61,011 bases of DNA from Actinomycetota bacterium (GCA_009886035.1 VFJN01000084.1:1-61011), one strand, 5' to 3'. Positions 1 to 61,011 are shown, counted from the first letter of the stretch. Numbers and translations are program-made. Notes: generated by a model not told the origin, from the letters alone.

Positions 1-73
1 CCCGGCGCCGCACCCGACCGCCACCCGGATCACCGCCGTACTGGATCCGTTGCGGTCGATCGAACAAGGCTGA
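1..73 (+). CDS. 3' end of a gene entering the window (partial, unknown product)
   Basis: Open frame from base 2 (PAPHPTATRITAVLDPLRSIEQG) to TGA 71-73 with GC3-rich codons. Confidence 0.4.
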   Translation, partial: PAPHPTATRITAVLDPLRSIEQG

Positions 74-153
74 GCCCCGACGTCGCCACGACGTTGGCCT
101 CCGAACATCACTGTGCCGGTCTGCCGTCGTCACCCCGGCGCCGGGCCGCCCGG

Positions 154-240
154 CTAGCGCAGGAAGAAGAGTTGACCCGCCGCCGCGAACAGAATGATGG
201 CCAGCAGGATGGCCAAGACAAGGGTGGTACCCGGTCTCAT
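154..240 (-). CDS. 28-aa single-pass membrane microprotein MRPGTTLVLAILLAIILFAAAGQLFFLR
   Basis: ATG overlaps the upstream stop (ATGA 240-237); GGAAGGA RBS; hydrophobic helix; too short for the ORF track. Confidence 0.65.
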   Translation of the reverse strand: MRPGTTLVLAILLAIILFAAAGQLFFLR

Positions 241-1103
241 GGTTCCTTCCGCCCTGTAAGGCGCACCGGGGTACCCAGGGGCGAATCCTCATCGGTGGGC
301 GCACACAGCGTCACCTCGGTACCCAGCGGCATGGTCAGCTCCGCGGAGGCGGGGCGCTTGCCCATACACACCGACAGCATTCCGTAACTGTCCAGAACCA
401 GTCCGATCTGACCATCGGCCAGGGCCTCGTAGGTAGTCGCTCGTTCGGCGGTGCGCACATCCTCACCCCATCGCATCTGGATGCGGGGCCCTAGGTGAGC
501 CACATCATCAGGGTCCACATTGAGCTGGCAGTTCCCGTAGTGGTCCACCCACAGCACCTCAGCGATCAGCAGACCGCCATCCTCCTCGCGCATGATCGGC
601 ATCAGGCCGGGAAGCAGCGCGAGGGGGTTGATGGCAGGTCCGAAGGCATCGAGCGGCACGCCCAGGCACAGGTGGGCCGCCGCCGGGGCGAACACATCGC
701 GCCCGGCGAAGGTAGCCCCGGGGGCTGGCAGTTGGAACTCGGGGTTGGTGAGTTCGACCGCCGCCGATGCCCCACCGCTCATGGCCACCGCCGAGGCGAG
801 CAGGCCGTTGTCGGGCCCCACGAGGTAACTCTGGCCACCGCCCACCTCCACCGCCACGGCTCGACGTTCGCTACCCACTCCGGGATCCACCACCGCCAAC
901 ACGACGCCGGGACAGAGGTACTGCGCCGCCCGCCCGAGGGTGAGGGAACCCCCCCGCACGTCATAGGGCCTGATGTCGTGGGTGAGATCAATCACCGACA
1001 CCGCGGGAGCGATGGAGCGAATAACCGACTTCACCACGCCAACGAACTCGTCGGCCGTGCCGTAGTCGGAAAGAAAGGTGATGGTGTCGAAGCGGGCGCC
1101 CAT
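237..1103 (-). CDS. SAM hydrolase / SAM-dependent halogenase family (DUF62) protein
   Basis: FLSDYG, DLTH, VVDPGVGSER, GPDNG, TFAGRDVF, VDHYGN motifs. Confidence 0.9.
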   Translation of the reverse strand: MGARFDTITFLSDYGTADEFVGVVKSVIRSIAPAVSVIDLTHDIRPYDVRGGSLTLGRAAQYLCPGVVLAVVDPGVGSERRAVAVEVGGGQSYLVGPDNGLLASAVAMSGGASAAVELTNPEFQLPAPGATFAGRDVFAPAAAHLCLGVPLDAFGPAINPLALLPGLMPIMREEDGGLLIAEVLWVDHYGNCQLNVDPDDVAHLGPRIQMRWGEDVRTAERATTYEALADGQIGLVLDSYGMLSVCMGKRPASAELTMPLGTEVTLCAPTDEDSPLGTPVRLTGRKEP

Positions 1104-1141
1104 GACGCCCTCTACGGTACCGGCGCCCTAGCCCCGGCCGC

Positions 1142-1342
1142 CTATCCAGCGTCGCTGAAGCGATCCTGGAGGTAGGCGTCGACGTCGTCCTCCCGGATCC
1201 GGTACGACTTCCCGATCCGCGCCGCCCGCAAGTCACCGGACTGAATCAAGCGGTACACGGTCATCGACGACACGCGCAGATGGTCGGCGACCTCTGCGGG
1301 TGTAAGGAACTGAACTCGCGGTGCTATTGCCAAGGAAGGCAC
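1142..1342 (-). CDS. Excisionase/MerR-like HTH DNA-binding protein (Rv0500A-like)
   Basis: FLTPAEVADHLRVSSMTVYRLI...RIGKSYRI; GGAGAGG RBS; located after proC as in other actinobacteria. Confidence 0.85.
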   Translation of the reverse strand: MPSLAIAPRVQFLTPAEVADHLRVSSMTVYRLIQSGDLRAARIGKSYRIREDDVDAYLQDRFSDAG

Positions 1343-1412
1343 CCCTCTCCAAAGGTGTAGGGGAAGCGTACGCGTCTGTGGCTCGTGTGGCTAGTGGGGA
1401 TGTGGGGGCCCC

Positions 1413-2204
1413 TCAGTTCCGGCCTAATTCCCCGCTGCGCGCCGCCGCCGCCGCCACCGCTTCCACAAAGGCGGCCCTCAGGCCGTGGTCCTCCAACACC
1501 CGAAGGCCCTCCGCGGTAGTGCCCCCCGGTGAGGTGACCGCGGCCCGCAGGGCTTCGGGGCTTTGCTCGCCCCGGGCCAGCAGGGTGGCGGCCCCCAGCA
1601 GCGTCTGGATGGACAGCGCCCGGCTCACCTCGGGGGGCAGACCGCAGAGCCCGCCCGCCTCGATGAGGGCTTCCGCCACCAAGAACACATAGGCCGGTCC
1701 AGAACCCGAGAGGCCAGTGACGGCGTCGAGCATGGATTCCTCGACGCGCACGACGGTGCCCACGGCGCCCAGAAGTTCCTCGGCCCAGCGCAGGTCTTCT
1801 TCCCGGGCGTCGCTACCCGGCGCGATGGCTGAAGCACCGAGGCCCACCAGGGCAGGCGTATTGGGCATGGCGCGCACCACGGGGGTGCCATCGGGGAGAT
1901 TGGTTTCCACTGTCGCAATGGTGACCCCGGCGGCAATCGACAGCACCCGACCCGGCCCGGCGGCGCCGGCGATCCGGCACACACCGGCGACGTCTCCCGG
2001 TTTCACCGCGATCACCGTGCCCGCCGCCTCACCGGGGGTGCCCGCGAGGTCGATGCCGGGAAAGATCTGCGCCAACGCCTCGCATCGGGCGGCATCCGGT
2101 TCCACGATGCGAACATCGACCACACGGCGCCCGCCCGCTCGAAGCAAGCCGGCTACCAGGGCCTCGCCCATCCGGCCCCCACCGATGATTTGGAGGTCAA
2201 TCAT
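1413..2204 (-). CDS. proC: Pyrroline-5-carboxylate reductase
   Basis: GGGRMG, RAMPNTP, GSGPAY, VTSPGGTT. Confidence 0.95.
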   Translation of the reverse strand: MIDLQIIGGGRMGEALVAGLLRAGGRRVVDVRIVEPDAARCEALAQIFPGIDLAGTPGEAAGTVIAVKPGDVAGVCRIAGAAGPGRVLSIAAGVTIATVETNLPDGTPVVRAMPNTPALVGLGASAIAPGSDAREEDLRWAEELLGAVGTVVRVEESMLDAVTGLSGSGPAYVFLVAEALIEAGGLCGLPPEVSRALSIQTLLGAATLLARGEQSPEALRAAVTSPGGTTAEGLRVLEDHGLRAAFVEAVAAAAARSGELGRN

Positions 2205-2248
2205 CCTTCCAATCTATCCGCCCACCGGAGGCACCACGGAGCCTCGGG

Positions 2249-2359
2249 CCCGCCCCGAGCAGCGCCAGGGGCGGGGCGGGGCGGCGATCGCGGCGGACGG
2301 GAGGAGGCCTCGCTCACCCCTTCCCCGATCGGGTGCTGTCGGGGCCACTCCCGCCGCCG
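2249..2359 (-). ncRNA. Candidate small RNA (two hairpins) between ybjN and proC
   Basis: Long imperfect hairpin 2291-2359 starts at the predicted TSS of a consensus-like promoter; second hairpin 2249-2280; no credible ORF. Confidence 0.45.
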
Positions 2360-2365
2360 AGAGTC

Positions 2366-2394
2366 AACGTAGATCAGAACAACATGAAAGGCAA
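2366..2394 (-). promoter_or_regulatory. Sigma-A-type promoter TTGCCT-N17-TACGTT
   Basis: -35 at 2394-2389, -10 at 2371-2366, AT-rich 17-nt spacer. Confidence 0.65.
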
Positions 2395-2398
2395 TGAA

Positions 2399-2863
2399 TC
2401 AGTCTGAAAAACGGGAAGCGAAGCCAATCCGCAGGGCGGGCCGAAAGTACTGCTCGACCCAGGCGTACAAGGAGCCCAGCAGGCGATCGAGTTCCTCGGT
2501 GGTTACGGAGCGGTTGTCGAGTTGGCCCACGAGAAAGACCGCCTCCTCAACGCCGATGCAGAACGCCGCGCCATAGAGCCGCCGATTGCGACGCAGCAGG
2601 TGCTCGTAGAACAACGCGTGGTTCTCCTCCGGCGCCGGCATGACGTACGTCTCGTAGTGCAGGGTGCGCTGCTGCAGGTGAAACCACACCGTGAAAACGT
2701 CCTTGGCCTCGCCGGTAACCCGCACAAACCAGCGGCGTTCGCCCGATTCGCGATCTCGCTCGACGGCCACAACCAGGGGGTTCTCGCGCAACTGTTCGGC
2801 CAACCAATCGCTGATCCGGTGGTCGAGAGCCTGGAGATCCTCCGGCGTGGATGGCATGGACAT
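2399..2863 (-). CDS. YbjN domain protein
   Basis: YVMPAPEENH, LLRRN, ELDRLLG; conserved position after mshA; leaderless TAGGTT-N6-ATG. Confidence 0.8.
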   Translation of the reverse strand: MSMPSTPEDLQALDHRISDWLAEQLRENPLVVAVERDRESGERRWFVRVTGEAKDVFTVWFHLQQRTLHYETYVMPAPEENHALFYEHLLRRNRRLYGAAFCIGVEEAVFLVGQLDNRSVTTEELDRLLGSLYAWVEQYFRPALRIGFASRFSD

Positions 2864-2907
2864 GCCCTGAACCTACCGGCGAAATGCGCCGGCGGGCACC
2901 GCCGCGA

Positions 2908-4125
2908 TCAGCGGCAGTCGACGAGGCTGCGGGCGGTGATGTCGCTGTAGATGCGTCGTAGCCGGGCCGCTGCGATGGACCAGGTGTAGCGCTGGGCCGA
3001 ACGGGCCGCTCGTTCGGAGAACTCGGCGGCGAGCCCCGGCGAGCGGAGGATCTGATCCGTGCGGGCGGCGAAAACGGCTGGGTCCCGCCCTTCCACGAGA
3101 AACCCGGTACGACCGTCTTCGATAAGGGTGCGCAATCCACCGACGGCGGCGGCCACCACCGGGGTACCGCAGGCGGCGGCTTCCAGCGCCACCAGCCCGA
3201 AGGACTCGGAACGGCTCGGCACCAGCACCACATCGGCCGCCCGGTAGTAGGTGGAGAGGAGGTGATGCGATACCGGCTCGATGAAACGTAACTGGTCCGC
3301 CACCCCCAGATCGGCGGCGAGGTGGTGGATGCGTTCGACCTCAGCCCCGCCTTCCGCTCCGCTGGAGCCGCCCACGATCACCAGCGTCGCATCGAGACGT
3401 TCCAGCGCCGCCAGGGCGCGCACCGCCACGTCAAGGCCCTTCAAGGGCTGGATGCGTCCCACGAACAACAACACCGGTCCCTCGTCCAACCTCAGGTGCG
3501 CCAACGCCAGCCGAGCCCCCACACGGTCTCCGGGGGAGAAAAAGGCATGATCCACGGCGGGGGGCACGATCTCGATGCGCTGTGGATCGGCACCGTAGAG
3601 ACGCACCAGTTGGTCCACCTCCGCTACGCCGTTGGCCAGAATCGCATCGGAGCAGCCGATGACGGCGGCCTCGGCCCGCACCCGACGCTCCGGTTCGGGA
3701 TCCCCCGTCTCCGCCTTTACCCGGGCGAGGGTGTGAAAGGTGGACACCAGCGGCAGATCCAGTTCGTGTTTGAGTTGATGAGCCGCCACCCCGGACAGCC
3801 AGTAATTGGCGTGGAGGGCATCGACGTCGCGGCGAGCGGCGAGGTGAGCCCGAACGCCGTCGGCAAAGACCTCAACCACGTCGGGCAGTTGCTCCTTGGC
3901 CAACTCGAGCGGACCGGCCTCAATGTGCACCACCCGGAACCCGGGCTCTACCTCCACGATTTCGGGGCCGTCTTCCCAACGCCGCGTGAACACATCGGTC
4001 TGAACCCCAGCCTGGGCCAGAGCCGAGACCATCTCACGGACGTACACGTTCATGCCGCCGCTATCGCCCTGACCGGGCTGGGCGAGCGGCGAAGTGTGCA
4101 GCGAAAGGACGGCGAGACGGCGCAT
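2908..4125 (-). CDS. mshA: D-inositol-3-phosphate glycosyltransferase (mycothiol synthesis, GT4)
   Basis: HTSPLAQPGQGDSGGMNVY, YWLSG, TFHTL, GRIQPLKG, SESFGLVALEA. Confidence 0.9.
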   Translation of the reverse strand: MRRLAVLSLHTSPLAQPGQGDSGGMNVYVREMVSALAQAGVQTDVFTRRWEDGPEIVEVEPGFRVVHIEAGPLELAKEQLPDVVEVFADGVRAHLAARRDVDALHANYWLSGVAAHQLKHELDLPLVSTFHTLARVKAETGDPEPERRVRAEAAVIGCSDAILANGVAEVDQLVRLYGADPQRIEIVPPAVDHAFFSPGDRVGARLALAHLRLDEGPVLLFVGRIQPLKGLDVAVRALAALERLDATLVIVGGSSGAEGGAEVERIHHLAADLGVADQLRFIEPVSHHLLSTYYRAADVVLVPSRSESFGLVALEAAACGTPVVAAAVGGLRTLIEDGRTGFLVEGRDPAVFAARTDQILRSPGLAAEFSERAARSAQRYTWSIAAARLRRIYSDITARSLVDCR

Positions 4126-4143
4126 GGAAGGTACCGCCGGTCT

Positions 4144-4536
4144 CTAACGCTGAAAATCGGCGAGTTCTTCCACGCCTAGTCCGAAACTGGCTTTGTTCTC
4201 CCGTTGGAAAGAGTCATAAATCCTGATGAGGGTCTTCTTTTGTTCCTCAGAAAGCTCCGGAGCCCGCCGGATCTCGCCGACGAGATCGGCGCCATCCCGC
4301 TCGTCGAGAATCCCGGCCCGGATATAGAGCGTCTCCGAGGAGATCTCCAGCGCTCGGGCAATCTGCTGCAGTATCTCCACCGACGGCTTGCGCAGGCCCC
4401 GCTCGATCTGGCTCAAGTAGGGATTGGAGATCCCGGCCATCTCGCTCAACTTTCGCAGCGAAAGATGATCGCGGTGACGTTGGTCGCGAATAAACTCGCC
4501 CAAGTCCCGCCACCGGTTCTCCAGTTCTTCCTTCAC
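4144..4536 (-). CDS. XRE-family transcriptional regulator (Rv0474-like)
   Basis: LGEFIR..R....SLRKLSEMAGISNPYLSQIERGLRKPS. Confidence 0.9.
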   Translation of the reverse strand: MKEELENRWRDLGEFIRDQRHRDHLSLRKLSEMAGISNPYLSQIERGLRKPSVEILQQIARALEISSETLYIRAGILDERDGADLVGEIRRAPELSEEQKKTLIRIYDSFQRENKASFGLGVEELADFQR

Positions 4537-4593
4537 CCCCGAGACGCTACGCGACCAGCGCTAGCAATCCATAGTCGGGGGTTAGCGCTCGGG

Positions 4594-5124
4594 TTAGAGG
4601 AGCGAGTCCACCGATGCCTCGCCGGTCTTGTAGCGACGGGTGATCTCGGCCTGAAGGGCATCGATCGTCCCGAACAACGCGTGGCGTTGACCCGACACCT
4701 TCACCTCAAGTTCCGCCAGCCGGTCGGTGATGCTGCGGAGTTGTTCGTCGGTCTGCGCCGACAACTGCGACAAACCACTGCCGCCGATGATGGCATCGAG
4801 TTCGGCTTCGAAGTCGGCGGGGAGATCACCCGGCGACATCATCTGGGGGAGCCGACCCAGGCCGGGCGCGTGAGTGCGATCAGACAGAACCTCCGGCAAG
4901 CGGGCAATGAGATCGGCCAGGTCAGCCGGGTCGTCGCCGTTGGCCCGACGCGTGAGTTCGATCCCCACAATATCCAGCCGGCCCTGCACCAGACGGCGAA
5001 GCAGTGACAGGCCCGTCTCCACCTGCTGGCACTCAGCCCGCATCGCCCGTACCTCCTCCATGGGCCGCGCCGGCAGATCGCCGAGGTAGCCGGGATCAAG
5101 GAGAAGGGCGAGATCTGCTGCCAT
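4594..5124 (-). CDS. rsiG: RsiG/AmfC-family c-di-GMP-binding anti-sigma factor
   Basis: ETGLSLLRRLVQGRLD fits E-x3-S-x2-R-x3-Q-x3-D; second motif degenerate; C-terminal RRYKTGEASVDSLL. Confidence 0.8.
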   Translation of the reverse strand: MAADLALLLDPGYLGDLPARPMEEVRAMRAECQQVETGLSLLRRLVQGRLDIVGIELTRRANGDDPADLADLIARLPEVLSDRTHAPGLGRLPQMMSPGDLPADFEAELDAIIGGSGLSQLSAQTDEQLRSITDRLAELEVKVSGQRHALFGTIDALQAEITRRYKTGEASVDSLL

Positions 5125-5181
5125 GGTGCTGATGCTACTCCTCTAGTGGAATCGACTGAGGCACGGCCTACCATTAGTCGC

Positions 5182-5550
5182 ATGCGCCACCGTCTTGCTT
5201 ACCTTGCGGCCCTTGCGACCTGCAGCACCGTCCTGCTCGGATGCAGCAGTTCGTCAAACGAGAGCGCCAAAGGGTGCACCCCCACGTCCCAGGTGGCGGT
5301 AACCGGCAACAACGCCTTGAAGTTCGACCAGGAGCGTTATGAAACAACGGCGGGCTGTGTCGAGTTCACCTACCTGAACACGGGACAAACTCCCCATACG
5401 TTGCTGATCAAGAACAACGACGAGCTCATGCTCCAGATCGGCACTTCGGATCGAGGAACCGCGGAACTTGAGGCGGGCCAGTACACGCTCTACTGCAACA
5501 TCACCGGCCATGAGTCGGCCGGCATGGTGGCGGAGCTCATCGTTACCTGA
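5182..5550 (+). CDS. Cupredoxin (type-1 copper) lipoprotein
   Basis: Lipobox LLGC; PHT...YCNITGHESAGM ligand set; TACCAT-N7-ATG start. Confidence 0.8.
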   Translation: MRHRLAYLAALATCSTVLLGCSSSSNESAKGCTPTSQVAVTGNNALKFDQERYETTAGCVEFTYLNTGQTPHTLLIKNNDELMLQIGTSDRGTAELEAGQYTLYCNITGHESAGMVAELIVT

Positions 5551-5563
5551 ACCTCCCGGGGGG

Positions 5564-6310
5564 TCAGACCGGGAGAAGGATCTCCCAGCCGATGATCCAG
5601 ATGACCACCAGGAGAGTGAAACCGGCGATGATGGTGTGCTTGTGCTTGTCGAAGGCCAGGGTATTGAACGGGCTGTCGAAGCCGCCGATGAGCCCGAGCG
5701 CCGAAGCCTCGATGAACCCGAACAGCGCTAGTACGACGACCCAGTAGACGACGGTGCCACCGATTTGGGCAGGGTAGAACCCACCGCCGTGGGCCGTGAA
5801 CACCATGAACCAGAGCATCGGGATCGAAAACACGGTGTTGCAGCGCGAAGCACGGGCGGCCTTTTTGGCCGCCGCCGGCGCAGCTGGATTGGCGGTACCA
5901 CCGGCGGCCACCGTCTCGGCGTTGCCGATCACGATCTTCTGGTTGCGCCAGATCACCCCCCACACGTTCAGGAACATGGTGATGCCAAAGAGCATCCCCG
6001 TGAGGATCGCCACGCCGGACGGACCGGTGAGGTAGTTGGAGTTTGTGTCGCTGCTCGCGACCCCCACCAGGATAAGGCCCGTGGCGAAGGTGAGCAGCGC
6101 GGCATAGCGGAACCACCACAGCGCCCGGAAGGTCAGCTTCCGCAGTGCCTCGGAGCGGGCCCCATCGGACAGTTCGGCAAACGCCGGGACCTGCACGAAG
6201 TTGAAGAAGTAGAGCAGGCCGATCCAGGTGATGCCGAAGAGGACGTGGGACGCCCGCCCCAACATCGATAGCGCCCCATTGGCCTCGAAGAAATTATTGA
6301 AGAGTTCCAC
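5564..6310 (-). CDS. PuuD/Urate_ox_N-like membrane protein without a cytochrome c domain
   Basis: HVLFGITWIGLLYFFNFVQ, ALWWFR, NVWGVIWRNQK, SRCNT motifs; GTG 6310 after AGGA (alternative ATG 6319). Confidence 0.7.
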   Translation of the reverse strand: MELFNNFFEANGALSMLGRASHVLFGITWIGLLYFFNFVQVPAFAELSDGARSEALRKLTFRALWWFRYAALLTFATGLILVGVASSDTNSNYLTGPSGVAILTGMLFGITMFLNVWGVIWRNQKIVIGNAETVAAGGTANPAAPAAAKKAARASRCNTVFSIPMLWFMVFTAHGGGFYPAQIGGTVVYWVVVLALFGFIEASALGLIGGFDSPFNTLAFDKHKHTIIAGFTLLVVIWIIGWEILLPV

Positions 6311-6346
6311 GGTGCACATCCTGTTGTTGTTCGACGGACCCGCAGC

Positions 6347-6375
6347 AACCTAGCGACCCAGACACGCCGGCTCAA
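6347..6375 (-). promoter_or_regulatory. Sigma-A-type promoter TTGAGC-N17-TAGGTT for the puuD-like gene
   Basis: Hexamers at 6375-6370 and 6352-6347. Confidence 0.55.
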
Positions 6376-6478
6376 CCATCGCGGGTAACTCCCGGGCCAT
6401 GGCTGACCACCCTCCTCCCCCTGAGCCCACCCCAACAGATCTCCCGTGGATGCATCCCGCCCCGGCCATCCCGCCTCC

Positions 6479-7288
6479 TCAGAGAACGAGCCCGATCCCC
6501 CAGCACCCCACCGGCGCCAGGAGCAGCAGGGAGTCGATCCGGCGAAGTGCCGAAGCCGGACCGGCCGCAGTGGGGAGCAGGGCCGACGCCACCACCTGCC
6601 CCGCCGGTGCCCCCACGGCCACCAAGAGGCCGAAGATCCACGAATCGCCAAAACTCAACGTAGAAAGAGGCGTGGTCGACACGATAAAGGTGATCACCAC
6701 TACCGCCACGAGGCCCGCCGCCGGGCCTTCATAGGGAGTTCTCGCCCCGGAGCCCACGATGTAGTCGCCGATCTCGTAGGCCGACACCAGCAACAGCAGC
6801 GCCAGGGCCGAGCCCTGATCAAGCCGATCCAGCAACACCATCGACAGCCCCACCAGCCCGGGGAACAGGCCACACTGAATCGTCCAGCCGACATCGACAA
6901 CGATGGCATGGGGCGACTTCCAATCACCCCCCGCCACCACGCCCGCCACCACCACCCCGGCCAGCAGGGCGACTCCGGCGGCGGCGGCACCGAGGACGGC
7001 GCCCGCCGCCATCGCCCCGGCCATTCCAGCCGCCACTACTTCGTTGGGGCGAGCGCCCCCTCGACGCCAACAACGGGCTGATTGGGCGGCGGCCGCTGCC
7101 GCCATTCCCCCGTACACAATGGCGGTGGGAAGCGGGCCCACCGTCAACGCCGCCCCCGCCGCCAGGAACCAGACGATGCCCAGGCGCACACGCGGGCCGG
7201 CGGTGTCGTAGGGCACGGCGTAACGGCGCGTCGCCCGTCGAGATCGCGGGGCAGGACCGGCCCGACGGGCGCGGGCGGACTTCGCCAT
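6479..7288 (-). CDS. Degenerate phosphatidate cytidylyltransferase (CdsA)-like membrane protein
   Basis: Multi-TM; remnants AYEIGDYIVG..YEG, GQVVAS, LRRIDS; TGATG coupling to the upstream gene. Confidence 0.6.
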   Translation of the reverse strand: MAKSARARRAGPAPRSRRATRRYAVPYDTAGPRVRLGIVWFLAAGAALTVGPLPTAIVYGGMAAAAAAQSARCWRRGGARPNEVVAAGMAGAMAAGAVLGAAAAGVALLAGVVVAGVVAGGDWKSPHAIVVDVGWTIQCGLFPGLVGLSMVLLDRLDQGSALALLLLVSAYEIGDYIVGSGARTPYEGPAAGLVAVVVITFIVSTTPLSTLSFGDSWIFGLLVAVGAPAGQVVASALLPTAAGPASALRRIDSLLLLAPVGCWGIGLVL

Positions 7289-7530
7289 CAGGCCATGCCT
7301 CCCGACACCGGTGGCAGCACAGCCACCTCGTCGGCATCTCCCACCGCATCGTTGGCGGCACACGGCTCGCCGTTACACCAGATCTGACAATGGTCCAGAA
7401 CCGCGGTGAAGGCGTCGCCATAGCGATCTTGGGCCGCCTTGAGCACCGCCGCCACGGTGGCGCCTGGCACCTCATCGCGGCCGGTGCCGGCGGCGTCCCG
7501 GGCACCGGCGAACAGTCGTAATACAGCCAT
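7288..7530 (-). CDS. MoaD/ThiS-family sulfur carrier (ubiquitin-like) ending GG-MA
   Basis: LRLFAGARDAAG...DEVAVLPPVSGGMA; GGAGG RBS. Confidence 0.85.
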   Translation of the reverse strand: MAVLRLFAGARDAAGTGRDEVPGATVAAVLKAAQDRYGDAFTAVLDHCQIWCNGEPCAANDAVGDADEVAVLPPVSGGMA

Positions 7531-7654
7531 CGCAGCCACCTCCTCCGGTCCGGTCGCCCTCGCTGATCGTAGCGAGACCACGGGGCGGCCCGATCACCCG
7601 GCGGGGAACGGCGAAGGTTGAGACAGATCCCGCCCGCCTTGTACGTTTCCGGGC

Positions 7655-8299
7655 ATGACAAGAGTGCTGCTGGTGCGCCACGGCCAGTCGGAATGGAATG
7701 CCAGTGGCCGTTGGCAGGGGCAGGCCGACCCGCCGCTCACCGATCTCGGACGTCGGCAGGCCGCCCACGCCGTGGCCGGCGTTCGCCAGGCCCGGATGGA
7801 TTCCATCGTGGCTTCCCACCTGCAGCGAGCCCAGGAAACCGCCGCGATCATCAACGACGGATTGGACATCGGGCCCGTGGCGACGGAACCCAATCTCTGC
7901 GAGCGCGACGCCGGCGAATGGACCGGCCTCACCAGAGTGCAGATCGAAGAGGCGTGGCCCGGTTACCTCGACCGCCCCCACCGGCGCCAGGAGGCCACCG
8001 ACTCCAGCCCGACGCCCCCCCGGCGACCACCGAGGTGGGAATCGGATCACGCGCTCCTCGAGCGAGTGACCGGCGCCCTCTCCACCCTCTACGACCAGGC
8101 ACCCGATGGCCGGGTGCTGGTGATCACCCACGGCGGCGTCATCTACGCCATCGAACAGCGGTTGAACGGCGGCTTCAATCCCATGGCCAACCTCATGGGC
8201 CGTTGGGTCGAGATTGGCTCGGGGGGCACGCTCATCTCCCTCGGCGAGCGGGTCACCCTCGTCGATCCCGACGAGGTAACCATCCCCGCCGGCATCTAA
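7655..8299 (+). CDS. Histidine phosphatase (phosphoglycerate mutase) family protein
   Basis: LVRHGQSEWN, RAQETA, ITHGG. Confidence 0.9.
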   Translation: MTRVLLVRHGQSEWNASGRWQGQADPPLTDLGRRQAAHAVAGVRQARMDSIVASHLQRAQETAAIINDGLDIGPVATEPNLCERDAGEWTGLTRVQIEEAWPGYLDRPHRRQEATDSSPTPPRRPPRWESDHALLERVTGALSTLYDQAPDGRVLVITHGGVIYAIEQRLNGGFNPMANLMGRWVEIGSGGTLISLGERVTLVDPDEVTIPAGI

Positions 8300-8344
8300 G
8301 CCGATCCCCACCAGTGTCCTACCCCCGTCGGTACTGTCGAGGAC

Positions 8345-8920
8345 GTGGACACCCTGTGGTCGATCGACGAATGGCCCAAGAGCGAAGAAATCAGTCCCTC
8401 GCCACACGCCGAGCCCGGTTCACCCCCGGTGGCGTCATTGGAGGTGGAAATCATCCGCTCGGCCAAGCGCCGCAAGTCCGTGTCGGCGCGCATCGTGGAC
8501 GGACGGATCGTCGTGCGTATGCCCCAGTGGATGACAAAAGCCCAAGAGGTGGAGTACGTCGCCTGGATGCGCGAGAAACTCGATCGCCAGCACACCAGTA
8601 CCGCGATCGACCTCACTGAACGAGCCGACCAACTCGCCCGCCGCTATCGCCTACCGGCACCCACCTCGATCCGATGGGTCACCAACCAGCACAGCCGATG
8701 GGGATCGTGCTCACCCACCGCCGGCGAGATCCGGATCACCGACCGAATCGCCACCTTTCCCGACTGGGTGGTTGATGCGGTCATCGTGCATGAACTCGCC
8801 CACCTCGTCGAAGCCAATCACAGCCCCCGCTTTCACCAACTCGCCAACCGCCACCCCAAACAGGAGCGTGCCCACGGCTACCTGCTCGCCATGCAGAGCC
8901 AGCACGAGGACCTTCGCTAA
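8345..8920 (+). CDS. YgjP-like (DUF45/M48) metallopeptidase
   Basis: RSAKRRKSV, RWGSC, HELAH..E.NH. Confidence 0.85.
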   Translation: MDTLWSIDEWPKSEEISPSPHAEPGSPPVASLEVEIIRSAKRRKSVSARIVDGRIVVRMPQWMTKAQEVEYVAWMREKLDRQHTSTAIDLTERADQLARRYRLPAPTSIRWVTNQHSRWGSCSPTAGEIRITDRIATFPDWVVDAVIVHELAHLVEANHSPRFHQLANRHPKQERAHGYLLAMQSQHEDLR

Positions 8921-8990
8921 GCCGGAGACCAACCGGGAACGGCCGCCGAAGCCACGCGCATCCCCGCTCGTTTCGACGGCCATGAAAACC

Positions 8991-9066
8991 TGGTGGGGGT
9001 GGAGAGGATCGAACTCTCGCGCTTCGGATTAAAAGTCCGCTGCTCTGCCGGCTGAGCTACACCCCC
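8991..9066 (-). tRNA. tRNA-Lys(UUU), CCA encoded
   Basis: Cloverleaf: acceptor GGGGGTG/CACCCCC, loop CTTTTAA, T-arm GAGAG-TTCGATC-CTCTC. Confidence 0.95.
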
Positions 9067-9089
9067 GCAATGGCCAGTATCATCCGTCG

Positions 9090-10013
9090 TCAGGCCGGGC
9101 GGTCGCCAATGACCGTGGCGCGCTCCATCACCCGACGGGCTGGCCAGTAGTCACTGCAGGCGTAATGCTGCACGGCGCGGTTGTCCCAGAAGGCCACCGA
9201 ACCGGGGCTCCACTGAAAGCGGCACTGGTACTCCACTACCTCGGCCTGGCGGCAAAGCCGGTCGATGAGAGCCTGGCTCTCATCGTCGGGAAGACCGATG
9301 ATCCGCAGGCCGAAGAACCGGTTGAGATAGAGCAACCGCCGACCCGTTTCGGGATGAGTGCGCACCACCGGATGCTCCACCGGCGGGTAGCGCTGGCGCA
9401 TTTCCGCTTGCTTCTCCGGCGGCAACGACCGGCCAAAGACCTGCGTGAAGTCGTGCTCGGCCTGTAGCGGATCGATGAGGGCCCGCGTGTCGGCATCGAG
9501 CCCGTCGTACACAGCGCCCATATCGGCAAAGAGCGTGTCGCCCCCGCTCGGTGGCACCTCGATGGCGCGCAGAATCGATCCCATCGATGGCTCGGCCCGC
9601 CAGGACACATCACTGTGCCAACCGTTCTCATAGCCACCGACCTCGGGCGACTTCTCGAACCGCACCAACTCCCGGAGCGACGAATTGCTCTTCAAGAATG
9701 GGTGCACTTCGAGATCACCGAACCGCCTGGCGAAGGCCACGTGCTGTTCGGCGGTGAGGTGCTGATCGCGAAAAAACACGACCTTGTAATCAAGTAACGC
9801 CTGGCGCACTTCGGCCACTACCGGAGCGGGCAGATCCTGGGCTAGATCCACACCAGTGAGCGTGGCTCCGATGGTGGCGCCGTGGGGAGCTGCGTCGAAG
9901 TGCTCCCAACTCAGACCCTCTAGTCGCTGGCGCTCCGCCTGGAGATGAGCCACCGGACCCGCCTTAATGTTGTAGCGACCAATACGGATGCGCGGCGGGG
10001 CCAACTCTGACAT
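9090..10013 (-). CDS. TauD/TfdA Fe(II)/2-oxoglutarate dioxygenase
   Basis: WHSD, GGDTLF, HPVVRTHPETGR, WDNRAVQH. Confidence 0.92.
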   Translation of the reverse strand: MSELAPPRIRIGRYNIKAGPVAHLQAERQRLEGLSWEHFDAAPHGATIGATLTGVDLAQDLPAPVVAEVRQALLDYKVVFFRDQHLTAEQHVAFARRFGDLEVHPFLKSNSSLRELVRFEKSPEVGGYENGWHSDVSWRAEPSMGSILRAIEVPPSGGDTLFADMGAVYDGLDADTRALIDPLQAEHDFTQVFGRSLPPEKQAEMRQRYPPVEHPVVRTHPETGRRLLYLNRFFGLRIIGLPDDESQALIDRLCRQAEVVEYQCRFQWSPGSVAFWDNRAVQHYACSDYWPARRVMERATVIGDRPA

Positions 10014-10059
10014 TCCCCCACCTTACAAATCGCCGCTCCGCCTTCGGGTAGAGGCGCCC

Positions 10060-11139
10060 TTAGCGGCCCGGGTTGGGTGCTCGGCCCGCAAATCGGTCAG
10101 CCGGGCGCACGGCGGCGTAGGCCCGGACCACCGGTTCGAGTTCGGCCGGGGTGGACCCATGAAGAATCACCCCGTCGGCCCCCGCCGCAAACTGATCGAG
10201 CACCCTCGACGCGCAGTGCTCGGCCGAACCCACCGCGGCCGGGAGCCACTCCGGGGGGATGAGTGTCTGGATGTGATCGAGTTGATCGAGAGTGGCGACG
10301 GCATCGATGGCACCCGGGACCGACCGCACTACCTCGTCGTCCCGAAAACGCGCGAGCGGCGCCGGGTCCCACCCGTTCATGGCGACGAGCGCATCGCCGT
10401 AGGCCTGGAAGTAGGTGGCCATCCGCCCGGTCATGCCGCGCTGGAGACGCTCGTGGTCCGGCTCGTGAAGGGTGGCCAGAATCGCCCATACCTTCACCGC
10501 CGCCGGATCCCGCCCCGCTTCCTCCGCGCCCCGACGCACCTCGGCCACGCAGCGCGCCAGGGCCTCATCGGTGACGAAGGTGTGGAGAATCACCCCATCG
10601 AACACGCGACCCGCCCACCGCATGGTCTTGAACCCGAGGCACGCCGCCAGCACCGGGATGTCTTCGTTGAATCCCGAGCCCAGCGACAACAGCGGGTACT
10701 TCCCCGCCGGCCCGTCGTGACCAAAGATCGCCTCGCCCTTCCACAACCGTCGGTAGAGACCAACGTGGTCCTCCATCTGGGCCATCGTTATCTTCGGGAT
10801 GCCCATGATGTCTAGTAGCGGCCCGATGCCCCGTCCGATCCCCAGGGCGAAACGGCCCCGACTCAGCCGGTGCATCGTGGTGGAAAAGGCGGCGGTCACG
10901 AGGGGGTGGCGCGTGGGGGTGTTGGTCACCCCGGTGGCGATACCAACCTCGTCGCTCACCGCCGCGGCCGCTCCGCACAGCGTCGCCGCCTCCTTCACGT
11001 TGAAGCGTTCCGAGATGAACACCGAACCAATACCGATCCGTTCGGCATCGCGCACCTCATCGAGGAGCACCCTCGGATCATCGGCGTGTCCGGCCAGGCC
11101 GTAGCAGCCCAACTCCACCATTCGCTCGGGATTCACCAT
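10060..11139 (-). CDS. LLM-class F420-dependent oxidoreductase (TIGR03857-like)
   Basis: ISERFNVKEA, TRHPLVTA, GRFALGIGRG, ILHGSTP. Confidence 0.85.
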   Translation of the reverse strand: MVNPERMVELGCYGLAGHADDPRVLLDEVRDAERIGIGSVFISERFNVKEAATLCGAAAAVSDEVGIATGVTNTPTRHPLVTAAFSTTMHRLSRGRFALGIGRGIGPLLDIMGIPKITMAQMEDHVGLYRRLWKGEAIFGHDGPAGKYPLLSLGSGFNEDIPVLAACLGFKTMRWAGRVFDGVILHTFVTDEALARCVAEVRRGAEEAGRDPAAVKVWAILATLHEPDHERLQRGMTGRMATYFQAYGDALVAMNGWDPAPLARFRDDEVVRSVPGAIDAVATLDQLDHIQTLIPPEWLPAAVGSAEHCASRVLDQFAAGADGVILHGSTPAELEPVVRAYAAVRPADRFAGRAPNPGR

Positions 11140-11179
11140 CCTGGGGGTCTAGTCGAAGTAGCCGCACTAGGTTCCAGCC

Positions 11180-12385
11180 GTGCCCGGCGATCATGAACCC
11201 CTCACCGACGCCCTCCTCGATCCGGCTACCTACGCCGGCGACCTCCACGCCACCCTCCAGCGATTGCGCCGCCAATGTCCTCTGGCCTGGAATGCCACCT
11301 CGGGGTTCTGGGCCGTCACGCGCCACGCCGACGTATCAGAAGCGTCCAGCGACCCGAGCCGATTCTGCTCGGGCAAAGGGATCCTGGTGGAGGAGATCGG
11401 CGTCTCCTACGACAGTCCGCCCACCATGATGCATGCCGACCCCCCCGAGCACACCCGGTACCGGAAGTTGGCTCGGCCAGGCTTCACCAACACCGTGGTG
11501 CGTTCACTCGAGGGCCTCGTGCGGGACCGCACCGGCCGTCTACTGAACGAGTTGGCCATTAAGGCCGCCGAGGGAGCGGTGGTGGACGTGACCGCCGAGC
11601 TGGCCGTGCCGCTTCCGATCCAACTCATCGCCGCCCTACTCGGACTCCCCCCCGGCGACGAAGACCGGCTCTTTCGGTGGTCCGAGGCCGTCATCCCTGG
11701 CGCCACCGACTGGTCCGACGACGAGCGCATGGCGCTTCTCGGCGAGATGACCGTGGAGTTGCTCGCACTGGCCTCGCAACGCCGGGCGACCCCCCAAGAC
11801 GACGTCGTATCCATGCTGGCTCGCTACTCCGAAGACGGCGAGGAACTCAGCGACAGCGAGCTGGGCATGTTTCTCATCCAGTTGCTGGTGGCAGGTAACG
11901 AAACCACCCGCAACTCCATCTCGGGGGCACTGGTGGCCCTGGCCGACTACCCCGAACAACTCGACCGGCTCCGGGCCGACCCAGCCCTGCGGCCCAGCGC
12001 AGTGGAGGAGGTGCTGCGCTGGACCACGCCGGTTACCTCCTTCCTGCGCACCGCAGTAACCAGCACCGTCCTCGGTGGAGTTGAGATCACCGCCGGCGAT
12101 CCCCTCCTGTTGATCTACGCCTCGGCCAACCGCGACGAGGCTGAGTTTGGCCCCACCGCCGGTGCCTTCGATGTGGGCCGGTCGCCCAATCACCACGTGG
12201 CATTGGGCCACGGCCCCCACTTCTGTCTCGGCGCCGCCTTGGCCCGCCTGGAACTCTCCGTCGTCCTCGAGGGGGTTGTGCAACGCTGGCAGCGCCTCAC
12301 CGTTGCGGGTCCGGTGCGGCGCAGTGGTTCGTCGATCATCTCCGGGATCAAGGCCGCCCCCCTGGTGATGGAGCCGCGACAATGA
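11180..12385 (+). CDS. Cytochrome P450
   Basis: AGNETT, EEVLR, GHGPHFCLGA heme ligand. Confidence 0.95.
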   Translation: MPGDHEPLTDALLDPATYAGDLHATLQRLRRQCPLAWNATSGFWAVTRHADVSEASSDPSRFCSGKGILVEEIGVSYDSPPTMMHADPPEHTRYRKLARPGFTNTVVRSLEGLVRDRTGRLLNELAIKAAEGAVVDVTAELAVPLPIQLIAALLGLPPGDEDRLFRWSEAVIPGATDWSDDERMALLGEMTVELLALASQRRATPQDDVVSMLARYSEDGEELSDSELGMFLIQLLVAGNETTRNSISGALVALADYPEQLDRLRADPALRPSAVEEVLRWTTPVTSFLRTAVTSTVLGGVEITAGDPLLLIYASANRDEAEFGPTAGAFDVGRSPNHHVALGHGPHFCLGAALARLELSVVLEGVVQRWQRLTVAGPVRRSGSSIISGIKAAPLVMEPRQ

Positions 12386-13173
12386 CCGGCGAGCGCGACC
12401 TCCAGGGCCATTGCGCCGTCGTAACCGGCGGCGGTTCGGGAATCGGGGCCGCCACGGTCCGCTGCCTTGCTCAACGAGGGGCGGCGGTGGCCGTCCTTGA
12501 CCGCGTCATGGCCAGCGCCCGCGCCGTGGCCGAGGAGGTGGGCGGCCTCGCGTTGGAGGTGGACGTTGCTGATCCGGATGCCACCACCGCCGCCGTGGGG
12601 GCGGCCGCGGAAGCGATGGGCGGCCTCACCGACGTGGTGGCCAACGCCGGGTTCGGGCTGAACAAGCCGTTGCACCTCTACTCCGACAAGGAATGGCGAC
12701 TGGTGGTGGGCGTGAATCTCGACGGCACCTTCCACACCATGCGCGCCGCCATTCCCCTGCTGCTCAACGGCGGCGGCGGCAGCATCGTCACCGTGGCCAG
12801 CCTGAATGCCAGCCGTCCTCTGCCGGGGGAGGCGCCCTACAGCGCCGCCAAAGCCGCCGTGGTGAACCTCACCGCCACCGCCGCAATGGAGTACGCCCCC
12901 ACTATCCGTGTGAACTGTGTGTCACCCGGGATGATCGCCACCAACCTCACCACCGTGATCACCAACGACCCCCACTTCACCGCCATCGCCGAGCAGGGCA
13001 CCCCGTTGGGGCGCATCGGGTCGGCGCCCGAGGTGGCCGAGGTCATCGCCTTCCTCTGCTCGCCGGCCGCCGCCTACCTCACCGGCCAAAACCTGATTGT
13101 CGACGGCGGCGCTGGCCTCCCGAACCTCCAGGCCGACACCATCGTCCGGGCCGTGCGGGAGCGATATTCGTGA
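12382..13173 (+). CDS. SDR family oxidoreductase
   Basis: TGGGSGIG, NAG, YSAAK; ATGA coupling to the P450. Confidence 0.93.
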   Translation: MTGERDLQGHCAVVTGGGSGIGAATVRCLAQRGAAVAVLDRVMASARAVAEEVGGLALEVDVADPDATTAAVGAAAEAMGGLTDVVANAGFGLNKPLHLYSDKEWRLVVGVNLDGTFHTMRAAIPLLLNGGGGSIVTVASLNASRPLPGEAPYSAAKAAVVNLTATAAMEYAPTIRVNCVSPGMIATNLTTVITNDPHFTAIAEQGTPLGRIGSAPEVAEVIAFLCSPAAAYLTGQNLIVDGGAGLPNLQADTIVRAVRERYS

Positions 13174-13407
13174 CTTCACTCCCCTACCGGTGGTGAGGAA
13201 GGAGGTGGACAACTCAACGTTGTCGGCCTCGGAACTTCGGTGGCCATCGCGACGCATCCCCGCCCTGCGCGGAGTGGATTGCCGCCAAGGCGGCCCCGAC
13301 TGTTTGATCTCGGTGGCAACCTACGGCCGTAAAGATTTGTTCTGGCCGACACCCCCATTCCCGCCCCTACCGCTACCGCTGGTCGTTTTAACCCGCTGAC
13401 AAAAGGC

Positions 13408-15036
13408 GTGAGTCGCCCAAGCAGCGTAAGGTCAAAGGGCGTGCAAACCAAGGTTGAAGTGGCGATGAAAGCCCTCCGCGGGCTCATAGAACTCTCCTCC
13501 AACGCGGTCGAGGAAGACTTAGCCGATTCCCTCCAAATAATCGTGGGTGACCTCGCCGCGGTCCTCGGTTGCATGGCCGTGGCGATCAACCTCGTGCGCC
13601 CCGCCTGGAACGACTTCGAGGTCGTGGCCATCCACGGTCCCCCCGAGGTCGTTGCGAAATTAGCCGGCATCACGTTTTCGCAAGAGGCCCTGAGTGGCCA
13701 TTTCGCACCCAAATTCGATGTTGGTCACGCTTTCTTTATCCCCAGCGGCTCCTTTCCCGACCCTCATGATCAGGAAAGCACCGCCGTCATTGTGCGTGAT
13801 CGTTCGCCTGAGAAACCTGGCGCATGGCAGGCCGACGACCAGTTCTTCGTGCCGATGCGCGATGACCACGACACGGTGGTGGGGTTTGTCTCGATCGATG
13901 AGCCGCTGTCCGGCCTCCGACCCAGTGCTGAGGAAATCGCCCTGATGGTCGCGGTGGTGGATGCACTTTCAGTCGGCATACGAAGCGCCCTCCGAGTGGT
14001 GGAAGCCCGCCAGAACACCAAAGCCCTCGAGGTGCTGTTCCGGTTGTCCACTCACTTCGGCACGGCGGAATCCACCGATCAACTCCTCACGACGTGCTCC
14101 GAGAGCATCCGTCGAGCGCTGGGCTTTGATCGCGTGGTCATCCAACTATGCGAGCCCGGTTCCACCAGCATCACGTCTCGTGCGTCGGCGGGATGGAACG
14201 GCGACCCGCCCGTCACGGGTGTACCCACCCTGACCGAGGCCAAGCGACTCTGTATCCCCAGGTTCGAAATCGAAGGGTGCTACCTCCTCCCGGTCGACGA
14301 CGCGCTGACCATCATGGGGAGCGATTCCCGCCGATTCACCTCGGTCCGCAATGGCTCCGGTCCGCTGGCGTGGGATCACCACTGGCTCCTGATCCCCCTC
14401 ACCGACGACACCGGCTCAATGGTGGGTTGGGTGTGGCCCGACGACCCCATCGACCACCTCATTCCGAGCCGAGCCAAACTTCGCATCCTGCGCACTTTCT
14501 CCAACCAGGCCCTCGTGGCGATCACCGGAGCCAACCGCCTGAACGAACTTCGCACCATCGCCAGCCGCGATGACCTCACCGGCGCCCTCAACCGGCGCGC
14601 CTTTTCCGAGCGTCTCAATCAGGAACTGATGCTCACCCGTGGATCGAATGAGCAGATCACGCTGGTGCTGTACGACCTCGACCAGTTCAAGACGCTCAAC
14701 GACACCCACGGCCACCCCGCCGGCGACGACGCCCTACGCGGCTTCACCAGGATCCTGACGCAAAATTTGCGAACGTCCGATGCCGTAGGACGCCTCGGTG
14801 GCGACGAATTCGCTATCTTCCTGGTGGGGTCCGACCACACCAGCACCAAGCAGGTCGTCGAGCGCGTCGCCGGGATGCTCGCCAATGACCCGACCGCCCG
14901 GTCACTCCTCGGAGCGAGTTACGGAACCGCCCAAAGCCCCGCTGATGGAACCACTTCTGATGAACTCATCTCGGTGGCCGATGCCCGCCTCTACGAACAA
15001 AAGCGTTTCCACCAAAACACCAAGAGCGACGAATAG
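13408..15036 (+). CDS. GAF-GAF-GGDEF diguanylate cyclase (start could be ATG 13465)
   Basis: DDLTGALNRR, DLDQFK..ND..GH, RTSD I-site, RLGGDEF. Confidence 0.88.
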   Translation: MSRPSSVRSKGVQTKVEVAMKALRGLIELSSNAVEEDLADSLQIIVGDLAAVLGCMAVAINLVRPAWNDFEVVAIHGPPEVVAKLAGITFSQEALSGHFAPKFDVGHAFFIPSGSFPDPHDQESTAVIVRDRSPEKPGAWQADDQFFVPMRDDHDTVVGFVSIDEPLSGLRPSAEEIALMVAVVDALSVGIRSALRVVEARQNTKALEVLFRLSTHFGTAESTDQLLTTCSESIRRALGFDRVVIQLCEPGSTSITSRASAGWNGDPPVTGVPTLTEAKRLCIPRFEIEGCYLLPVDDALTIMGSDSRRFTSVRNGSGPLAWDHHWLLIPLTDDTGSMVGWVWPDDPIDHLIPSRAKLRILRTFSNQALVAITGANRLNELRTIASRDDLTGALNRRAFSERLNQELMLTRGSNEQITLVLYDLDQFKTLNDTHGHPAGDDALRGFTRILTQNLRTSDAVGRLGGDEFAIFLVGSDHTSTKQVVERVAGMLANDPTARSLLGASYGTAQSPADGTTSDELISVADARLYEQKRFHQNTKSDE

Positions 15037-15044
15037 ACCTGCCG

Positions 15045-15959
15045 TTACGCGGGGGTCAGTTCGGCTGTTTCTTCGCGCCGAGCCGCTAACCGGCGACCAG
15101 CCCTGGCGATGCGACCGATGCGCTTAACCAGCGCCGCCCGCGACTGCTCGGCCTCGGGGCTAAGGCCCTCGATACTCTCCACCGCCCAATGACGAAGCAC
15201 CACCGGTGCCAAAATCTGGTCGTGGTGAATAGAAAAGTCATAGATGCCGGCATTGGCGATCGCTTTGGCGTGCACCTCGAAATCAAGGATCCCCGTACCA
15301 GGCATCTCGAACGTGCGCACCTGACGCTCGATAGCCATCACCGTGCCTGACGGATCGACCGCCAAGGCCTCGGTGACCAGATCTCGGTAAAAGAGATAGT
15401 GCCGATTCTCGTCGCTTGCCACCTTCTTCATGACCTCGTACCCCGCGGGATCGGACAACAACTTGCCCGTGTTGTGGTGCGAGATTCGGGTAGCCAGTTC
15501 TTGAAGGGCGACGTAGACGAAGCCATCCAGCGCCGTTTCTGGCTCCGGCACCTCGCCACAGGAGACCTGCGCCATTCGGGCTCGCTCAAGCTGCACGGGG
15601 TCGATGGAGCGGGTCACCGTGAGGTAGTCGCGGATCACGATGGAGTGACGGCCCTCTTCCGCGGTCCAGCGTCGTGCCCAAGTGCCCCAGGCCGTGTCGG
15701 CTCCGAACATCCGCTCAATGGTGCGGAAATAGTACGGAAGGTTGTCCTCGGTGAGGAGGTTGACGAACAGAGCACTTCGGACCTCGGGGGACAACGAGGC
15801 CTCCTGCGGATCCCATTGATAGTCCGCCTCGAAATCCCTCCCTTGGCCCCACGGCACCAATTCGTGAGGAAACCACTCCTTGTTGGAGGCCAGATGGCGA
15901 TCCAAGAGGCGGGCGGCGGTGGGTTCCAGATCCGTGAGCAGGGCTCCCGACGAGGTCAT
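15045..15959 (-). CDS. Acyl-ACP desaturase (DesA1-like, di-iron)
   Basis: LLTEDNLP, WTAEEGRH, QELATRISH, DENRH. Confidence 0.92.
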   Translation of the reverse strand: MTSSGALLTDLEPTAARLLDRHLASNKEWFPHELVPWGQGRDFEADYQWDPQEASLSPEVRSALFVNLLTEDNLPYYFRTIERMFGADTAWGTWARRWTAEEGRHSIVIRDYLTVTRSIDPVQLERARMAQVSCGEVPEPETALDGFVYVALQELATRISHHNTGKLLSDPAGYEVMKKVASDENRHYLFYRDLVTEALAVDPSGTVMAIERQVRTFEMPGTGILDFEVHAKAIANAGIYDFSIHHDQILAPVVLRHWAVESIEGLSPEAEQSRAALVKRIGRIARAGRRLAARREETAELTPA

Positions 15960-15966
15960 TCCAACA

Positions 15967-15988
15967 CCCTACCTAACGGTCGGTAGGG
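15967..15988. promoter_or_regulatory. Palindromic operator over the desaturase -10
   Basis: CCCTACCTAAC|GGTCGGTAGGG (9/11 symmetric) overlapping TAGGGT-N6-ATG. Confidence 0.5.
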
Positions 15989-16004
15989 AGAAAAGTCATA
16001 GGGT

Positions 16005-16859
16005 TTACCGCTCCCCTGGGCCCATCGACGCCGAGCCGTCCACCGCCTCATCCCCGTATAACGCCCTCGCCCAATGCTCCACGTTGGGGCCACGACGCAG
16101 AGTGTGGCCGCCGTCCACGCTGATGCACTGGCCCGTGATCCAACTCGATTCGGGACCACAGAGAAACCGGATCAACGGCGCGACGTCCTCCACGGTGCCC
16201 GTGCGGCCCATCGGGATGTTGGCGAGATAGTCGGCCAGCACCTCGGGGTCTTGCTCGAGCGGTGCCGCCAACTCGGTGGCTACCATGCTCGGCCGCACGG
16301 CGTTGACCCGCACATTCGCCCGGCCCAACTCATCGGCGCCATTGCGCACCAGAGCCTCCAAACCTGCTTTAGACACGCAATAGGCCGACATGAACGGGTG
16401 GGTGAGCGGACCGGCGATCGAGGACAACCCCACAAAGGCACCGCCCCCCGAGCGGACCATGGCCGCCCCCGCATGTTTCAGTGTGAAAAAGGCGCCGTGG
16501 AGATTGATATCGAGCACGCGGTGCCACTCCTCGGCGGGCATTGCCACCACCGGAGCGACGGTGCCCGTGCCGGCGGAGGCCACACAATGTTGCAGCGCCC
16601 CGGTGATGCTCACCGCCGCCGCTACCGCTCCCGCCACGTCATCTTCCCGGGCCACATCGCACACCACCGAGCGCACCTCCGCCCCCCCCGGAGCGTCGCG
16701 TCGCAACTCGGCCACGGCGGCGTCGAGACGTTCCCGGTTCCGACCCGCCAACGTGACCGAGGCCCCATCGCGCAGTAGATGGCGAGCGGCCGCCAGCCCA
16801 ATACCGCTGCCGCCGCCGGTGATAAGGCCAGCGGTTCCCGCCAGCACTAGCTCTCCCAT
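16005..16859 (-). CDS. SDR family oxidoreductase
   Basis: TGGGSGIG, YCVSK, GGAGG RBS. Confidence 0.92.
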   Translation of the reverse strand: MGELVLAGTAGLITGGGSGIGLAAARHLLRDGASVTLAGRNRERLDAAVAELRRDAPGGAEVRSVVCDVAREDDVAGAVAAAVSITGALQHCVASAGTGTVAPVVAMPAEEWHRVLDINLHGAFFTLKHAGAAMVRSGGGAFVGLSSIAGPLTHPFMSAYCVSKAGLEALVRNGADELGRANVRVNAVRPSMVATELAAPLEQDPEVLADYLANIPMGRTGTVEDVAPLIRFLCGPESSWITGQCISVDGGHTLRRGPNVEHWARALYGDEAVDGSASMGPGER

Positions 16860-16913
16860 GGCCGAACCCTCCATCGTCGATCGAACCACCTAGGGGCGCA
16901 CCTTAGGGTCGGC

Positions 16914-17276
16914 TCAGGCCAATGCCGCCAGAAACCGCGTGGTGGCCTCGGTCGCGGCGGCGGCGAGGAGGTGGGCCGCCCCCGGAAGCCGCACCGTGAA
17001 GGTCACCGGCGGACCTTGGGACAGTGCCCGCAGCTCAACATCGGCCCGCGGCCAGCGACCCACCGAGCTCCCCGATGGGGTAGTGACCACCAACGTGCCA
17101 TCCACCACCGCCAACCGCACGCGATCCGGCCAGGGATCGCCCTCCCCGCGATGGTGGCGTACCACCCCCGGCAGGCGACGGAACCGATTTGCCACCGCGA
17201 CCAAACCGGAATCGTGCACGCGCCACGCCTCGATCCCCGCCGAACCCAACCCGCCCGGCGGATCGGTCGCCGCCAT
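16914..17276 (-). CDS. Hypothetical protein (possibly PH-like fold)
   Basis: GGAGG RBS before ATG 17276; follows dut; beta-rich with a C-terminal helix. Confidence 0.55.
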   Translation of the reverse strand: MAATDPPGGLGSAGIEAWRVHDSGLVAVANRFRRLPGVVRHHRGEGDPWPDRVRLAVVDGTLVVTTPSGSSVGRWPRADVELRALSQGPPVTFTVRLPGAAHLLAAAATEATTRFLAALA

Positions 17277-17293
17277 ACCTCCCGGTTCGCTAG

Positions 17294-17734
17294 TCACACG
17301 CCGGTGGAGCCGAAGCCGCCGCCGCGGCTTACCCCGTCGAGAACGTCGACCGGCTGCCACACCACCATGGCCACCGCCTGGACCACCAGTTGCGCAATGC
17401 GATCACCCCGGTGGATCGGGAACGGCTCGGTGGGATCAAGATTCACCAGCAGCACCTTGATTTCATCCCGATAACCGCTGTCGATGAGGCCCGGAGTATT
17501 GAGACACGTAACTCCGTGCTTCAAGGCCAGGCCGCTCCGGGGCTGCACGAACCCGGCGTACCCCTCGGGTAGGGCCACCGCAATCCCGGTGGGCACCAGC
17601 GCCCGACCGCCGGCGGGCGCGAGGGTGACCTCGGAGCGAGCGAGCAGGTCCAACCCGGCGTCCCCCGGGGTGGCGTACGCGGGGAGCGGGAGTAACGGGT
17701 CGAGCTGAACAACGGGAACAGGCAGGCCTTCCAT
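17294..17734 (-). CDS. dut: dUTPase
   Basis: [35 protein letters not shown]; TAGGTT-N7-ATG. Confidence 0.95.
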
Positions 17735-17779
17735 CCCGCCGAACCTAGGCCCTGTGGCTCCAGTGGGTAGTGTGCCCCC

Positions 17780-18325
17780 GTGCTCGTCTGGATGGATCTG
17801 GAAATGACCGGCCTCGACCCGGCCCACTGCGTCATCGTGGAGATCGCCACCATCGTGACCGACGATCAACTCGAGATCGTGGCCGAAGGCCCAGACCTGG
17901 TGGTCCATCAACCCGCCGACGCGATGGTGGGGATGGAGCAAATCGTGCTGGACATGCACACCTCCAGCGGTCTCCTCACAGAGATTGCCGCCTCCACCAT
18001 CACTCTCGCCGAAGCCGGGGCCGCCACGCTCGACTTCATCAAACAGCACGTGCCACAGCCCCGCACCATCCCGCTGTGTGGCAACTCGATCGGCACCGAT
18101 CGACGTTTTCTGGCCGCCTACCTCCCCGAGATCGAGGAGTACCTCCACTACCGATCGGTGGATGTGTCCACCATCAAAGAACTCACCCGCCGCTGGTACC
18201 CCGGCGCCCTCGAAGCCCTGCCCCGCAAGGCCACCGCCCACCGCGCCCTCGACGACATCCGTGAGTCGATCCACGAGTTGCGGTGGTACCGCCAACACGT
18301 GTTCCTCCCCCCGCCCCCCACCTGA
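17780..18325 (+). CDS. orn: Oligoribonuclease
   Basis: [33 protein letters not shown]. Confidence 0.97.
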
Positions 18326-18349
18326 GCCTGCGCCTGCGCCGAACCATCC

Positions 18350-19435
18350 ATGAGATTTCGCAAAACCGTGCCGCCCGTCACCCCCCCGCGTCGGCCCACC
18401 CAGGAACAAGAACCGGCGAGCCCGGAGATCACCGAGATGAGCCCGGGCATCCTGCGCTCGCAACTGCCTATTTCCCTTCCCGGCCTCGGCCACGTGAACT
18501 GCTACTTCCTCGAGGACGAGCGCGGCGTGGCCGTGATCGATCCGGGAATGCCGGGACCGGCATCGTGGCGGGCACTCGTGCACCGTCTCAAGCAGGCGGG
18601 CTACCGCCCCCGGCACGTCCACACGGTGGTGGTGACCCACTCCCATCCGGATCACTTCGGGGGGGCCGGCCGCCTACGCGATGTCTACGGTTCTGAAGTC
18701 ATCACCCACCGCAGTTTCCGCACCTGGTTCGACCCGGCCGATGACGAAGCCCTCCCCACCCCCGCCGGCGAGGCGCCTTCGGTGGGACCATGGGATCATG
18801 CCCTGCCCTGGCGGGATGGCACTACCTTCCGGCCCCCCATGCCTCGCCGGGTCAACATCGGGCTCTACCGGCTGGCGCTCAAACGGTTCATGCGCACGCC
18901 CGCCCCCACCCGTCGGGTCGACGACGCCGAGGTCATTACCCTGGGTCGTCGCCCGTGGGTATCACTCCACACCCCTGGTCATACCAACGACCACCTCTGC
19001 CTCTTCGACCCGGTGGCGGGCATTGTGCTCTCCGGTGATCACGTGCTGCCGACGATCACCCCTCACATCTCCGGGCTCGTGGCCGGGGCCGACCCGTTGA
19101 GCGAATTCTTCGCCTCCCTGGACAAGGTGGCGGCCCTCCACGGGGTGCAACTCGTGCTCCCCGCCCACGGCCAGCCCTTCCAAAACCTCGCCAGCCGAGC
19201 AAACGACATCCGCGCCCATCACCAGGAGCGTCTCGACCGCCTCCGCACCGCTGCCGAGGAGCTGGGGGATGCCAGTGTGGAGGCGTACTCCCACGAGTTG
19301 TTCAAACCTCGTTCGTGGGGACAACTGGCCGAAAGCGAGACGTACGCCCACCTCGAACACCTGCGCATCACCGGCGAGATGGTGAGCCACCACCAGGCCG
19401 GCGCCCTGCACTATCGCCTCATCGAGACCCGCTAG
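18350..19435 (+). CDS. MBL-fold metallo-hydrolase
   Basis: THSHPDH, TPGHT, GDH, PAHG. Confidence 0.9.
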
Positions 19436-20180
19436 CGACCCCACTCCCCCCGGGGCGAACCTGCGCAGTGGCGGCCAACCGGCCATCCGCCACTACCCAC
19501 AGGCCCAGGCCACCGTCGGCCAGCGGCGCGGTGGATACCTGCACCTCACTGCCTCGCTCGATGGCGGTGCGGTGCTGCACCTCGGCTCGCACCGGCGCCC
19601 GCAGGTCGCGCCGAAGGGCCAGTGCCTCTTCCACGATCTGCCAGTAGACGGCGTTGTTCACATGGTGGAGCACGTCGAAATCAGTGACCCGGAGCGGCCA
19701 GCGGAATGCGCTGGCCCCCGAGGGTGCTACCTCAGGGTGGTCGAGCCGTGCCGTCAACCGTCGGCTACCGGCCGCCTCGCCGTAGATCTTCTCGAATCCC
19801 GCTGGTATGCGGGCTGGTCGGCCGGTGGCTCGATTCAACTTCACCCATGTGGTGGCCGCTTCCAGCACCCCGCCCCGCTCACCGTGCATGCTGATTCTCC
19901 GCTCCGCCCAATGACTCCCCGTACCCGAGCACCAGGTGACCAAGGCCATCGACTCGAGGTAGGCGGGGAAGGACTCCACCACGATCATGGTCTTTCGCAC
20001 CACCCATGCCTCCGCGTCGGGGAGCGCGGCGTCGGCCGTATCGTCGGCCGAGAGGTCCTGGAGAAAGCGGGCCGCACCGTCGAGGCGGAGGCGGCCGGCT
20101 GGGCTCACATCGGCGAGGCGAACTCGACGGGTGCCGGCAAAAACCCGACCCGTAGGGGGGCGCGCCACGAGGTCATCCAT
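19419..20180 (-). CDS. Acyl-ACP thioesterase family protein
   Basis: RRVRLADV, DFDVLHHVNNAVY. Confidence 0.85.
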   Translation of the reverse strand: MDDLVARPPTGRVFAGTRRVRLADVSPAGRLRLDGAARFLQDLSADDTADAALPDAEAWVVRKTMIVVESFPAYLESMALVTWCSGTGSHWAERRISMHGERGGVLEAATTWVKLNRATGRPARIPAGFEKIYGEAAGSRRLTARLDHPEVAPSGASAFRWPLRVTDFDVLHHVNNAVYWQIVEEALALRRDLRAPVRAEVQHRTAIERGSEVQVSTAPLADGGLGLWVVADGRLAATAQVRPGGSGVASGSR

Positions 20181-20222
20181 AGCCCAGGAACGTACCCGTC
20201 TCAGGGGTTTCAGCGGGGCCGG

Positions 20223-20240
20223 CCGATTAATCGGTTGACT
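20223..20240 (+). promoter_or_regulatory. WhiB7-type promoter: AT-rich box 3 nt upstream of -35 TTGACT
   Basis: CCGATTAATCGG-TTGACT; the -10 is not clearly identifiable. Confidence 0.5.
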
Positions 20241-20312
20241 CGCCAGGGCCGGGCGTGGTCCGATGATGGGGCGTAGATTCCCTACGTTCGCTAAGTTTTC
20301 CCCCAGGAGACC

Positions 20313-20573
20313 GTGACCATGTCCGCTCAGACGCACACCACCGCAGGCCGCACGGCCTCCGCCGGTGCCCCGCGCCTGAGTGTTGGCGCGGGCGACTTCG
20401 ATGCCACCGTCAGCACCGCGACCGCCATGTATGCCGGCGCCGTGGTCCATGCGATGGCTGGCGGGAACCACGCCATTTCCTGGACTAAGGGCGCCCTTGC
20501 CAAGCCGAGCACCTGCGTGGTGTTTGACAGCAAGAACCGCCCGACCCGGCCCCTCTCGGAGCTCTCGCTCTAG
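20313..20573 (+). CDS. whiB7/wblC leader uORF (84-86 aa)
   Basis: AGGAGA RBS; stop about 30 nt before the attenuator hairpin. Confidence 0.7.
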   Translation: MTMSAQTHTTAGRTASAGAPRLSVGAGDFDATVSTATAMYAGAVVHAMAGGNHAISWTKGALAKPSTCVVFDSKNRPTRPLSELSL

Positions 20574-20600
20574 CTAAACCACAGCGAGACGCAGCCAACC

Positions 20601-20641
20601 GAGAGGCCACCGGGATTCCAACCCGGTGGCCTTTCTCGTTG
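20601..20641 (+). terminator. Attenuator intrinsic terminator in the whiB7 leader
   Basis: AGGCCACCGGG-ATTCCAA-CCCGGTGGCCT followed by TTCTCGTTG. Confidence 0.8.
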
Positions 20642-20709
20642 CGCCCCGCCCACCGATCTTCCACCCATCCACCGATCCATCCAACCCCACCACGACAAGG
20701 AGCAGGGCG

Positions 20710-21093
20710 ATGTTGCCCCAGCGCTACGACAACAACTTCGACGGTCCTGAAAACCGCGACAGCACCGAAGATCGCCAGTGGTGGGCCCAAGCCCGCTGTA
20801 ACGACTCCGCCGGCACCATGAGCGGGCTGTTCTTCAGCGAAGAACTGCACGACATCTCGACCGCCAAGCGGATCTGTGGACAATGTCCCGTGATGACCCA
20901 ATGCCTTGCCGGGGCGCTCGATCGGCGCGAGCCGTGGGGGGTATGGGGAGGCCAACTGCTGCTGCACGGCAGGGTTCTCACGAGCAAGCGGCGGCGGGGT
21001 CGGCCCCCCACGCTCGCTCGCCCGGAGGACCAGTTCCCGGACATTCCCATCCCGGTCCATCTCCAAAATCGCGTGGTCTACCAGATCGCGTAA
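20710..21093 (+). CDS. whiB7: WhiB7/WblC transcriptional activator
   Basis: Four Cys (C, CxxC, C), EPWGVWGG turn, AT-hook RRRGRPP; AAGGAG RBS. Confidence 0.85.
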   Translation: MLPQRYDNNFDGPENRDSTEDRQWWAQARCNDSAGTMSGLFFSEELHDISTAKRICGQCPVMTQCLAGALDRREPWGVWGGQLLLHGRVLTSKRRRGRPPTLARPEDQFPDIPIPVHLQNRVVYQIA

Positions 21094-21311
21094 CCCCACC
21101 GTCACCGGCAGGGCCAGGCCACGGCGCCAGGCACCGCCGGTGCGAGGTCACCGCCTAGGGGCGGGCCGGGGCAACGGCCGCCAATTCGCACGGGCATTCC
21201 CCCCGTCGTGCGGGTTGTCCGACGACCGACCCCCGGCCTGCCCGCGGTCAACCTGCGTGCGCTCCGGCAGCGACGTGTGCCCCCGGGTGCGACGGCGATA
21301 CCGTCAACGCT

Positions 21312-21884
21312 GTGCCGTCCTCCTCGCGATTGCCCTGGCCCCTCGTGGTGCTCTCCACGGTGCTGGCTCTCTTCGCGGCCGTGGGCACCTACCGGCTCTT
21401 GGACCGACCGGTCCCCCCTGAGCCCACCGTCACCGCCGAGAACAACATCTCCCTTACGCCGGATGAGCCCATCGACCCCGATGACGCCACCTTCACTACC
21501 TTCGACGATCAGACCGTGTCCTTCGCAGCGGTCTACGGCGCTCCGACGGTGGTAAACTTCTTCGCCTCCACCTGCGTCCCGTGTATCACTGAGATGCCAA
21601 TCTTCGAGCAAGTGCACCAGGAACTCGGCGATTCCGTTACCTTCCTGGGCCTAGCGGTAGCGGATCGACCCGAGGATGCCCAGGAACTCGTGACCCAAAC
21701 CGGGGTGTCGTACCGCACCGGCCAGGACCGCGACGGTTCGGTCATCACCGCGCTCGGCGGATCCTTTCTGCCCACCACCGTCTTGCTGGACAGCGACGGC
21801 ACCATCGTGGATGTCCACACGGGCGAGCTAACCGCGGCCGAACTGCGCGCCCTCATCGCCGACAAACTCGGCGTCCCCGGATGA
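21312..21884 (+). CDS. TlpA/ResA-like thiol-disulfide oxidoreductase
   Basis: N-terminal TM; VVNFFASTCVPC..EMP. Confidence 0.88.
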   Translation: MPSSSRLPWPLVVLSTVLALFAAVGTYRLLDRPVPPEPTVTAENNISLTPDEPIDPDDATFTTFDDQTVSFAAVYGAPTVVNFFASTCVPCITEMPIFEQVHQELGDSVTFLGLAVADRPEDAQELVTQTGVSYRTGQDRDGSVITALGGSFLPTTVLLDSDGTIVDVHTGELTAAELRALIADKLGVPG

Positions 21885-22729
21885 TCAACGCTCCCTTGGC
21901 CCTTGCCTTTGCCTCGGGGATGCTCACCATCGTCAACCCCTGTGGCTTTGCCATGCTGCCCGCCTACCTCGGCTACTTCCTCGGGCGCGATGGCGACGAC
22001 CAAAACCTGCGGACCAGCGTCGCCCGATCGGTGGGCGTTGGGCTTTCGGTAGCGGCCGGCTTCCTGTTCGTATTCGGCCTGGTGGGCCTCGCCACTTACC
22101 ACCTGTCGGTTCGTTTCAGCAGCGGCACCCCGTGGGCCACGATGCTCATCGGGGTGGTCCTGGTGGCGGTCGGGGTGACCATGGTGGCGGGCTACCAACC
22201 CAACGTGAACCTGCCCAAACTGCAACGCGGTGGCCGCACTCGTGAAAGCCGTTCGATGTTTGTGTTCGGCGTGTCCTACGCGATTGCTTCGATCTCCTGC
22301 GCCTTTCCCCTCTTCGCCGCCAATGTGGTGGGCACGCTCCGCCGGGAGAATCTGGCCTCGAGCGTGGCGGTGTTTGTGACGTACGCGCTCGGGATGACCC
22401 TCGTGCTGCTGGCCCTCACCGTCAGCCTGGGCATGGCCCGCCAGGGGTTGCTCCAACGTCTCCGTTCTGTTCTCCCCTACGTGACGCGTGCCTCCGGGGC
22501 TCTCCTGGTCCTGGCGGGCGCCTACCTCGTCCACTACGGCTGGTATGAGCGCGGGGTGCAACCCGGTGAAGTGGGACAGCGGTCGCCGTTGGTCGACCGG
22601 GTCACCGGAGTCTCCGACACCATCGCCGACTGGATCTACCGCGTGGGCCCCACCGAACTCGGTCTCGTGTTGGCGGCGGCGCTGGCCTCGCTGTTGATCG
22701 CCACCCTCGGCACCCGGGCTCGCCGTTAA
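21881..22729 (+). CDS. ccdA: CcdA/DsbD-like cytochrome c biogenesis protein
   Basis: NPCGFAMLPAY and SISC cysteines; ATGA coupling. Confidence 0.8.
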   Translation: MINAPLALAFASGMLTIVNPCGFAMLPAYLGYFLGRDGDDQNLRTSVARSVGVGLSVAAGFLFVFGLVGLATYHLSVRFSSGTPWATMLIGVVLVAVGVTMVAGYQPNVNLPKLQRGGRTRESRSMFVFGVSYAIASISCAFPLFAANVVGTLRRENLASSVAVFVTYALGMTLVLLALTVSLGMARQGLLQRLRSVLPYVTRASGALLVLAGAYLVHYGWYERGVQPGEVGQRSPLVDRVTGVSDTIADWIYRVGPTELGLVLAAALASLLIATLGTRARR

Positions 22730-23344
22730 ATGGGACGCTTCGCCGAGTTGCTCGCCCACGACGGTGTCGAAGAAGACATCGAGTTGCGATCAACGTTTGG
22801 CTTTATGGCATTTCATGGCGGCAACCTCGAGGTGGGCACCGACATCGCCGCCCGCGCCGCCGCGGAACAATCCGGTGCCTCGCTCTACGCCGTGCGCCAA
22901 CCCCCCGACCTGCGCTGGCACATCCCCTCCATCGAGGTGACCCCGAACGACTCGCCCGGGTTGGCTCGCTTTCTGCAGCATGTGGATGTGGTGGTGGCAC
23001 TCCACGGCTTCGGGCGCGAAGGGTTCTGGACCACCCTGTTGCTGGGCGGCGGCCACCGCCCCCTCGCCGCCCATCTCGCCACCCATCTGCGGCCGGCCCT
23101 GCCGAGCTACCGCGTGGTGGACGACCTCGACGAGATCCCCCTTGAGCTGCGGGGTGTCCACCGGAACAACCCGGTCAACCTCACTCGGGGCGGCGGGGTA
23201 CAGATCGAACTGCCCCCCCGGGTGCGATCCCACGGGCCGTTCTGGGCCGACCTCCCTGCCGACGCACCGATCCCCCACACCGCGGAGCTCGTCGCGGGCC
23301 TGGTGGCGGCGGCCACGACCTGGCCGCTCTCCCCTACGGGCTGA
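22730..23344 (+). CDS. Poly-gamma-glutamate hydrolase family (PghP/YjqB-like)
   Basis: FHGGNLEVGT, WHIPS, ALHG, NPVN, GVQIEL. Confidence 0.75.
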   Translation: MGRFAELLAHDGVEEDIELRSTFGFMAFHGGNLEVGTDIAARAAAEQSGASLYAVRQPPDLRWHIPSIEVTPNDSPGLARFLQHVDVVVALHGFGREGFWTTLLLGGGHRPLAAHLATHLRPALPSYRVVDDLDEIPLELRGVHRNNPVNLTRGGGVQIELPPRVRSHGPFWADLPADAPIPHTAELVAGLVAAATTWPLSPTG

Positions 23345-23975
23345 GCCGGACGATCCGCCACGCCGCACCGGGGGCGTCGCGCTCATAGCGCAGCCGGTCG
23401 TGCATCCGACTCGGACGTCCTTGCCAGAGTTCGATCGAGTCGGGCACGAGCCGGTAGCCACCCCAGTAGGGCGGGCAGGGTACGACCTGGCCCTCGAAGC
23501 GTTGTTCCGCCTCGGCAAACCGCCCTTCCAGTTCGCCTCGGTCGGTCACCTCGCTCGATTGATGCGAAGCCCAGGCCGCCAACTGGCTCCCCCGGGGTCG
23601 GCCAGCAAAATACGTCTCACTCTCAGCCCGCTCGACCTTGGCAATCGCGCCCCGGGCGTTGACCTGGCGCAGCAAGGGGACCCAACTCGCGAGAATCGTG
23701 CCGACGGGATGGGCATCGAGGTCCTGGCCCTTCCGACTCTCGTAACTCGTGAAGAACGTAAAACCGGAGGCATCGAGCCCGCGCAGCAACACGGTACGAG
23801 CCGAGGCGTGGCCGGCGGCATCGGCGGTCGCCAGGACCACTGCATTCGGTTCGTTGGGGGCCACCGCGGACCACTCATCCCACCAGCGGTGTACCTGCAC
23901 GAACGGGTCGGGGTCGGCGTCACCCACATCGAAGCCGACTGTTTCATATTCCACGCGCTGGGCATCCAGGGTCAT
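23334..23975 (-). CDS. pdxH: Pyridoxamine 5'-phosphate oxidase
   Basis: EPNAVVLAT, SRKG, WASHQS, WGGY, ELWQGRPSRMHDR. Confidence 0.95.
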   Translation of the reverse strand: MTLDAQRVEYETVGFDVGDADPDPFVQVHRWWDEWSAVAPNEPNAVVLATADAAGHASARTVLLRGLDASGFTFFTSYESRKGQDLDAHPVGTILASWVPLLRQVNARGAIAKVERAESETYFAGRPRGSQLAAWASHQSSEVTDRGELEGRFAEAEQRFEGQVVPCPPYWGGYRLVPDSIELWQGRPSRMHDRLRYERDAPGAAWRIVRLSP

Positions 23976-23999
23976 GCCCCAGGATACGGGGGGAGCGGA

Positions 24000-25292
24000 T
24001 CAGCGGCGACCGGTGATCACCTCAACGCCGAGATAGCTCTGCAACGCTTCCACCACGGCGATCGACCCGTTGGGCTGCCGATGGGTTTCGAGGTAGGCCG
24101 CCACGGTGCGGGGCCAGCCCATGGCCGAGCCATTTACCGTATGGCACACCTCGGTACCCTTACCCCCCACCGGCCGGTACCGGATGTTGGCCCGGCGGGC
24201 CTGGTAATCCGAGAACCAGGACACCGAACTGACCTCGAGCCACATGTCGCACCCGGGGGCGTAGGCCTCGATGTCCCAGGTACGCGCCGCCGATGCCCCA
24301 ATATCTCCGGTACAGAGATCGAGGATCCGGTAGGGCAGACCCAGTTCGGTAAGCAGCGCCTCGCTGCGGGCGAGAATGTCTTCCTGGCAGGCCATTGCCT
24401 CCTCGGCCCCGGTGGCCAACGCCAGTAACTCAACTTTGTCGAACTCGTGCACGCGCAAAAGGCCACGCGTGTCTCGGCCCGCTGCCCCTGCCTCCCGCCG
24501 AAAGCACGACGTGTGGGCGGTGTAGCGCAGGGGCAAGTCGGCGCCGTCGAGCACCTCATCCCGATGCATGGAGGTGAGCGGAACCTCCGCCGTGGGGATC
24601 GCCCAAAGATCGTCGCGTTCGATGTGGTACGCCTCGTCGTCGAACTTGGGGAGATGACCGGTGGCGATCATCGTGTCAGTTCGAACCAGGCTCGGCGGAC
24701 GAAGTTCCTCAAAGGCATCCGCGTTGCGGTCGAGGCTGAGTTGCACCATGGCGCGCAACAGCCGCGCGCCCCAGCCGCGGTACATGGTGAACATGGAGCC
24801 AGCGATCTTGGTGGCCCGCTCCCCGTCGAGGATCCCGAGTTGGCTCCCGATGTCCCAGTGCGGAACCCGCTGGTGGTCGCCGTAGGCATCGGGATCGAAC
24901 CCCTCGAGACGCAGCACGATGTTGTCGGCCTCGCCCGCCCCGGTGGGGCAGTCCGGAGACGGCACGTTGGGGGTGCGCAGCAGGAGGTCTCGCATCTCGG
25001 CGGCGAGCTCTGCCACCGAGGCATCGAGGGCCTTCTCCTGCTCACCCAACACCCGGCTCTCCGCCATCAGGGCCTCGGCGCCATCAGCATCACCCTGGGC
25101 CCGTAACCGGCCCACGTCCTTGGACAACGCCTTCACCTGGGCCCGTCGGTCGTCTCGTTCGGTGCCCAGGGATCGCTGACGAATATCGAGATCGATGATG
25201 CGATCCACCGAGGCGGCGGCGTCGCCTCCCCGCTGGGCCAGTCCGGCCCGCAAGACGTCGGGTTCGGAACGGAAGCGGCGAATGTCGAGCAT
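24000..25292 (-). CDS. serS: Serine--tRNA ligase
   Basis: MLDIR, PTAEV, FRREAG, RGLLRVHEF, EVSSVS. Confidence 0.97.
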   Translation of the reverse strand: MLDIRRFRSEPDVLRAGLAQRGGDAAASVDRIIDLDIRQRSLGTERDDRRAQVKALSKDVGRLRAQGDADGAEALMAESRVLGEQEKALDASVAELAAEMRDLLLRTPNVPSPDCPTGAGEADNIVLRLEGFDPDAYGDHQRVPHWDIGSQLGILDGERATKIAGSMFTMYRGWGARLLRAMVQLSLDRNADAFEELRPPSLVRTDTMIATGHLPKFDDEAYHIERDDLWAIPTAEVPLTSMHRDEVLDGADLPLRYTAHTSCFRREAGAAGRDTRGLLRVHEFDKVELLALATGAEEAMACQEDILARSEALLTELGLPYRILDLCTGDIGASAARTWDIEAYAPGCDMWLEVSSVSWFSDYQARRANIRYRPVGGKGTEVCHTVNGSAMGWPRTVAAYLETHRQPNGSIAVVEALQSYLGVEVITGRR

Positions 25293-25356
25293 GACCCCAG
25301 ACGGTAGCGGCGGACCACCGCTAGGTTGGGCTCCTGACCGGAGTAGAGAGGCCGCC

Positions 25357-26574
25357 GTGACTGAGCACATATCTGATGTCTGGTTTCGAGTGACCGACTT
25401 GGAGGTGGTCTCCGGCACAGGGTGCGTGGTGACCACCAGCACCGGCGAGGACTACCTGGACTTTTCCAGCGGCATCGCGGTCACCAGCACCGGCCACTGT
25501 CACCCCCATGTCGTGGCGGCTATCCAAGCCCAGGCCGCCCGGTTCATCCACGCCCAGGTCAACGTCTATCGCCACGATCGGCTGGCCGAGCTGGCGGGGC
25601 GCCTCGCCGCCATCGCCCCGGAGCCGGTCGACACGTTCTTCTTCGCCAACTCCGGGGCCGAGGCCACCGAGGGCGCGGTGAAACTGGCCAAGCAAGCCAC
25701 CGGGCGACCGAATGTGATCGTCTTCCAGGGCAGTTTCCACGGCCGCACCCACCTGACCATGGCGATGACCACCTCCAAGACGATCTACCGGGCCGGCCAT
25801 GACCCCCTACCCAGCGGCGTGTTCGTGGCACCGTTCCCCCACTCCGACGATGACGTCGATCGCTGCCTGGCGGCGGTCCGTCTGCTGCTCGTCAGCCAGA
25901 CCTCCCCCGCCGACACCGCCGCTATGGTGCTGGAACCCGTGCTGGGGGAAGGCGGCTATCTCCCGGCCCCCACTGCCTTCCTGCAGGGTCTGGCGGCGAT
26001 CTGTCAGGAGCACGGGATCCTCTTCGTCGCCGACGAGGTACAGAGCGGATTCGGTCGGACCGGGACCATGTTTTGCATCGAGCAGCACCAGGTGCGCCCC
26101 GACATCATCGTGATGGCTAAGGGCTTGGCCTCGGGCTTCCCGATCTCGGCCATTGGCGCGTCGGCGGAGATCATGGCCCGCTGGCCGCCGGGCAGCCACG
26201 GTGGTACCTACGGCGGTAATCCCATCGGCTGTGCGGCCGCTATCGCCACCATCGATGTGCTCACCGAGCCCGGTTTCCTCGCCCAGGTGGTGGCCCGCGG
26301 TGACCAACTCCGCGCCGGCCTGCGGGCCCTGGCGGCCCACCACCCCGGCATCGTCGACGTGCGGGGTCCGGGCCTGATGGTGGCGAGCGAGTTTGCCGAC
26401 GCCGCCCGGGTCGGTCCCGTGCTCACGCATTGCCTGCGCGAGGGCCACCTGATCCTCATGAACGCCGGAACCTTCGGCAACGTGGTGCGTTGGATGCCTC
26501 CTCTGGTGGTCACCGAAGCCGAAATCGACGAAGCCCTCGCCGCCTTCGGCCGAGCCCTCGCCGCCACCGGATAA
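25357..26574 (+). CDS. Class III PLP aminotransferase (GabT-like)
   Basis: SGAEATE, FHGRT, EPVLGEGG, DEVQSGFGRTG, MAKG. Confidence 0.9.
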   Translation: MTEHISDVWFRVTDLEVVSGTGCVVTTSTGEDYLDFSSGIAVTSTGHCHPHVVAAIQAQAARFIHAQVNVYRHDRLAELAGRLAAIAPEPVDTFFFANSGAEATEGAVKLAKQATGRPNVIVFQGSFHGRTHLTMAMTTSKTIYRAGHDPLPSGVFVAPFPHSDDDVDRCLAAVRLLLVSQTSPADTAAMVLEPVLGEGGYLPAPTAFLQGLAAICQEHGILFVADEVQSGFGRTGTMFCIEQHQVRPDIIVMAKGLASGFPISAIGASAEIMARWPPGSHGGTYGGNPIGCAAAIATIDVLTEPGFLAQVVARGDQLRAGLRALAAHHPGIVDVRGPGLMVASEFADAARVGPVLTHCLREGHLILMNAGTFGNVVRWMPPLVVTEAEIDEALAAFGRALAATG

Positions 26575-26627
26575 CCCTCCTCCCCCCGGCACCGAGATGG
26601 TCTCCCGGGCTGGCTAGCGTGGCCGGT

Positions 26628-27575
26628 ATGGCCGCGGTAGAGGTGCACGAGTTGACCGTGCGCTACGGCGACACCATCGCGGTGGATGGCATCAGCTTCG
26701 AAGCGCAGGCCGGGCAGATAACGGCCATCCTGGGACCAAACGGCGCCGGGAAAACCACCACCGTGGAGGTATTGGAAGGCTTCCGCCGACCCCTGGCTGG
26801 CCGAATCTCCGTGGCCGGCCTCGACCCCATCGCCGACCATGCCGCCCTCACCCGCCGCATGGGTGTGATGCTCCAAAGCGGTGGGGTGGGCCCGGGCGTT
26901 CGGGTGTTGGAAGCGCTACGCCACACCGCCGCCCTTTATGACAACAGCCTCGACCCCCGTACGTTGCTCGAACAGGTGGGCCTCAACGGCACGGAGCATC
27001 GAACGTGGCGACAGATCTCCGGCGGCGAACAACGTCGCTTGGCCCTGGCGCTGGCGCTGGTGGGGCGTCCGCAGGTGGCGTTCCTCGACGAGCCCGGTTC
27101 GGGAGTGGACCCGCAGGGGCGACTAGCCATTCGCGAGGTAGTGGCGGGCCTACGCGACGACGGCGTCACCGTGGTGCTCACCACCCACGATCTCGATGAG
27201 GTGGAGAAACTGGCCGACCATGTCGTGATCCTCGACGGCGGCCGGATTGTGGCGGCGGGGAGCCCGGCGCAGTTGATGACGGCCGGACAATCCGACGAGG
27301 TGCGCTTCGGTGCACCCCCGGGACTCGACGCCACCGCACTCGCTCAGCGAATCGGCGCCCCCGTGCACGAGGGGGCACCGGGCGAATACGTGGTGGCGGC
27401 CCCGGGCACCCCTGCCCTGGTCGCCGCGCTCACCGCCTGGCTGGCCGAGCACGACCTCCCCCTCGCCGACCTACGCGCCGGGCGCCAGCGCCTCGAAGAC
27501 GTGTTCCTTCGCCTCGTGGCCGAAGGGTCCTTCACCCGCCCGGAACCGCGGCGCCGGCGGCGAGGGCGGCGATGA
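26628..27575 (+). CDS. ABC transporter ATP-binding protein (Rv1458c-like)
   Basis: GPNGAGKT, ISGGE, FLDEP. Confidence 0.92.
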   Translation: MAAVEVHELTVRYGDTIAVDGISFEAQAGQITAILGPNGAGKTTTVEVLEGFRRPLAGRISVAGLDPIADHAALTRRMGVMLQSGGVGPGVRVLEALRHTAALYDNSLDPRTLLEQVGLNGTEHRTWRQISGGEQRRLALALALVGRPQVAFLDEPGSGVDPQGRLAIREVVAGLRDDGVTVVLTTHDLDEVEKLADHVVILDGGRIVAAGSPAQLMTAGQSDEVRFGAPPGLDATALAQRIGAPVHEGAPGEYVVAAPGTPALVAALTAWLAEHDLPLADLRAGRQRLEDVFLRLVAEGSFTRPEPRRRRRGRR

Positions 27576-28288
27576 AACCCCTCCTCGCCCACCTGCGCCT
27601 CGAACTCACCCTGATCGCCCGCAACGGCGAGTCGTTGCTCCTCACGCTGGGCATTCCCGTGCTGTTGCTCACGTTCTTCGCCACGGTGGATGTACTGCCG
27701 ATCGACGGCGAGCCGATCAACTTTCTGGCCCCGGGGGTACTGGCGCTGGCCGTGCTGTCGACCTCGCTGGTGAACCTGGCCATCAGTACGGGGTTCGAGC
27801 GCGAGTACGGCGTGCTCAAACGTCTGGGATCCACCCCGCTCGGCCGGCCGCGTCTCCTCGCCGCCAAGACGCTCGCCACCCTGGCGGTGGAGATCGTGCA
27901 GGTGGGAACCCTGTGGATCCTGGCCCTCGCCCTCGGATGGGACCCGAGCGTGAGGGTGGGATTCCTCGCCGCCATGGTCCTCGGCACCATCGGCTGCGCC
28001 GGTCTGGCGTTGTGTCTCGCCGGTTCCCTCAAAGCCCTCGTGACACTGGCCGCCGCTAACGGCCTTTACCTTCTGCTCCTGCTGCTGTCGGGCATGGTCA
28101 TCCCCATTGCCCAGCTCCCCGGTCCGATCCAAGGCATCGCCCGGGCGCTGCCGAGTGGCGCCATGACCGAGGCTGTCCGGGGATCGCTGAGCGCTGGAGG
28201 CTCCGTACCCGGCCGCGCGTGGGCGGCGCTGGTGATCTGGGCTGTCCTCAGCCCGCTCCTGGCTGTCCGTCTCTTTCGCTGGGAATAG
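27572..28288 (+). CDS. ABC-2 permease (Rv1457c-like)
   Basis: RNGESLLL, AISTGFEREYGVLKRLGSTPL, LFRWE. Confidence 0.88.
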   Translation: MKPLLAHLRLELTLIARNGESLLLTLGIPVLLLTFFATVDVLPIDGEPINFLAPGVLALAVLSTSLVNLAISTGFEREYGVLKRLGSTPLGRPRLLAAKTLATLAVEIVQVGTLWILALALGWDPSVRVGFLAAMVLGTIGCAGLALCLAGSLKALVTLAAANGLYLLLLLLSGMVIPIAQLPGPIQGIARALPSGAMTEAVRGSLSAGGSVPGRAWAALVIWAVLSPLLAVRLFRWE

Positions 28289-28305
28289 GCCCCCGGGCCC
28301 CGGGC

Positions 28306-29199
28306 CTACCGCTGAGGTTCGGGGACCGTCGGGGCGGGGTGGTCGTGGAAGGATCGCTCCACCTCGTCCCACGTGAGGACCTCGCGTTCGGTGGGCACAT
28401 AGCCGCGGTTGCTGGCCTGCTCATGACGCGCCGCCCACCGGAAGAAGATCACCACGATGATCACCCACAAGAAACTCCCGCCCACCAGTTTCATGATGGC
28501 GCCCGCCGCTTGCTGATCGGTTACCACCGAAATGCCCCACATCCGCTCGGGGATGTCGTAGGTCTTGTACACGGCACCGGTGGCAAACACCATCCAGGCC
28601 CCCGGCACGGTCGGCACGAGTGATTGTATGAAGAGGTAGATCATCTGGCCCGGCAAGGAGATCCGCACCTCGGGGAACGGGCCGCACACCGGCATCCAAA
28701 ACAGCAGGGCTGACGCCACCAGGGCCGTGTGTACCCCGTAATGAAACAGCCCGTTGCTGGCGGCGGTGTTGACCACGATCGGGGCGTGCGACCCCAGGGT
28801 GAGCAAGGCCATGATCGCCCCCGCCGGCACTGGCCGGGCCAGCCGGTGAACGATCGTGTTCACACGGCCATTGCCCACCACGAGGCGGGCCAGCCACTCG
28901 GGAATGGCCATCAACATGGCCGCCGCCACCAGGAGGGTGAGAACGAGATGTTGGCTCATGTGCACGAGAAAGAGATAGCGCTCGGCCACATCGTGGACGG
29001 GCCAATCCGATGCGGCCCACAGCAGAAGGATTGCCATGGCGAACCAACACCACTGCGACCGACTGATGGCGGGGGTCCCAGCCGGAACGATCTTGGGCCC
29101 GATCACCAGCCCGGCGTAGAGATAGAGCCCGGTGATTCCGACCACCAGCAGCCACACTTCGGGGTGGGGCACCCAGGCGAGGAAATCGACCGGTGGCAT
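28306..29199 (-). CDS. ctaG: caa3-type cytochrome c oxidase assembly factor CtaG
   Basis: HMSQHL, DQQAAGAIM. Confidence 0.85.
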   Translation of the reverse strand: MPPVDFLAWVPHPEVWLLVVGITGLYLYAGLVIGPKIVPAGTPAISRSQWCWFAMAILLLWAASDWPVHDVAERYLFLVHMSQHLVLTLLVAAAMLMAIPEWLARLVVGNGRVNTIVHRLARPVPAGAIMALLTLGSHAPIVVNTAASNGLFHYGVHTALVASALLFWMPVCGPFPEVRISLPGQMIYLFIQSLVPTVPGAWMVFATGAVYKTYDIPERMWGISVVTDQQAAGAIMKLVGGSFLWVIIVVIFFRWAARHEQASNRGYVPTEREVLTWDEVERSFHDHPAPTVPEPQR

Positions 29200-29206
29200 C
29201 AGTGAC

Positions 29207-29560
29207 TCACCGGAGAATCTGGAGAAAGTCGCTGGAGAAAAAGCCGAAGGTGGTCAACATGACGCCGAACACCACCACGGAAAGGAAAAGGCCGAAGAGG
29301 AACACCCGGCGGAAGATCGGATTGTCGTACTTCAGATGCATGAAGTACCCGGCCACTATGAGGAACTTTACGATCATCATCGGCACCAGAATCCCTACCA
29401 ACAACGTGGTCGTGGCTTCTTCGATGAAGTAAGTGCCCACCTCGAGGACGGTGATGAAGGCGAGGATCAGCGTGATCTTCACGTACTGCGCGTCCGACGG
29501 CAGATCGTGACCGTGGCCGACGGGGGCTTCGGCGGGTTCGTTGTCGGTGATGGTGGTCAT
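29207..29560 (-). CDS. Cytochrome c oxidase subunit IV (caa3/prokaryotic type)
   Basis: KFLIVAGYFMHLKYD. Confidence 0.85.
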   Translation of the reverse strand: MTTITDNEPAEAPVGHGHDLPSDAQYVKITLILAFITVLEVGTYFIEEATTTLLVGILVPMMIVKFLIVAGYFMHLKYDNPIFRRVFLFGLFLSVVVFGVMLTTFGFFSSDFLQILR

Positions 29561-29576
29561 GAGATCGTCCTCGGGT

Positions 29577-30185
29577 TCAAGGGATCAGGTAGACGACGGT
29601 GAAAATGATAATCCACACGATGTCGACAAAGTGCCAGTACAGGCCAATTGTTTCAACCGTTTCCGACCGCTCCGGGCCCAGATTGCCCCGAAACGACATC
29701 ACCAGCATGGACATCAACATCACGATCCCCACACTCACGTGCACGCCGTGGAAGGCGGTGAGCGTGTAAAACGCCGAACCAAAGATGTTGGTGGTGTAGC
29801 CCAAGCCCTCTCGGTAGAAGGTAGTGAACTCGTACACCTGCCCGCCGATGAACACCGCCCCCAGCATGGCGGTAGTGCCCAGCCAGATGCGGTTGAGACG
29901 CACATCCCCGCGCATGAGGGACGACACCGCCAGGACCATCGTGAGCGAACTCATCAGTAGCACGAAGGTGCTGACCGAGGTGAAGGGGATGTCGAATAAT
30001 TCCTCGGGCGTGGGGCCACCCACACTGCGGTGACGGAGCAACAGGTAGGTGGAGATGAGGCTGCCGAACAGCAGGCAATCCGACCCTAAGTACACCCACA
30101 TGGCCAGTTTCGTGTTCGAAATACCCGTCGAGGTGGCGTGACCGTGGTCGGCCGCTCCCGGAGTTCCCAGCGCCGTGTCAGTCAC
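29577..30185 (-). CDS. ctaE: Cytochrome c oxidase subunit III
   Basis: LLMSS, FYTLTAFHGVHV, GLYWHFVD. Confidence 0.92.
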   Translation of the reverse strand: MTDTALGTPGAADHGHATSTGISNTKLAMWVYLGSDCLLFGSLISTYLLLRHRSVGGPTPEELFDIPFTSVSTFVLLMSSLTMVLAVSSLMRGDVRLNRIWLGTTAMLGAVFIGGQVYEFTTFYREGLGYTTNIFGSAFYTLTAFHGVHVSVGIVMLMSMLVMSFRGNLGPERSETVETIGLYWHFVDIVWIIIFTVVYLIP

Positions 30186-32187
30186 CGACGGTCACCTCTT
30201 CGCGCTCGGCGGCGGGAGCCGCATGGTCGTCATCGCCGTCATCGTGGCCATTGCCGTCGTGGCCGTGCGGGAGTTGGTCCTCATCGTCGCTCGGCTCCAA
30301 CGCCCAGCCCACCATCGAGCCGAGCAGTACCAGGCCGCCCACGAAGGAAATCGCGAGGTTGAAAATGAGGCCATAGCCAATGAGGGGGAAGGCGGTCGCC
30401 ATGACGATCGGCCAGTAGGACGGCGCCGGCAGATGGGCCCGAGAGCCATCGCCGATCATGGCGATCTCTTCGGGCTCGTGCACCTTTACCACCCGACCGG
30501 TTTCGTCGGCCTGGTACTTGCGGTGCCACCAATCATCAAAGTGCACCACCACCGGATCGTCGTCGAAGTTGTGCTCCGGGGTAGGCGAGGGAACGCTCCA
30601 CTCCAGGCTGCGGCCATCCCAGGGATCCGGTCCGGGCGCCGACTGCAGGTGAGCCCCCCGCTTCGAGCGGGCAATGTTCACGAAGAAGATCAGAACGCTC
30701 AGCGCAATGATGAACGCCCCGATGGTGGAGACAAAGTTCCAGAAATTGAAGCCGTACCCATCGCGATACGTCTGGATCCGGCGGTTCATTCCCTGCAGGC
30801 CCAAGATGTGCATAGGGCCGAAGGTGAGGTTGAAGCCCACCAGCGTCAACCAAAAATGCACCTTGCCTAGTTTGTCGTCGAGGAAATAGCCGAACACCTT
30901 CGGCCACCAGAAGTAGAAGCCGCCGAGGAAGCCGAAGAGGGCCCCACCAAAGATCACATAGTGGAAGTGGGCCACGATGTAATACGTGTCGGTTTGTTGC
31001 GTATCAGCGGGGGCCACGGCGTGGGTTACCCCGGACAGACCACCGATGGTGAACATCGCTACCAGCCCGATCGAGAACAACAAGGGGGTGGTGAAGCTGA
31101 TCTTCCCGCCCCACAGCGTGGCCATCCAGTTCAAGATCTTTACCCCGGTGGGCACGGCAATGAACATGGTGGACACCGAGAACGCCGCTACCGAGATTGG
31201 ACCGAGACCGGAGGCGAACATGTGGTGAGCCCACACGCCCCAGCCCATGAACCCGATGGCGATACCCGAGAACACCATGAAGGGGTAACCGAAGATCGGC
31301 TTCCGGGAAAACACCGGGATGATCTCCGAGACGATGCCAAAGGCAGGAAGGATGAGGATGTAGACCTCGGGATGTCCGAAAATCCAGAAGAGGTGCTCCC
31401 AGAGCAGTGGGTCTGCCCCCTGCTGCACGTTGAAGAAGTTGGCGCCGAAGAGTCGGTCGAAGGTGAGCAGGAAAAGCGCCACGGAGATCACCGGCACGGC
31501 AAAGATGAGAAGCACCTGGGTGACCAGGCTCATCCAGGTGAACACCGGCAACTTCATCATCGTCATACCCGGGGCCCGCATGTTGAGCACGGTGACCACG
31601 AGGTTGACACCACCCACCAGCGAGGCGATGCCGGTGATCTGCAGGCCGATGGCGTAGAAGTCCATGCCGTGGCTGGGTGAGAAGATGACGCCGGTGTTGG
31701 GGGCGTAGGCAAACCATCCGCCGTCGGCGCCACCGCCGAGGAACCAGGAGGTGTTGAGGAAGATTCCGCCGAAAATGAACGTCCAGAAACTCAGGGCGTT
31801 GAGGCGGGGGAAGGCCACATCACGAGCCCCGATCTGCAGCGGCATGAGATAGTTCATGAAGGCGGCGCCCATCGGCATCACCACCAAGAAAATCATCGTG
31901 ACGCCGTGCATCGTGAACACCTGGTTGTACAGGGCCGCCGACAGAAGTTTCTGACCGGGCGCCGCCAATTGCGCCCGAATGGCTAGCGCTTCGATGCCAC
32001 CGATCACGAAGAAGAAGAGCGACGACGCTCCGTACATGATGCCGATCTTCTTGTGATCCACCGTGGACACCCAGGAGCGCCACCCAGTTTTGGCCCGGGG
32101 CCGGCTGAACACACCCATCGGGGCGCGAGCCACTCCGGCCCCCGGGGGAAGGGCAAGAATATCTGAGGACCGTTCAATAATCGCCAT
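30178..32187 (-). CDS. ctaD: Cytochrome c oxidase subunit I (A1 type, intact)
   Basis: TMHG, DVAFPRLN, GHPEVY, WAHH, GVK, AHFH, RR; two extra C-terminal helices. Confidence 0.97.
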   Translation of the reverse strand: MAIIERSSDILALPPGAGVARAPMGVFSRPRAKTGWRSWVSTVDHKKIGIMYGASSLFFFVIGGIEALAIRAQLAAPGQKLLSAALYNQVFTMHGVTMIFLVVMPMGAAFMNYLMPLQIGARDVAFPRLNALSFWTFIFGGIFLNTSWFLGGGADGGWFAYAPNTGVIFSPSHGMDFYAIGLQITGIASLVGGVNLVVTVLNMRAPGMTMMKLPVFTWMSLVTQVLLIFAVPVISVALFLLTFDRLFGANFFNVQQGADPLLWEHLFWIFGHPEVYILILPAFGIVSEIIPVFSRKPIFGYPFMVFSGIAIGFMGWGVWAHHMFASGLGPISVAAFSVSTMFIAVPTGVKILNWMATLWGGKISFTTPLLFSIGLVAMFTIGGLSGVTHAVAPADTQQTDTYYIVAHFHYVIFGGALFGFLGGFYFWWPKVFGYFLDDKLGKVHFWLTLVGFNLTFGPMHILGLQGMNRRIQTYRDGYGFNFWNFVSTIGAFIIALSVLIFFVNIARSKRGAHLQSAPGPDPWDGRSLEWSVPSPTPEHNFDDDPVVVHFDDWWHRKYQADETGRVVKVHEPEEIAMIGDGSRAHLPAPSYWPIVMATAFPLIGYGLIFNLAISFVGGLVLLGSMVGWALEPSDDEDQLPHGHDGNGHDDGDDDHAAPAAEREEVTVGD

Positions 32188-32194
32188 CGGGGGG

Positions 32195-33319
32195 TTACTC
32201 CAGCGTTCTCAGGTAGGCGACGAGGGCATCAATCTGTGACTCAGTAAGTTGAAGGTTCGGCATACCGCGCCCACCCTGGGGATACATCGGCTTCTCGGCG
32301 GGCGGATTGCGGAGCCACTTTTTGACGTCGGCAACATTGAAAATCTTACCGATCTCTTCGGTATCCACCTCCCCGTTTACGTTGGTATCAAGCCAAAGAT
32401 CGAAAATGGAGCCCGCAAATACACCACGACTGGCGAAGTGCGTGAGATTCGGAGCCGCTCCACTCACCTGGGCAGTGCCTTTGTAGATATCGGCATCCCC
32501 GCCCGGCCCGCTCGCGAGGTGACAGCCCGAGCAGGAGATGCGGAACTGCTCGAGGCCCTTCTTAGCCAATGCCTCCTGCGGCACGTCGGCACCGGTGAGT
32601 TGGTTGTCCTGCCATGTCTTGTAGTCGGCGGCGGCCAAGGCGACCACTCGCATTCGCATGTACGAATGGGAAAGACCACAGAACTCGCTGCACTGGCCTC
32701 GGTACACCCCGGGCTCGTCGGCTTCGATGGTGAGCGGCTGGGCCCGTCCGGGAACGGCGTCACGCTTGCCGTTGAGGGCGGGAATCCAGAAGGAGTGGAT
32801 CACGTCACGCGACTGGATGGTGAGAGCGATGGGTTGGCCGACCGGGATCACCAGATCATTTGCCGTGATGATGTCGTCTTCGCCGTCACCATCTACGTCG
32901 TAGCGATACTCCCACCACCACTGCTGACCAATCACCGTGACCTCTTGGGCATCGGCAGGCGTATCGGCGAGATCAAACAGGGTGAACACCGAGGCGGCCC
33001 CCACGCCGGCAAGCACCAGCGCCGGGAGAATGGTCCAGCCGATTTCGAGTTTGAAGTTGCCATGGTGCTGGACCGGAAGGCTGTCGTCGTCTTTACGCCG
33101 ACGGAACTTGATGGCCAGGAACAGCACGCCAAACTCCACCAGCACGAACACCACCGCCGCGATGGCGAAAACGGGCACGACCAGGTTCTGGATGGCGTCG
33201 GCCTCCGGCCCCTTGGGGTTCAGAGAGTCGAGCGGAGCATCGGTGGCACAGGCTCCGAGCGCCAGAAGGATCGGCACTCCCAGCAGCGCCTTCACGAGAC
33301 CAGAGTTACGTAGCTTCAT
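32195..33319 (-). CDS. ctaC: Cytochrome c oxidase subunit II with a fused cytochrome c
   Basis: Lipobox LGAC; DVIHSFW, CSEFCGLSHSYM (CuA); CSGCH...GMP. Confidence 0.93.
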   Translation of the reverse strand: MKLRNSGLVKALLGVPILLALGACATDAPLDSLNPKGPEADAIQNLVVPVFAIAAVVFVLVEFGVLFLAIKFRRRKDDDSLPVQHHGNFKLEIGWTILPALVLAGVGAASVFTLFDLADTPADAQEVTVIGQQWWWEYRYDVDGDGEDDIITANDLVIPVGQPIALTIQSRDVIHSFWIPALNGKRDAVPGRAQPLTIEADEPGVYRGQCSEFCGLSHSYMRMRVVALAAADYKTWQDNQLTGADVPQEALAKKGLEQFRISCSGCHLASGPGGDADIYKGTAQVSGAAPNLTHFASRGVFAGSIFDLWLDTNVNGEVDTEEIGKIFNVADVKKWLRNPPAEKPMYPQGGRGMPNLQLTESQIDALVAYLRTLE

Positions 33320-34164
33320 CAACCCTCTCCCTCCGGGACGGTGGTCGTCGTGCTCTTGTTGGTGCCCGGCGGAATAAAGGCCTTGTTGCCGGTCCCCGTG
33401 TCTTCGTTGGTGGACTCGTTGGGCGCTTCGGTCACCCGTTCGCCGCGCGACGCCGCCCCCACCCCCGCCACCCCGACACCGATTGCCATGATCACCAGCA
33501 CCCCAGCAATCAAGTTGGGCGACAACGTGGGGCGGCTGGCGAACAGGATGCCCACCAACAGGATGACCGCACCCAGGCCCATCGCCACCGCTACCGCCCC
33601 CAACACCGACGAGGTGAGCAGCAGCCGCGAGAACGCCCCCACCGCACCGCCCACGATGAGAATCCCCACGATCGGGATCTCCAGCGGAGCCATGAAACGG
33701 TTTCGGATCATCCGGTTGGCCGCCGGGTCCCCGGTGGCCCGATCGGACCAGTCGCGCACCATCCACTCGATGAGCACGGCCAGCAGGAGAAAGAGTCCGA
33801 CCACGAACATCACATTGCTCACCACCAGACCCAGCAGGATCAAACCAGCGCCAAAGGCTCCGACCGCGGGCTCAAAGGCTCGTCCGGCCGGAACGGCCTC
33901 GGCGGGGGCGGTCTCCATGCCGGCCAGTTCCGCCAATGCGTTGGACTCGGCGTCGCGGGTGGCCACCGCCACCAGACCCAGGAAGATGCCCAACAGACCA
34001 AAGGACACCAGCAGCGTGTAGCCGAGGTGATCCCCGACACCCCCGTTGTAGCCCGCCGTCACCGGGCCGAGGCCAGTGCCGCCGGTGGTCCACCCATAGA
34101 GAGCCGCCAGGAACAGCGAGAATGCGCCGATGCCGAGAAACGTCTTGGACCCAGTGGTGAACAT
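33319..34164 (-). CDS. CtaF-like membrane protein with a C-terminal extension
   Basis: N-terminal half resembles actinobacterial CtaF helix pattern; coupled to ctaC. Confidence 0.55.
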   Translation of the reverse strand: MFTTGSKTFLGIGAFSLFLAALYGWTTGGTGLGPVTAGYNGGVGDHLGYTLLVSFGLLGIFLGLVAVATRDAESNALAELAGMETAPAEAVPAGRAFEPAVGAFGAGLILLGLVVSNVMFVVGLFLLLAVLIEWMVRDWSDRATGDPAANRMIRNRFMAPLEIPIVGILIVGGAVGAFSRLLLTSSVLGAVAVAMGLGAVILLVGILFASRPTLSPNLIAGVLVIMAIGVGVAGVGAASRGERVTEAPNESTNEDTGTGNKAFIPPGTNKSTTTTVPEGEG

Positions 34165-34179
34165 TGCAGGAAACCCTCG

Positions 34180-34791
34180 CTACTTTGTGATGTAGATGCC
34201 GTACCAAATGACGACGTAGACGGCGATGATGGCGAACCAGTAGAGGGCCGCCGCGCTCATACCCTCGGCGTCACGACCAGTGAGCTGACCACCCAGGGCT
34301 TGGAACCCCATGACGGCAATAAACAGCATGCCCACCACCACCATCAACAGGTGGGTAGCGGTGACGATGTAGAGCAGCGTTCCGGCGGTGGAGGCGGTGA
34401 CCCCCATGGCCAACTGTTGGTAGAGGTAAACGGTGGAGTTGATGAAGGCGACGCCGAGGAGCAGCGTGAGCCCAAGAGCCACGTAGGCGTTGGGGCGATC
34501 ATCGTTGCGGAGGGAATAGACCGCCCAACTGATCGTCACCGCCGACATGGCCAGCGTGACCATTCCCATGCTTCCCGGCGTGAGCGGCAGCACAACGCCC
34601 TCGGGGAAGGTGGCATCGCCGGCGGACGCCAGCTGACCCCGCACCTGCAGGTAGACCGCCAATTCCGCCGCCACGAGGAGGACTGACGCCGCCGCACCGA
34701 ACGCGGCCCCCACGAAGAGCACGCGCGGCCGACGGGGCGGCGCGCTCGGGGCATTGATGAGGGGATTTTGGGCGACCGGAGCGGTGCTCAT
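34180..34791 (-). CDS. Degenerate subunit III paralog
   Basis: Five-TM layout parallel to CtaE (TLAMS, LYIVTATH, ALYW) with HxxH and YWHFVD eroded. Confidence 0.75.
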   Translation of the reverse strand: MSTAPVAQNPLINAPSAPPRRPRVLFVGAAFGAAASVLLVAAELAVYLQVRGQLASAGDATFPEGVVLPLTPGSMGMVTLAMSAVTISWAVYSLRNDDRPNAYVALGLTLLLGVAFINSTVYLYQQLAMGVTASTAGTLLYIVTATHLLMVVVGMLFIAVMGFQALGGQLTGRDAEGMSAAALYWFAIIAVYVVIWYGIYITK

Positions 34792-36425
34792 TGAGCGGAA
34801 GCCTCCTGGTGACGGGCGTCGTAGAGCGGCGCCTCCGACGTAATCTCGGGGAGGCTGGGGAAATTCCCCGCCGGCGGTGGAGAAGACGTAGCCCACTCGA
34901 GCGTATGGCCCGACCAGGGATCATCGCCCACCCCCTCGTGGCCCCGAATCGCCTGAACCACCAGGCCGAGGAACCCGAGGAACCCGAGGGCAAGGAACAA
35001 ACCCCCCGCCAGCGACACCGCGTTGAGGCCTTCGATCGCGGTGACGTTCTCGGCCACCGGACCCGGGATGTCGCCACCCTGGCCCAGTAGCCCGGAGACC
35101 AAATCGGGGAAGCTCCAGAGCACTGTGCCCACCAACAGGAGCGCCGCAACCCCGCGAGCGGCCCCCTCTCGCAAGCCGCGCCCGATCAATTTAGGGGCCC
35201 AGAACGTGATGCCCCCCAGAAGCGCAATGGCGAGCGACAACAGCACGTACGACGCCACCGCGGTGGTCCATGACGTGCCGTAGAGCGAAGTGGCGGGCCC
35301 GTCGACCAGCGTTTTGATCGGCTCGATGGCTTGCACCGCCCCCGCCAACAGCCCCACCAGCAGCATCAGCAGCGCCGACGCGGCAAAGAGCAACGGGCTG
35401 GCCAGGGTGACCTGTCCGTTCCGAAGGGTGACCGCCCACAATCCCACCAACGCCAGGACGGGGATCAGAATAAGGAAGGACACCGCCACCCAAGGCAGTT
35501 GGTAGAGCCACGGAGTGCTCGCGCCGACGAAACTGGGCAGGGCCCAGCCCCCGATGACCAAGGCGCCCACGGCGGCGATGGCGGTGCGGGCGAAGCGGTG
35601 CAGGTGATGTCGGGTGGCGCTAAGGACGGGCACCACCGTGGCGATGAACCCGAGCACCGGAAGAGCGAAGGCGTAGACCGCCGGCGGGCCGAAGACCCAG
35701 CTGATGCGGGCGTAAATGCTGGCGCTGTCTTCGCCGAGGTAGCGCACAAAGACGTAGGTGATCACCAACATGGCCACCAACACGGGCAGGGTGAGCAGCC
35801 AAACGGCGCCCGCTATCAAAACCGACCAGGAAAATAGAGGGGTGCGGGCCAGCGTCATACCCGGGGCCCGCAGGGTGACGACCGTGGTCATGATGCAGAT
35901 CCACGCCAGCAGTTCCGAGACGACCACCAACCCGAGGCCCGCCACAAAAAGCCGCACACCGTCGAGACTCGTGCCGAAGGGCCCACCGTCGATCGAATAG
36001 GCCCCGATGACGAGACCACTTCCCACGAGGTAACCCCACACGGCGGCGGCGGCGGCCCGGGGGAAGGCAATTGTGGAGGCCCCCACCTGGAGGGGGACGA
36101 TCACGGTGGCGAGGCCGATCGTGATCGGTAAGAGCACGAGGAAGGTGCCCCCGATCGCTCGATACGTGACGATCTGGGAGAACCAGTCGCTCGGACTATC
36201 GGTGAGTTTGGTGAGGCCAGCCAGGTCGAGGCGCATGGCGGCGACATAGAGCGACGCTCCCAGTACGAGCAGCAACTGCGCCAGGGCGGCCACGATCCAA
36301 AGCCGCCCCACCAGCTTGTGGTCGCCCGACGACAGTACGGCCACGAGCCCGGAGGGGGACGAGGCGGGGGTACTGGGCGCTGGGGCCACCAGTTCGGAGA
36401 CCGGAGCGTCTTCTGTGACGGTCAT
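34788..36425 (-). CDS. Cofactor-less heme-copper oxidase subunit I paralog
   Basis: Keeps DHK, PLQVGA..AFPR, RAPGMT, WVFGxPxVY, FWAPK, DPW.G..LEW; all six metal His replaced. Confidence 0.85.
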   Translation of the reverse strand: MTVTEDAPVSELVAPAPSTPASSPSGLVAVLSSGDHKLVGRLWIVAALAQLLLVLGASLYVAAMRLDLAGLTKLTDSPSDWFSQIVTYRAIGGTFLVLLPITIGLATVIVPLQVGASTIAFPRAAAAAVWGYLVGSGLVIGAYSIDGGPFGTSLDGVRLFVAGLGLVVVSELLAWICIMTTVVTLRAPGMTLARTPLFSWSVLIAGAVWLLTLPVLVAMLVITYVFVRYLGEDSASIYARISWVFGPPAVYAFALPVLGFIATVVPVLSATRHHLHRFARTAIAAVGALVIGGWALPSFVGASTPWLYQLPWVAVSFLILIPVLALVGLWAVTLRNGQVTLASPLLFAASALLMLLVGLLAGAVQAIEPIKTLVDGPATSLYGTSWTTAVASYVLLSLAIALLGGITFWAPKLIGRGLREGAARGVAALLLVGTVLWSFPDLVSGLLGQGGDIPGPVAENVTAIEGLNAVSLAGGLFLALGFLGFLGLVVQAIRGHEGVGDDPWSGHTLEWATSSPPPAGNFPSLPEITSEAPLYDARHQEASAQ

Positions 36426-36456
36426 GCAAGCACCTGGGAGAAGGGAACGATCCAGA

Positions 36457-36474
36457 TTGCGAATCTAGTCACAT
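36457..36474. promoter_or_regulatory. Rex/CRP-like operator over a -10 (TAGATT) upstream of the oxidase operon
   Basis: Minus strand ATGTGACTAGATTCGCAA = TGTGA-N6-TCGCA. Confidence 0.6.
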
Positions 36475-36511
36475 GGACCTCCGCCGTTCGAACTGTGCGA
36501 GCCATCGACCA

Positions 36512-37456
36512 TCACCATCCGAAACGCAGCAACTGATCCAGGGCCATGGCCACGAACAGAAGGGTGAGGTAGGTGATCGACCAAGTAAAGAGGCGCATCG
36601 CCGTGGAGCGGATCTCCGGCTCGCTCGATCCGCCCGCCGCCGGGCCGGATCGCTCCACCCGATTGGCCAGGGTGAGCAACCGCAGTGCGTGGTAGGTGAA
36701 AACCGCCCCCAGCACGACGGCCGAGCCGAGGTACACCAGCCCCATGTCGCCTATCGGGGTAAAAACGAGCGTGATGGCCCAGAGAAAAAGCGTGTAAGCC
36801 AAGATTCGCTCCGCCGTGCGCTTGAGATTCACCACCGACGGCAGCATTGGCACATCCGCCGCCGTGTAGTCGTCCCGGTAGCGGATGGCGAGGGCCCAGA
36901 AGTGCGGAGGCGTCCAGTAGAAGACGATGGCGAAGAGGACCACGGGCTCCCAGCCGAGACTGTCGGTTACCGCACTCCACCCGATGAGGACCGGAGCGGC
37001 GCCGGCCGCCCCCCCGATGACAATGTTGTGGGTCGAGGTGCGCTTCAGCCACAACGTGTAGACGAACACGTAGAAAAGACAGGCAGCCACGGCGAGCGCC
37101 GCACTCAGCAAGTTCACCGTGGCCCACAGGAACAAGAAGGCCAGGATCTCCAAGCCGATGGCGAAGATCAAGGCGGATCGGGGCGTCAGCGCCCCGGTGA
37201 CCAGCGGCCGGTTCTTGGTGCGCTCCATGAGGGAATCGATGTCGCGGTCGACGTACATGTTGATGGCGTTGGCGCCACCGGCCGCCAGGGTGCCCCCCAG
37301 CACGGTGCAGACCATCAACCACAGCGGCGGCATACCCTGCTCAGCCACCACCATCGTGGGGACGGTGGTCACCAGCAGCAGCTCGATGATCCTCGGCTTG
37401 GTGAGCGCCACGTAGGCGCGGATGCGCGCAGCAGGAGAGAGGACAACGGCGGACAC
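36512..37456 (-). CDS. ctaB: Protoheme IX farnesyltransferase (heme O synthase)
   Basis: LTKPRII, NMYVDRDID..MERTKNRP, WTPPHFWAL. Confidence 0.95.
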   Translation of the reverse strand: MSAVVLSPAARIRAYVALTKPRIIELLLVTTVPTMVVAEQGMPPLWLMVCTVLGGTLAAGGANAINMYVDRDIDSLMERTKNRPLVTGALTPRSALIFAIGLEILAFLFLWATVNLLSAALAVAACLFYVFVYTLWLKRTSTHNIVIGGAAGAAPVLIGWSAVTDSLGWEPVVLFAIVFYWTPPHFWALAIRYRDDYTAADVPMLPSVVNLKRTAERILAYTLFLWAITLVFTPIGDMGLVYLGSAVVLGAVFTYHALRLLTLANRVERSGPAAGGSSEPEIRSTAMRLFTWSITYLTLLFVAMALDQLLRFGW

Positions 37457-37549
37457 GACGGGTAAGGCTAGGGCTGCCCGTGGCCACGGGGCGAACCCTG
37501 AGAGCCGCTGGCTGGAGCCGCTGGGTCTGTGGTCCGTAGCCTGGGGATC

Positions 37550-38512
37550 GTGCTTCGTATCCGCCGGTACCTCGTCGCCGTCTGGCGGGGCCCGATCCGC
37601 CCCGAGACCTACCGAGTGATCACCGCCGCCGCGCTGGTGGCGGTATGCGCCATCATCGTGTCGGGGGCCGCCGTTCGGCTCACCGGCTCGGGAATGGGGT
37701 GTCCCACCTGGCCGTCGTGCGAGAGCGGTTCGCTCGTCCCCCGCGGGGCTACCGGCGGCCATGGATGGATTGAGTTCGTGAACCGCACCTTCACCGGCGC
37801 GGTGTCGGTGGCGGTGGCCATTGCGGTGCTCGGCTCTCATCGCCGCCAACCGCGCCGGAGAGACCTCATCTTCTGGTCGTGGGGCCTCGTGGCCGGGGTG
37901 CTGGCCCAGGCTCTGCTCGGCGGAATGGTCGTGCTTCTCCACGTCACCCCGATCGCCGTGGCGGGTCACTACCTCCTCTCGGCCGTCCTGGTGGCCAACG
38001 CGGTAATCCTCCACCACAAGGCCAGCGAGCCCGATGGCCCGCGGCGAGCCCGGGCCACCCCGAGCCTCATGGCGCGCTCGCGCGTGCTGGTGGGCCTCGC
38101 CGGGTTAGTCCTGCTGACCGGAACCGTCGTCACCGGCAGCGGGCCCCACAGCGGCGACACGGCCGCCGACCGCCTTCCCTTTATGGTTTCCACCGTTGCT
38201 CGGATACACAGCCTCACCGTCTGGGCCTTCCTGCTCACCGCGGTGATCGTGCTGCGCATGGTGACCGCCGGCGATGCGGCGGCGTCCACCGTTGGCCGAG
38301 GCCGCCTGCTCGTGGGCGCGATCCTGGCCCAGGGACTGCTCGGCTATGTGCAGTACTTTGCGGGGGTGCCGGAGATCCTCGTGGGAGCTCACGTGGCCGG
38401 CTCAGTGCTCGTCTGGGTAGCTGCTCTCCGCTTCTACCTCGCCCTTACCGAGCCGATCCCCACCATCACCCCACCGGCCCTGCCGCGCCCGCTGGCCCCG
38501 GTGGTGGGCTGA
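37550..38512 (+). CDS. ctaA: COX15/CtaA heme A synthase family (Rv1456c-like)
   Basis: [29 protein letters not shown], conserved His; TAGCCT-N7-GTG. Confidence 0.85.
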
Positions 38513-38817
38513 TGGTCGCTCCCACCCCGGCGCCCGCCCCCTCCGAGGTTTCCCAACCCGTTGATGACACCCGCACCAAACCCGACCAACCGTGGATCGT
38601 GCTGGTGTGGAACGACCCCATCAACCTGATGTCCTACGTCGCCTTCGTGTTGCAAAAGTTGTTCGGCTACTCGAGGGAGAAAGCCGACGGCCTCATGCTC
38701 CAAGTCCACCATGAGGGCAGAGCGGTGGTGGCCAACGGTCCCCGGGAAACATGCGAACTCCACGTGTTCCGGCTCCATGAACACGGCCTGTGGGCCACCA
38801 TGCAGCACGACCTGTGA
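38512..38817 (+). CDS. clpS: ATP-dependent Clp protease adaptor ClpS
   Basis: [26 protein letters not shown]. Confidence 0.93.
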
Positions 38818-39320
38818 TGGCTCGATTCCGCCGTCGCGTCACCCGCACCCGGCGGGGCACCTACCAAATACGTCTCCCTCAAGGCGAAAAGGACCTACTG
38901 GAGAACCTGGCTACTCAGTTGCGCACCATGCTTTCCCTCGGCACAAGTGATCCCGCCCTGCGTCGCCTGTTCCCCACCGCCTATCACGAGGACGTCGAGC
39001 GTGATCGCGAGTATCAGCAACTCGTGCGCGACGAACTCGTCGATCGCCGGCTGGCGGCGCTCACCACCGTGGAAGAAACCTCTGCTGTGCAGGAGGTCAC
39101 CGAGGAGCAACTTGCCCACTGGCTCACCGGGCTCAACGACTTACGACTCGTCCTCGGCACCCGCCTGGACGTGAGCGAGGACACCGACGGGACCGACGGT
39201 GACGACGACGATCCCGACGTGACCGCCCGTTCCATCTATGACTACTTGGGTTTCCTCCTGACCGAGATAGTCGACGCTCTCGCCGAAGGGCTCCCGCCCT
39301 CCGTCGAATCCGATATTTGA
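38817..39320 (+). CDS. DUF2017 family protein
   Basis: DPALRRLFPTAY, LNDLRLVLGTRL; follows clpS. Confidence 0.85.
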   Translation: MARFRRRVTRTRRGTYQIRLPQGEKDLLENLATQLRTMLSLGTSDPALRRLFPTAYHEDVERDREYQQLVRDELVDRRLAALTTVEETSAVQEVTEEQLAHWLTGLNDLRLVLGTRLDVSEDTDGTDGDDDDPDVTARSIYDYLGFLLTEIVDALAEGLPPSVESDI

Positions 39321-39371
39321 GGGAGGGGACGCCGCTGCTAGGGTTTGCCGCCCCTACCCACAACGGGCCCA

Positions 39372-39444
39372 GCCCCCATCGTCTAGCGGCCTAGGACACC
39401 GGCCTTTCACGCCGGCAGCACGGGTTCGAATCCCGTTGGGGGTG
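39372..39444 (+). tRNA. tRNA-Glu(UUC)
   Basis: Cloverleaf, loop CTTTCAC; no encoded CCA. Confidence 0.95.
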
Positions 39445-39473
39445 CGGAAAATGCAAAATAGTGAAATCACCAC

Positions 39474-39548
39474 GGTCCCGTGGTGCAGTTTGGAGTGCAC
39501 GCCGGCCTGTCAAGCCGGAGGTCGCGGGTTCAAATCCCGTCGGGACCG
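39474..39548 (+). tRNA. tRNA-Asp(GUC)
   Basis: Cloverleaf, loop CTGTCAA; no encoded CCA. Confidence 0.95.
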
Positions 39549-39559
39549 CTGAAGTTCGA

Positions 39560-39632
39560 GGTCGGGTAGCTCAGTTGGCAGAGCGCGCGCCTGAAAAGCG
39601 TGAGGTCACCGGATCGACGCCGGTTCCGACCA
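39560..39632 (+). tRNA. tRNA-Phe(GAA)
   Basis: Cloverleaf, loop CTGAAAA; T-loop ATCGACG. Confidence 0.93.
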
Positions 39633-39640
39633 CTCGAGAA

Positions 39641-39675
39641 ACCACCGGCCAGGAGCCTCGCTCCTGGCCGGTGGT
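39641..39675. terminator. 16-bp hairpin after the tRNA cluster (possibly bidirectional)
   Basis: ACCACCGGCCAGGAGC-CTC-GCTCCTGGCCGGTGGT. Confidence 0.7.
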
Positions 39676-39692
39676 CTTGGTTCTCCCCCGCA

Positions 39693-40826
39693 TCAGCGGG
39701 TCAGGAGGCGGCGAGCAGGCTTCTCGATAAATCGTCGGCTCACTTCGCCCGCCACAAACGCGCCGGCCAGCGCCAGGCCAATCCCAACGGCGGCCACGAT
39801 CGGGGGGCCCTGCAGGACAGGACGCAACAGGCGCAACACCTGCAGGTGCCAGAGATAGAAGCCGTAGGAGGCCGCCGCCAACGCCAGCAGCCACCGATGC
39901 TCAAGCCACCGATGCCGGGCGGTGCCCAAAGCCAGCGGGGCGAGGAGCAAGAAGCCCACCAATATCTGCCCGAAGGACTGAGCCATCCGCTCCGGCCCTG
40001 GCCCGAAGGCCGGAGCGGTAGTACTGGGGCGCAACACCACCGCCATCGTGATGAACGTCGCCACCCCCAGCGCGCCGCACAGGCGCGGGTGGGCGGCCAG
40101 GCGTTGGATCCCTCGGGGCACGGCGCCCAGCCAGGTGGCGTAAGGCCCATCGGCCTCGGCGGCCGCCAGGAGCATCCCCACCGCGAACGTCGGGAGAAAT
40201 GGTGGTAGCACCCGCAACGGAGCGGGCGTGGGGCCCAGCGAGGTCACCACGATGGCGAGGCCACCAATCGCCACCATGGCCAGACACAAGCCAACCCATG
40301 CATCAAGTCGCGGGCGTCGTTTCAGCACGGCCAAAGCGGCCAAGGGCACCACCAGGACATAGAAAGAAACCTCCACCACCAGCGTCCAAGACAACCGCAA
40401 TCCGGTGCCACCCGGGTTGGCGAACCAGCTGTCCACCAGAAACCCCTGCTTGAGCCACCCGCTCACACCGTCGACCGTGCCGATCCCCAGCAGTACCGCC
40501 CCCGCCAGGGCGAGCAGGTACGCCGGCCAGATGCGGGCGACCCGGCGGCGCCAAAAATCAACGAGGCGCACCGGAGGGCTGCCCGCCGCGGCATGAGCCA
40601 CCAGAGGACGCGCCACCAGGAAGCCCGAGAGGATGAAAAAGATCTCCACACCGATGTCGGCATGCCCGAACAGGCGACTCAGCGGACCTAACGCCGGAGT
40701 GCGCCAACTGGCGTGGAAAAAAAAGACCGACAGGGTGGCGATCGCGCGCGCCCCGTCTAGTCCGGCCACCTTGGCCGAGGCGCCGGCGGCAACTTCGGAA
40801 CGCTCGCTAGAGGATGCATCGGACAC
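39693..40826 (-). CDS. Acyltransferase-3 (OafA-like) membrane O-acyltransferase
   Basis: LDGARAIA, GVEIFFILSGFL, RRVARIWP, SWTLVVEVSFY, SYGFYLWH. Confidence 0.9.
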   Translation of the reverse strand: MSDASSSERSEVAAGASAKVAGLDGARAIATLSVFFFHASWRTPALGPLSRLFGHADIGVEIFFILSGFLVARPLVAHAAAGSPPVRLVDFWRRRVARIWPAYLLALAGAVLLGIGTVDGVSGWLKQGFLVDSWFANPGGTGLRLSWTLVVEVSFYVLVVPLAALAVLKRRPRLDAWVGLCLAMVAIGGLAIVVTSLGPTPAPLRVLPPFLPTFAVGMLLAAAEADGPYATWLGAVPRGIQRLAAHPRLCGALGVATFITMAVVLRPSTTAPAFGPGPERMAQSFGQILVGFLLLAPLALGTARHRWLEHRWLLALAAASYGFYLWHLQVLRLLRPVLQGPPIVAAVGIGLALAGAFVAGEVSRRFIEKPARRLLTR

Positions 40827-40911
40827 AACCGCCCATGATACAAACGGAACCCCATCCCCCATCGCCCCTTCACCCGCCGCGCCCGGTGGCCGCAGCGGGC
40901 AGACTCAGACG

Positions 40912-42201
40912 ATGAGACGTCTCGTTGGATGGGTCGTGCGATTCGCGTCGATCATGGCGCTGCGCCGGGTGGAGGTGGCGGGTCGGTCGCATATCCCCGC
41001 CGGGCGGCCCGTGTTGGTGGTCTCGAACCACTTCAACGGAGTCATCGACCCGGTGGTGCTGACCGTCGCCCTCCGGCATCTTCCTCGTTTTATCGCCAAG
41101 GACGGCCTGGCCAAGTTGCCGGTGGTGGGCTTCTTGCTGCGCTCGGCCGGTGTGGTGTTCGTGCACCGGCAGGTGGACCGCGGGAGCGCGCCGGGCAACA
41201 CCGACGCCTTCCGCGAATGCCACGAGGCCCTCCGGAAAGCCGATGTGGTGGCAATCTTCCCCGAGGGCACCACGCACGACCGCCCCCGCATGGACCCGAT
41301 CAAGACCGGGGCAGCCCGCATCGCGCTCGGGGCCCGGGCCGCGGGCGCGACCGGGCTGGTCATCCTTCCCATCGGCCTCACCTTTCCCGACAAGATCGCG
41401 CTGCGGGTGTCGGCTCTGGTGCAGATCGGCCTGCCGATCGAACTCGACGAAGCCATCGCCCCTGGCGTCGGGCCCGACGATCACGAGGCCGTGCGCCACC
41501 TCACCGCCACCATCGACGCCGGCTTGCGCGATATCAGCCCCAACTTCCCGGATGTTGAAACGGCCATAGCCCTCGATCAGGCCGCCCACATAGCCCTCAC
41601 CAGCGTCGACCGGCCGGACCAGTCCCTCGTGGATCGATACGCCCTGGCCCGATACCTCGGCACCGTGGCGGAGCATCACCAGCAAACCATCCGCCGAGAA
41701 GTCGGTCGTTACAACACGATCCTCACCGGCCTGAGCCTCACCGACGAGGATGTGATCCGGCCCACCAATCCGGCCCGGCTCTTTCGGTCCATCATCATCA
41801 TTGCCGCCATCGTGGCCCTCCTCGGCGGGTTGGTGGCCGCCACCGCCATTGTGAATGTGTGGCCAGCGGGGTTGGTGGTTATCGCCAGCAGCGTGGTGAA
41901 GACCCCCGTGAGCAAAGGGACCGTCCGCATCGTCGTGGGACTAGTGGCGTTCCCCACCGCCTGGATTATCGCCGGTGTCCTCGGGGCCGACGGGTTCGTC
42001 GCCGCCCTGCTTCTCGCACTGACCTCAGCGGCGGGCGCCGTCGCCGCTATCTGGCTGGTGGAGCGAGCCATCGCCCTCAGCCACATGCTTATGCGGTGGC
42101 GAGCACAGCGCGAACGGATCGGCACCGTGGAGTGGACGGAGCCCGTGCGGGCCGACCTGGTGGCGGCGGTTTCGGCGGCCTCCCCCGAGGACACCCCATG
42201 A
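40912..42201 (+). CDS. Lysophospholipid acyltransferase (PlsC-like) with C-terminal TMs
   Basis: NHFNGVID, IFPEGTT, KTGAAR. Confidence 0.88.
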   Translation: MRRLVGWVVRFASIMALRRVEVAGRSHIPAGRPVLVVSNHFNGVIDPVVLTVALRHLPRFIAKDGLAKLPVVGFLLRSAGVVFVHRQVDRGSAPGNTDAFRECHEALRKADVVAIFPEGTTHDRPRMDPIKTGAARIALGARAAGATGLVILPIGLTFPDKIALRVSALVQIGLPIELDEAIAPGVGPDDHEAVRHLTATIDAGLRDISPNFPDVETAIALDQAAHIALTSVDRPDQSLVDRYALARYLGTVAEHHQQTIRREVGRYNTILTGLSLTDEDVIRPTNPARLFRSIIIIAAIVALLGGLVAATAIVNVWPAGLVVIASSVVKTPVSKGTVRIVVGLVAFPTAWIIAGVLGADGFVAALLLALTSAAGAVAAIWLVERAIALSHMLMRWRAQRERIGTVEWTEPVRADLVAAVSAASPEDTP

Positions 42202-42734
42202 GGGAGCACGTGGCCCGTAACGATTGCGAAGCGATCCGCCCCGGGTGGATCGGCCAGCCGTACAACACCGCCTCGAGCCTGGCCTTCGTGCTGGCGGCGG
42301 TCCCCCTGTGGCGAGCGGCTCGACAACCCGGCGGCGCAGCCTGGGCCGGGGTGGCGGTGGCGGCCGCGTTCGAAGGCATCGGCAGTGCTGGCTACCACGG
42401 CCCGGGAGGACCGGTGTCCAAGTTCATCCACGATGCAGGCCTCGCCGTCATCGCCGTCACCACCGGGAGGGCCCTCATCAGCGATCCTCGAGCCCGCCTG
42501 CGGCCTCTGTCGGCTGGGTTGGCGGCGGCGGCCCTCCTGCTCCATACGCTGAGCCGCACCGGAGGACCGCTGTGTGGACACCAGCGCCAACTGCCGGGCC
42601 ATGCCGTGTTCCACCTACTGGCGGCGGCGGCCTTGGCGAGCGCACCCCCCCGGACCGCAAGCCGGTCCCCGCGCTCCGGCTCATCGGTAGGGCCCACCGA
42701 GGCGGGGCCGCCACTCGGATCGTCGCTGCCGTAA
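42198..42734 (+). CDS. Ceramidase/CREST-like membrane hydrolase
   Basis: DCE...QPYNTASSLAF, SAGYH, HD, HAVFH; ATGA coupling. Confidence 0.65.
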   Translation: MREHVARNDCEAIRPGWIGQPYNTASSLAFVLAAVPLWRAARQPGGAAWAGVAVAAAFEGIGSAGYHGPGGPVSKFIHDAGLAVIAVTTGRALISDPRARLRPLSAGLAAAALLLHTLSRTGGPLCGHQRQLPGHAVFHLLAAAALASAPPRTASRSPRSGSSVGPTEAGPPLGSSLP

Positions 42735-42760
42735 TCGGCGAAGCGTCGGGATGGTGATCT

Positions 42761-42789
42761 TCTCACCTCCTTCACAGGAAACTCACAGG
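42761..42789 (+). promoter_or_regulatory. PhoP/MprA-like direct repeats (11-bp period)
   Basis: TCTCACC/TCACAGG/TCACAGG at 42761/42772/42783. Confidence 0.7.
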
Positions 42790-42810
42790 GATTGGCGCGA
42801 TGCTTCCGCA

Positions 42811-43494
42811 GTGGCCCCGATCCGAGTGTTGCTCGTCGACGACGAAGACAACCTTCGTTCGATGCTCGAGGCCGCCTTGAGCCACTCCGGCTTCGACGTG
42901 CACCCGGTGACCAACGGCCGAGCCGCGCTGGAGGCGGTGCCCATCGTGCAGCCCGACCTCATCGTCCTCGACGTGATGCTGCCGGACCTCGACGGATTCG
43001 ACGTGTGCAAGCGTCTGCGGAGCTCCGGCGACCGAACACCGATCCTCTTTCTCACCGCTCGCGATGCCACCGAGGATCGTGTGCACGGGCTCACCCTCGG
43101 GGGCGACGACTACCTCATCAAGCCCTTCAGCCTCGATGAACTGGTAGCCCGGATCACCGCAGTGCTGCGGCGCAGCGGGCTCGACCGCACCAGTGAGGAT
43201 CTCCGCTGCGCCGATCTGGAGATGGACGACGAAGCCCACCTCGTGCTGCGGGCTGGCCGCGAGGTGCAACTCTCCCCCACCGAGTTCAACCTGCTGCGTT
43301 ACCTGCTCGTCAACCAGGGACGAGTGGTGTCCAAGGCCCAGATCCTGGACCACGTATGGGACTACGACTTCGGAGGCGACGGGGGTGTGGTGGAGACCTA
43401 CATCGGCTACCTCCGCCGAAAGCTCGACACCTCCGAGCCCCATCTCATCCAAACGATCCGCGGCGTGGGCTACACGCTGCGGGTGACGCAATAG
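42811..43494 (+). CDS. OmpR/PhoB-family response regulator (PhoP/TcrX-like)
   Basis: VDDE, LDVMLP, KPF, VETYIGYLRRK, TIRGVGY. Confidence 0.95.
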   Translation: MAPIRVLLVDDEDNLRSMLEAALSHSGFDVHPVTNGRAALEAVPIVQPDLIVLDVMLPDLDGFDVCKRLRSSGDRTPILFLTARDATEDRVHGLTLGGDDYLIKPFSLDELVARITAVLRRSGLDRTSEDLRCADLEMDDEAHLVLRAGREVQLSPTEFNLLRYLLVNQGRVVSKAQILDHVWDYDFGGDGGVVETYIGYLRRKLDTSEPHLIQTIRGVGYTLRVTQ

Positions 43495-43500
43495 CCCACC

Positions 43501-44901
43501 ATGTCCCTTCGGATTCGGCTGGTCCTATCGGCGGTGCTCATCGCGCTCGTACTGGCGATAGCGGCAGTCACCATCGCCCGCACCACCGAAAACCAATTGA
43601 TGGGACAGGTCGATACGCAGTTACGGGGGGCCAGTTCCCGAACCGGCGCTCCTCCCCGGCGGGCCGACCCAAGCGCCGATAACCCCGACCGGTTGAGTTC
43701 CCTCTACGTGGGGTTCGTAGATGACGACGGAGTTCTTCGCACCGCATTCACCCCCAACCTGGCGACCGACGACGGCCCCATCCCGGTGCTGAACGCCACC
43801 GACCTCACCGCCATGAGGGACGGGGAGCTCATCACCGTTCCCAGCCGCCAGTCGACGGTGGAGTACCGGGCGCTCGCTCGCAATGGCCCCAACGGCACCA
43901 CGATTATTTTAGCCCTGCCGCTCGATGGTGTGGCCGAAGCGGTGAACCAGCTCATCGTGGTGGAACGAATGGCGGGCCTGGCAATCATACTGGTCCTGGC
44001 GCTCGTCACCACATGGGTGATCCGACTGGGCGTACGCCCGGTGCAGCGAATGACCGAAACCGCCAGTGCCATCGCAGCGGGCGACCTGAGCCAACGCGTT
44101 CCCGAGGGAAGCCCCGGCTCCGAGGCCGGCGAACTCGGCATCGCCCTCAACGCAATGCTCGGCCGCATCGAGGAAGCCTTTGAGCAGCGCCGCGCCTCCG
44201 AGGACCGGTTGCGGCAGTTCATAGCCGACGCGTCACATGAGTTGCGTACCCCCGTCACCACCATCCGCGGCTATGCCGAGCTCTACCGAACCGGAGGGCT
44301 GCCACAAGCCACCGACGTCGACGAGGCCATGCGCCGCACTGAGCAAGAGGCCATTCGCATGGGCTCCCTGGTGGATGACCTCCTCCATCTTGCCCGCCTC
44401 GACCAGGGTCGGCCCCTCGGCCGCCAACCGGTGGAGTTGAGCCAACTCGCCCACGACGTGGTGAACGACGCTCTGGCCGTGCATCCGAGCCGATCAATCA
44501 CGGTCATCGCCCCCGATCCGGTGACGGTGACCGGCGACGATGCTCGGCTCCGACAAGTGGTCTCTAACCTGCTCACCAACGCCGTCCTGCACGCCCCCGA
44601 TGCCACTATCGAGGTGCGGATCCAGGCCACCCCCGACGGCGCCCAGATCGAGGTGGCCGACGCCGGTCCCGGCCTGTCCGACGTCGATGCGGCTCGGGTC
44701 TTCGAACGCTTCTACCGGGCCGATGCATCGCGCGTCCGGCAGCAAGGCGGCAGCGGCCTGGGCCTTGCCATCGTGGAAGCCACCGTGCGCGCCCACGGTG
44801 GTGTCGTGTCGCTCACCACGGCACTCGGCCAGGGCACCACTGTTCGGGTGGACCTACCCCACCAGCCCCCACTGGACCACAATCCTCCGGTCGCCGACTA
44901 G
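43501..44901 (+). CDS. HAMP sensor histidine kinase
   Basis: Two TMs, ADASHELRTP, N-box, DAGPG, GSGLGL. Confidence 0.95.
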   Translation: MSLRIRLVLSAVLIALVLAIAAVTIARTTENQLMGQVDTQLRGASSRTGAPPRRADPSADNPDRLSSLYVGFVDDDGVLRTAFTPNLATDDGPIPVLNATDLTAMRDGELITVPSRQSTVEYRALARNGPNGTTIILALPLDGVAEAVNQLIVVERMAGLAIILVLALVTTWVIRLGVRPVQRMTETASAIAAGDLSQRVPEGSPGSEAGELGIALNAMLGRIEEAFEQRRASEDRLRQFIADASHELRTPVTTIRGYAELYRTGGLPQATDVDEAMRRTEQEAIRMGSLVDDLLHLARLDQGRPLGRQPVELSQLAHDVVNDALAVHPSRSITVIAPDPVTVTGDDARLRQVVSNLLTNAVLHAPDATIEVRIQATPDGAQIEVADAGPGLSDVDAARVFERFYRADASRVRQQGGSGLGLAIVEATVRAHGGVVSLTTALGQGTTVRVDLPHQPPLDHNPPVAD

Positions 44902-44955
44902 GCCGAACACCCGGGCGCACCGCGGTGGCCGACGCTGTGGGACTTAGTGGCGGAC

Positions 44956-44973
44956 TCTCAGGTTCCCTTCAGG
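44956..44973 (+). promoter_or_regulatory. Second direct-repeat box upstream of the exported-protein gene
   Basis: TCTCAGG/CTTCAGG with 11-bp period. Confidence 0.55.
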
Positions 44974-45017
44974 TGCACCAGGCAAGGTAACGCCGAACCA
45001 ACCACTAAGGAGTCCCC

Positions 45018-45755
45018 ATGAAGACCAACGGAAAGATCCTCGGAGCCATCGCCTTCTCCCTCGCCCTCGCGGGCGGAGGGGTGGCGGGAGCGGTGATCGG
45101 TGTGCCCAGCCTCTCCGGAGCGCAGAGCGAGCCCACCGAAACAACCCCGGCCAACCACAACCGCCCGGCGCGAGCGGACCGCCTCGCCACCGCGGCCGAA
45201 GCCATCGGCATCAGCACCGACGACCTCCGAGCGGCGCTGAAGGGTGGGCAATCCATCGCCGAGGTGGCCGAGGCCAACGGGGTAGAGGCCCAGACCGTGA
45301 TCGACGCCCTGGTGGCCGAGGCCACAACTCGTCTCGAGGGCCTCCTCGCCGAACTGCCCGACCGCGTCGCCGAAGCCGTGAACCGTAAGGGCCCGCCCGA
45401 CCATGAAGGCCCCGGTCACGGTGGCCCCGGTCAAGGTGGCCGGCGCGGACCCGGCCTGGAGGCGGCGGCCCGCGCCATCGGCATCTCCGTCGAAGACCTC
45501 CGCACCGCCGTGAAGGGCGGCGACACCGTCGCCGAGGTGGCCGCCGCCAACAACGTTGAGGTGCAGACGGTGATCGACGCTCTCATCGCCGACGCCACCA
45601 CCCATCTCAACCAAGCCGTGGCCGACGGCCGCCTCAGCGAAGCCGACGCCGCCGAGCGGGCCGCCGACCTCAGCGAGCGGATCACCGCCATGGTGAACGG
45701 CACGATGAGCCCCGGTGGCCCCGGCCGCCAAGGACCCCCGCCGGCCATGAACTGA
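45018..45755 (+). CDS. Exported helical protein with two internal repeats
   Basis: Signal peptide; two copies of AAxAIGIS.xDLRxAxKGG...AEVA.AN.VE.QTVIDAL; TAAGGAG RBS. Confidence 0.8.
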   Translation: MKTNGKILGAIAFSLALAGGGVAGAVIGVPSLSGAQSEPTETTPANHNRPARADRLATAAEAIGISTDDLRAALKGGQSIAEVAEANGVEAQTVIDALVAEATTRLEGLLAELPDRVAEAVNRKGPPDHEGPGHGGPGQGGRRGPGLEAAARAIGISVEDLRTAVKGGDTVAEVAAANNVEVQTVIDALIADATTHLNQAVADGRLSEADAAERAADLSERITAMVNGTMSPGGPGRQGPPPAMN

Positions 45756-45766
45756 CCCACCTACCC

Positions 45767-45810
45767 GACGCGACAAGGGGGCGCCGACATCGGTGCCCCC
45801 TTGTCGCGTC
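45767..45810. terminator. Long hairpin between convergent genes
   Basis: GACGCGACAAGGGGGCGCCGA / TCGGTGCCCCCTTGTCGCGTC. Confidence 0.7.
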
Positions 45811-45835
45811 TACCCCCAGAACCGGCGGCGTACCG

Positions 45836-46237
45836 CTAGGACGACAACAGTGTTCCGACGTCGATGCTCACCAGCCAGAGCAGGGCCACCACAATCACGC
45901 TGGCCAGCACCGTGTAATGCCAGCGGTAGCGGTGATCGGCACGCCAGAAGCGGCGGACCGACGCAACATTGGCCACGATGGCGACCAACCCGACCACGAT
46001 GCCGAGCACCGGTCCGATGCCAAACTTCAGCCCCACCAGAGGGGCCAGGAAGGGCAAAAAGACGTAGGTGAGCAGGCACCTCGACGCCGAGATCAGCAGC
46101 GAGGTCTCCACCAAACCTTGGGCTGACGCGACCGAGGCGGGGGCCGCATCAACCGGCAGGCGCAGGAGATGCCGCATCCGACGATCACTGGCCGACCACT
46201 CGGCCACCGGGATGGTGGGAGCATCGACAGTGGGCAC
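45836..46237 (-). CDS. Hypothetical 3-TM membrane protein
   Basis: SASRCLLTYV..RRFWRADHRYRW; TATCCT-N6-GTG. Confidence 0.7.
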   Translation of the reverse strand: MPTVDAPTIPVAEWSASDRRMRHLLRLPVDAAPASVASAQGLVETSLLISASRCLLTYVFLPFLAPLVGLKFGIGPVLGIVVGLVAIVANVASVRRFWRADHRYRWHYTVLASVIVVALLWLVSIDVGTLLSS

Positions 46238-46281
46238 GGCGACAGGATAGCGCCGGTGATCCCGGGTACCCAGCCCAGGTC

Positions 46282-47688
46282 TTAGACCATCGGCAGACGG
46301 CAGACGCCCTCCGCCACCGCGGCGGCCGCCACGTACTGGGCCACCAGGGGCCCCACCCGGGGGTCAAACACCGACGGCACGATGTAATCAGCCCGCACAT
46401 CCTCGCCCACCACCTCGGCGATGGCACGAGCCGCTTCCAGTTTCATGCCCTCGGTGATCTTGGTGGCGCCCGCATCAAGCGCCCCCCGGAAGATACCGGG
46501 GAAGGCCAGCACGTTATTGATCTGGTTCGGGTAGTCGCTTCGACCGGTAGCGATCACGGTGGCTAGCCCATCGGCCTCTTCTGGCCGGATCTCCGGATCG
46601 GGGTTCGCCATGGCAAACACGATCGGATCTTTGGCCATCTTGCGGAGGTCCGATGCCGTGATCAGACCCGGGCCCGATACCCCCACGAAGACGTCGGCAC
46701 CGGGAAGCACATCGCTCAGCGTGCCCTCGCGGCGATCCCGGTTCGTGTGCTCGGCAAACCAAAGTTTAGCCACATTGAGTTCGTCCCGACCTTCCCAGAT
46801 CGCGCCTTTGCGATCCACGCCGATGACCTCCCCCACTCCAGCATTGAGCAGGATCTTGCTGATCGCCACGCCCGCCGCACCCACTCCGGCGATCACCACG
46901 GTGAGCGCGCTCATCGGCTTATCCACGATGCGCAGGGCATTTTCCAACGCCGCCAGGGCGACGACGGCGGTGCCGTGCTGGTCATCGTGGAAGACCGGGA
47001 TGTCGAGAAGTTCTTTGAGGCGGTCCTCGATCTCAAAGCACTGTGGGGCGGCGATGTCTTCCAGGTTGATACCACCGAACACCGGGGCGAGACGCACCAC
47101 CGTGTCCACGATCTCATCCGCGGAGTTCACGTCGAGGCAGATCGGGAATGCATCCACACCAGCAAAGTTTTTGAACAGGAGCGCCTTTCCCTCCATCACG
47201 GGTAGTGCGGCCGCCGGGCCGATGTTGCCGAGGCCCAACACGGCGGTGCCGTCGGTGACAATGGCCACGGTGTTCTTCTTGATCGTGAGCTCGTGCACGA
47301 GATCGGGCTGCCGCTCGATCGCCGTGCAAACCCGGGCCACCCCCGGGGTATAGGCCATCGACAGATCGTCGCGGTCGGCTACCGGCATCCGGGCGAGCAC
47401 CTCGATCTTGCCGCCGGCGTGCATCTCAAAGGTCCGATCCGCCGCCGTAATCACCTTGACACCATCCACCGCTCCTACGGCATCGATGACCCGCTTGATG
47501 TGGTCCTCCGATGAGCAGTTGACGATCACATCCTCATCCAGGTGCGCGCCTCGTACGTCGAAGCCCCCAATGGCGGTGATATTCCCACCGGCCTCACCGA
47601 CGGCGGTAGCGAGATGCCCGAGCGTGCCCGGACGGTTGTCGAGACGAACGCGCAGGTGAATCGAAAACGCGGCGGTGTTCGTGGGCAT
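46282..47688 (-). CDS. NAD(P)-dependent malic enzyme with N-terminal ACT domain
   Basis: YTPGVA, VMEGKA, LEDI, HDDQHGTA, NQINN. Confidence 0.93.
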   Translation of the reverse strand: MPTNTAAFSIHLRVRLDNRPGTLGHLATAVGEAGGNITAIGGFDVRGAHLDEDVIVNCSSEDHIKRVIDAVGAVDGVKVITAADRTFEMHAGGKIEVLARMPVADRDDLSMAYTPGVARVCTAIERQPDLVHELTIKKNTVAIVTDGTAVLGLGNIGPAAALPVMEGKALLFKNFAGVDAFPICLDVNSADEIVDTVVRLAPVFGGINLEDIAAPQCFEIEDRLKELLDIPVFHDDQHGTAVVALAALENALRIVDKPMSALTVVIAGVGAAGVAISKILLNAGVGEVIGVDRKGAIWEGRDELNVAKLWFAEHTNRDRREGTLSDVLPGADVFVGVSGPGLITASDLRKMAKDPIVFAMANPDPEIRPEEADGLATVIATGRSDYPNQINNVLAFPGIFRGALDAGATKITEGMKLEAARAIAEVVGEDVRADYIVPSVFDPRVGPLVAQYVAAAAVAEGVCRLPMV

Positions 47689-47877
47689 GGCGCAGGGTCC
47701 TGTCGTTGGGGCGAGGGCCACCGGGCCCAAGGGTCCACCGTACCCGCGGGCCTCGGCGCGCCGAAACCGGGGGAAGCCAACCATCGGTGCCCCACGCAGG
47801 AGCGCCCCTCGCCGGATATTCCGGTCGGAGAACGAGCAGAGGAGCGCGTGGGGGGCCAGGTGGATAACTTGCCACCG

Positions 47878-48957
47878 ATGGTATCTCCGCTCTCGGTGAT
47901 GGCCGATGACGACTTCGAGCAGGTGGCGTACCGCTACGACGCCCCCACCGGGCTTCGGGCCATCGTGGCCATCCACTCCACCGTGCTCGGTCCCGGCTTA
48001 GGCGGCACCCGATTCTGGCCCTACGTCAGCGAAGAGGAAGCCCTCATCGACGTCACCCGGCTGGCCAAGGGGATGACGTACAAGCACGCGGCGGCGGGCC
48101 TTCACCAAGGGGGAGGTAAGGCCGTGATCATCGGCGACCCCGCCCACCTCCGCAGCGACGAACTCATCCTGGCCTACGGCCGGTTCGTGGAGGGACTGGC
48201 GGGCCGCTACGTCACGGCGGAGGACATCGGGACCACCCAGGCCGACATGAACCTCATCGGCACAGTGACCTCACACGTCGCCGGTCGGAGCGAGGCCCTC
48301 GGCGGCTCCGGCGATCCCTCACCGGCCACCGCTCTCGGTTTGGTGTGGGCCATGCGAGCGGTGGCCGAACGACTTTGGGGCGAGGCCACCTTGACTGATC
48401 GCCACGTGTGCATCGCTGGAGTAGGGAAGGTGGGCGGAGCCCTCGCCGACCACCTCCACGCGCAGGGGGCTCGCCTCACGGTGGCCGATATCCACCCCGG
48501 CGCGGTGGCCGCCGTGGTGCATCGCACCGGCGCCGCCGTCGTTGATCCCGACGGCGCTCATGCGGTTGAGGCTGACCTGTTCGCCCCCTGCGCGTTAGGG
48601 GCCGGGCTCTCCGCCGTCACCATTCCCGAGTTGGGCTGTCAGGCCATCGTCGGATCGGCCAACAACCAACTCGCCACCGCCGAAGACGCTCAGCGGATCC
48701 AAGACTCCGGCGTTCTCTACGCCCCCGACTACATCGTGAACGCCGGCGGAGTGATCAACATCGCCGAAGAAAAAGTCGGCTACGAGCGCGACCGCGCCAA
48801 CGAACAGATCGCCCGCATCCACGACACCGTGCTCACGGTGTTCGACCTCGCCGAGAGCGCCGGCATCACCACGGCGGCGGCCGCTGACCGGCTCGCCGAA
48901 CAACGCCTCACCGAAGCCCTCAACCTTCGTAGGGAAAGCCCAGGTCTGGGGCAGTAA
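47878..48957 (+). CDS. Glu/Leu/Phe/Val dehydrogenase (Leu/Val DH-like)
   Basis: GPGLGGTR, GGGKAV, AEDIG, GVGKVG, ANNQL. Confidence 0.92.
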   Translation: MVSPLSVMADDDFEQVAYRYDAPTGLRAIVAIHSTVLGPGLGGTRFWPYVSEEEALIDVTRLAKGMTYKHAAAGLHQGGGKAVIIGDPAHLRSDELILAYGRFVEGLAGRYVTAEDIGTTQADMNLIGTVTSHVAGRSEALGGSGDPSPATALGLVWAMRAVAERLWGEATLTDRHVCIAGVGKVGGALADHLHAQGARLTVADIHPGAVAAVVHRTGAAVVDPDGAHAVEADLFAPCALGAGLSAVTIPELGCQAIVGSANNQLATAEDAQRIQDSGVLYAPDYIVNAGGVINIAEEKVGYERDRANEQIARIHDTVLTVFDLAESAGITTAAAADRLAEQRLTEALNLRRESPGLGQ

Positions 48958-49477
48958 CCAGCGCCCGCAGCGGGAGGCCGTACTCGGCCGCCATGGCTTC
49001 CACCGTGCCCCCGCGGTCCACCACCGGGAGCAACAAGACTGCTTCGGCCTCGCCTTCGGTGCGCACCACTTGCGCGGCTTCGAGCATCGACACACCCCGA
49101 GTGACGGCATCCTCGGTGATCACAACGCGATCGCCAGGCCGCAGGGCACCAGCGATACGACCGCCGCCGCCATGGTCCTTCACTTCCTTGCGCACGCTGA
49201 AACTACGCAGGGGACGCCCGCGTGATGCGGCGATGGCGGCGATGCCGAAGGCCACCGCATCGGCCCCCATCGTCAGACCGCCAATCGCCGTGACGTCGGC
49301 GGGAATCACCTCCAAGGCGGCATCGGCCACCAACAGCATTCCCGCTGCCCGGCAGGTCGTCTGCTTGGCATCGATAAACCAGTGGCTCTTCTTGCCGCTC
49401 TTCAGGGTGAAGTCCCCGGTGCGAACGCTGTACTCAAGAAGGTGCGCCACCAAGGCGGCGTGGGCGGACGAAGTCAT
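48920..49477 (-). CDS. pyrE: Orotate phosphoribosyltransferase
   Basis: FTLKSGKKS, GGLTMGA, VRKEVKDHG, EDAVTRG. Confidence 0.9.
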   Translation of the reverse strand: MTSSAHAALVAHLLEYSVRTGDFTLKSGKKSHWFIDAKQTTCRAAGMLLVADAALEVIPADVTAIGGLTMGADAVAFGIAAIAASRGRPLRSFSVRKEVKDHGGGGRIAGALRPGDRVVITEDAVTRGVSMLEAAQVVRTEGEAEAVLLLPVVDRGGTVEAMAAEYGLPLRALVTAPDLGFPYEG

Positions 49478-49550
49478 CGATAGATCCTCTCCAAAAGGGT
49501 GCCGCGGGCGGGATTCTCATCCCTACGCACGACCATGAGGGGCCCCTGTC

Positions 49551-50582
49551 TCAAAGAAAGCGAACCTCCCCGCGCCCGGGCACGATCCGACCGATCTCGG
49601 CGGCACGATGACCCTCCGTGCGCAACACGTCGAGCGTTCGATGCACCTCATCGGGGGCCACCGCCACCACCATGCCGATACCCAGGTTGAAAACCTTGCG
49701 CATCTCGTCGTCGCTCACCTCGCCCCGCCGTTGGATCTCACCGAAGATGCGGGGGACGTCCCAGCGGGACGGATCAACTTCGGCATCGGTCCCCGGCGGC
49801 AACACGCGGTTGAGATTCCCGGGCAACCCCCCGCCGGTGATGTGCGCCACCGAAGCGACCGCCACCGCCCGCTGAAGGGCGGCGATGGCCGGGGCGTAGA
49901 TCACCGATGGAAGGAGGAGCTCATCGCCGAGACTGTGCGGGGCCCCCGGATAGGCCGGTGCCGACAAGGACAATCCGGCAGTCTCCAAGAGCACCTTGCG
50001 GGCCAGCGAGTAGCCGTTGGACCGTAACCCCGGTGAGGGCAGCCCGATGAGTACATCGCCGGGCCGCACGCTCTCTCCGGTGATGAGGCGGTCCCGTTCG
50101 GCCACCCCCACCGCGAAGCCCACCAGGTCGAACTCCCCGGCCGCCATGGCGCCGGGATGCTCGGCCATCTCTCCCCCGATCAAGGCACAACCCGCCTGAC
50201 GACACCCGTGAGCCACCCCTTCCACGAGTTGTTCGATGTGGTCGGGATCGAGCTTGCCCACCGCGATGTAGTCGAGGAAGAAGAGCGGCTCGGCGCCCTG
50301 ACAAACAATGTCATCGACGCACATCGCCACGAGATCAACCCCGATGGTGTCGAAGCGTCCCACCGCCTGCGCAATGAGCGCCTTAGTGCCCACGCCATCG
50401 GTGGAAGACACCAGAACCGGATGTGTGTAGCGGTGTTGAGCGAAGGCGAAGAGCCCTCCGAACCCACCGATGTCGCCGATCACCTCAGGACGAAACGTGG
50501 ACCGGACCTTGGACTTGATCCGCTCCACCGCCTCCTCACCGGCCGAGATGTTGACGCCCGCATCTTCGTAGCTCGTACCCAC
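49551..50582 (-). CDS. purM: AIR synthetase
   Basis: DGVGTK, GGEMAEHPG, SNGYSL, HITGGG, FNLGIG. Confidence 0.97.
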   Translation of the reverse strand: MGTSYEDAGVNISAGEEAVERIKSKVRSTFRPEVIGDIGGFGGLFAFAQHRYTHPVLVSSTDGVGTKALIAQAVGRFDTIGVDLVAMCVDDIVCQGAEPLFFLDYIAVGKLDPDHIEQLVEGVAHGCRQAGCALIGGEMAEHPGAMAAGEFDLVGFAVGVAERDRLITGESVRPGDVLIGLPSPGLRSNGYSLARKVLLETAGLSLSAPAYPGAPHSLGDELLLPSVIYAPAIAALQRAVAVASVAHITGGGLPGNLNRVLPPGTDAEVDPSRWDVPRIFGEIQRRGEVSDDEMRKVFNLGIGMVVAVAPDEVHRTLDVLRTEGHRAAEIGRIVPGRGEVRFL

Positions 50583-50601
50583 CCTGGTCCGTACCCCTCA
50601 G

Positions 50602-52101
50602 TCAGTCGATCGCGGTCTGGATCGGGGCCGCCAACGGCGCCGCCGCCGGCACCTCGAGAACATGCTTGCGGAGAGTGACCGAGACCGCCACGGGGTAGTT
50701 TCCCGTGAAACAAGCATCACAGAACCCGGCTCCGGGTGCGCCGGTGGACGCCACCAGACGGTCGAGTTGCACGTAGGCGATGCTGTCGACGTTCAGGTAC
50801 TCGCGGATTTCGTCCACCGTGAGCGACGAGGCCAGCAGTTCTGTGCGATCGCCAGTGTCGATGCCGTAGAAGCACGACCACTTCACCGGCGGCGACGTAA
50901 TACGCAGGTGCACCTCGGTCGCCCCGGCCTCGCGCAGCATCTTGGTTAGTTGTTTCTGCGTGGTCCCGCGCACGATCGAGTCGTCCACCACCACAATCCG
51001 CTTACCGGCCACGTTCTCGCGCAGCGGGTTCAACTTCATCCGCACCGCCCGGGCCCGGAGTTCTTGGCTGGGGGCGATGAAACTGCGGCCGATGTAGCGG
51101 TTCTTCACTACCCCCTGGCCATAGGGGATCCCGCTGCGCCGGGCGAACCCCTCGGCGGCGGGCACCCCCGACTCCGGCACCCCCATGACCATGTCGGCCT
51201 CTACCGGGGCCTGCTCCGCCAGTTGCTCGCCGATCCGCACCCGGGCCTGGTGCACGCTTTGGTTGTACAGCCGCGTGTCGGGCCGGGCGAAGTACACGAA
51301 CTCAAACAGGCACAGCCGCGGGTCGACTCGGCTGTCGGGGAACGGGCGGATGGACCGAGGGCCCTTCGCATCAATCACCACCATCTCGCCCGGATCGAGT
51401 TCCCGCACGAAGTGGGCGCCCACGATGTCCAGAGCCGGACTCTCCGAAGCGAGCACCCAGCCGTCGTCGAGTTTGCCGAGGCAGAGCGGCCGGAAGCCAT
51501 TGGGATCTCGCACGCCAATAATCCGAGACTGATCCATCACGACGAATGAAAATGCGCCTTCGAGCCGTGGCAACACGCTGGCCAGGGATCGCTCCAGATC
51601 GTCATCAGCGCTGTCGTCAGGCAGGTGGCCGAGGGCGTTCCCGATCAGTTCGGCCACCAAGTCGGTGTCGCTTGTGATGGTGCCGGGCAGCATTCCCCCC
51701 TCCTCGATGAGGGCTTCCGTGTTGGTGAGATTTCCGTTGTGGCCGAGAGCGAAGTGCCGATCCCCCACCCCGCGGTACGCCGGTTGGGCGTTGCGCCACG
51801 TGGAGGATCCTGTGGTGGAGTACCGGCAATGGCCGATCGCCAGGATGCCGTCCAGACCGGCCAACGTGCGGTCGTCGAACACGGCGGCCACCAGGCCTTG
51901 GTCCTTCACGACGGTCACATCGGACCCGTCGCTGACGGCCATTCCAGCCGCCTCTTGGCCGCGGTGCTGCAGAGCGAAGAGGCCCAGATACGTCAGGTGG
52001 GCTACGGGTTGACTAGGGCTGTAGATACCGAAGACACCGCAGGCTTCCTTCGGTGAGTCGTCGTCCTGGACGGAATCGTCGGACGGCTCACCGGAGGACA
52101 C
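50602..52101 (-). CDS. purF: Amidophosphoribosyltransferase
   Basis: EACGVFG, LQHRGQE, VDDSIVRGTT, Fe-S cysteines. Confidence 0.96.
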   Translation of the reverse strand: MSSGEPSDDSVQDDDSPKEACGVFGIYSPSQPVAHLTYLGLFALQHRGQEAAGMAVSDGSDVTVVKDQGLVAAVFDDRTLAGLDGILAIGHCRYSTTGSSTWRNAQPAYRGVGDRHFALGHNGNLTNTEALIEEGGMLPGTITSDTDLVAELIGNALGHLPDDSADDDLERSLASVLPRLEGAFSFVVMDQSRIIGVRDPNGFRPLCLGKLDDGWVLASESPALDIVGAHFVRELDPGEMVVIDAKGPRSIRPFPDSRVDPRLCLFEFVYFARPDTRLYNQSVHQARVRIGEQLAEQAPVEADMVMGVPESGVPAAEGFARRSGIPYGQGVVKNRYIGRSFIAPSQELRARAVRMKLNPLRENVAGKRIVVVDDSIVRGTTQKQLTKMLREAGATEVHLRITSPPVKWSCFYGIDTGDRTELLASSLTVDEIREYLNVDSIAYVQLDRLVASTGAPGAGFCDACFTGNYPVAVSVTLRKHVLEVPAAAPLAAPIQTAID

Positions 52102-52235
52102 CCTCCCAGTCTGCCAGGGACGGAGGGGCAACCTGGTCATCGGCGGTCAGCCCGCCAGTCCACACTGGGGTCGCCCGGCTCCATGCGTCACTATTTCTTC
52201 GACGACGGCGGTCCCAGCGGTACCCTTTCCCGGGC

Positions 52236-53237
52236 ATGATGGACCACTCCAACTCCCCCTGGGAACCGGCGCGAGCGTTCTGGCTCGATCGCCGGGTGGC
52301 GGTCACCGGGGCCACCGGTTTTCTCGGCTCCCACCTCGTCGGCCTGCTCACTGACGCCGGCGCCCACGTGGTGATCCTGGAGCGAGATCAGGTGGAACCG
52401 ACCGCAATCGCCAGCCACTGGCTCCCCCGGGTGGCCATCGTCACCGGCGATGCCACGAACCAGGCCCTCCTCGAACGTCTGCTCGGAGAATACGAGGTGC
52501 AAACGGTCTTTCACCTAGCCGCCCAGACCCAGATCCAGGTGGCCAACCACAACCCCGTCTCCACCTTTGAATCCAACATCAAGGGCACCTGGTCTCTGCT
52601 GGAGGCCGTGCGCCGCACCCCGCACATCGAACAGGCCATCTGCGCCAGCAGCGACAAGGCCTACGGAGCCCAGCCCACCTTGCCCTACGAGGAGACGATG
52701 CCCCTCCTCGCCGTCAACCCCTACGACGTTTCCAAGGCCTGCGCCGACCTCATCACCCAGACCTACCACCAGCGCTGGGGCACGCCCGTGGCGATCACCC
52801 GCTGCGGCAACTTTTTCGGACCGGGTGACATGAACTGGGAACGCCTTGTGCCCGGGACCATCCGATCGCTCCTTCGAGGGGAGCGACCGATCATCCGCTC
52901 CAACGGTGCCCTCATCCGCGACTACCTCTACGTGGTGGACGGTGCGCTCGCCTATCTCCGCCTCGCCGAGGCCATGGCCACCGACCCCACCCATCTCGGG
53001 GAGGCGTACAACTTCTCCACCGAACGACCGCTATCGGTCCTCGAGTTGGTGGCTTTCATCCAAACAGCCGCCGGTACCAATTTGGTTCCCGACGTGCGCG
53101 ATACCGCGGGGCACGAAATCGATGCCCAACACCTGTCGGCCAGGAAGGCTAAGACCCGGCTCGGATGGCAGCCGAACCACACGGTGGAAGACGCGCTCAT
53201 CGAGACCGTGCGTTGGTACGCATCCCATCTTGAATGA
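52236..53237 (+). CDS. rfbG: CDP-glucose 4,6-dehydratase-like extended SDR
   Basis: TGATGFLG, HLAAQ, SSDKAY, YDVSK. Confidence 0.75.
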   Translation: MMDHSNSPWEPARAFWLDRRVAVTGATGFLGSHLVGLLTDAGAHVVILERDQVEPTAIASHWLPRVAIVTGDATNQALLERLLGEYEVQTVFHLAAQTQIQVANHNPVSTFESNIKGTWSLLEAVRRTPHIEQAICASSDKAYGAQPTLPYEETMPLLAVNPYDVSKACADLITQTYHQRWGTPVAITRCGNFFGPGDMNWERLVPGTIRSLLRGERPIIRSNGALIRDYLYVVDGALAYLRLAEAMATDPTHLGEAYNFSTERPLSVLELVAFIQTAAGTNLVPDVRDTAGHEIDAQHLSARKAKTRLGWQPNHTVEDALIETVRWYASHLE

Positions 53238-53268
53238 TGAGCCCACCCAACACCGGGAGTTCCCCCCC

Positions 53269-54213
53269 ATGGGACCAATAGCGGTGGTGGGCGCCGGTGG
53301 CTTTGTGGGCGGTCGCCTCGTTCAGCACCTGCGTCAGACCGGGGCCGACGTGGTGCCCATCAGTCGGCACCCATGCCCGTGGCTCGGCGAGGGCAACATC
53401 GCTCTCGACCTCATCGAGGAGCCGGCCTCCGCCGTTGATCGAGCCATCGCCGGCGCTGCCGTCGTGATCGATCTCGTGGGCCACAACGAAGTGGTGGCGG
53501 CCACCGAGCCCGAGCGAGCCCTCACTGAAACCGTGACCATGAGCCATCGCCTCGCTGAGGCCATGCACCGAAACGGCACCCCCCGAGTGGTCTACCTCTC
53601 CAGCGTGCACGTCTACGGAGCCGCTCTCGAGCCCGCCGCAGTGATCACCGAAAACACCGTGCCTCGACCGCGGTCCGGCTATGCCATTGCCCGCCTCACG
53701 TCGGAACACGTGTTAGCCAGTCGGCTGGCCGGCGCCGCCGATGTCGTGGTGCTGCGCCTCACCAACTCGGTGGGCGCACCCGCCAGCCCCGAACTGGATC
53801 GGTGGACCGCCCTTGTTAACGATCTCTGCCGGCAGGCCGCCCACTCGGGAAGTCTCGTCCTGAACAGTCCGGGGCTCCAGCAGCGCGATTGGGTGAGCCT
53901 TGGCGATGCCTGCGGTGCCATCGCGGCGGCTTGTCACCCCACCACCGTGCCCGCCGGCACCTACAACCTTGGCTCGGGGGTCTCGAAGTCCGTGCGGGCC
54001 ATGGCCGAGCTGGTGGCCGATGCGTGGGACGCGACGACTCAGGAGCGCCCCCTCATCGAGGCACCGACGGCCCGTGAGGCCGCTCCCGAGCCCTACCAGG
54101 TGGATATCCAGCGCCTGGCATCACTGGGTATCCGCCTCGACACACCCATCGCCACCGCCGTGGCGGAAATGGTGAAGTTCTGCCTCGTCCACCGAAATCG
54201 CCTCACGCGATAG
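53269..54213 (+). CDS. NAD-dependent epimerase/4-ketoreductase
   Basis: GAGGFVG, SSVHVYG, YAIAR. Confidence 0.8.
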   Translation: MGPIAVVGAGGFVGGRLVQHLRQTGADVVPISRHPCPWLGEGNIALDLIEEPASAVDRAIAGAAVVIDLVGHNEVVAATEPERALTETVTMSHRLAEAMHRNGTPRVVYLSSVHVYGAALEPAAVITENTVPRPRSGYAIARLTSEHVLASRLAGAADVVVLRLTNSVGAPASPELDRWTALVNDLCRQAAHSGSLVLNSPGLQQRDWVSLGDACGAIAAACHPTTVPAGTYNLGSGVSKSVRAMAELVADAWDATTQERPLIEAPTAREAAPEPYQVDIQRLASLGIRLDTPIATAVAEMVKFCLVHRNRLTR

Positions 54214-54235
54214 CGCGGCGGCTTACGCTAGCCAG

Positions 54236-54691
54236 GTGACAGAGATCCAAGGGGTGCGAGTCACCCCCCTCCAGCGCATCCCCGATGAGCGCGGGGCCGT
54301 CCTGCACATGCTGCGTGAAGACAGCGACGGCTTCGAACGCTTCGGGGAGATCTACTTCTCGATGGTCTACCCCGGGGCCATCAAGGCCTGGCATCTCCAC
54401 ACCGAGATGACGCTCAACTACGCCGTACCCGTGGGGATGATCAAGTTCGTCTGTTATGACGACCGTGAAGGATCGCCCACCCGGGGCAACACCCTCGAAC
54501 TCCACCTCGGCGAATTGAACTACGCCCTCGTCACCGTGCCGCCGCTCGTGTGGAACGGCTTCAAGGGCGAGGGCGTGGCGCCGGCGCTCGTAGCCAACTG
54601 CGCCACCCTGGCCCACCACCCCGATGAGATCATCCGAGCCGATCCTCACGAGCACGTGAGCGCCTACCACTGGTCCCGGCGTGATCACTGA
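54236..54691 (+). CDS. RmlC-like NDP-4-keto-6-deoxyhexose epimerase
   Basis: DERG, KAWHLH, VPPLVWNGF. Confidence 0.85.
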   Translation: MTEIQGVRVTPLQRIPDERGAVLHMLREDSDGFERFGEIYFSMVYPGAIKAWHLHTEMTLNYAVPVGMIKFVCYDDREGSPTRGNTLELHLGELNYALVTVPPLVWNGFKGEGVAPALVANCATLAHHPDEIIRADPHEHVSAYHWSRRDH

Positions 54692-55505
54692 GGTACCCAC
54701 CATCATCCTCTGCGGTGGGCGCGGCTCCCGCATCAGCGACGTAAATCCAGGGCTCCCCAAGCCCATGCTGCCCATCGGCGAGCGCCCCATGCTCTGGCAC
54801 ATCATGAAGACCTACGCCGCCCACGGTCACCGAGATTTCGTGCTGGCCCTCGGTTGGCTCGGCCCCGAGATTCGGCGCTACTTCCTCCAGTTCCAGGCGA
54901 TGACCTCCGATTTCCGCATCGAACTCGGCCACCCCGATGCCATCGAGTATCTCGGGGCCAACGACGAGTCCGATTGGCGCATCACCTGCATGGACACCGG
55001 CCTCGACTCACTCACCGGTACCCGGGTGCGCCGGGCCAGCCAACACCTCGCTGACGGACCAATCATGGTTACCTACGGCGACAGCATCGGCCCGGTGGAC
55101 ATCACCGGCCTCCTGGCGTTCCACCGCTCGCACGGCAAACTGGCCACCGTCACCTCTGTCCGTCCACCCGGACGTTTCGGTGAGCTCATCCTCGATGCCC
55201 ACGGGCGGGTGGGGCGCTTTGAGGAGAAGCCCCAGACCAGCGCCGGATCGATCAACGGCGGTTTTATGGTGATCGAAAAGGAAGCCATCGATGCCTTCAT
55301 TCCCGCCGAGGGCGAGGTCATGCTGGAACGCCAACCAATGGCGGGCCTCGCCGCCGCCGGACAACTCATGGCCTTCGAGCACGACGGCTTCTGGCAACCC
55401 ATGGACACCCCGCGGGAGCGGGAACTTCTGGAGCAGCTGTGGGCGGGAGGGTCAGCCCCATGGACCGCTCGCTGGTCCACCCCCGTGCCTCTGCCCCGGC
55501 CCTGA
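54681..55505 (+). CDS. rfbF: Glucose-1-phosphate cytidylyltransferase
   Basis: ILCGGRGSR, PKPM, TYGD, INGGF, FWQPMDT.RE. Confidence 0.9.
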   Translation: MITEVPTIILCGGRGSRISDVNPGLPKPMLPIGERPMLWHIMKTYAAHGHRDFVLALGWLGPEIRRYFLQFQAMTSDFRIELGHPDAIEYLGANDESDWRITCMDTGLDSLTGTRVRRASQHLADGPIMVTYGDSIGPVDITGLLAFHRSHGKLATVTSVRPPGRFGELILDAHGRVGRFEEKPQTSAGSINGGFMVIEKEAIDAFIPAEGEVMLERQPMAGLAAAGQLMAFEHDGFWQPMDTPRERELLEQLWAGGSAPWTARWSTPVPLPRP

Positions 55506-55538
55506 AGCCATCGGGCCGGCGGCACCGAACCCCTGAGG

Positions 55539-57755
55539 TCAGTGACCCAGAGTCGAGGGCAGCGCCGCGCGCCAGGCGGTGGTGGCCGTGACCACGCTGA
55601 CCTCGAAGAGCCCTTCCACCACCAGGTCCGATCCACCGGCGGACCCCAGTGGCCGAGCGAGCACCCCCGCGGCGGCGGCCGCTCGCACCACGTCATCGCC
55701 ATGACCCGGCGCCACACAGGCCACCACACGGCTGGCTGACTCGGCGAACAGCCAGGCGTAGTCGCTATCGGGGACCGCCACTCGGAAGCCCTCGCCGGAT
55801 CGCACGGCCATCTCCGCCAAGGCCACCCCGAGGCCATCGGCGGTGTCGTGCACCCCCGCGAGCCAGCCCGCCATGACCACCTCGCGCACCAGGGCGGCCA
55901 CCGCCGCGTGGGCGTCGAGATCAAGAGCCGGGGCCGGACCCGCCTGGTAGCCGCGCTCCCAGGCCCACCGGGAGCCCGCCAGTGCCCGCGGCTCGGGGCC
56001 GAGCGCTATCAGGTCGGCCCCGGCCCGGAGTTGCACCCCCGGCGGCGGACGATCGAGCCGGTCAAGGATGCCCACCAGGCCCACCACCGGCGTGGGATCG
56101 ATGTCCCGGCCGCGGCTTTCGTTATAGAGGCTCACGTTGCCACCCACCACGGGGATGCTCAGCGCCCGACAGGCATCCCCCATACCCCCGATGGACTCCA
56201 CGAGTTGCCACATCACCTCAGGGTGCTCAGGGTTGCCAAAGTTGAGGCAGTTCACGAGACCAAGCGGACGTGCCCCCACACAGGCGAGGTTCATCACCGC
56301 CTCGGCTACCACCAAGGCGGTCCCCCGACGGGGGTCGAGGGCGCACCAGCGATGATTGCCATCACAGGTGAGCGCCAGGCCCCGGCCGGTATCCACCCCG
56401 GTCGTGGGGTGCTTGAGCCGCAGCACGGTGGCGTCGCCGCCGGGGCCCTCAACCGTGTTCAGGAACAGTTGGTGGTCGTACTGCCGAAACACCCAGGACG
56501 GGTCGGCCAAGAGGCCCAGAAGATCAGCCGCCACATCCGCCGGCGCCCCCGGTTCGGCCCGATCGGCCATTCGCCCCGCCCGGCCCGCCGGTTCCTGGCG
56601 GGGCCGGTCGTAGAGGGGGGCGTCGTCGTCGAGCGAGCTCGCCGGTAGGTCGCCCAACACGGTGCCGCCGGGTCGGTCCAGGATGCGGAAGCGACCCGTA
56701 CCGGTCACCGTGCCAATCACCGAAGCCCGGATCTCCCACGCTTCACAGATAGCGAGGAGTTCGTGCAACTTGGCGGGCTCCACGATAGCCAGCATCCTCT
56801 CCTGGCTCTCGCTCGTCATGATCTCGAAAGGCTCCATGCCCGCTTCGCGCACATGTACCTCCGAGAGGTGGAGATCCATACCCACCCCTCCCTTCGAGGC
56901 CGTTTCGCTGGCGGCGCCGGTAATGCCGGCCGCCCCGAGATCCTGGATCCCCACCACCAGCCCGGCTTCGAGTATCTCCAGACAGGCTTCGATCAGACGT
57001 TTTTCCTCGAACGGATCGCCCACCTGCACGCTCGGCCGCTTATCGGCGTCGGCAGCATCGTCACCAAAGCCCGCCGAGGCCAACACGCTTGCCCCCCCGA
57101 TGCCATCGCGCCCCGTGGAGGATCCGAACAGCACCGTGAGGTTGCCCGGACCCGACGCCCGAGCCAACACCAGTCGTTCCTTGGGAAGCAGCCCGAGACA
57201 GAACACGTTGACCAGTGGATTGTCCTGATAGGTGGGATCAAACACCGTTTCGCCGCCCACCGTGGGAACGCCTACGGAGTTCCCGTATCCGGAAACTCCC
57301 GCGATCACCCCCTCGGCAATCCACCGACTGCGCGGATCGTCCAACGGACCAAAGCGAAGCGGATCCATCAAGGCGATCGGACGGGCCCCCACCGAAAACA
57401 CATCCCGCAGGATCCCGCCCACGCCGGTGGCGGCGCCCTCGTAGGGCTCAATGGCCGATGGGTGGTTATGGCTTTCGATGCGGAACGCGGCGGCGATGCC
57501 ATCCCCCACATCGATCACCCCGGCCCCTTCACCGGGCCCGACCATCACGTGCGCAGCCTCGGTGGGTAGCGTCCGCAAATGTTTTTTCGACGACTTGTAA
57601 GAGCAGTGTTCCGACCACATGACCGAGTACATCGCCAACTCGAGATGATTCGGTGATCGGCCCAGAATGGCCTCGATAGAAGCCGCTTCGTCGTCGGTGA
57701 GCCCGAGGGCACGGTGCAAGGGAACCGCGGCCGAAGAGGGGGGCGAAGCGACCAT
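55539..57755 (-). CDS. purL: FGAM synthase large subunit
   Basis: MWSEHCSYKSS, ESHNHPS, SESQER, GGNVSLYN. Confidence 0.97.
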   Translation of the reverse strand: MVASPPSSAAVPLHRALGLTDDEAASIEAILGRSPNHLELAMYSVMWSEHCSYKSSKKHLRTLPTEAAHVMVGPGEGAGVIDVGDGIAAAFRIESHNHPSAIEPYEGAATGVGGILRDVFSVGARPIALMDPLRFGPLDDPRSRWIAEGVIAGVSGYGNSVGVPTVGGETVFDPTYQDNPLVNVFCLGLLPKERLVLARASGPGNLTVLFGSSTGRDGIGGASVLASAGFGDDAADADKRPSVQVGDPFEEKRLIEACLEILEAGLVVGIQDLGAAGITGAASETASKGGVGMDLHLSEVHVREAGMEPFEIMTSESQERMLAIVEPAKLHELLAICEAWEIRASVIGTVTGTGRFRILDRPGGTVLGDLPASSLDDDAPLYDRPRQEPAGRAGRMADRAEPGAPADVAADLLGLLADPSWVFRQYDHQLFLNTVEGPGGDATVLRLKHPTTGVDTGRGLALTCDGNHRWCALDPRRGTALVVAEAVMNLACVGARPLGLVNCLNFGNPEHPEVMWQLVESIGGMGDACRALSIPVVGGNVSLYNESRGRDIDPTPVVGLVGILDRLDRPPPGVQLRAGADLIALGPEPRALAGSRWAWERGYQAGPAPALDLDAHAAVAALVREVVMAGWLAGVHDTADGLGVALAEMAVRSGEGFRVAVPDSDYAWLFAESASRVVACVAPGHGDDVVRAAAAAGVLARPLGSAGGSDLVVEGLFEVSVVTATTAWRAALPSTLGH

Positions 57756-57800
57756 CGCCGCAGCCTACGCGGCTGGCCCAGGGCCCGAGAACACATAACC

Positions 57801-57829
57801 TGGCACACATTTTTTCGAACCCATACAAT
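57801..57829 (+). promoter_or_regulatory. Promoter TGGCAC-N17-TACAAT (leaderless)
   Basis: ATG 7 nt after the -10. Confidence 0.65.
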
Positions 57830-57836
57830 CGACTAC

Positions 57837-58268
57837 ATGGCCGAAAATCCGCAAAAGAAACCCATGACTGATGAGCACAAAGTCGCCCTGGCCGAAGGCC
57901 GTAACGAGGGTCGTACCGTCCGCATTTACCTCAAAGCTTTGGAGGCACAGAAACCCAAAAGGGGTCCCCGACGCACCCCTGAATCCCTAGAGAAGCAACT
58001 GGCTGCTCTGGCGGTGGATCTCGACAAAGCCGAACCGCTGAAGCGCCTCCACCTCATCCAGGAGCGGCTAAACCTACGCGCCGAACTAGACCAACTCCAG
58101 CAGGCCAGCGCCGCCCCGGACAACCCGCCTGATATCACCGCCCTAGAGATGGCCTTTGTTGATTGTGCGAAGGCCTACAGTGCCCGCAAAGGCATCTCCT
58201 ATGCCGCCTGGCGGGAGTATGGCGTAAAGCCTGCCGTGCTCAAGCGGGCCGACATCAGCCGCTCCTGA
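57837..58268 (+). CDS. Hypothetical basic coiled-coil protein (143 aa)
   Basis: Clear promoter and leaderless start; KPKRGPRR patch; YSARKGISYAAWRE. Confidence 0.8.
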   Translation: MAENPQKKPMTDEHKVALAEGRNEGRTVRIYLKALEAQKPKRGPRRTPESLEKQLAALAVDLDKAEPLKRLHLIQERLNLRAELDQLQQASAAPDNPPDITALEMAFVDCAKAYSARKGISYAAWREYGVKPAVLKRADISRS

Positions 58269-58277
58269 GCCGTCGGC

Positions 58278-58955
58278 TTAGGCCACCGGGGTGCCGGCGC
58301 TCGCCAGCAGCGACCGGAGGAGTACGGCCCCGTCCTCGGAGCCGAGCAAGCGATGGCAGGCCCGCTCCGGATGGGGCATGAGGCCCACCACATTGCGGCC
58401 CTCGTTGCAGACCCCGGCGATGTTGTCTACCGAACCGTTGGGGTTGTCCACATAGCGAACTACCACGCGATCCTCGGCCCGCAACTGCGCAAGGGTGTTG
58501 GCATCGCAGGTGTAGTTGCCCTCGAAATGGTTGATCGGAATCCGCAGTTCGTCGCCCGGCGTGGCCAGCGAGGTGAGGGCGGTGGTGGTGGTCTCCACGC
58601 GCACGGTAATCGTGGTGCATAAAAACTTGAGGCCGGCGTTCTTCTGCAGTGCACCCGGCAACAATCCGGCCTCCGTGAGCACCTGGAACCCGTTGCAGAT
58701 ACCCACCACGGGACCACCGTCGGCGGCAAAGGTTCGCACCGCATCCATGACCGGCGAGAACCGAGCGATCGCCCCTGGTCGCAAGTAGTCCCCGTGGGCG
58801 AACCCGCCGGGCACAACGAGGGCATCGCAGCCCTCCACCGAGCGATCGCCGTGCCACACCAACTCCGCCGTACCCCCGAGGTGGCCGATGGCTTCGAGGG
58901 CATCCAGTTCGCAGTTGGATCCCGGAAAGAGGATCACCCCCACCCGAGCGACCAT
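58278..58955 (-). CDS. purQ: FGAM synthase glutaminase subunit
   Basis: FPGSNC, GICNGFQ, MPHPE. Confidence 0.97.
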   Translation of the reverse strand: MVARVGVILFPGSNCELDALEAIGHLGGTAELVWHGDRSVEGCDALVVPGGFAHGDYLRPGAIARFSPVMDAVRTFAADGGPVVGICNGFQVLTEAGLLPGALQKNAGLKFLCTTITVRVETTTTALTSLATPGDELRIPINHFEGNYTCDANTLAQLRAEDRVVVRYVDNPNGSVDNIAGVCNEGRNVVGLMPHPERACHRLLGSEDGAVLLRSLLASAGTPVA

Positions 58956-59215
58956 CAGACGGATTCGGTCACCGCAACGGACACATCCGCCGCTTCGATC
59001 ACCGGGTTGATCAGAAATTGCTGGGTCACCGCGGTGGCCTGGGCGAGCGCAGTGGTTTCGTCGGGGGCCTCGAGTTCGAAGCGAATCGCCTTCCCGACCC
59101 GCACGCCCCGAATCCCCTCGAAGCCCAACGTGGGTAATGACCGTTCTATCGTGGCGCCCTGCGGATCGGCGATCCCAGGACGGAGGCGGGTCTCCACCAA
59201 CACCGAAAAGAGCAT
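58955..59215 (-). CDS. purS: FGAM synthase subunit PurS
   Basis: DPQG, VRVGK, LINPVIE. Confidence 0.95.
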   Translation of the reverse strand: MLFSVLVETRLRPGIADPQGATIERSLPTLGFEGIRGVRVGKAIRFELEAPDETTALAQATAVTQQFLINPVIEAADVSVAVTESV

Positions 59216-59236
59216 GAGGCCGATCCTAGCGACGGC

Positions 59237-60121
59237 TCAAGAGACGCCCGGCCACATCGCAAAGGATCGTCCGGTGATTCGCTCGTAAGCGTCGATGTAG
59301 CGATGAGAGGTCGCCGTGACCACTTCCGGCGGCAGGGGCGGCGGTGGCGGGTTCTTATCCCAATCCAACGTCTCGAGATAGTCACGCACGGGTTGCTTGT
59401 CGAAACTGGGGGGCGTGGTACCCGGCACCCAGGCATCGACCGGCCAGAAGCGACTTGAGTCCGGCGTCAGGATCTCGTCGCAAACCACCAGCGCGCCGTC
59501 GATCAGCCCGAGTTCGAACTTGGTATCGGCAATGATGATTCCGCGTTCACGGGCCAGTTCCGCCCCTCGACGGTAGAGAGCCAGCGAGATCTCCCGAGCC
59601 TCGGTAGCCACCGACTCCCCCACGAGGTCCACCGCCTGGGCGAAGGAGATGTTCTCGTCGTGAACATCGCTCTTGGTCGACGGGGTAAACATCGGTTCCG
59701 GGAGACGGTCGCTCTCGCGCAGCCCCGGCGGCAGTGCTTGTCCGTGCATCGTGCCGTGCGCCTGGTACTCCTTCCACGCCGAGCCGGAGAGATACCCCCG
59801 CACGATGCACTCGATCGAAAGCATCTCAGCCCGGCGGCAGAGCATGATGCGCCCGGCTAGATCCGGCTCGGCGGCCAACACCTCCGGATCGAGATCGTGC
59901 GCATCGGTAGACACGAGATGGCTGCCGGCAATGTCGCCGAGAACCTCGAACCAGAAGGCGGAGATGGCGGTAAGCACTCGGCCCTTGTGCGTGATCGGCT
60001 CGTCGAGCACCACGTCGAACGCCGAGAGGCGGTCCGAGGTGACCATCAGCAACTCATGGTCACCCACGGCGTAGATGTCGCGAACCTTGCCGGAATACAA
60101 GTGGGGTAGAGGCAACGTCAT
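59237..60121 (-). CDS. purC: SAICAR synthetase
   Basis: SGKVRDIY, SDRLSAFD, DTKFE, TPDSSRFW. Confidence 0.97.
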   Translation of the reverse strand: MTLPLPHLYSGKVRDIYAVGDHELLMVTSDRLSAFDVVLDEPITHKGRVLTAISAFWFEVLGDIAGSHLVSTDAHDLDPEVLAAEPDLAGRIMLCRRAEMLSIECIVRGYLSGSAWKEYQAHGTMHGQALPPGLRESDRLPEPMFTPSTKSDVHDENISFAQAVDLVGESVATEAREISLALYRRGAELARERGIIIADTKFELGLIDGALVVCDEILTPDSSRFWPVDAWVPGTTPPSFDKQPVRDYLETLDWDKNPPPPPLPPEVVTATSHRYIDAYERITGRSFAMWPGVS

Positions 60122-60139
60122 GCCCCTCAACCTAGAGGA

Positions 60140-61011
60140 CTACAAGATGGTCTCGGGGCGGTACCCGGCGGCGACCGGATGAGCGGCCACCACAACCTCC
60201 ACCTGCGCCATAAAGACCCCCACCTGCGCCAGGGCGGTGCCCACAAAACTCAATGGCTCCCCCACCAGGGCATCGAGGGCGGCACGATCCAACGGGAGGC
60301 GATCCTCGGCGGCAAGGCGGTCGAGCAGGTCATTGCCCGTCGCGCCCTCCTCCCGCATCGAGAGCGCCACGGCCACGGCATGCTCCTTGATGGCCTCATG
60401 GGCCACCTCGCGTCCCACCCCCGCTCGCACGGCCCCCATCAGCACCTTGGTGGTGGTGAGGAACGGCAGATACCGCTCCAGTTCGCGATCGATCACCGAC
60501 CGGTAGGCACCGAAATCCTCCACCACGGCCAGGAACGTCTGGAACAGGCCATCGGCGGCCAGAAACGCATCCGGCAGCGCCACCCGTCGCACCACCGAGC
60601 AAGACACATCCCCCTCGTTCCACTGATCACCCGCCAGTTCACCCACCATCGAGAGGTGGCCTCGCAGCACCACCAATAGTCCATTGATGCGCTCACAGGA
60701 CCGGCTGTTCATTTTGTGGGGCATGGCGGAGGAGCCCACCTGCCCCGGCTGAAACCCCTCGGTAGCCAGTTCGAGCCCGGCCATGAGGCGGATCGTGGTG
60801 GCCAGGCTGGCCGGGCCGGCCGCCGCCTGCACCAGCGCGGCCACTACGTCGAGGTCGAGGGAGCGCGGGTACACTTGGCCCACGTTGGCGAGCATTTCGC
60901 CAAAGCCAAGGTGAGCGGCCACCGATGCCTCCAGGGCATCGACCTTGTCGGCACTACCAAGGAGGTCGGCCATGTCCTGCTGCGTACCTACCGGCCCCTT
61001 GATGCCCCGCA
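60140..61011 (-). CDS. purB: Adenylosuccinate lyase (5' part outside the window)
   Basis: SSAMPHKMN signature, WNEGDVSCS. Confidence 0.95.
   Translation of the reverse strand, partial: RGIKGPVGTQQDMADLLGSADKVDALEASVAAHLGFGEMLANVGQVYPRSLDLDVVAALVQAAAGPASLATTIRLMAGLELATEGFQPGQVGSSAMPHKMNSRSCERINGLLVVLRGHLSMVGELAGDQWNEGDVSCSVVRRVALPDAFLAADGLFQTFLAVVEDFGAYRSVIDRELERYLPFLTTTKVLMGAVRAGVGREVAHEAIKEHAVAVALSMREEGATGNDLLDRLAAEDRLPLDRAALDALVGEPLSFVGTALAQVGVFMAQVEVVVAAHPVAAGYRPETIL

Follow-up and report, generated by a model that had tools for sequence, protein, structure and literature searches.

An operon-encoded set of oxidase subunit I, III and probable subunit IV paralogs lacking cofactor ligands is maintained beside a caa3 oxidase in one order of Acidimicrobiia

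The window analysed here, the whole 61,011-nt stretch of DNA from an Actinomycetota bacterium (VFJN01000084.1), carries on its minus strand a run of open reading frames in the order ctaB-psI-psIII-p281-ctaC-ctaD-ctaE. Pfam matches assigned ctaC (32195–33319, minus strand) as subunit II with a fused cytochrome c domain (COX2 and cytochrome c families), ctaD (30178–32187, minus) as an intact subunit I of 669 aa in which all ligands are present (also by residue columns and NCBIfam), ctaE (29577–30185, minus) as subunit III overlapping the end of ctaD (also by NCBIfam), ctaG (28306–29199, minus) as a caa3-type assembly factor, ctaB (36512–37450, minus; start codon not fixed) as heme O synthase, and ctaA (37529–38512, plus), divergent from ctaB, as heme A synthase. 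The C-terminus of CtaD bears a weak CtaF-like extension of two helices. Between ctaB and ctaC lie, likewise on the minus strand, psI (34788–36425), psIII (34180–34791) and p281 (33319–34164), hereafter the module. The earlier note, made from the sequence of the window, had placed this module at the head of a caa3 operon, with psI free of frameshifts and coupled to a subunit III paralog by an ATGA-type overlap, and this is the layout we found: the psI reading frame is free of internal stops over 545 aa, its TGA shares an ATGA with the ATG of psIII, p281 begins 15 nt past the psIII stop, and the TGA of p281 overlaps the ATG of ctaC as TGATG. These stop/start overlaps are preserved among orthologs. 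Upstream, a gap of 86 nt separates psI from ctaB. The operon holds no subunit II paralog for the module, ctaC being its sole subunit II gene, and a promoter and terminator scan of positions 28000–38600 gave no signal exceeding that of shuffled sequence. RNA-library contigs from two studies match parts of all three module genes at 95% identity or more; their coverage of the genes is incomplete, DNA carry-over is possible, and they provide no measure of expression level.

psI is a COX1-family paralog. It matches Pfam COX1 (PF00115) over profile positions 3–435 of 436 with 168.6 bits (E 2.8e-49; 519.6 bits for the intact CtaD) and aligns end to end with CtaD in BLASTP (27% identity, 557 columns, E 4e-49), as the earlier note had described, and it fails the NCBIfam CtaD equivalog TIGR02891 (226.9 bits against a cut-off of 670.75, which CtaD passes with 691.7). 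Where CtaD has the six histidines that bind the low-spin heme, the high-spin heme and CuB, psI has R, P, L, P, V and S, and none of the six is kept in any of the 20 rows of the genus. Furthermore, the D-channel Asp, Asn and Glu, the K-channel Lys and the heme-propionate Arg pair have become T, A, A, L, G and D. All of the replacements named beforehand are visible in both the BLASTP alignment and the column table, namely TMHG to TYRA, GHPEVY to GPPAVY, WAHH to WALP, AHFH to AVAS, RDVAFPRLN to STIAFPRAA, the channel Lys to Leu and NRR to GGD. The position of the first heme histidine is Arg in 20/20 genus rows, and that of the active-site Tyr is retained in all 20.

The scaffold was also said to have survived this selective loss of catalysis, and besides the full-length COX1 match, psI still has DHK, PLQxGA, RAPGM, FWAPK and DPWxGxTLEW, motifs that are among the 44 positions carrying one identical residue across 39 psI and 16 CtaD sequences. 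Out of 188 CtaD-invariant positions, 122 are missing from psI. Conservation specific to psI is limited to 17 positions, mostly G, A, L or P and all outside the predicted helices, the few polar ones (R194, T508, S530, D536) falling in loops or the C-terminal tail, which indicates that no new polar site has arisen in the membrane. With helix boundaries set by hydropathy and the sides of the loops taken from the established A-family subunit I topology, cytoplasmic loops show a psI/CtaD conservation ratio of 0.84, helices one of 0.71 and outer loops one of 0.62, and the best-kept parts of psI are cytoplasmic motifs common to CtaD.

The second gene, psIII, encodes a COX3-family paralog of 203 aa with 31% identity to CtaE over 172 aa; it scores 58.2 bits against Pfam COX3 (PF00510; cut-off 23.8, CtaE 67.7) and is a five-helix short form like CtaE, in which the YWHFVD and VYEF motifs are altered. 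The third, a membrane protein of 281 aa, had been called CtaF-like, and profile comparisons of its two halves suggest that this holds for the N-terminal half (residues ~1–140) and not for the C-terminal one (~144–238), which corresponds to the three-helix anchor of a cupredoxin protein and is followed by a Thr- and Glu-rich tail. No Pfam family matched p281 of the window, Cyt_c_ox_IV (PF12270) included; that family matches 5 of 19 p281 orthologs weakly (best E 5e-4) and the p281 relative P0167 with 31.1 bits (cut-off 26.9). In hhalign, p281 aligned with four CtaF over the full length at 60.5% (E 8.4e-5), and residues 144–238 aligned with the three-helix cupredoxin anchor at 97.7% (E 1.6e-12). 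Comparison of p281 with the CtaD C-terminal extension by BLASTP was not significant (E 0.2). Longer p281 relatives consist of Cyt_c_ox_IV plus a cupredoxin with the ligand pattern H..C..H..M, and an Atlas cluster, entered via an 81% homolog of p281, shows the same architecture. The matched anchor is that of a membrane-anchored cupredoxin of the plastocyanin/azurin family encoded after ctaG in sister orders. Unlike CtaF-cupredoxin fusion proteins, in which the copper domain is present, p281 of the window has no type-1 domain with its His, Cys, His and Met ligands, and the anchor alone is left, with invariant D146, N150, R154, E162, S179 and R180. Judged by these alignments, p281 appears to join a CtaF-like half to the three-helix anchor known from a blue-copper protein, the copper domain itself having been deleted here, which is a new result.

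The survey of synteny and histidine loss that had been proposed shows a module widespread in its order. Of the genomes of the genus, 19 of 24 have intact orthologs, and the module is present in 9/9 further loci of the order. The psI profile fails to separate psI class-wide from real oxidases, which score ~380 bits, so the p281 profile served as marker; all 19 p281 sequences together made too variable a profile for scanning the genome collection, and the 80 named Acidimicrobiia loci found by a narrower p281 alignment, a sample biased to close relatives from which the copper-keeping forms are absent, contain psI in 78 cases and all five genes in 69. Gene order is constant across the loci compared, and psI adjoins ctaB in all loci reaching that far and in 72 of the 78 named psI loci, an adjacency as constant as that to ctaC. 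Even where ctaB is inverted (L025 and L026), psI still heads psI-psIII-p281-ctaC-ctaD-ctaE. Sister orders have the caa3 operon without the module in 5/5 loci, and three genomes of the same order without p281 have only an ox2-type oxidase at the best COX1 locus of each.

With regard to selection, dN/dS against the two genomes G024/G001 was 0.23/0.17 for psI, 0.10/0.13 for psIII and 0.25/0.22 for p281, compared with 0.14/0.15 for ctaC, 0.14/0.17 for ctaB and 0.09/0.07 for ctaD. psI evolves ~2–2.5x faster than CtaD, and its end branches are 3–10 times longer. Broken module copies were seen in two assemblies only, in each of which every gene of the locus is broken. The absent or frameshifted orthologs with dN/dS near 1 that had been named as signs of a decaying pseudogene were not found, and neither were stops. 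Together, these data support purifying selection on the module genes and their conservation across one Acidimicrobiia order. All three encode full-length paralogs that selection has maintained, psI of oxidase subunit I, psIII of subunit III and p281, as it appears, of subunit IV. Judging from its residues, the module cannot be expected to bind heme a, heme a3 or CuB, nor p281 blue copper, and as ligands and proton-channel residues are gone, it should be unable to reduce O2 or pump protons.

Across the order, histidine loss is graded. Among 39 psI sequences, three heme histidines are kept in four, both low-spin histidines in five and one in a single sequence, and the CuB triad is kept in none. 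In early-branching relatives, Arg, Ala and Gly stand in place of the three CuB histidines, the first being Arg in 118 of 118 such forms. The type-1 copper motif in p281 occurs only in L032, L075, L037 and L039, all four of which keep heme histidines. In the tree, a branch with 100/100 support sets psI apart on one side, those psI forms that have retained heme histidines lie nearest the real oxidases, and the low-spin pair has been lost repeatedly, in separate branches. These sequences point to a series, a new result, that runs from histidines for both hemes with type-1 copper to the low-spin heme histidines alone and, in this genus, to nothing. By the same residue patterns, the module traces back to a paralogous complex that lacked the CuB triad from the start and carried both hemes and a type-1 copper domain fused to subunit IV, its cofactor sites being lost stepwise as the order diversified. 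A plain duplicate of ctaD-E-F that went dead does not agree with this comparison; the module is rather the end of a series that began with a CuB-less form keeping both hemes and a blue-copper domain. A wider reading, which we consider doubtful, is that an undescribed heme-copper branch, of which the window shows the final stage, was founded by a CuB-less two-heme enzyme that would have received electrons via the blue copper fused to subunit IV and not via subunit II, and whose shell may now be an obligatory structural half of the caa3 oxidase. Such a founder would have had the conserved Arg at the first CuB histidine position and an acidic residue at the channel Glu; hemes and copper would have gone in most of the order, leaving an empty three-subunit shell in a hetero-oligomeric caa3.

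As to function, our leading interpretation, held at a probability of about 0.45, is that the module provides the presumably co-transcribed caa3 oxidase with a structural partner devoid of catalytic activity. psI, psIII and p281 would be made from one transcript with CtaC, CtaD and CtaE, would insert in the membrane as a core of 12 + 5 + ~7 helices, and may persist there as a pseudo-protomer of the oxidase or as an adaptor towards the bc complex, with selection acting mainly on the fold, the cytoplasmic face and subunit contacts. Because the outer loops, which bear the subunit II domain in real enzymes, are the least conserved and a subunit II paralog is lacking, any contact with the active enzyme must be unlike that of a simple second protomer. 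In addition, the module-free caa3 operons of sister orders suggest that it may be dispensable for oxidase function as such.

The strongest competitor, which we nevertheless regard as unlikely, takes the dead core for a biogenesis scaffold that mimics apo-subunit I and works with CtaB, CtaA or other assembly factors outside the mature oxidase, where it might, for instance, stabilise CtaB or keep partners bound at its conserved cytoplasmic side. The persistent neighborhood of ctaB, inverted or not, the preservation of cytoplasmic motifs shared with CtaD and the heme ligands of early-branching forms are in line with such a role, as is a ligand-less COX1-like gene beside ctaB in Acetobacter, for which stabilisation of CtaB is suggested (PMC10715153). 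However, translational coupling runs towards ctaC and a gap of 86 nt towards ctaB, a chaperone has no obvious need for subunit III and IV paralogs of its own, sister orders do without the module, and the Acetobacter role as given in that source is itself a suggestion. The constancy of the ctaB adjacency fits a biogenesis role as well as it fits a structural partner.

An improbable alternative is that the shell was re-used as a channel, sensor or lipid-binding platform and is merely co-regulated with the oxidase. Purifying selection without any cofactor site would suit a new function of this kind, and so would the Arg fixed at the first heme histidine and the polar residues of the p281 anchor that stayed invariant after loss of the copper domain, but the positions conserved in psI alone all lie outside predicted helices, both known sets of proton-channel residues are lost, and so strict a genomic linkage with ctaCDE speaks for membership in one complex. 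Residual redox activity, such as electron transfer or gas binding with heme or copper held by other ligands, is very improbable: the active-site Tyr is kept throughout the genus and heme-histidine-bearing relatives exist, yet all six histidines and the propionate Arg pair are gone, neither a subunit II paralog nor a copper domain offers electron entry, and the low-spin pair was discarded more than once. We rejected, as having practically no chance of being right, slowly declining pseudogenes kept by operon polarity alone, since the faster evolution of psI and its progressive loss of sites are outweighed by reading frames without stops or frameshifts across the order, dN/dS of 0.10–0.25, conserved start/stop overlaps and broken copies confined to wholly broken loci.

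If a dead core is indeed built into the caa3 oxidase, bacteria would offer a clear example of a terminal oxidase with a pseudo-enzyme protomer, and the scaffold contribution of subunits I, III and IV would become directly testable apart from catalysis. The graded natural variants, from two hemes plus blue copper via one heme to nothing, offer a set for studies of cofactor loss and assembly. Module carriers include metagenome-assembled genomes labelled Candidatus Microthrix parvicella, a filamentous bacterium of activated sludge, and a cultured isolate among the carriers, for example Actinospongicola halichondriae, makes experiments feasible. Moreover, such genes carry the annotation 'cbb3-type cytochrome c oxidase subunit I' or 'hypothetical protein', and misnamed module genes inflate terminal-oxidase counts in metagenome surveys.

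Among known systems, the analogy drawn at the outset was with ActF of alternative complex III, a paralog of ActC that lacks the functional site and is a structural twin inside a respiratory complex. ActF belongs to another protein family than psI, and it is a complex member where psI is a putative one; a search of this genome (93% complete) turned up no NrfD-family gene. To the earlier note, no functional account of a module of this kind was known, and for the first gene of the module there is a parallel: in Acetobacter, a 'deranged COX1-like protein' without any metal-binding residue is kept beside ctaB, with a structural role suggested (Matsutani 2014, as cited in PMC10715153), as a relic in bacteria described in the citing paper as having no working cytochrome c oxidase. 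As far as that description goes, psI is alike in lacking all ligand residues and adjoining ctaB, and differs in sharing one operon with an intact caa3 oxidase, in having III and IV paralogs and in being an old, order-wide paralog. Departures from the oxidase pattern at the active site are also seen in NOR-type members of the superfamily: according to PMC11214002, cNOR and qNOR keep three histidines at the second-metal site, for FeB, and in gNOR an Asp replaces one, while early-branching psI relatives have Arg, Ala and Gly at the CuB positions and psI of the window no ligand. The main texts covered by our literature search hold no description of the module in Acidimicrobiia, and the supplement of PMC11214002 might list such families.

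By sequence, psI is closest to actinobacterial aa3 CtaD chains (193–156 bits, against at most 133 for other A-type subunit I). Structures of the actinobacterial aa3 core of CtaD, CtaE and CtaF are available from CIII2CIV2 supercomplexes, among them 6adq, 7rh5, 6hwh and 7q21. The module resembles this core in its set of subunits I, III and IV, its cytoplasmic motifs and its C-terminal tail, and is unlike it in that psI has neither heme and copper ligands nor proton-channel residues, a subunit II partner is missing, and the subunit IV homolog carries an extra three-helix anchor.

The 545-aa COX1-family paralog psI (34788-36425, minus strand) is a full-length member of its family (Pfam COX1 168.6 bits, profile positions 3-435 of 436; 519.6 bits for CtaD, subunit I of the active caa3 oxidase in the same operon) and aligns with CtaD end to end in BLASTP at 27% identity. 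In the aligned columns, the six His positions are occupied by R, P, L, P, V and S, the D-channel Asp and Asn by T and A, the channel Glu by A, the K-channel Lys by L and the Arg pair by G and D, while the NCBIfam CtaD equivalog model gives psI 227 bits, below its cut-off of 671, and CtaD 692. BLASTP, aligned columns and NCBIfam score thus bear out the residue replacements and the end-to-end alignment that the earlier note had read from the DNA. The second paralog, psIII (34180-34791, minus; 203 aa, COX3-like with 58 bits in Pfam), is 31% identical to CtaE, the active subunit III. Together with the 281-aa membrane protein p281 (33319-34164, minus), they form a module that is dead as an oxidase. 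Since COX1 is encoded three times in the genome (by ctaD, by psI and by the gene of a second oxidase on a different contig) but subunit II only twice, psI is without a subunit II of its own; a free-standing ctaF was not found in this genome. The second A-type oxidase locus (contig C77, 14330-15835) has its subunit I in an 848-aa open frame, possibly a subunit III fusion, with a subunit II gene upstream.

The module is genomically tied to the caa3 genes. On the minus strand, ctaB (36512 to about 37450) is followed after a gap of 86 nt by psI, whose stop overlaps the psIII start (ATGA); p281 begins 15 nt after psIII and overlaps with its stop the start of ctaC (TGATG; 32195-33319), ctaD (30178-32187) follows after 7 nt and overlaps ctaE (29577-30185), and ctaG (28306-29199) lies further downstream, with ctaA (37529-38512, plus) divergent from ctaB. 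The neighbours are ordinary and all on the plus strand: ClpS (38500-38817), an OmpR-type response regulator with a HAMP histidine kinase (42751-44901) and an ABC-2 transporter pair (26622-28288) directly flanking ctaG. The order from ctaB to ctaE is repeated in other families of the order and was the same at all nine additional loci of the order. Among 80 named loci from species representatives, labelled Acidimicrobiia, Acidimicrobiales or Microthrixaceae and including a Candidatus Microthrix parvicella MAG (81% on p281) and the cultured Actinospongicola halichondriae, 78 have psI and 69 have psI, psIII, p281, ctaC and ctaB together. The C-terminal 125 or so residues of CtaD (30178-30560, minus) are an extension with two predicted helices and an acidic, His-rich tail at its end, which weakly matches the second half of CtaF (Cyt_c_ox_IV 22.8-26.4 bits, just below cut-off); a CtaD from a sister order carries the same extension.

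The earlier note had allowed for a decaying pseudogene, with absent or frameshifted orthologs and dN/dS near 1; stop-free orthologs and purifying dN/dS rule this out. Orthologs of psI without stops, at 52-87% identity, occur in 19 of 24 same-genus genomes; the four genomes without a match are 69-82% complete, and in one more assembly psI is in pieces, as is every other gene of that locus. Nei-Gojobori dN/dS of the window against its two closest genomes was 0.23 and 0.17 for psI, 0.10 and 0.13 for psIII, and 0.25 and 0.22 for p281, next to 0.14 and 0.15 for ctaC, 0.14 and 0.17 for ctaB, 0.09 and 0.07 for ctaD and 0.10 and 0.05 for ctaE, so the module is selectively kept. Genus-wide medians are higher and were given no weight, because synonymous sites are expected to be near saturation at this G+C. 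The alignments include one unpublished genome (G004, locus L018), on whose row no claim rests. One same-genus genome, G013, carries two full-length psI copies on contigs C134 and C286, each 62% identical to the window's; with a contamination of 5%, these may stem from two strains binned together and not from a duplication.

RNA-library contigs from two studies match pieces of psI, the psI/psIII junction, p281 and neighbouring cta genes at 95% identity or more, which lends weak support to transcription of psI, psIII and p281, given possible DNA carry-over in such libraries. In all four RNA-library runs compared with the window, position 34791 is C, not T, on the plus strand, which on the gene strand makes the psIII start GTG instead of ATG and is a silent change in the final sense codon of psI; the strains sampled thus retain the overlap as well as a usable start for psIII.

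For p281, no Pfam family was found, and the named members of its family (1171 cluster representatives match its profile at E <=1e-3, 255 at 1e-30) are all called hypothetical. The earlier note had called it CtaF-like, which holds for the N-terminal half: residues 6-137 match canonical actinobacterial CtaF over the full CtaF length (hhalign 60.5%, E 8.4e-5), 5 of 19 p281 orthologs show weak Cyt_c_ox_IV matches, and the score of one longer relative lies above the Pfam cut-off (31.1 vs 26.9 bits). The C-terminal half is instead a cupredoxin anchor, as residues 144-238 correspond to the three-helix anchor of protein X (97.7% probability, E 1.6e-12). Five of eight longer relatives carry a C-terminal cupredoxin, with a His, Cys, His, Met pattern in the three read (P0126, P0167 and P0186), and an Atlas cluster with a 'cupredoxin plus subunit IV' architecture exists; CtaF-cupredoxin fusions also occur in Chloroflexota. 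Because of the CtaF-like N-terminal half, the match to the X anchor and the cupredoxin-bearing relatives, the p281 family is predicted to be a subunit IV fused to an anchored blue-copper protein; the window's p281 has lost its copper domain and retains a Thr- and Glu-rich tail.

Protein X itself, about 250 aa with three helices, follows ctaG in the sister-order caa3 operons (ctaC-ctaD-ctaE-ctaG-X; 5 of 5 loci fetched, L078-L082); its C-terminus is a copper domain of the plastocyanin/azurin type in all three proteins tested. X may serve the sister-order oxidase as a dedicated electron donor bound to the membrane, and is absent after ctaG in the window's genome.

Of 48 high-quality genomes from the order, 41 have a full-length match to the p281 profile; the sampled genomes of three same-order families have none (0/5, 0/1 and 0/1). 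For three of the same-order genomes that lack p281, the top COX1 locus is of the other oxidase type, with no caa3-type operon seen there. Other orders of the class gave weak matches only (34 of 113 genomes), of which 33 are confined to the anchor half and one (G049) spans positions 69-143; in the five of these 34 whose loci were fetched, the match was protein X each time. The best psI-profile matches at eleven loci from other orders are genuine oxidases. In a maximum-likelihood tree of 44 rows, the 30 psI are separated from all other rows by a branch supported at 100/100, and the psI that keep heme His join nearest to real oxidases, with long-branch effects possible on the exact order; the terminal branches of psI exceed those of CtaD from the same genomes several-fold in length. 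The module is old and vertically inherited.

Cofactor loss is graded among relatives. The CuB His triad occurs in none of 39 psI orthologs from across the order; the low-spin pair is kept along with the high-spin His in four (L032, L036, L037 and L075) and by itself in five, while one has a single His and 29 have none. The named loci, with 13 partial psI set aside, supply 65 full-length sequences, of which 36 have no heme His, 16 one and 13 the pair. Actinospongicola halichondriae Hal317 (L137) retains the low-spin pair, and Candidatus Microthrix would stand for the state without ligands. The both-heme form is matched by 305 proteins at E <=1e-60; in the 118 full-length sequences among the best 120 of these, the low-spin pair and an Arg at CuB-His1 are invariant (118/118 each), Asp or Glu stands at the channel Glu position in 117, the His-His pair in none, and the high-spin His is kept in 98. 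These relatives of the L037 psI (P0393-P0512) make up a populated subunit I subfamily with the column pattern H-R-[DE]-[YF]-A-G-H-H, which resembles a conserved, CuB-free active site. The type-1 copper motif occurs, among the p281 examined, only in L032, L075, L037 and L039, and psI has heme His in all four. In L072 and L074, the copper domain of p281 is present with its ligands gone, and p281 of the window's own genus is without the domain. The p281 of L072, L074 and L077 (338-375 aa), in which the C-terminal domain remains but other residues stand in for the copper-binding Cys, His and Met, is an intermediate between copper-keeping and domain-deleted forms.

The same residue is conserved in psI and CtaD at 44 positions; 17 are conserved in psI alone, mostly G, A, L or P, with the few polar ones outside predicted helices, and 122 of 188 CtaD-invariant positions are lost in psI. 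With helix limits from hydropathy and loop sides assigned by the established A-family subunit I topology, conservation in psI relative to CtaD is 0.84 in cytoplasmic loops, 0.71 in helices and 0.62 in outer loops, and the helix IX-X loop is conserved at 0.49 in psI vs 0.90 in CtaD. We read this pattern as a fold and cytoplasmic face probably kept for contacts, and metal sites and a subunit II-serving outer face let go.

Taken together, psI, psIII and p281 would form a core retained in a structural partnership with the active oxidase, a tentative reading to which we give a probability of roughly 45%. The bc complex is a possible further partner, since a cytochrome b gene lies elsewhere in the window's genome and an NrfD-type gene was not found in it. 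The main rival, a role of the module in biogenesis near CtaB and CtaA, fits the constant adjacency of ctaB as well as a precedent in Acetobacter, and we regard it as rather unlikely. Searches of the article literature found no description of a module of three subunits within a functional caa3 operon, its order-wide conservation, a subunit IV-cupredoxin fusion or a graded loss from a CuB-less both-heme form, and the available excerpts of PMC11214002, PMC4986455, PMC4013037 and PMC9145763 mention none of these. The earlier note knew of no functional description of such a module, which agrees with this search for the three subunits within a caa3 operon but goes too far for the ligand-less subunit alone: according to passages of PMC10715153, which cites Matsutani 2014, Acetobacter is already described as keeping a subunit I homolog without ligands next to ctaB.
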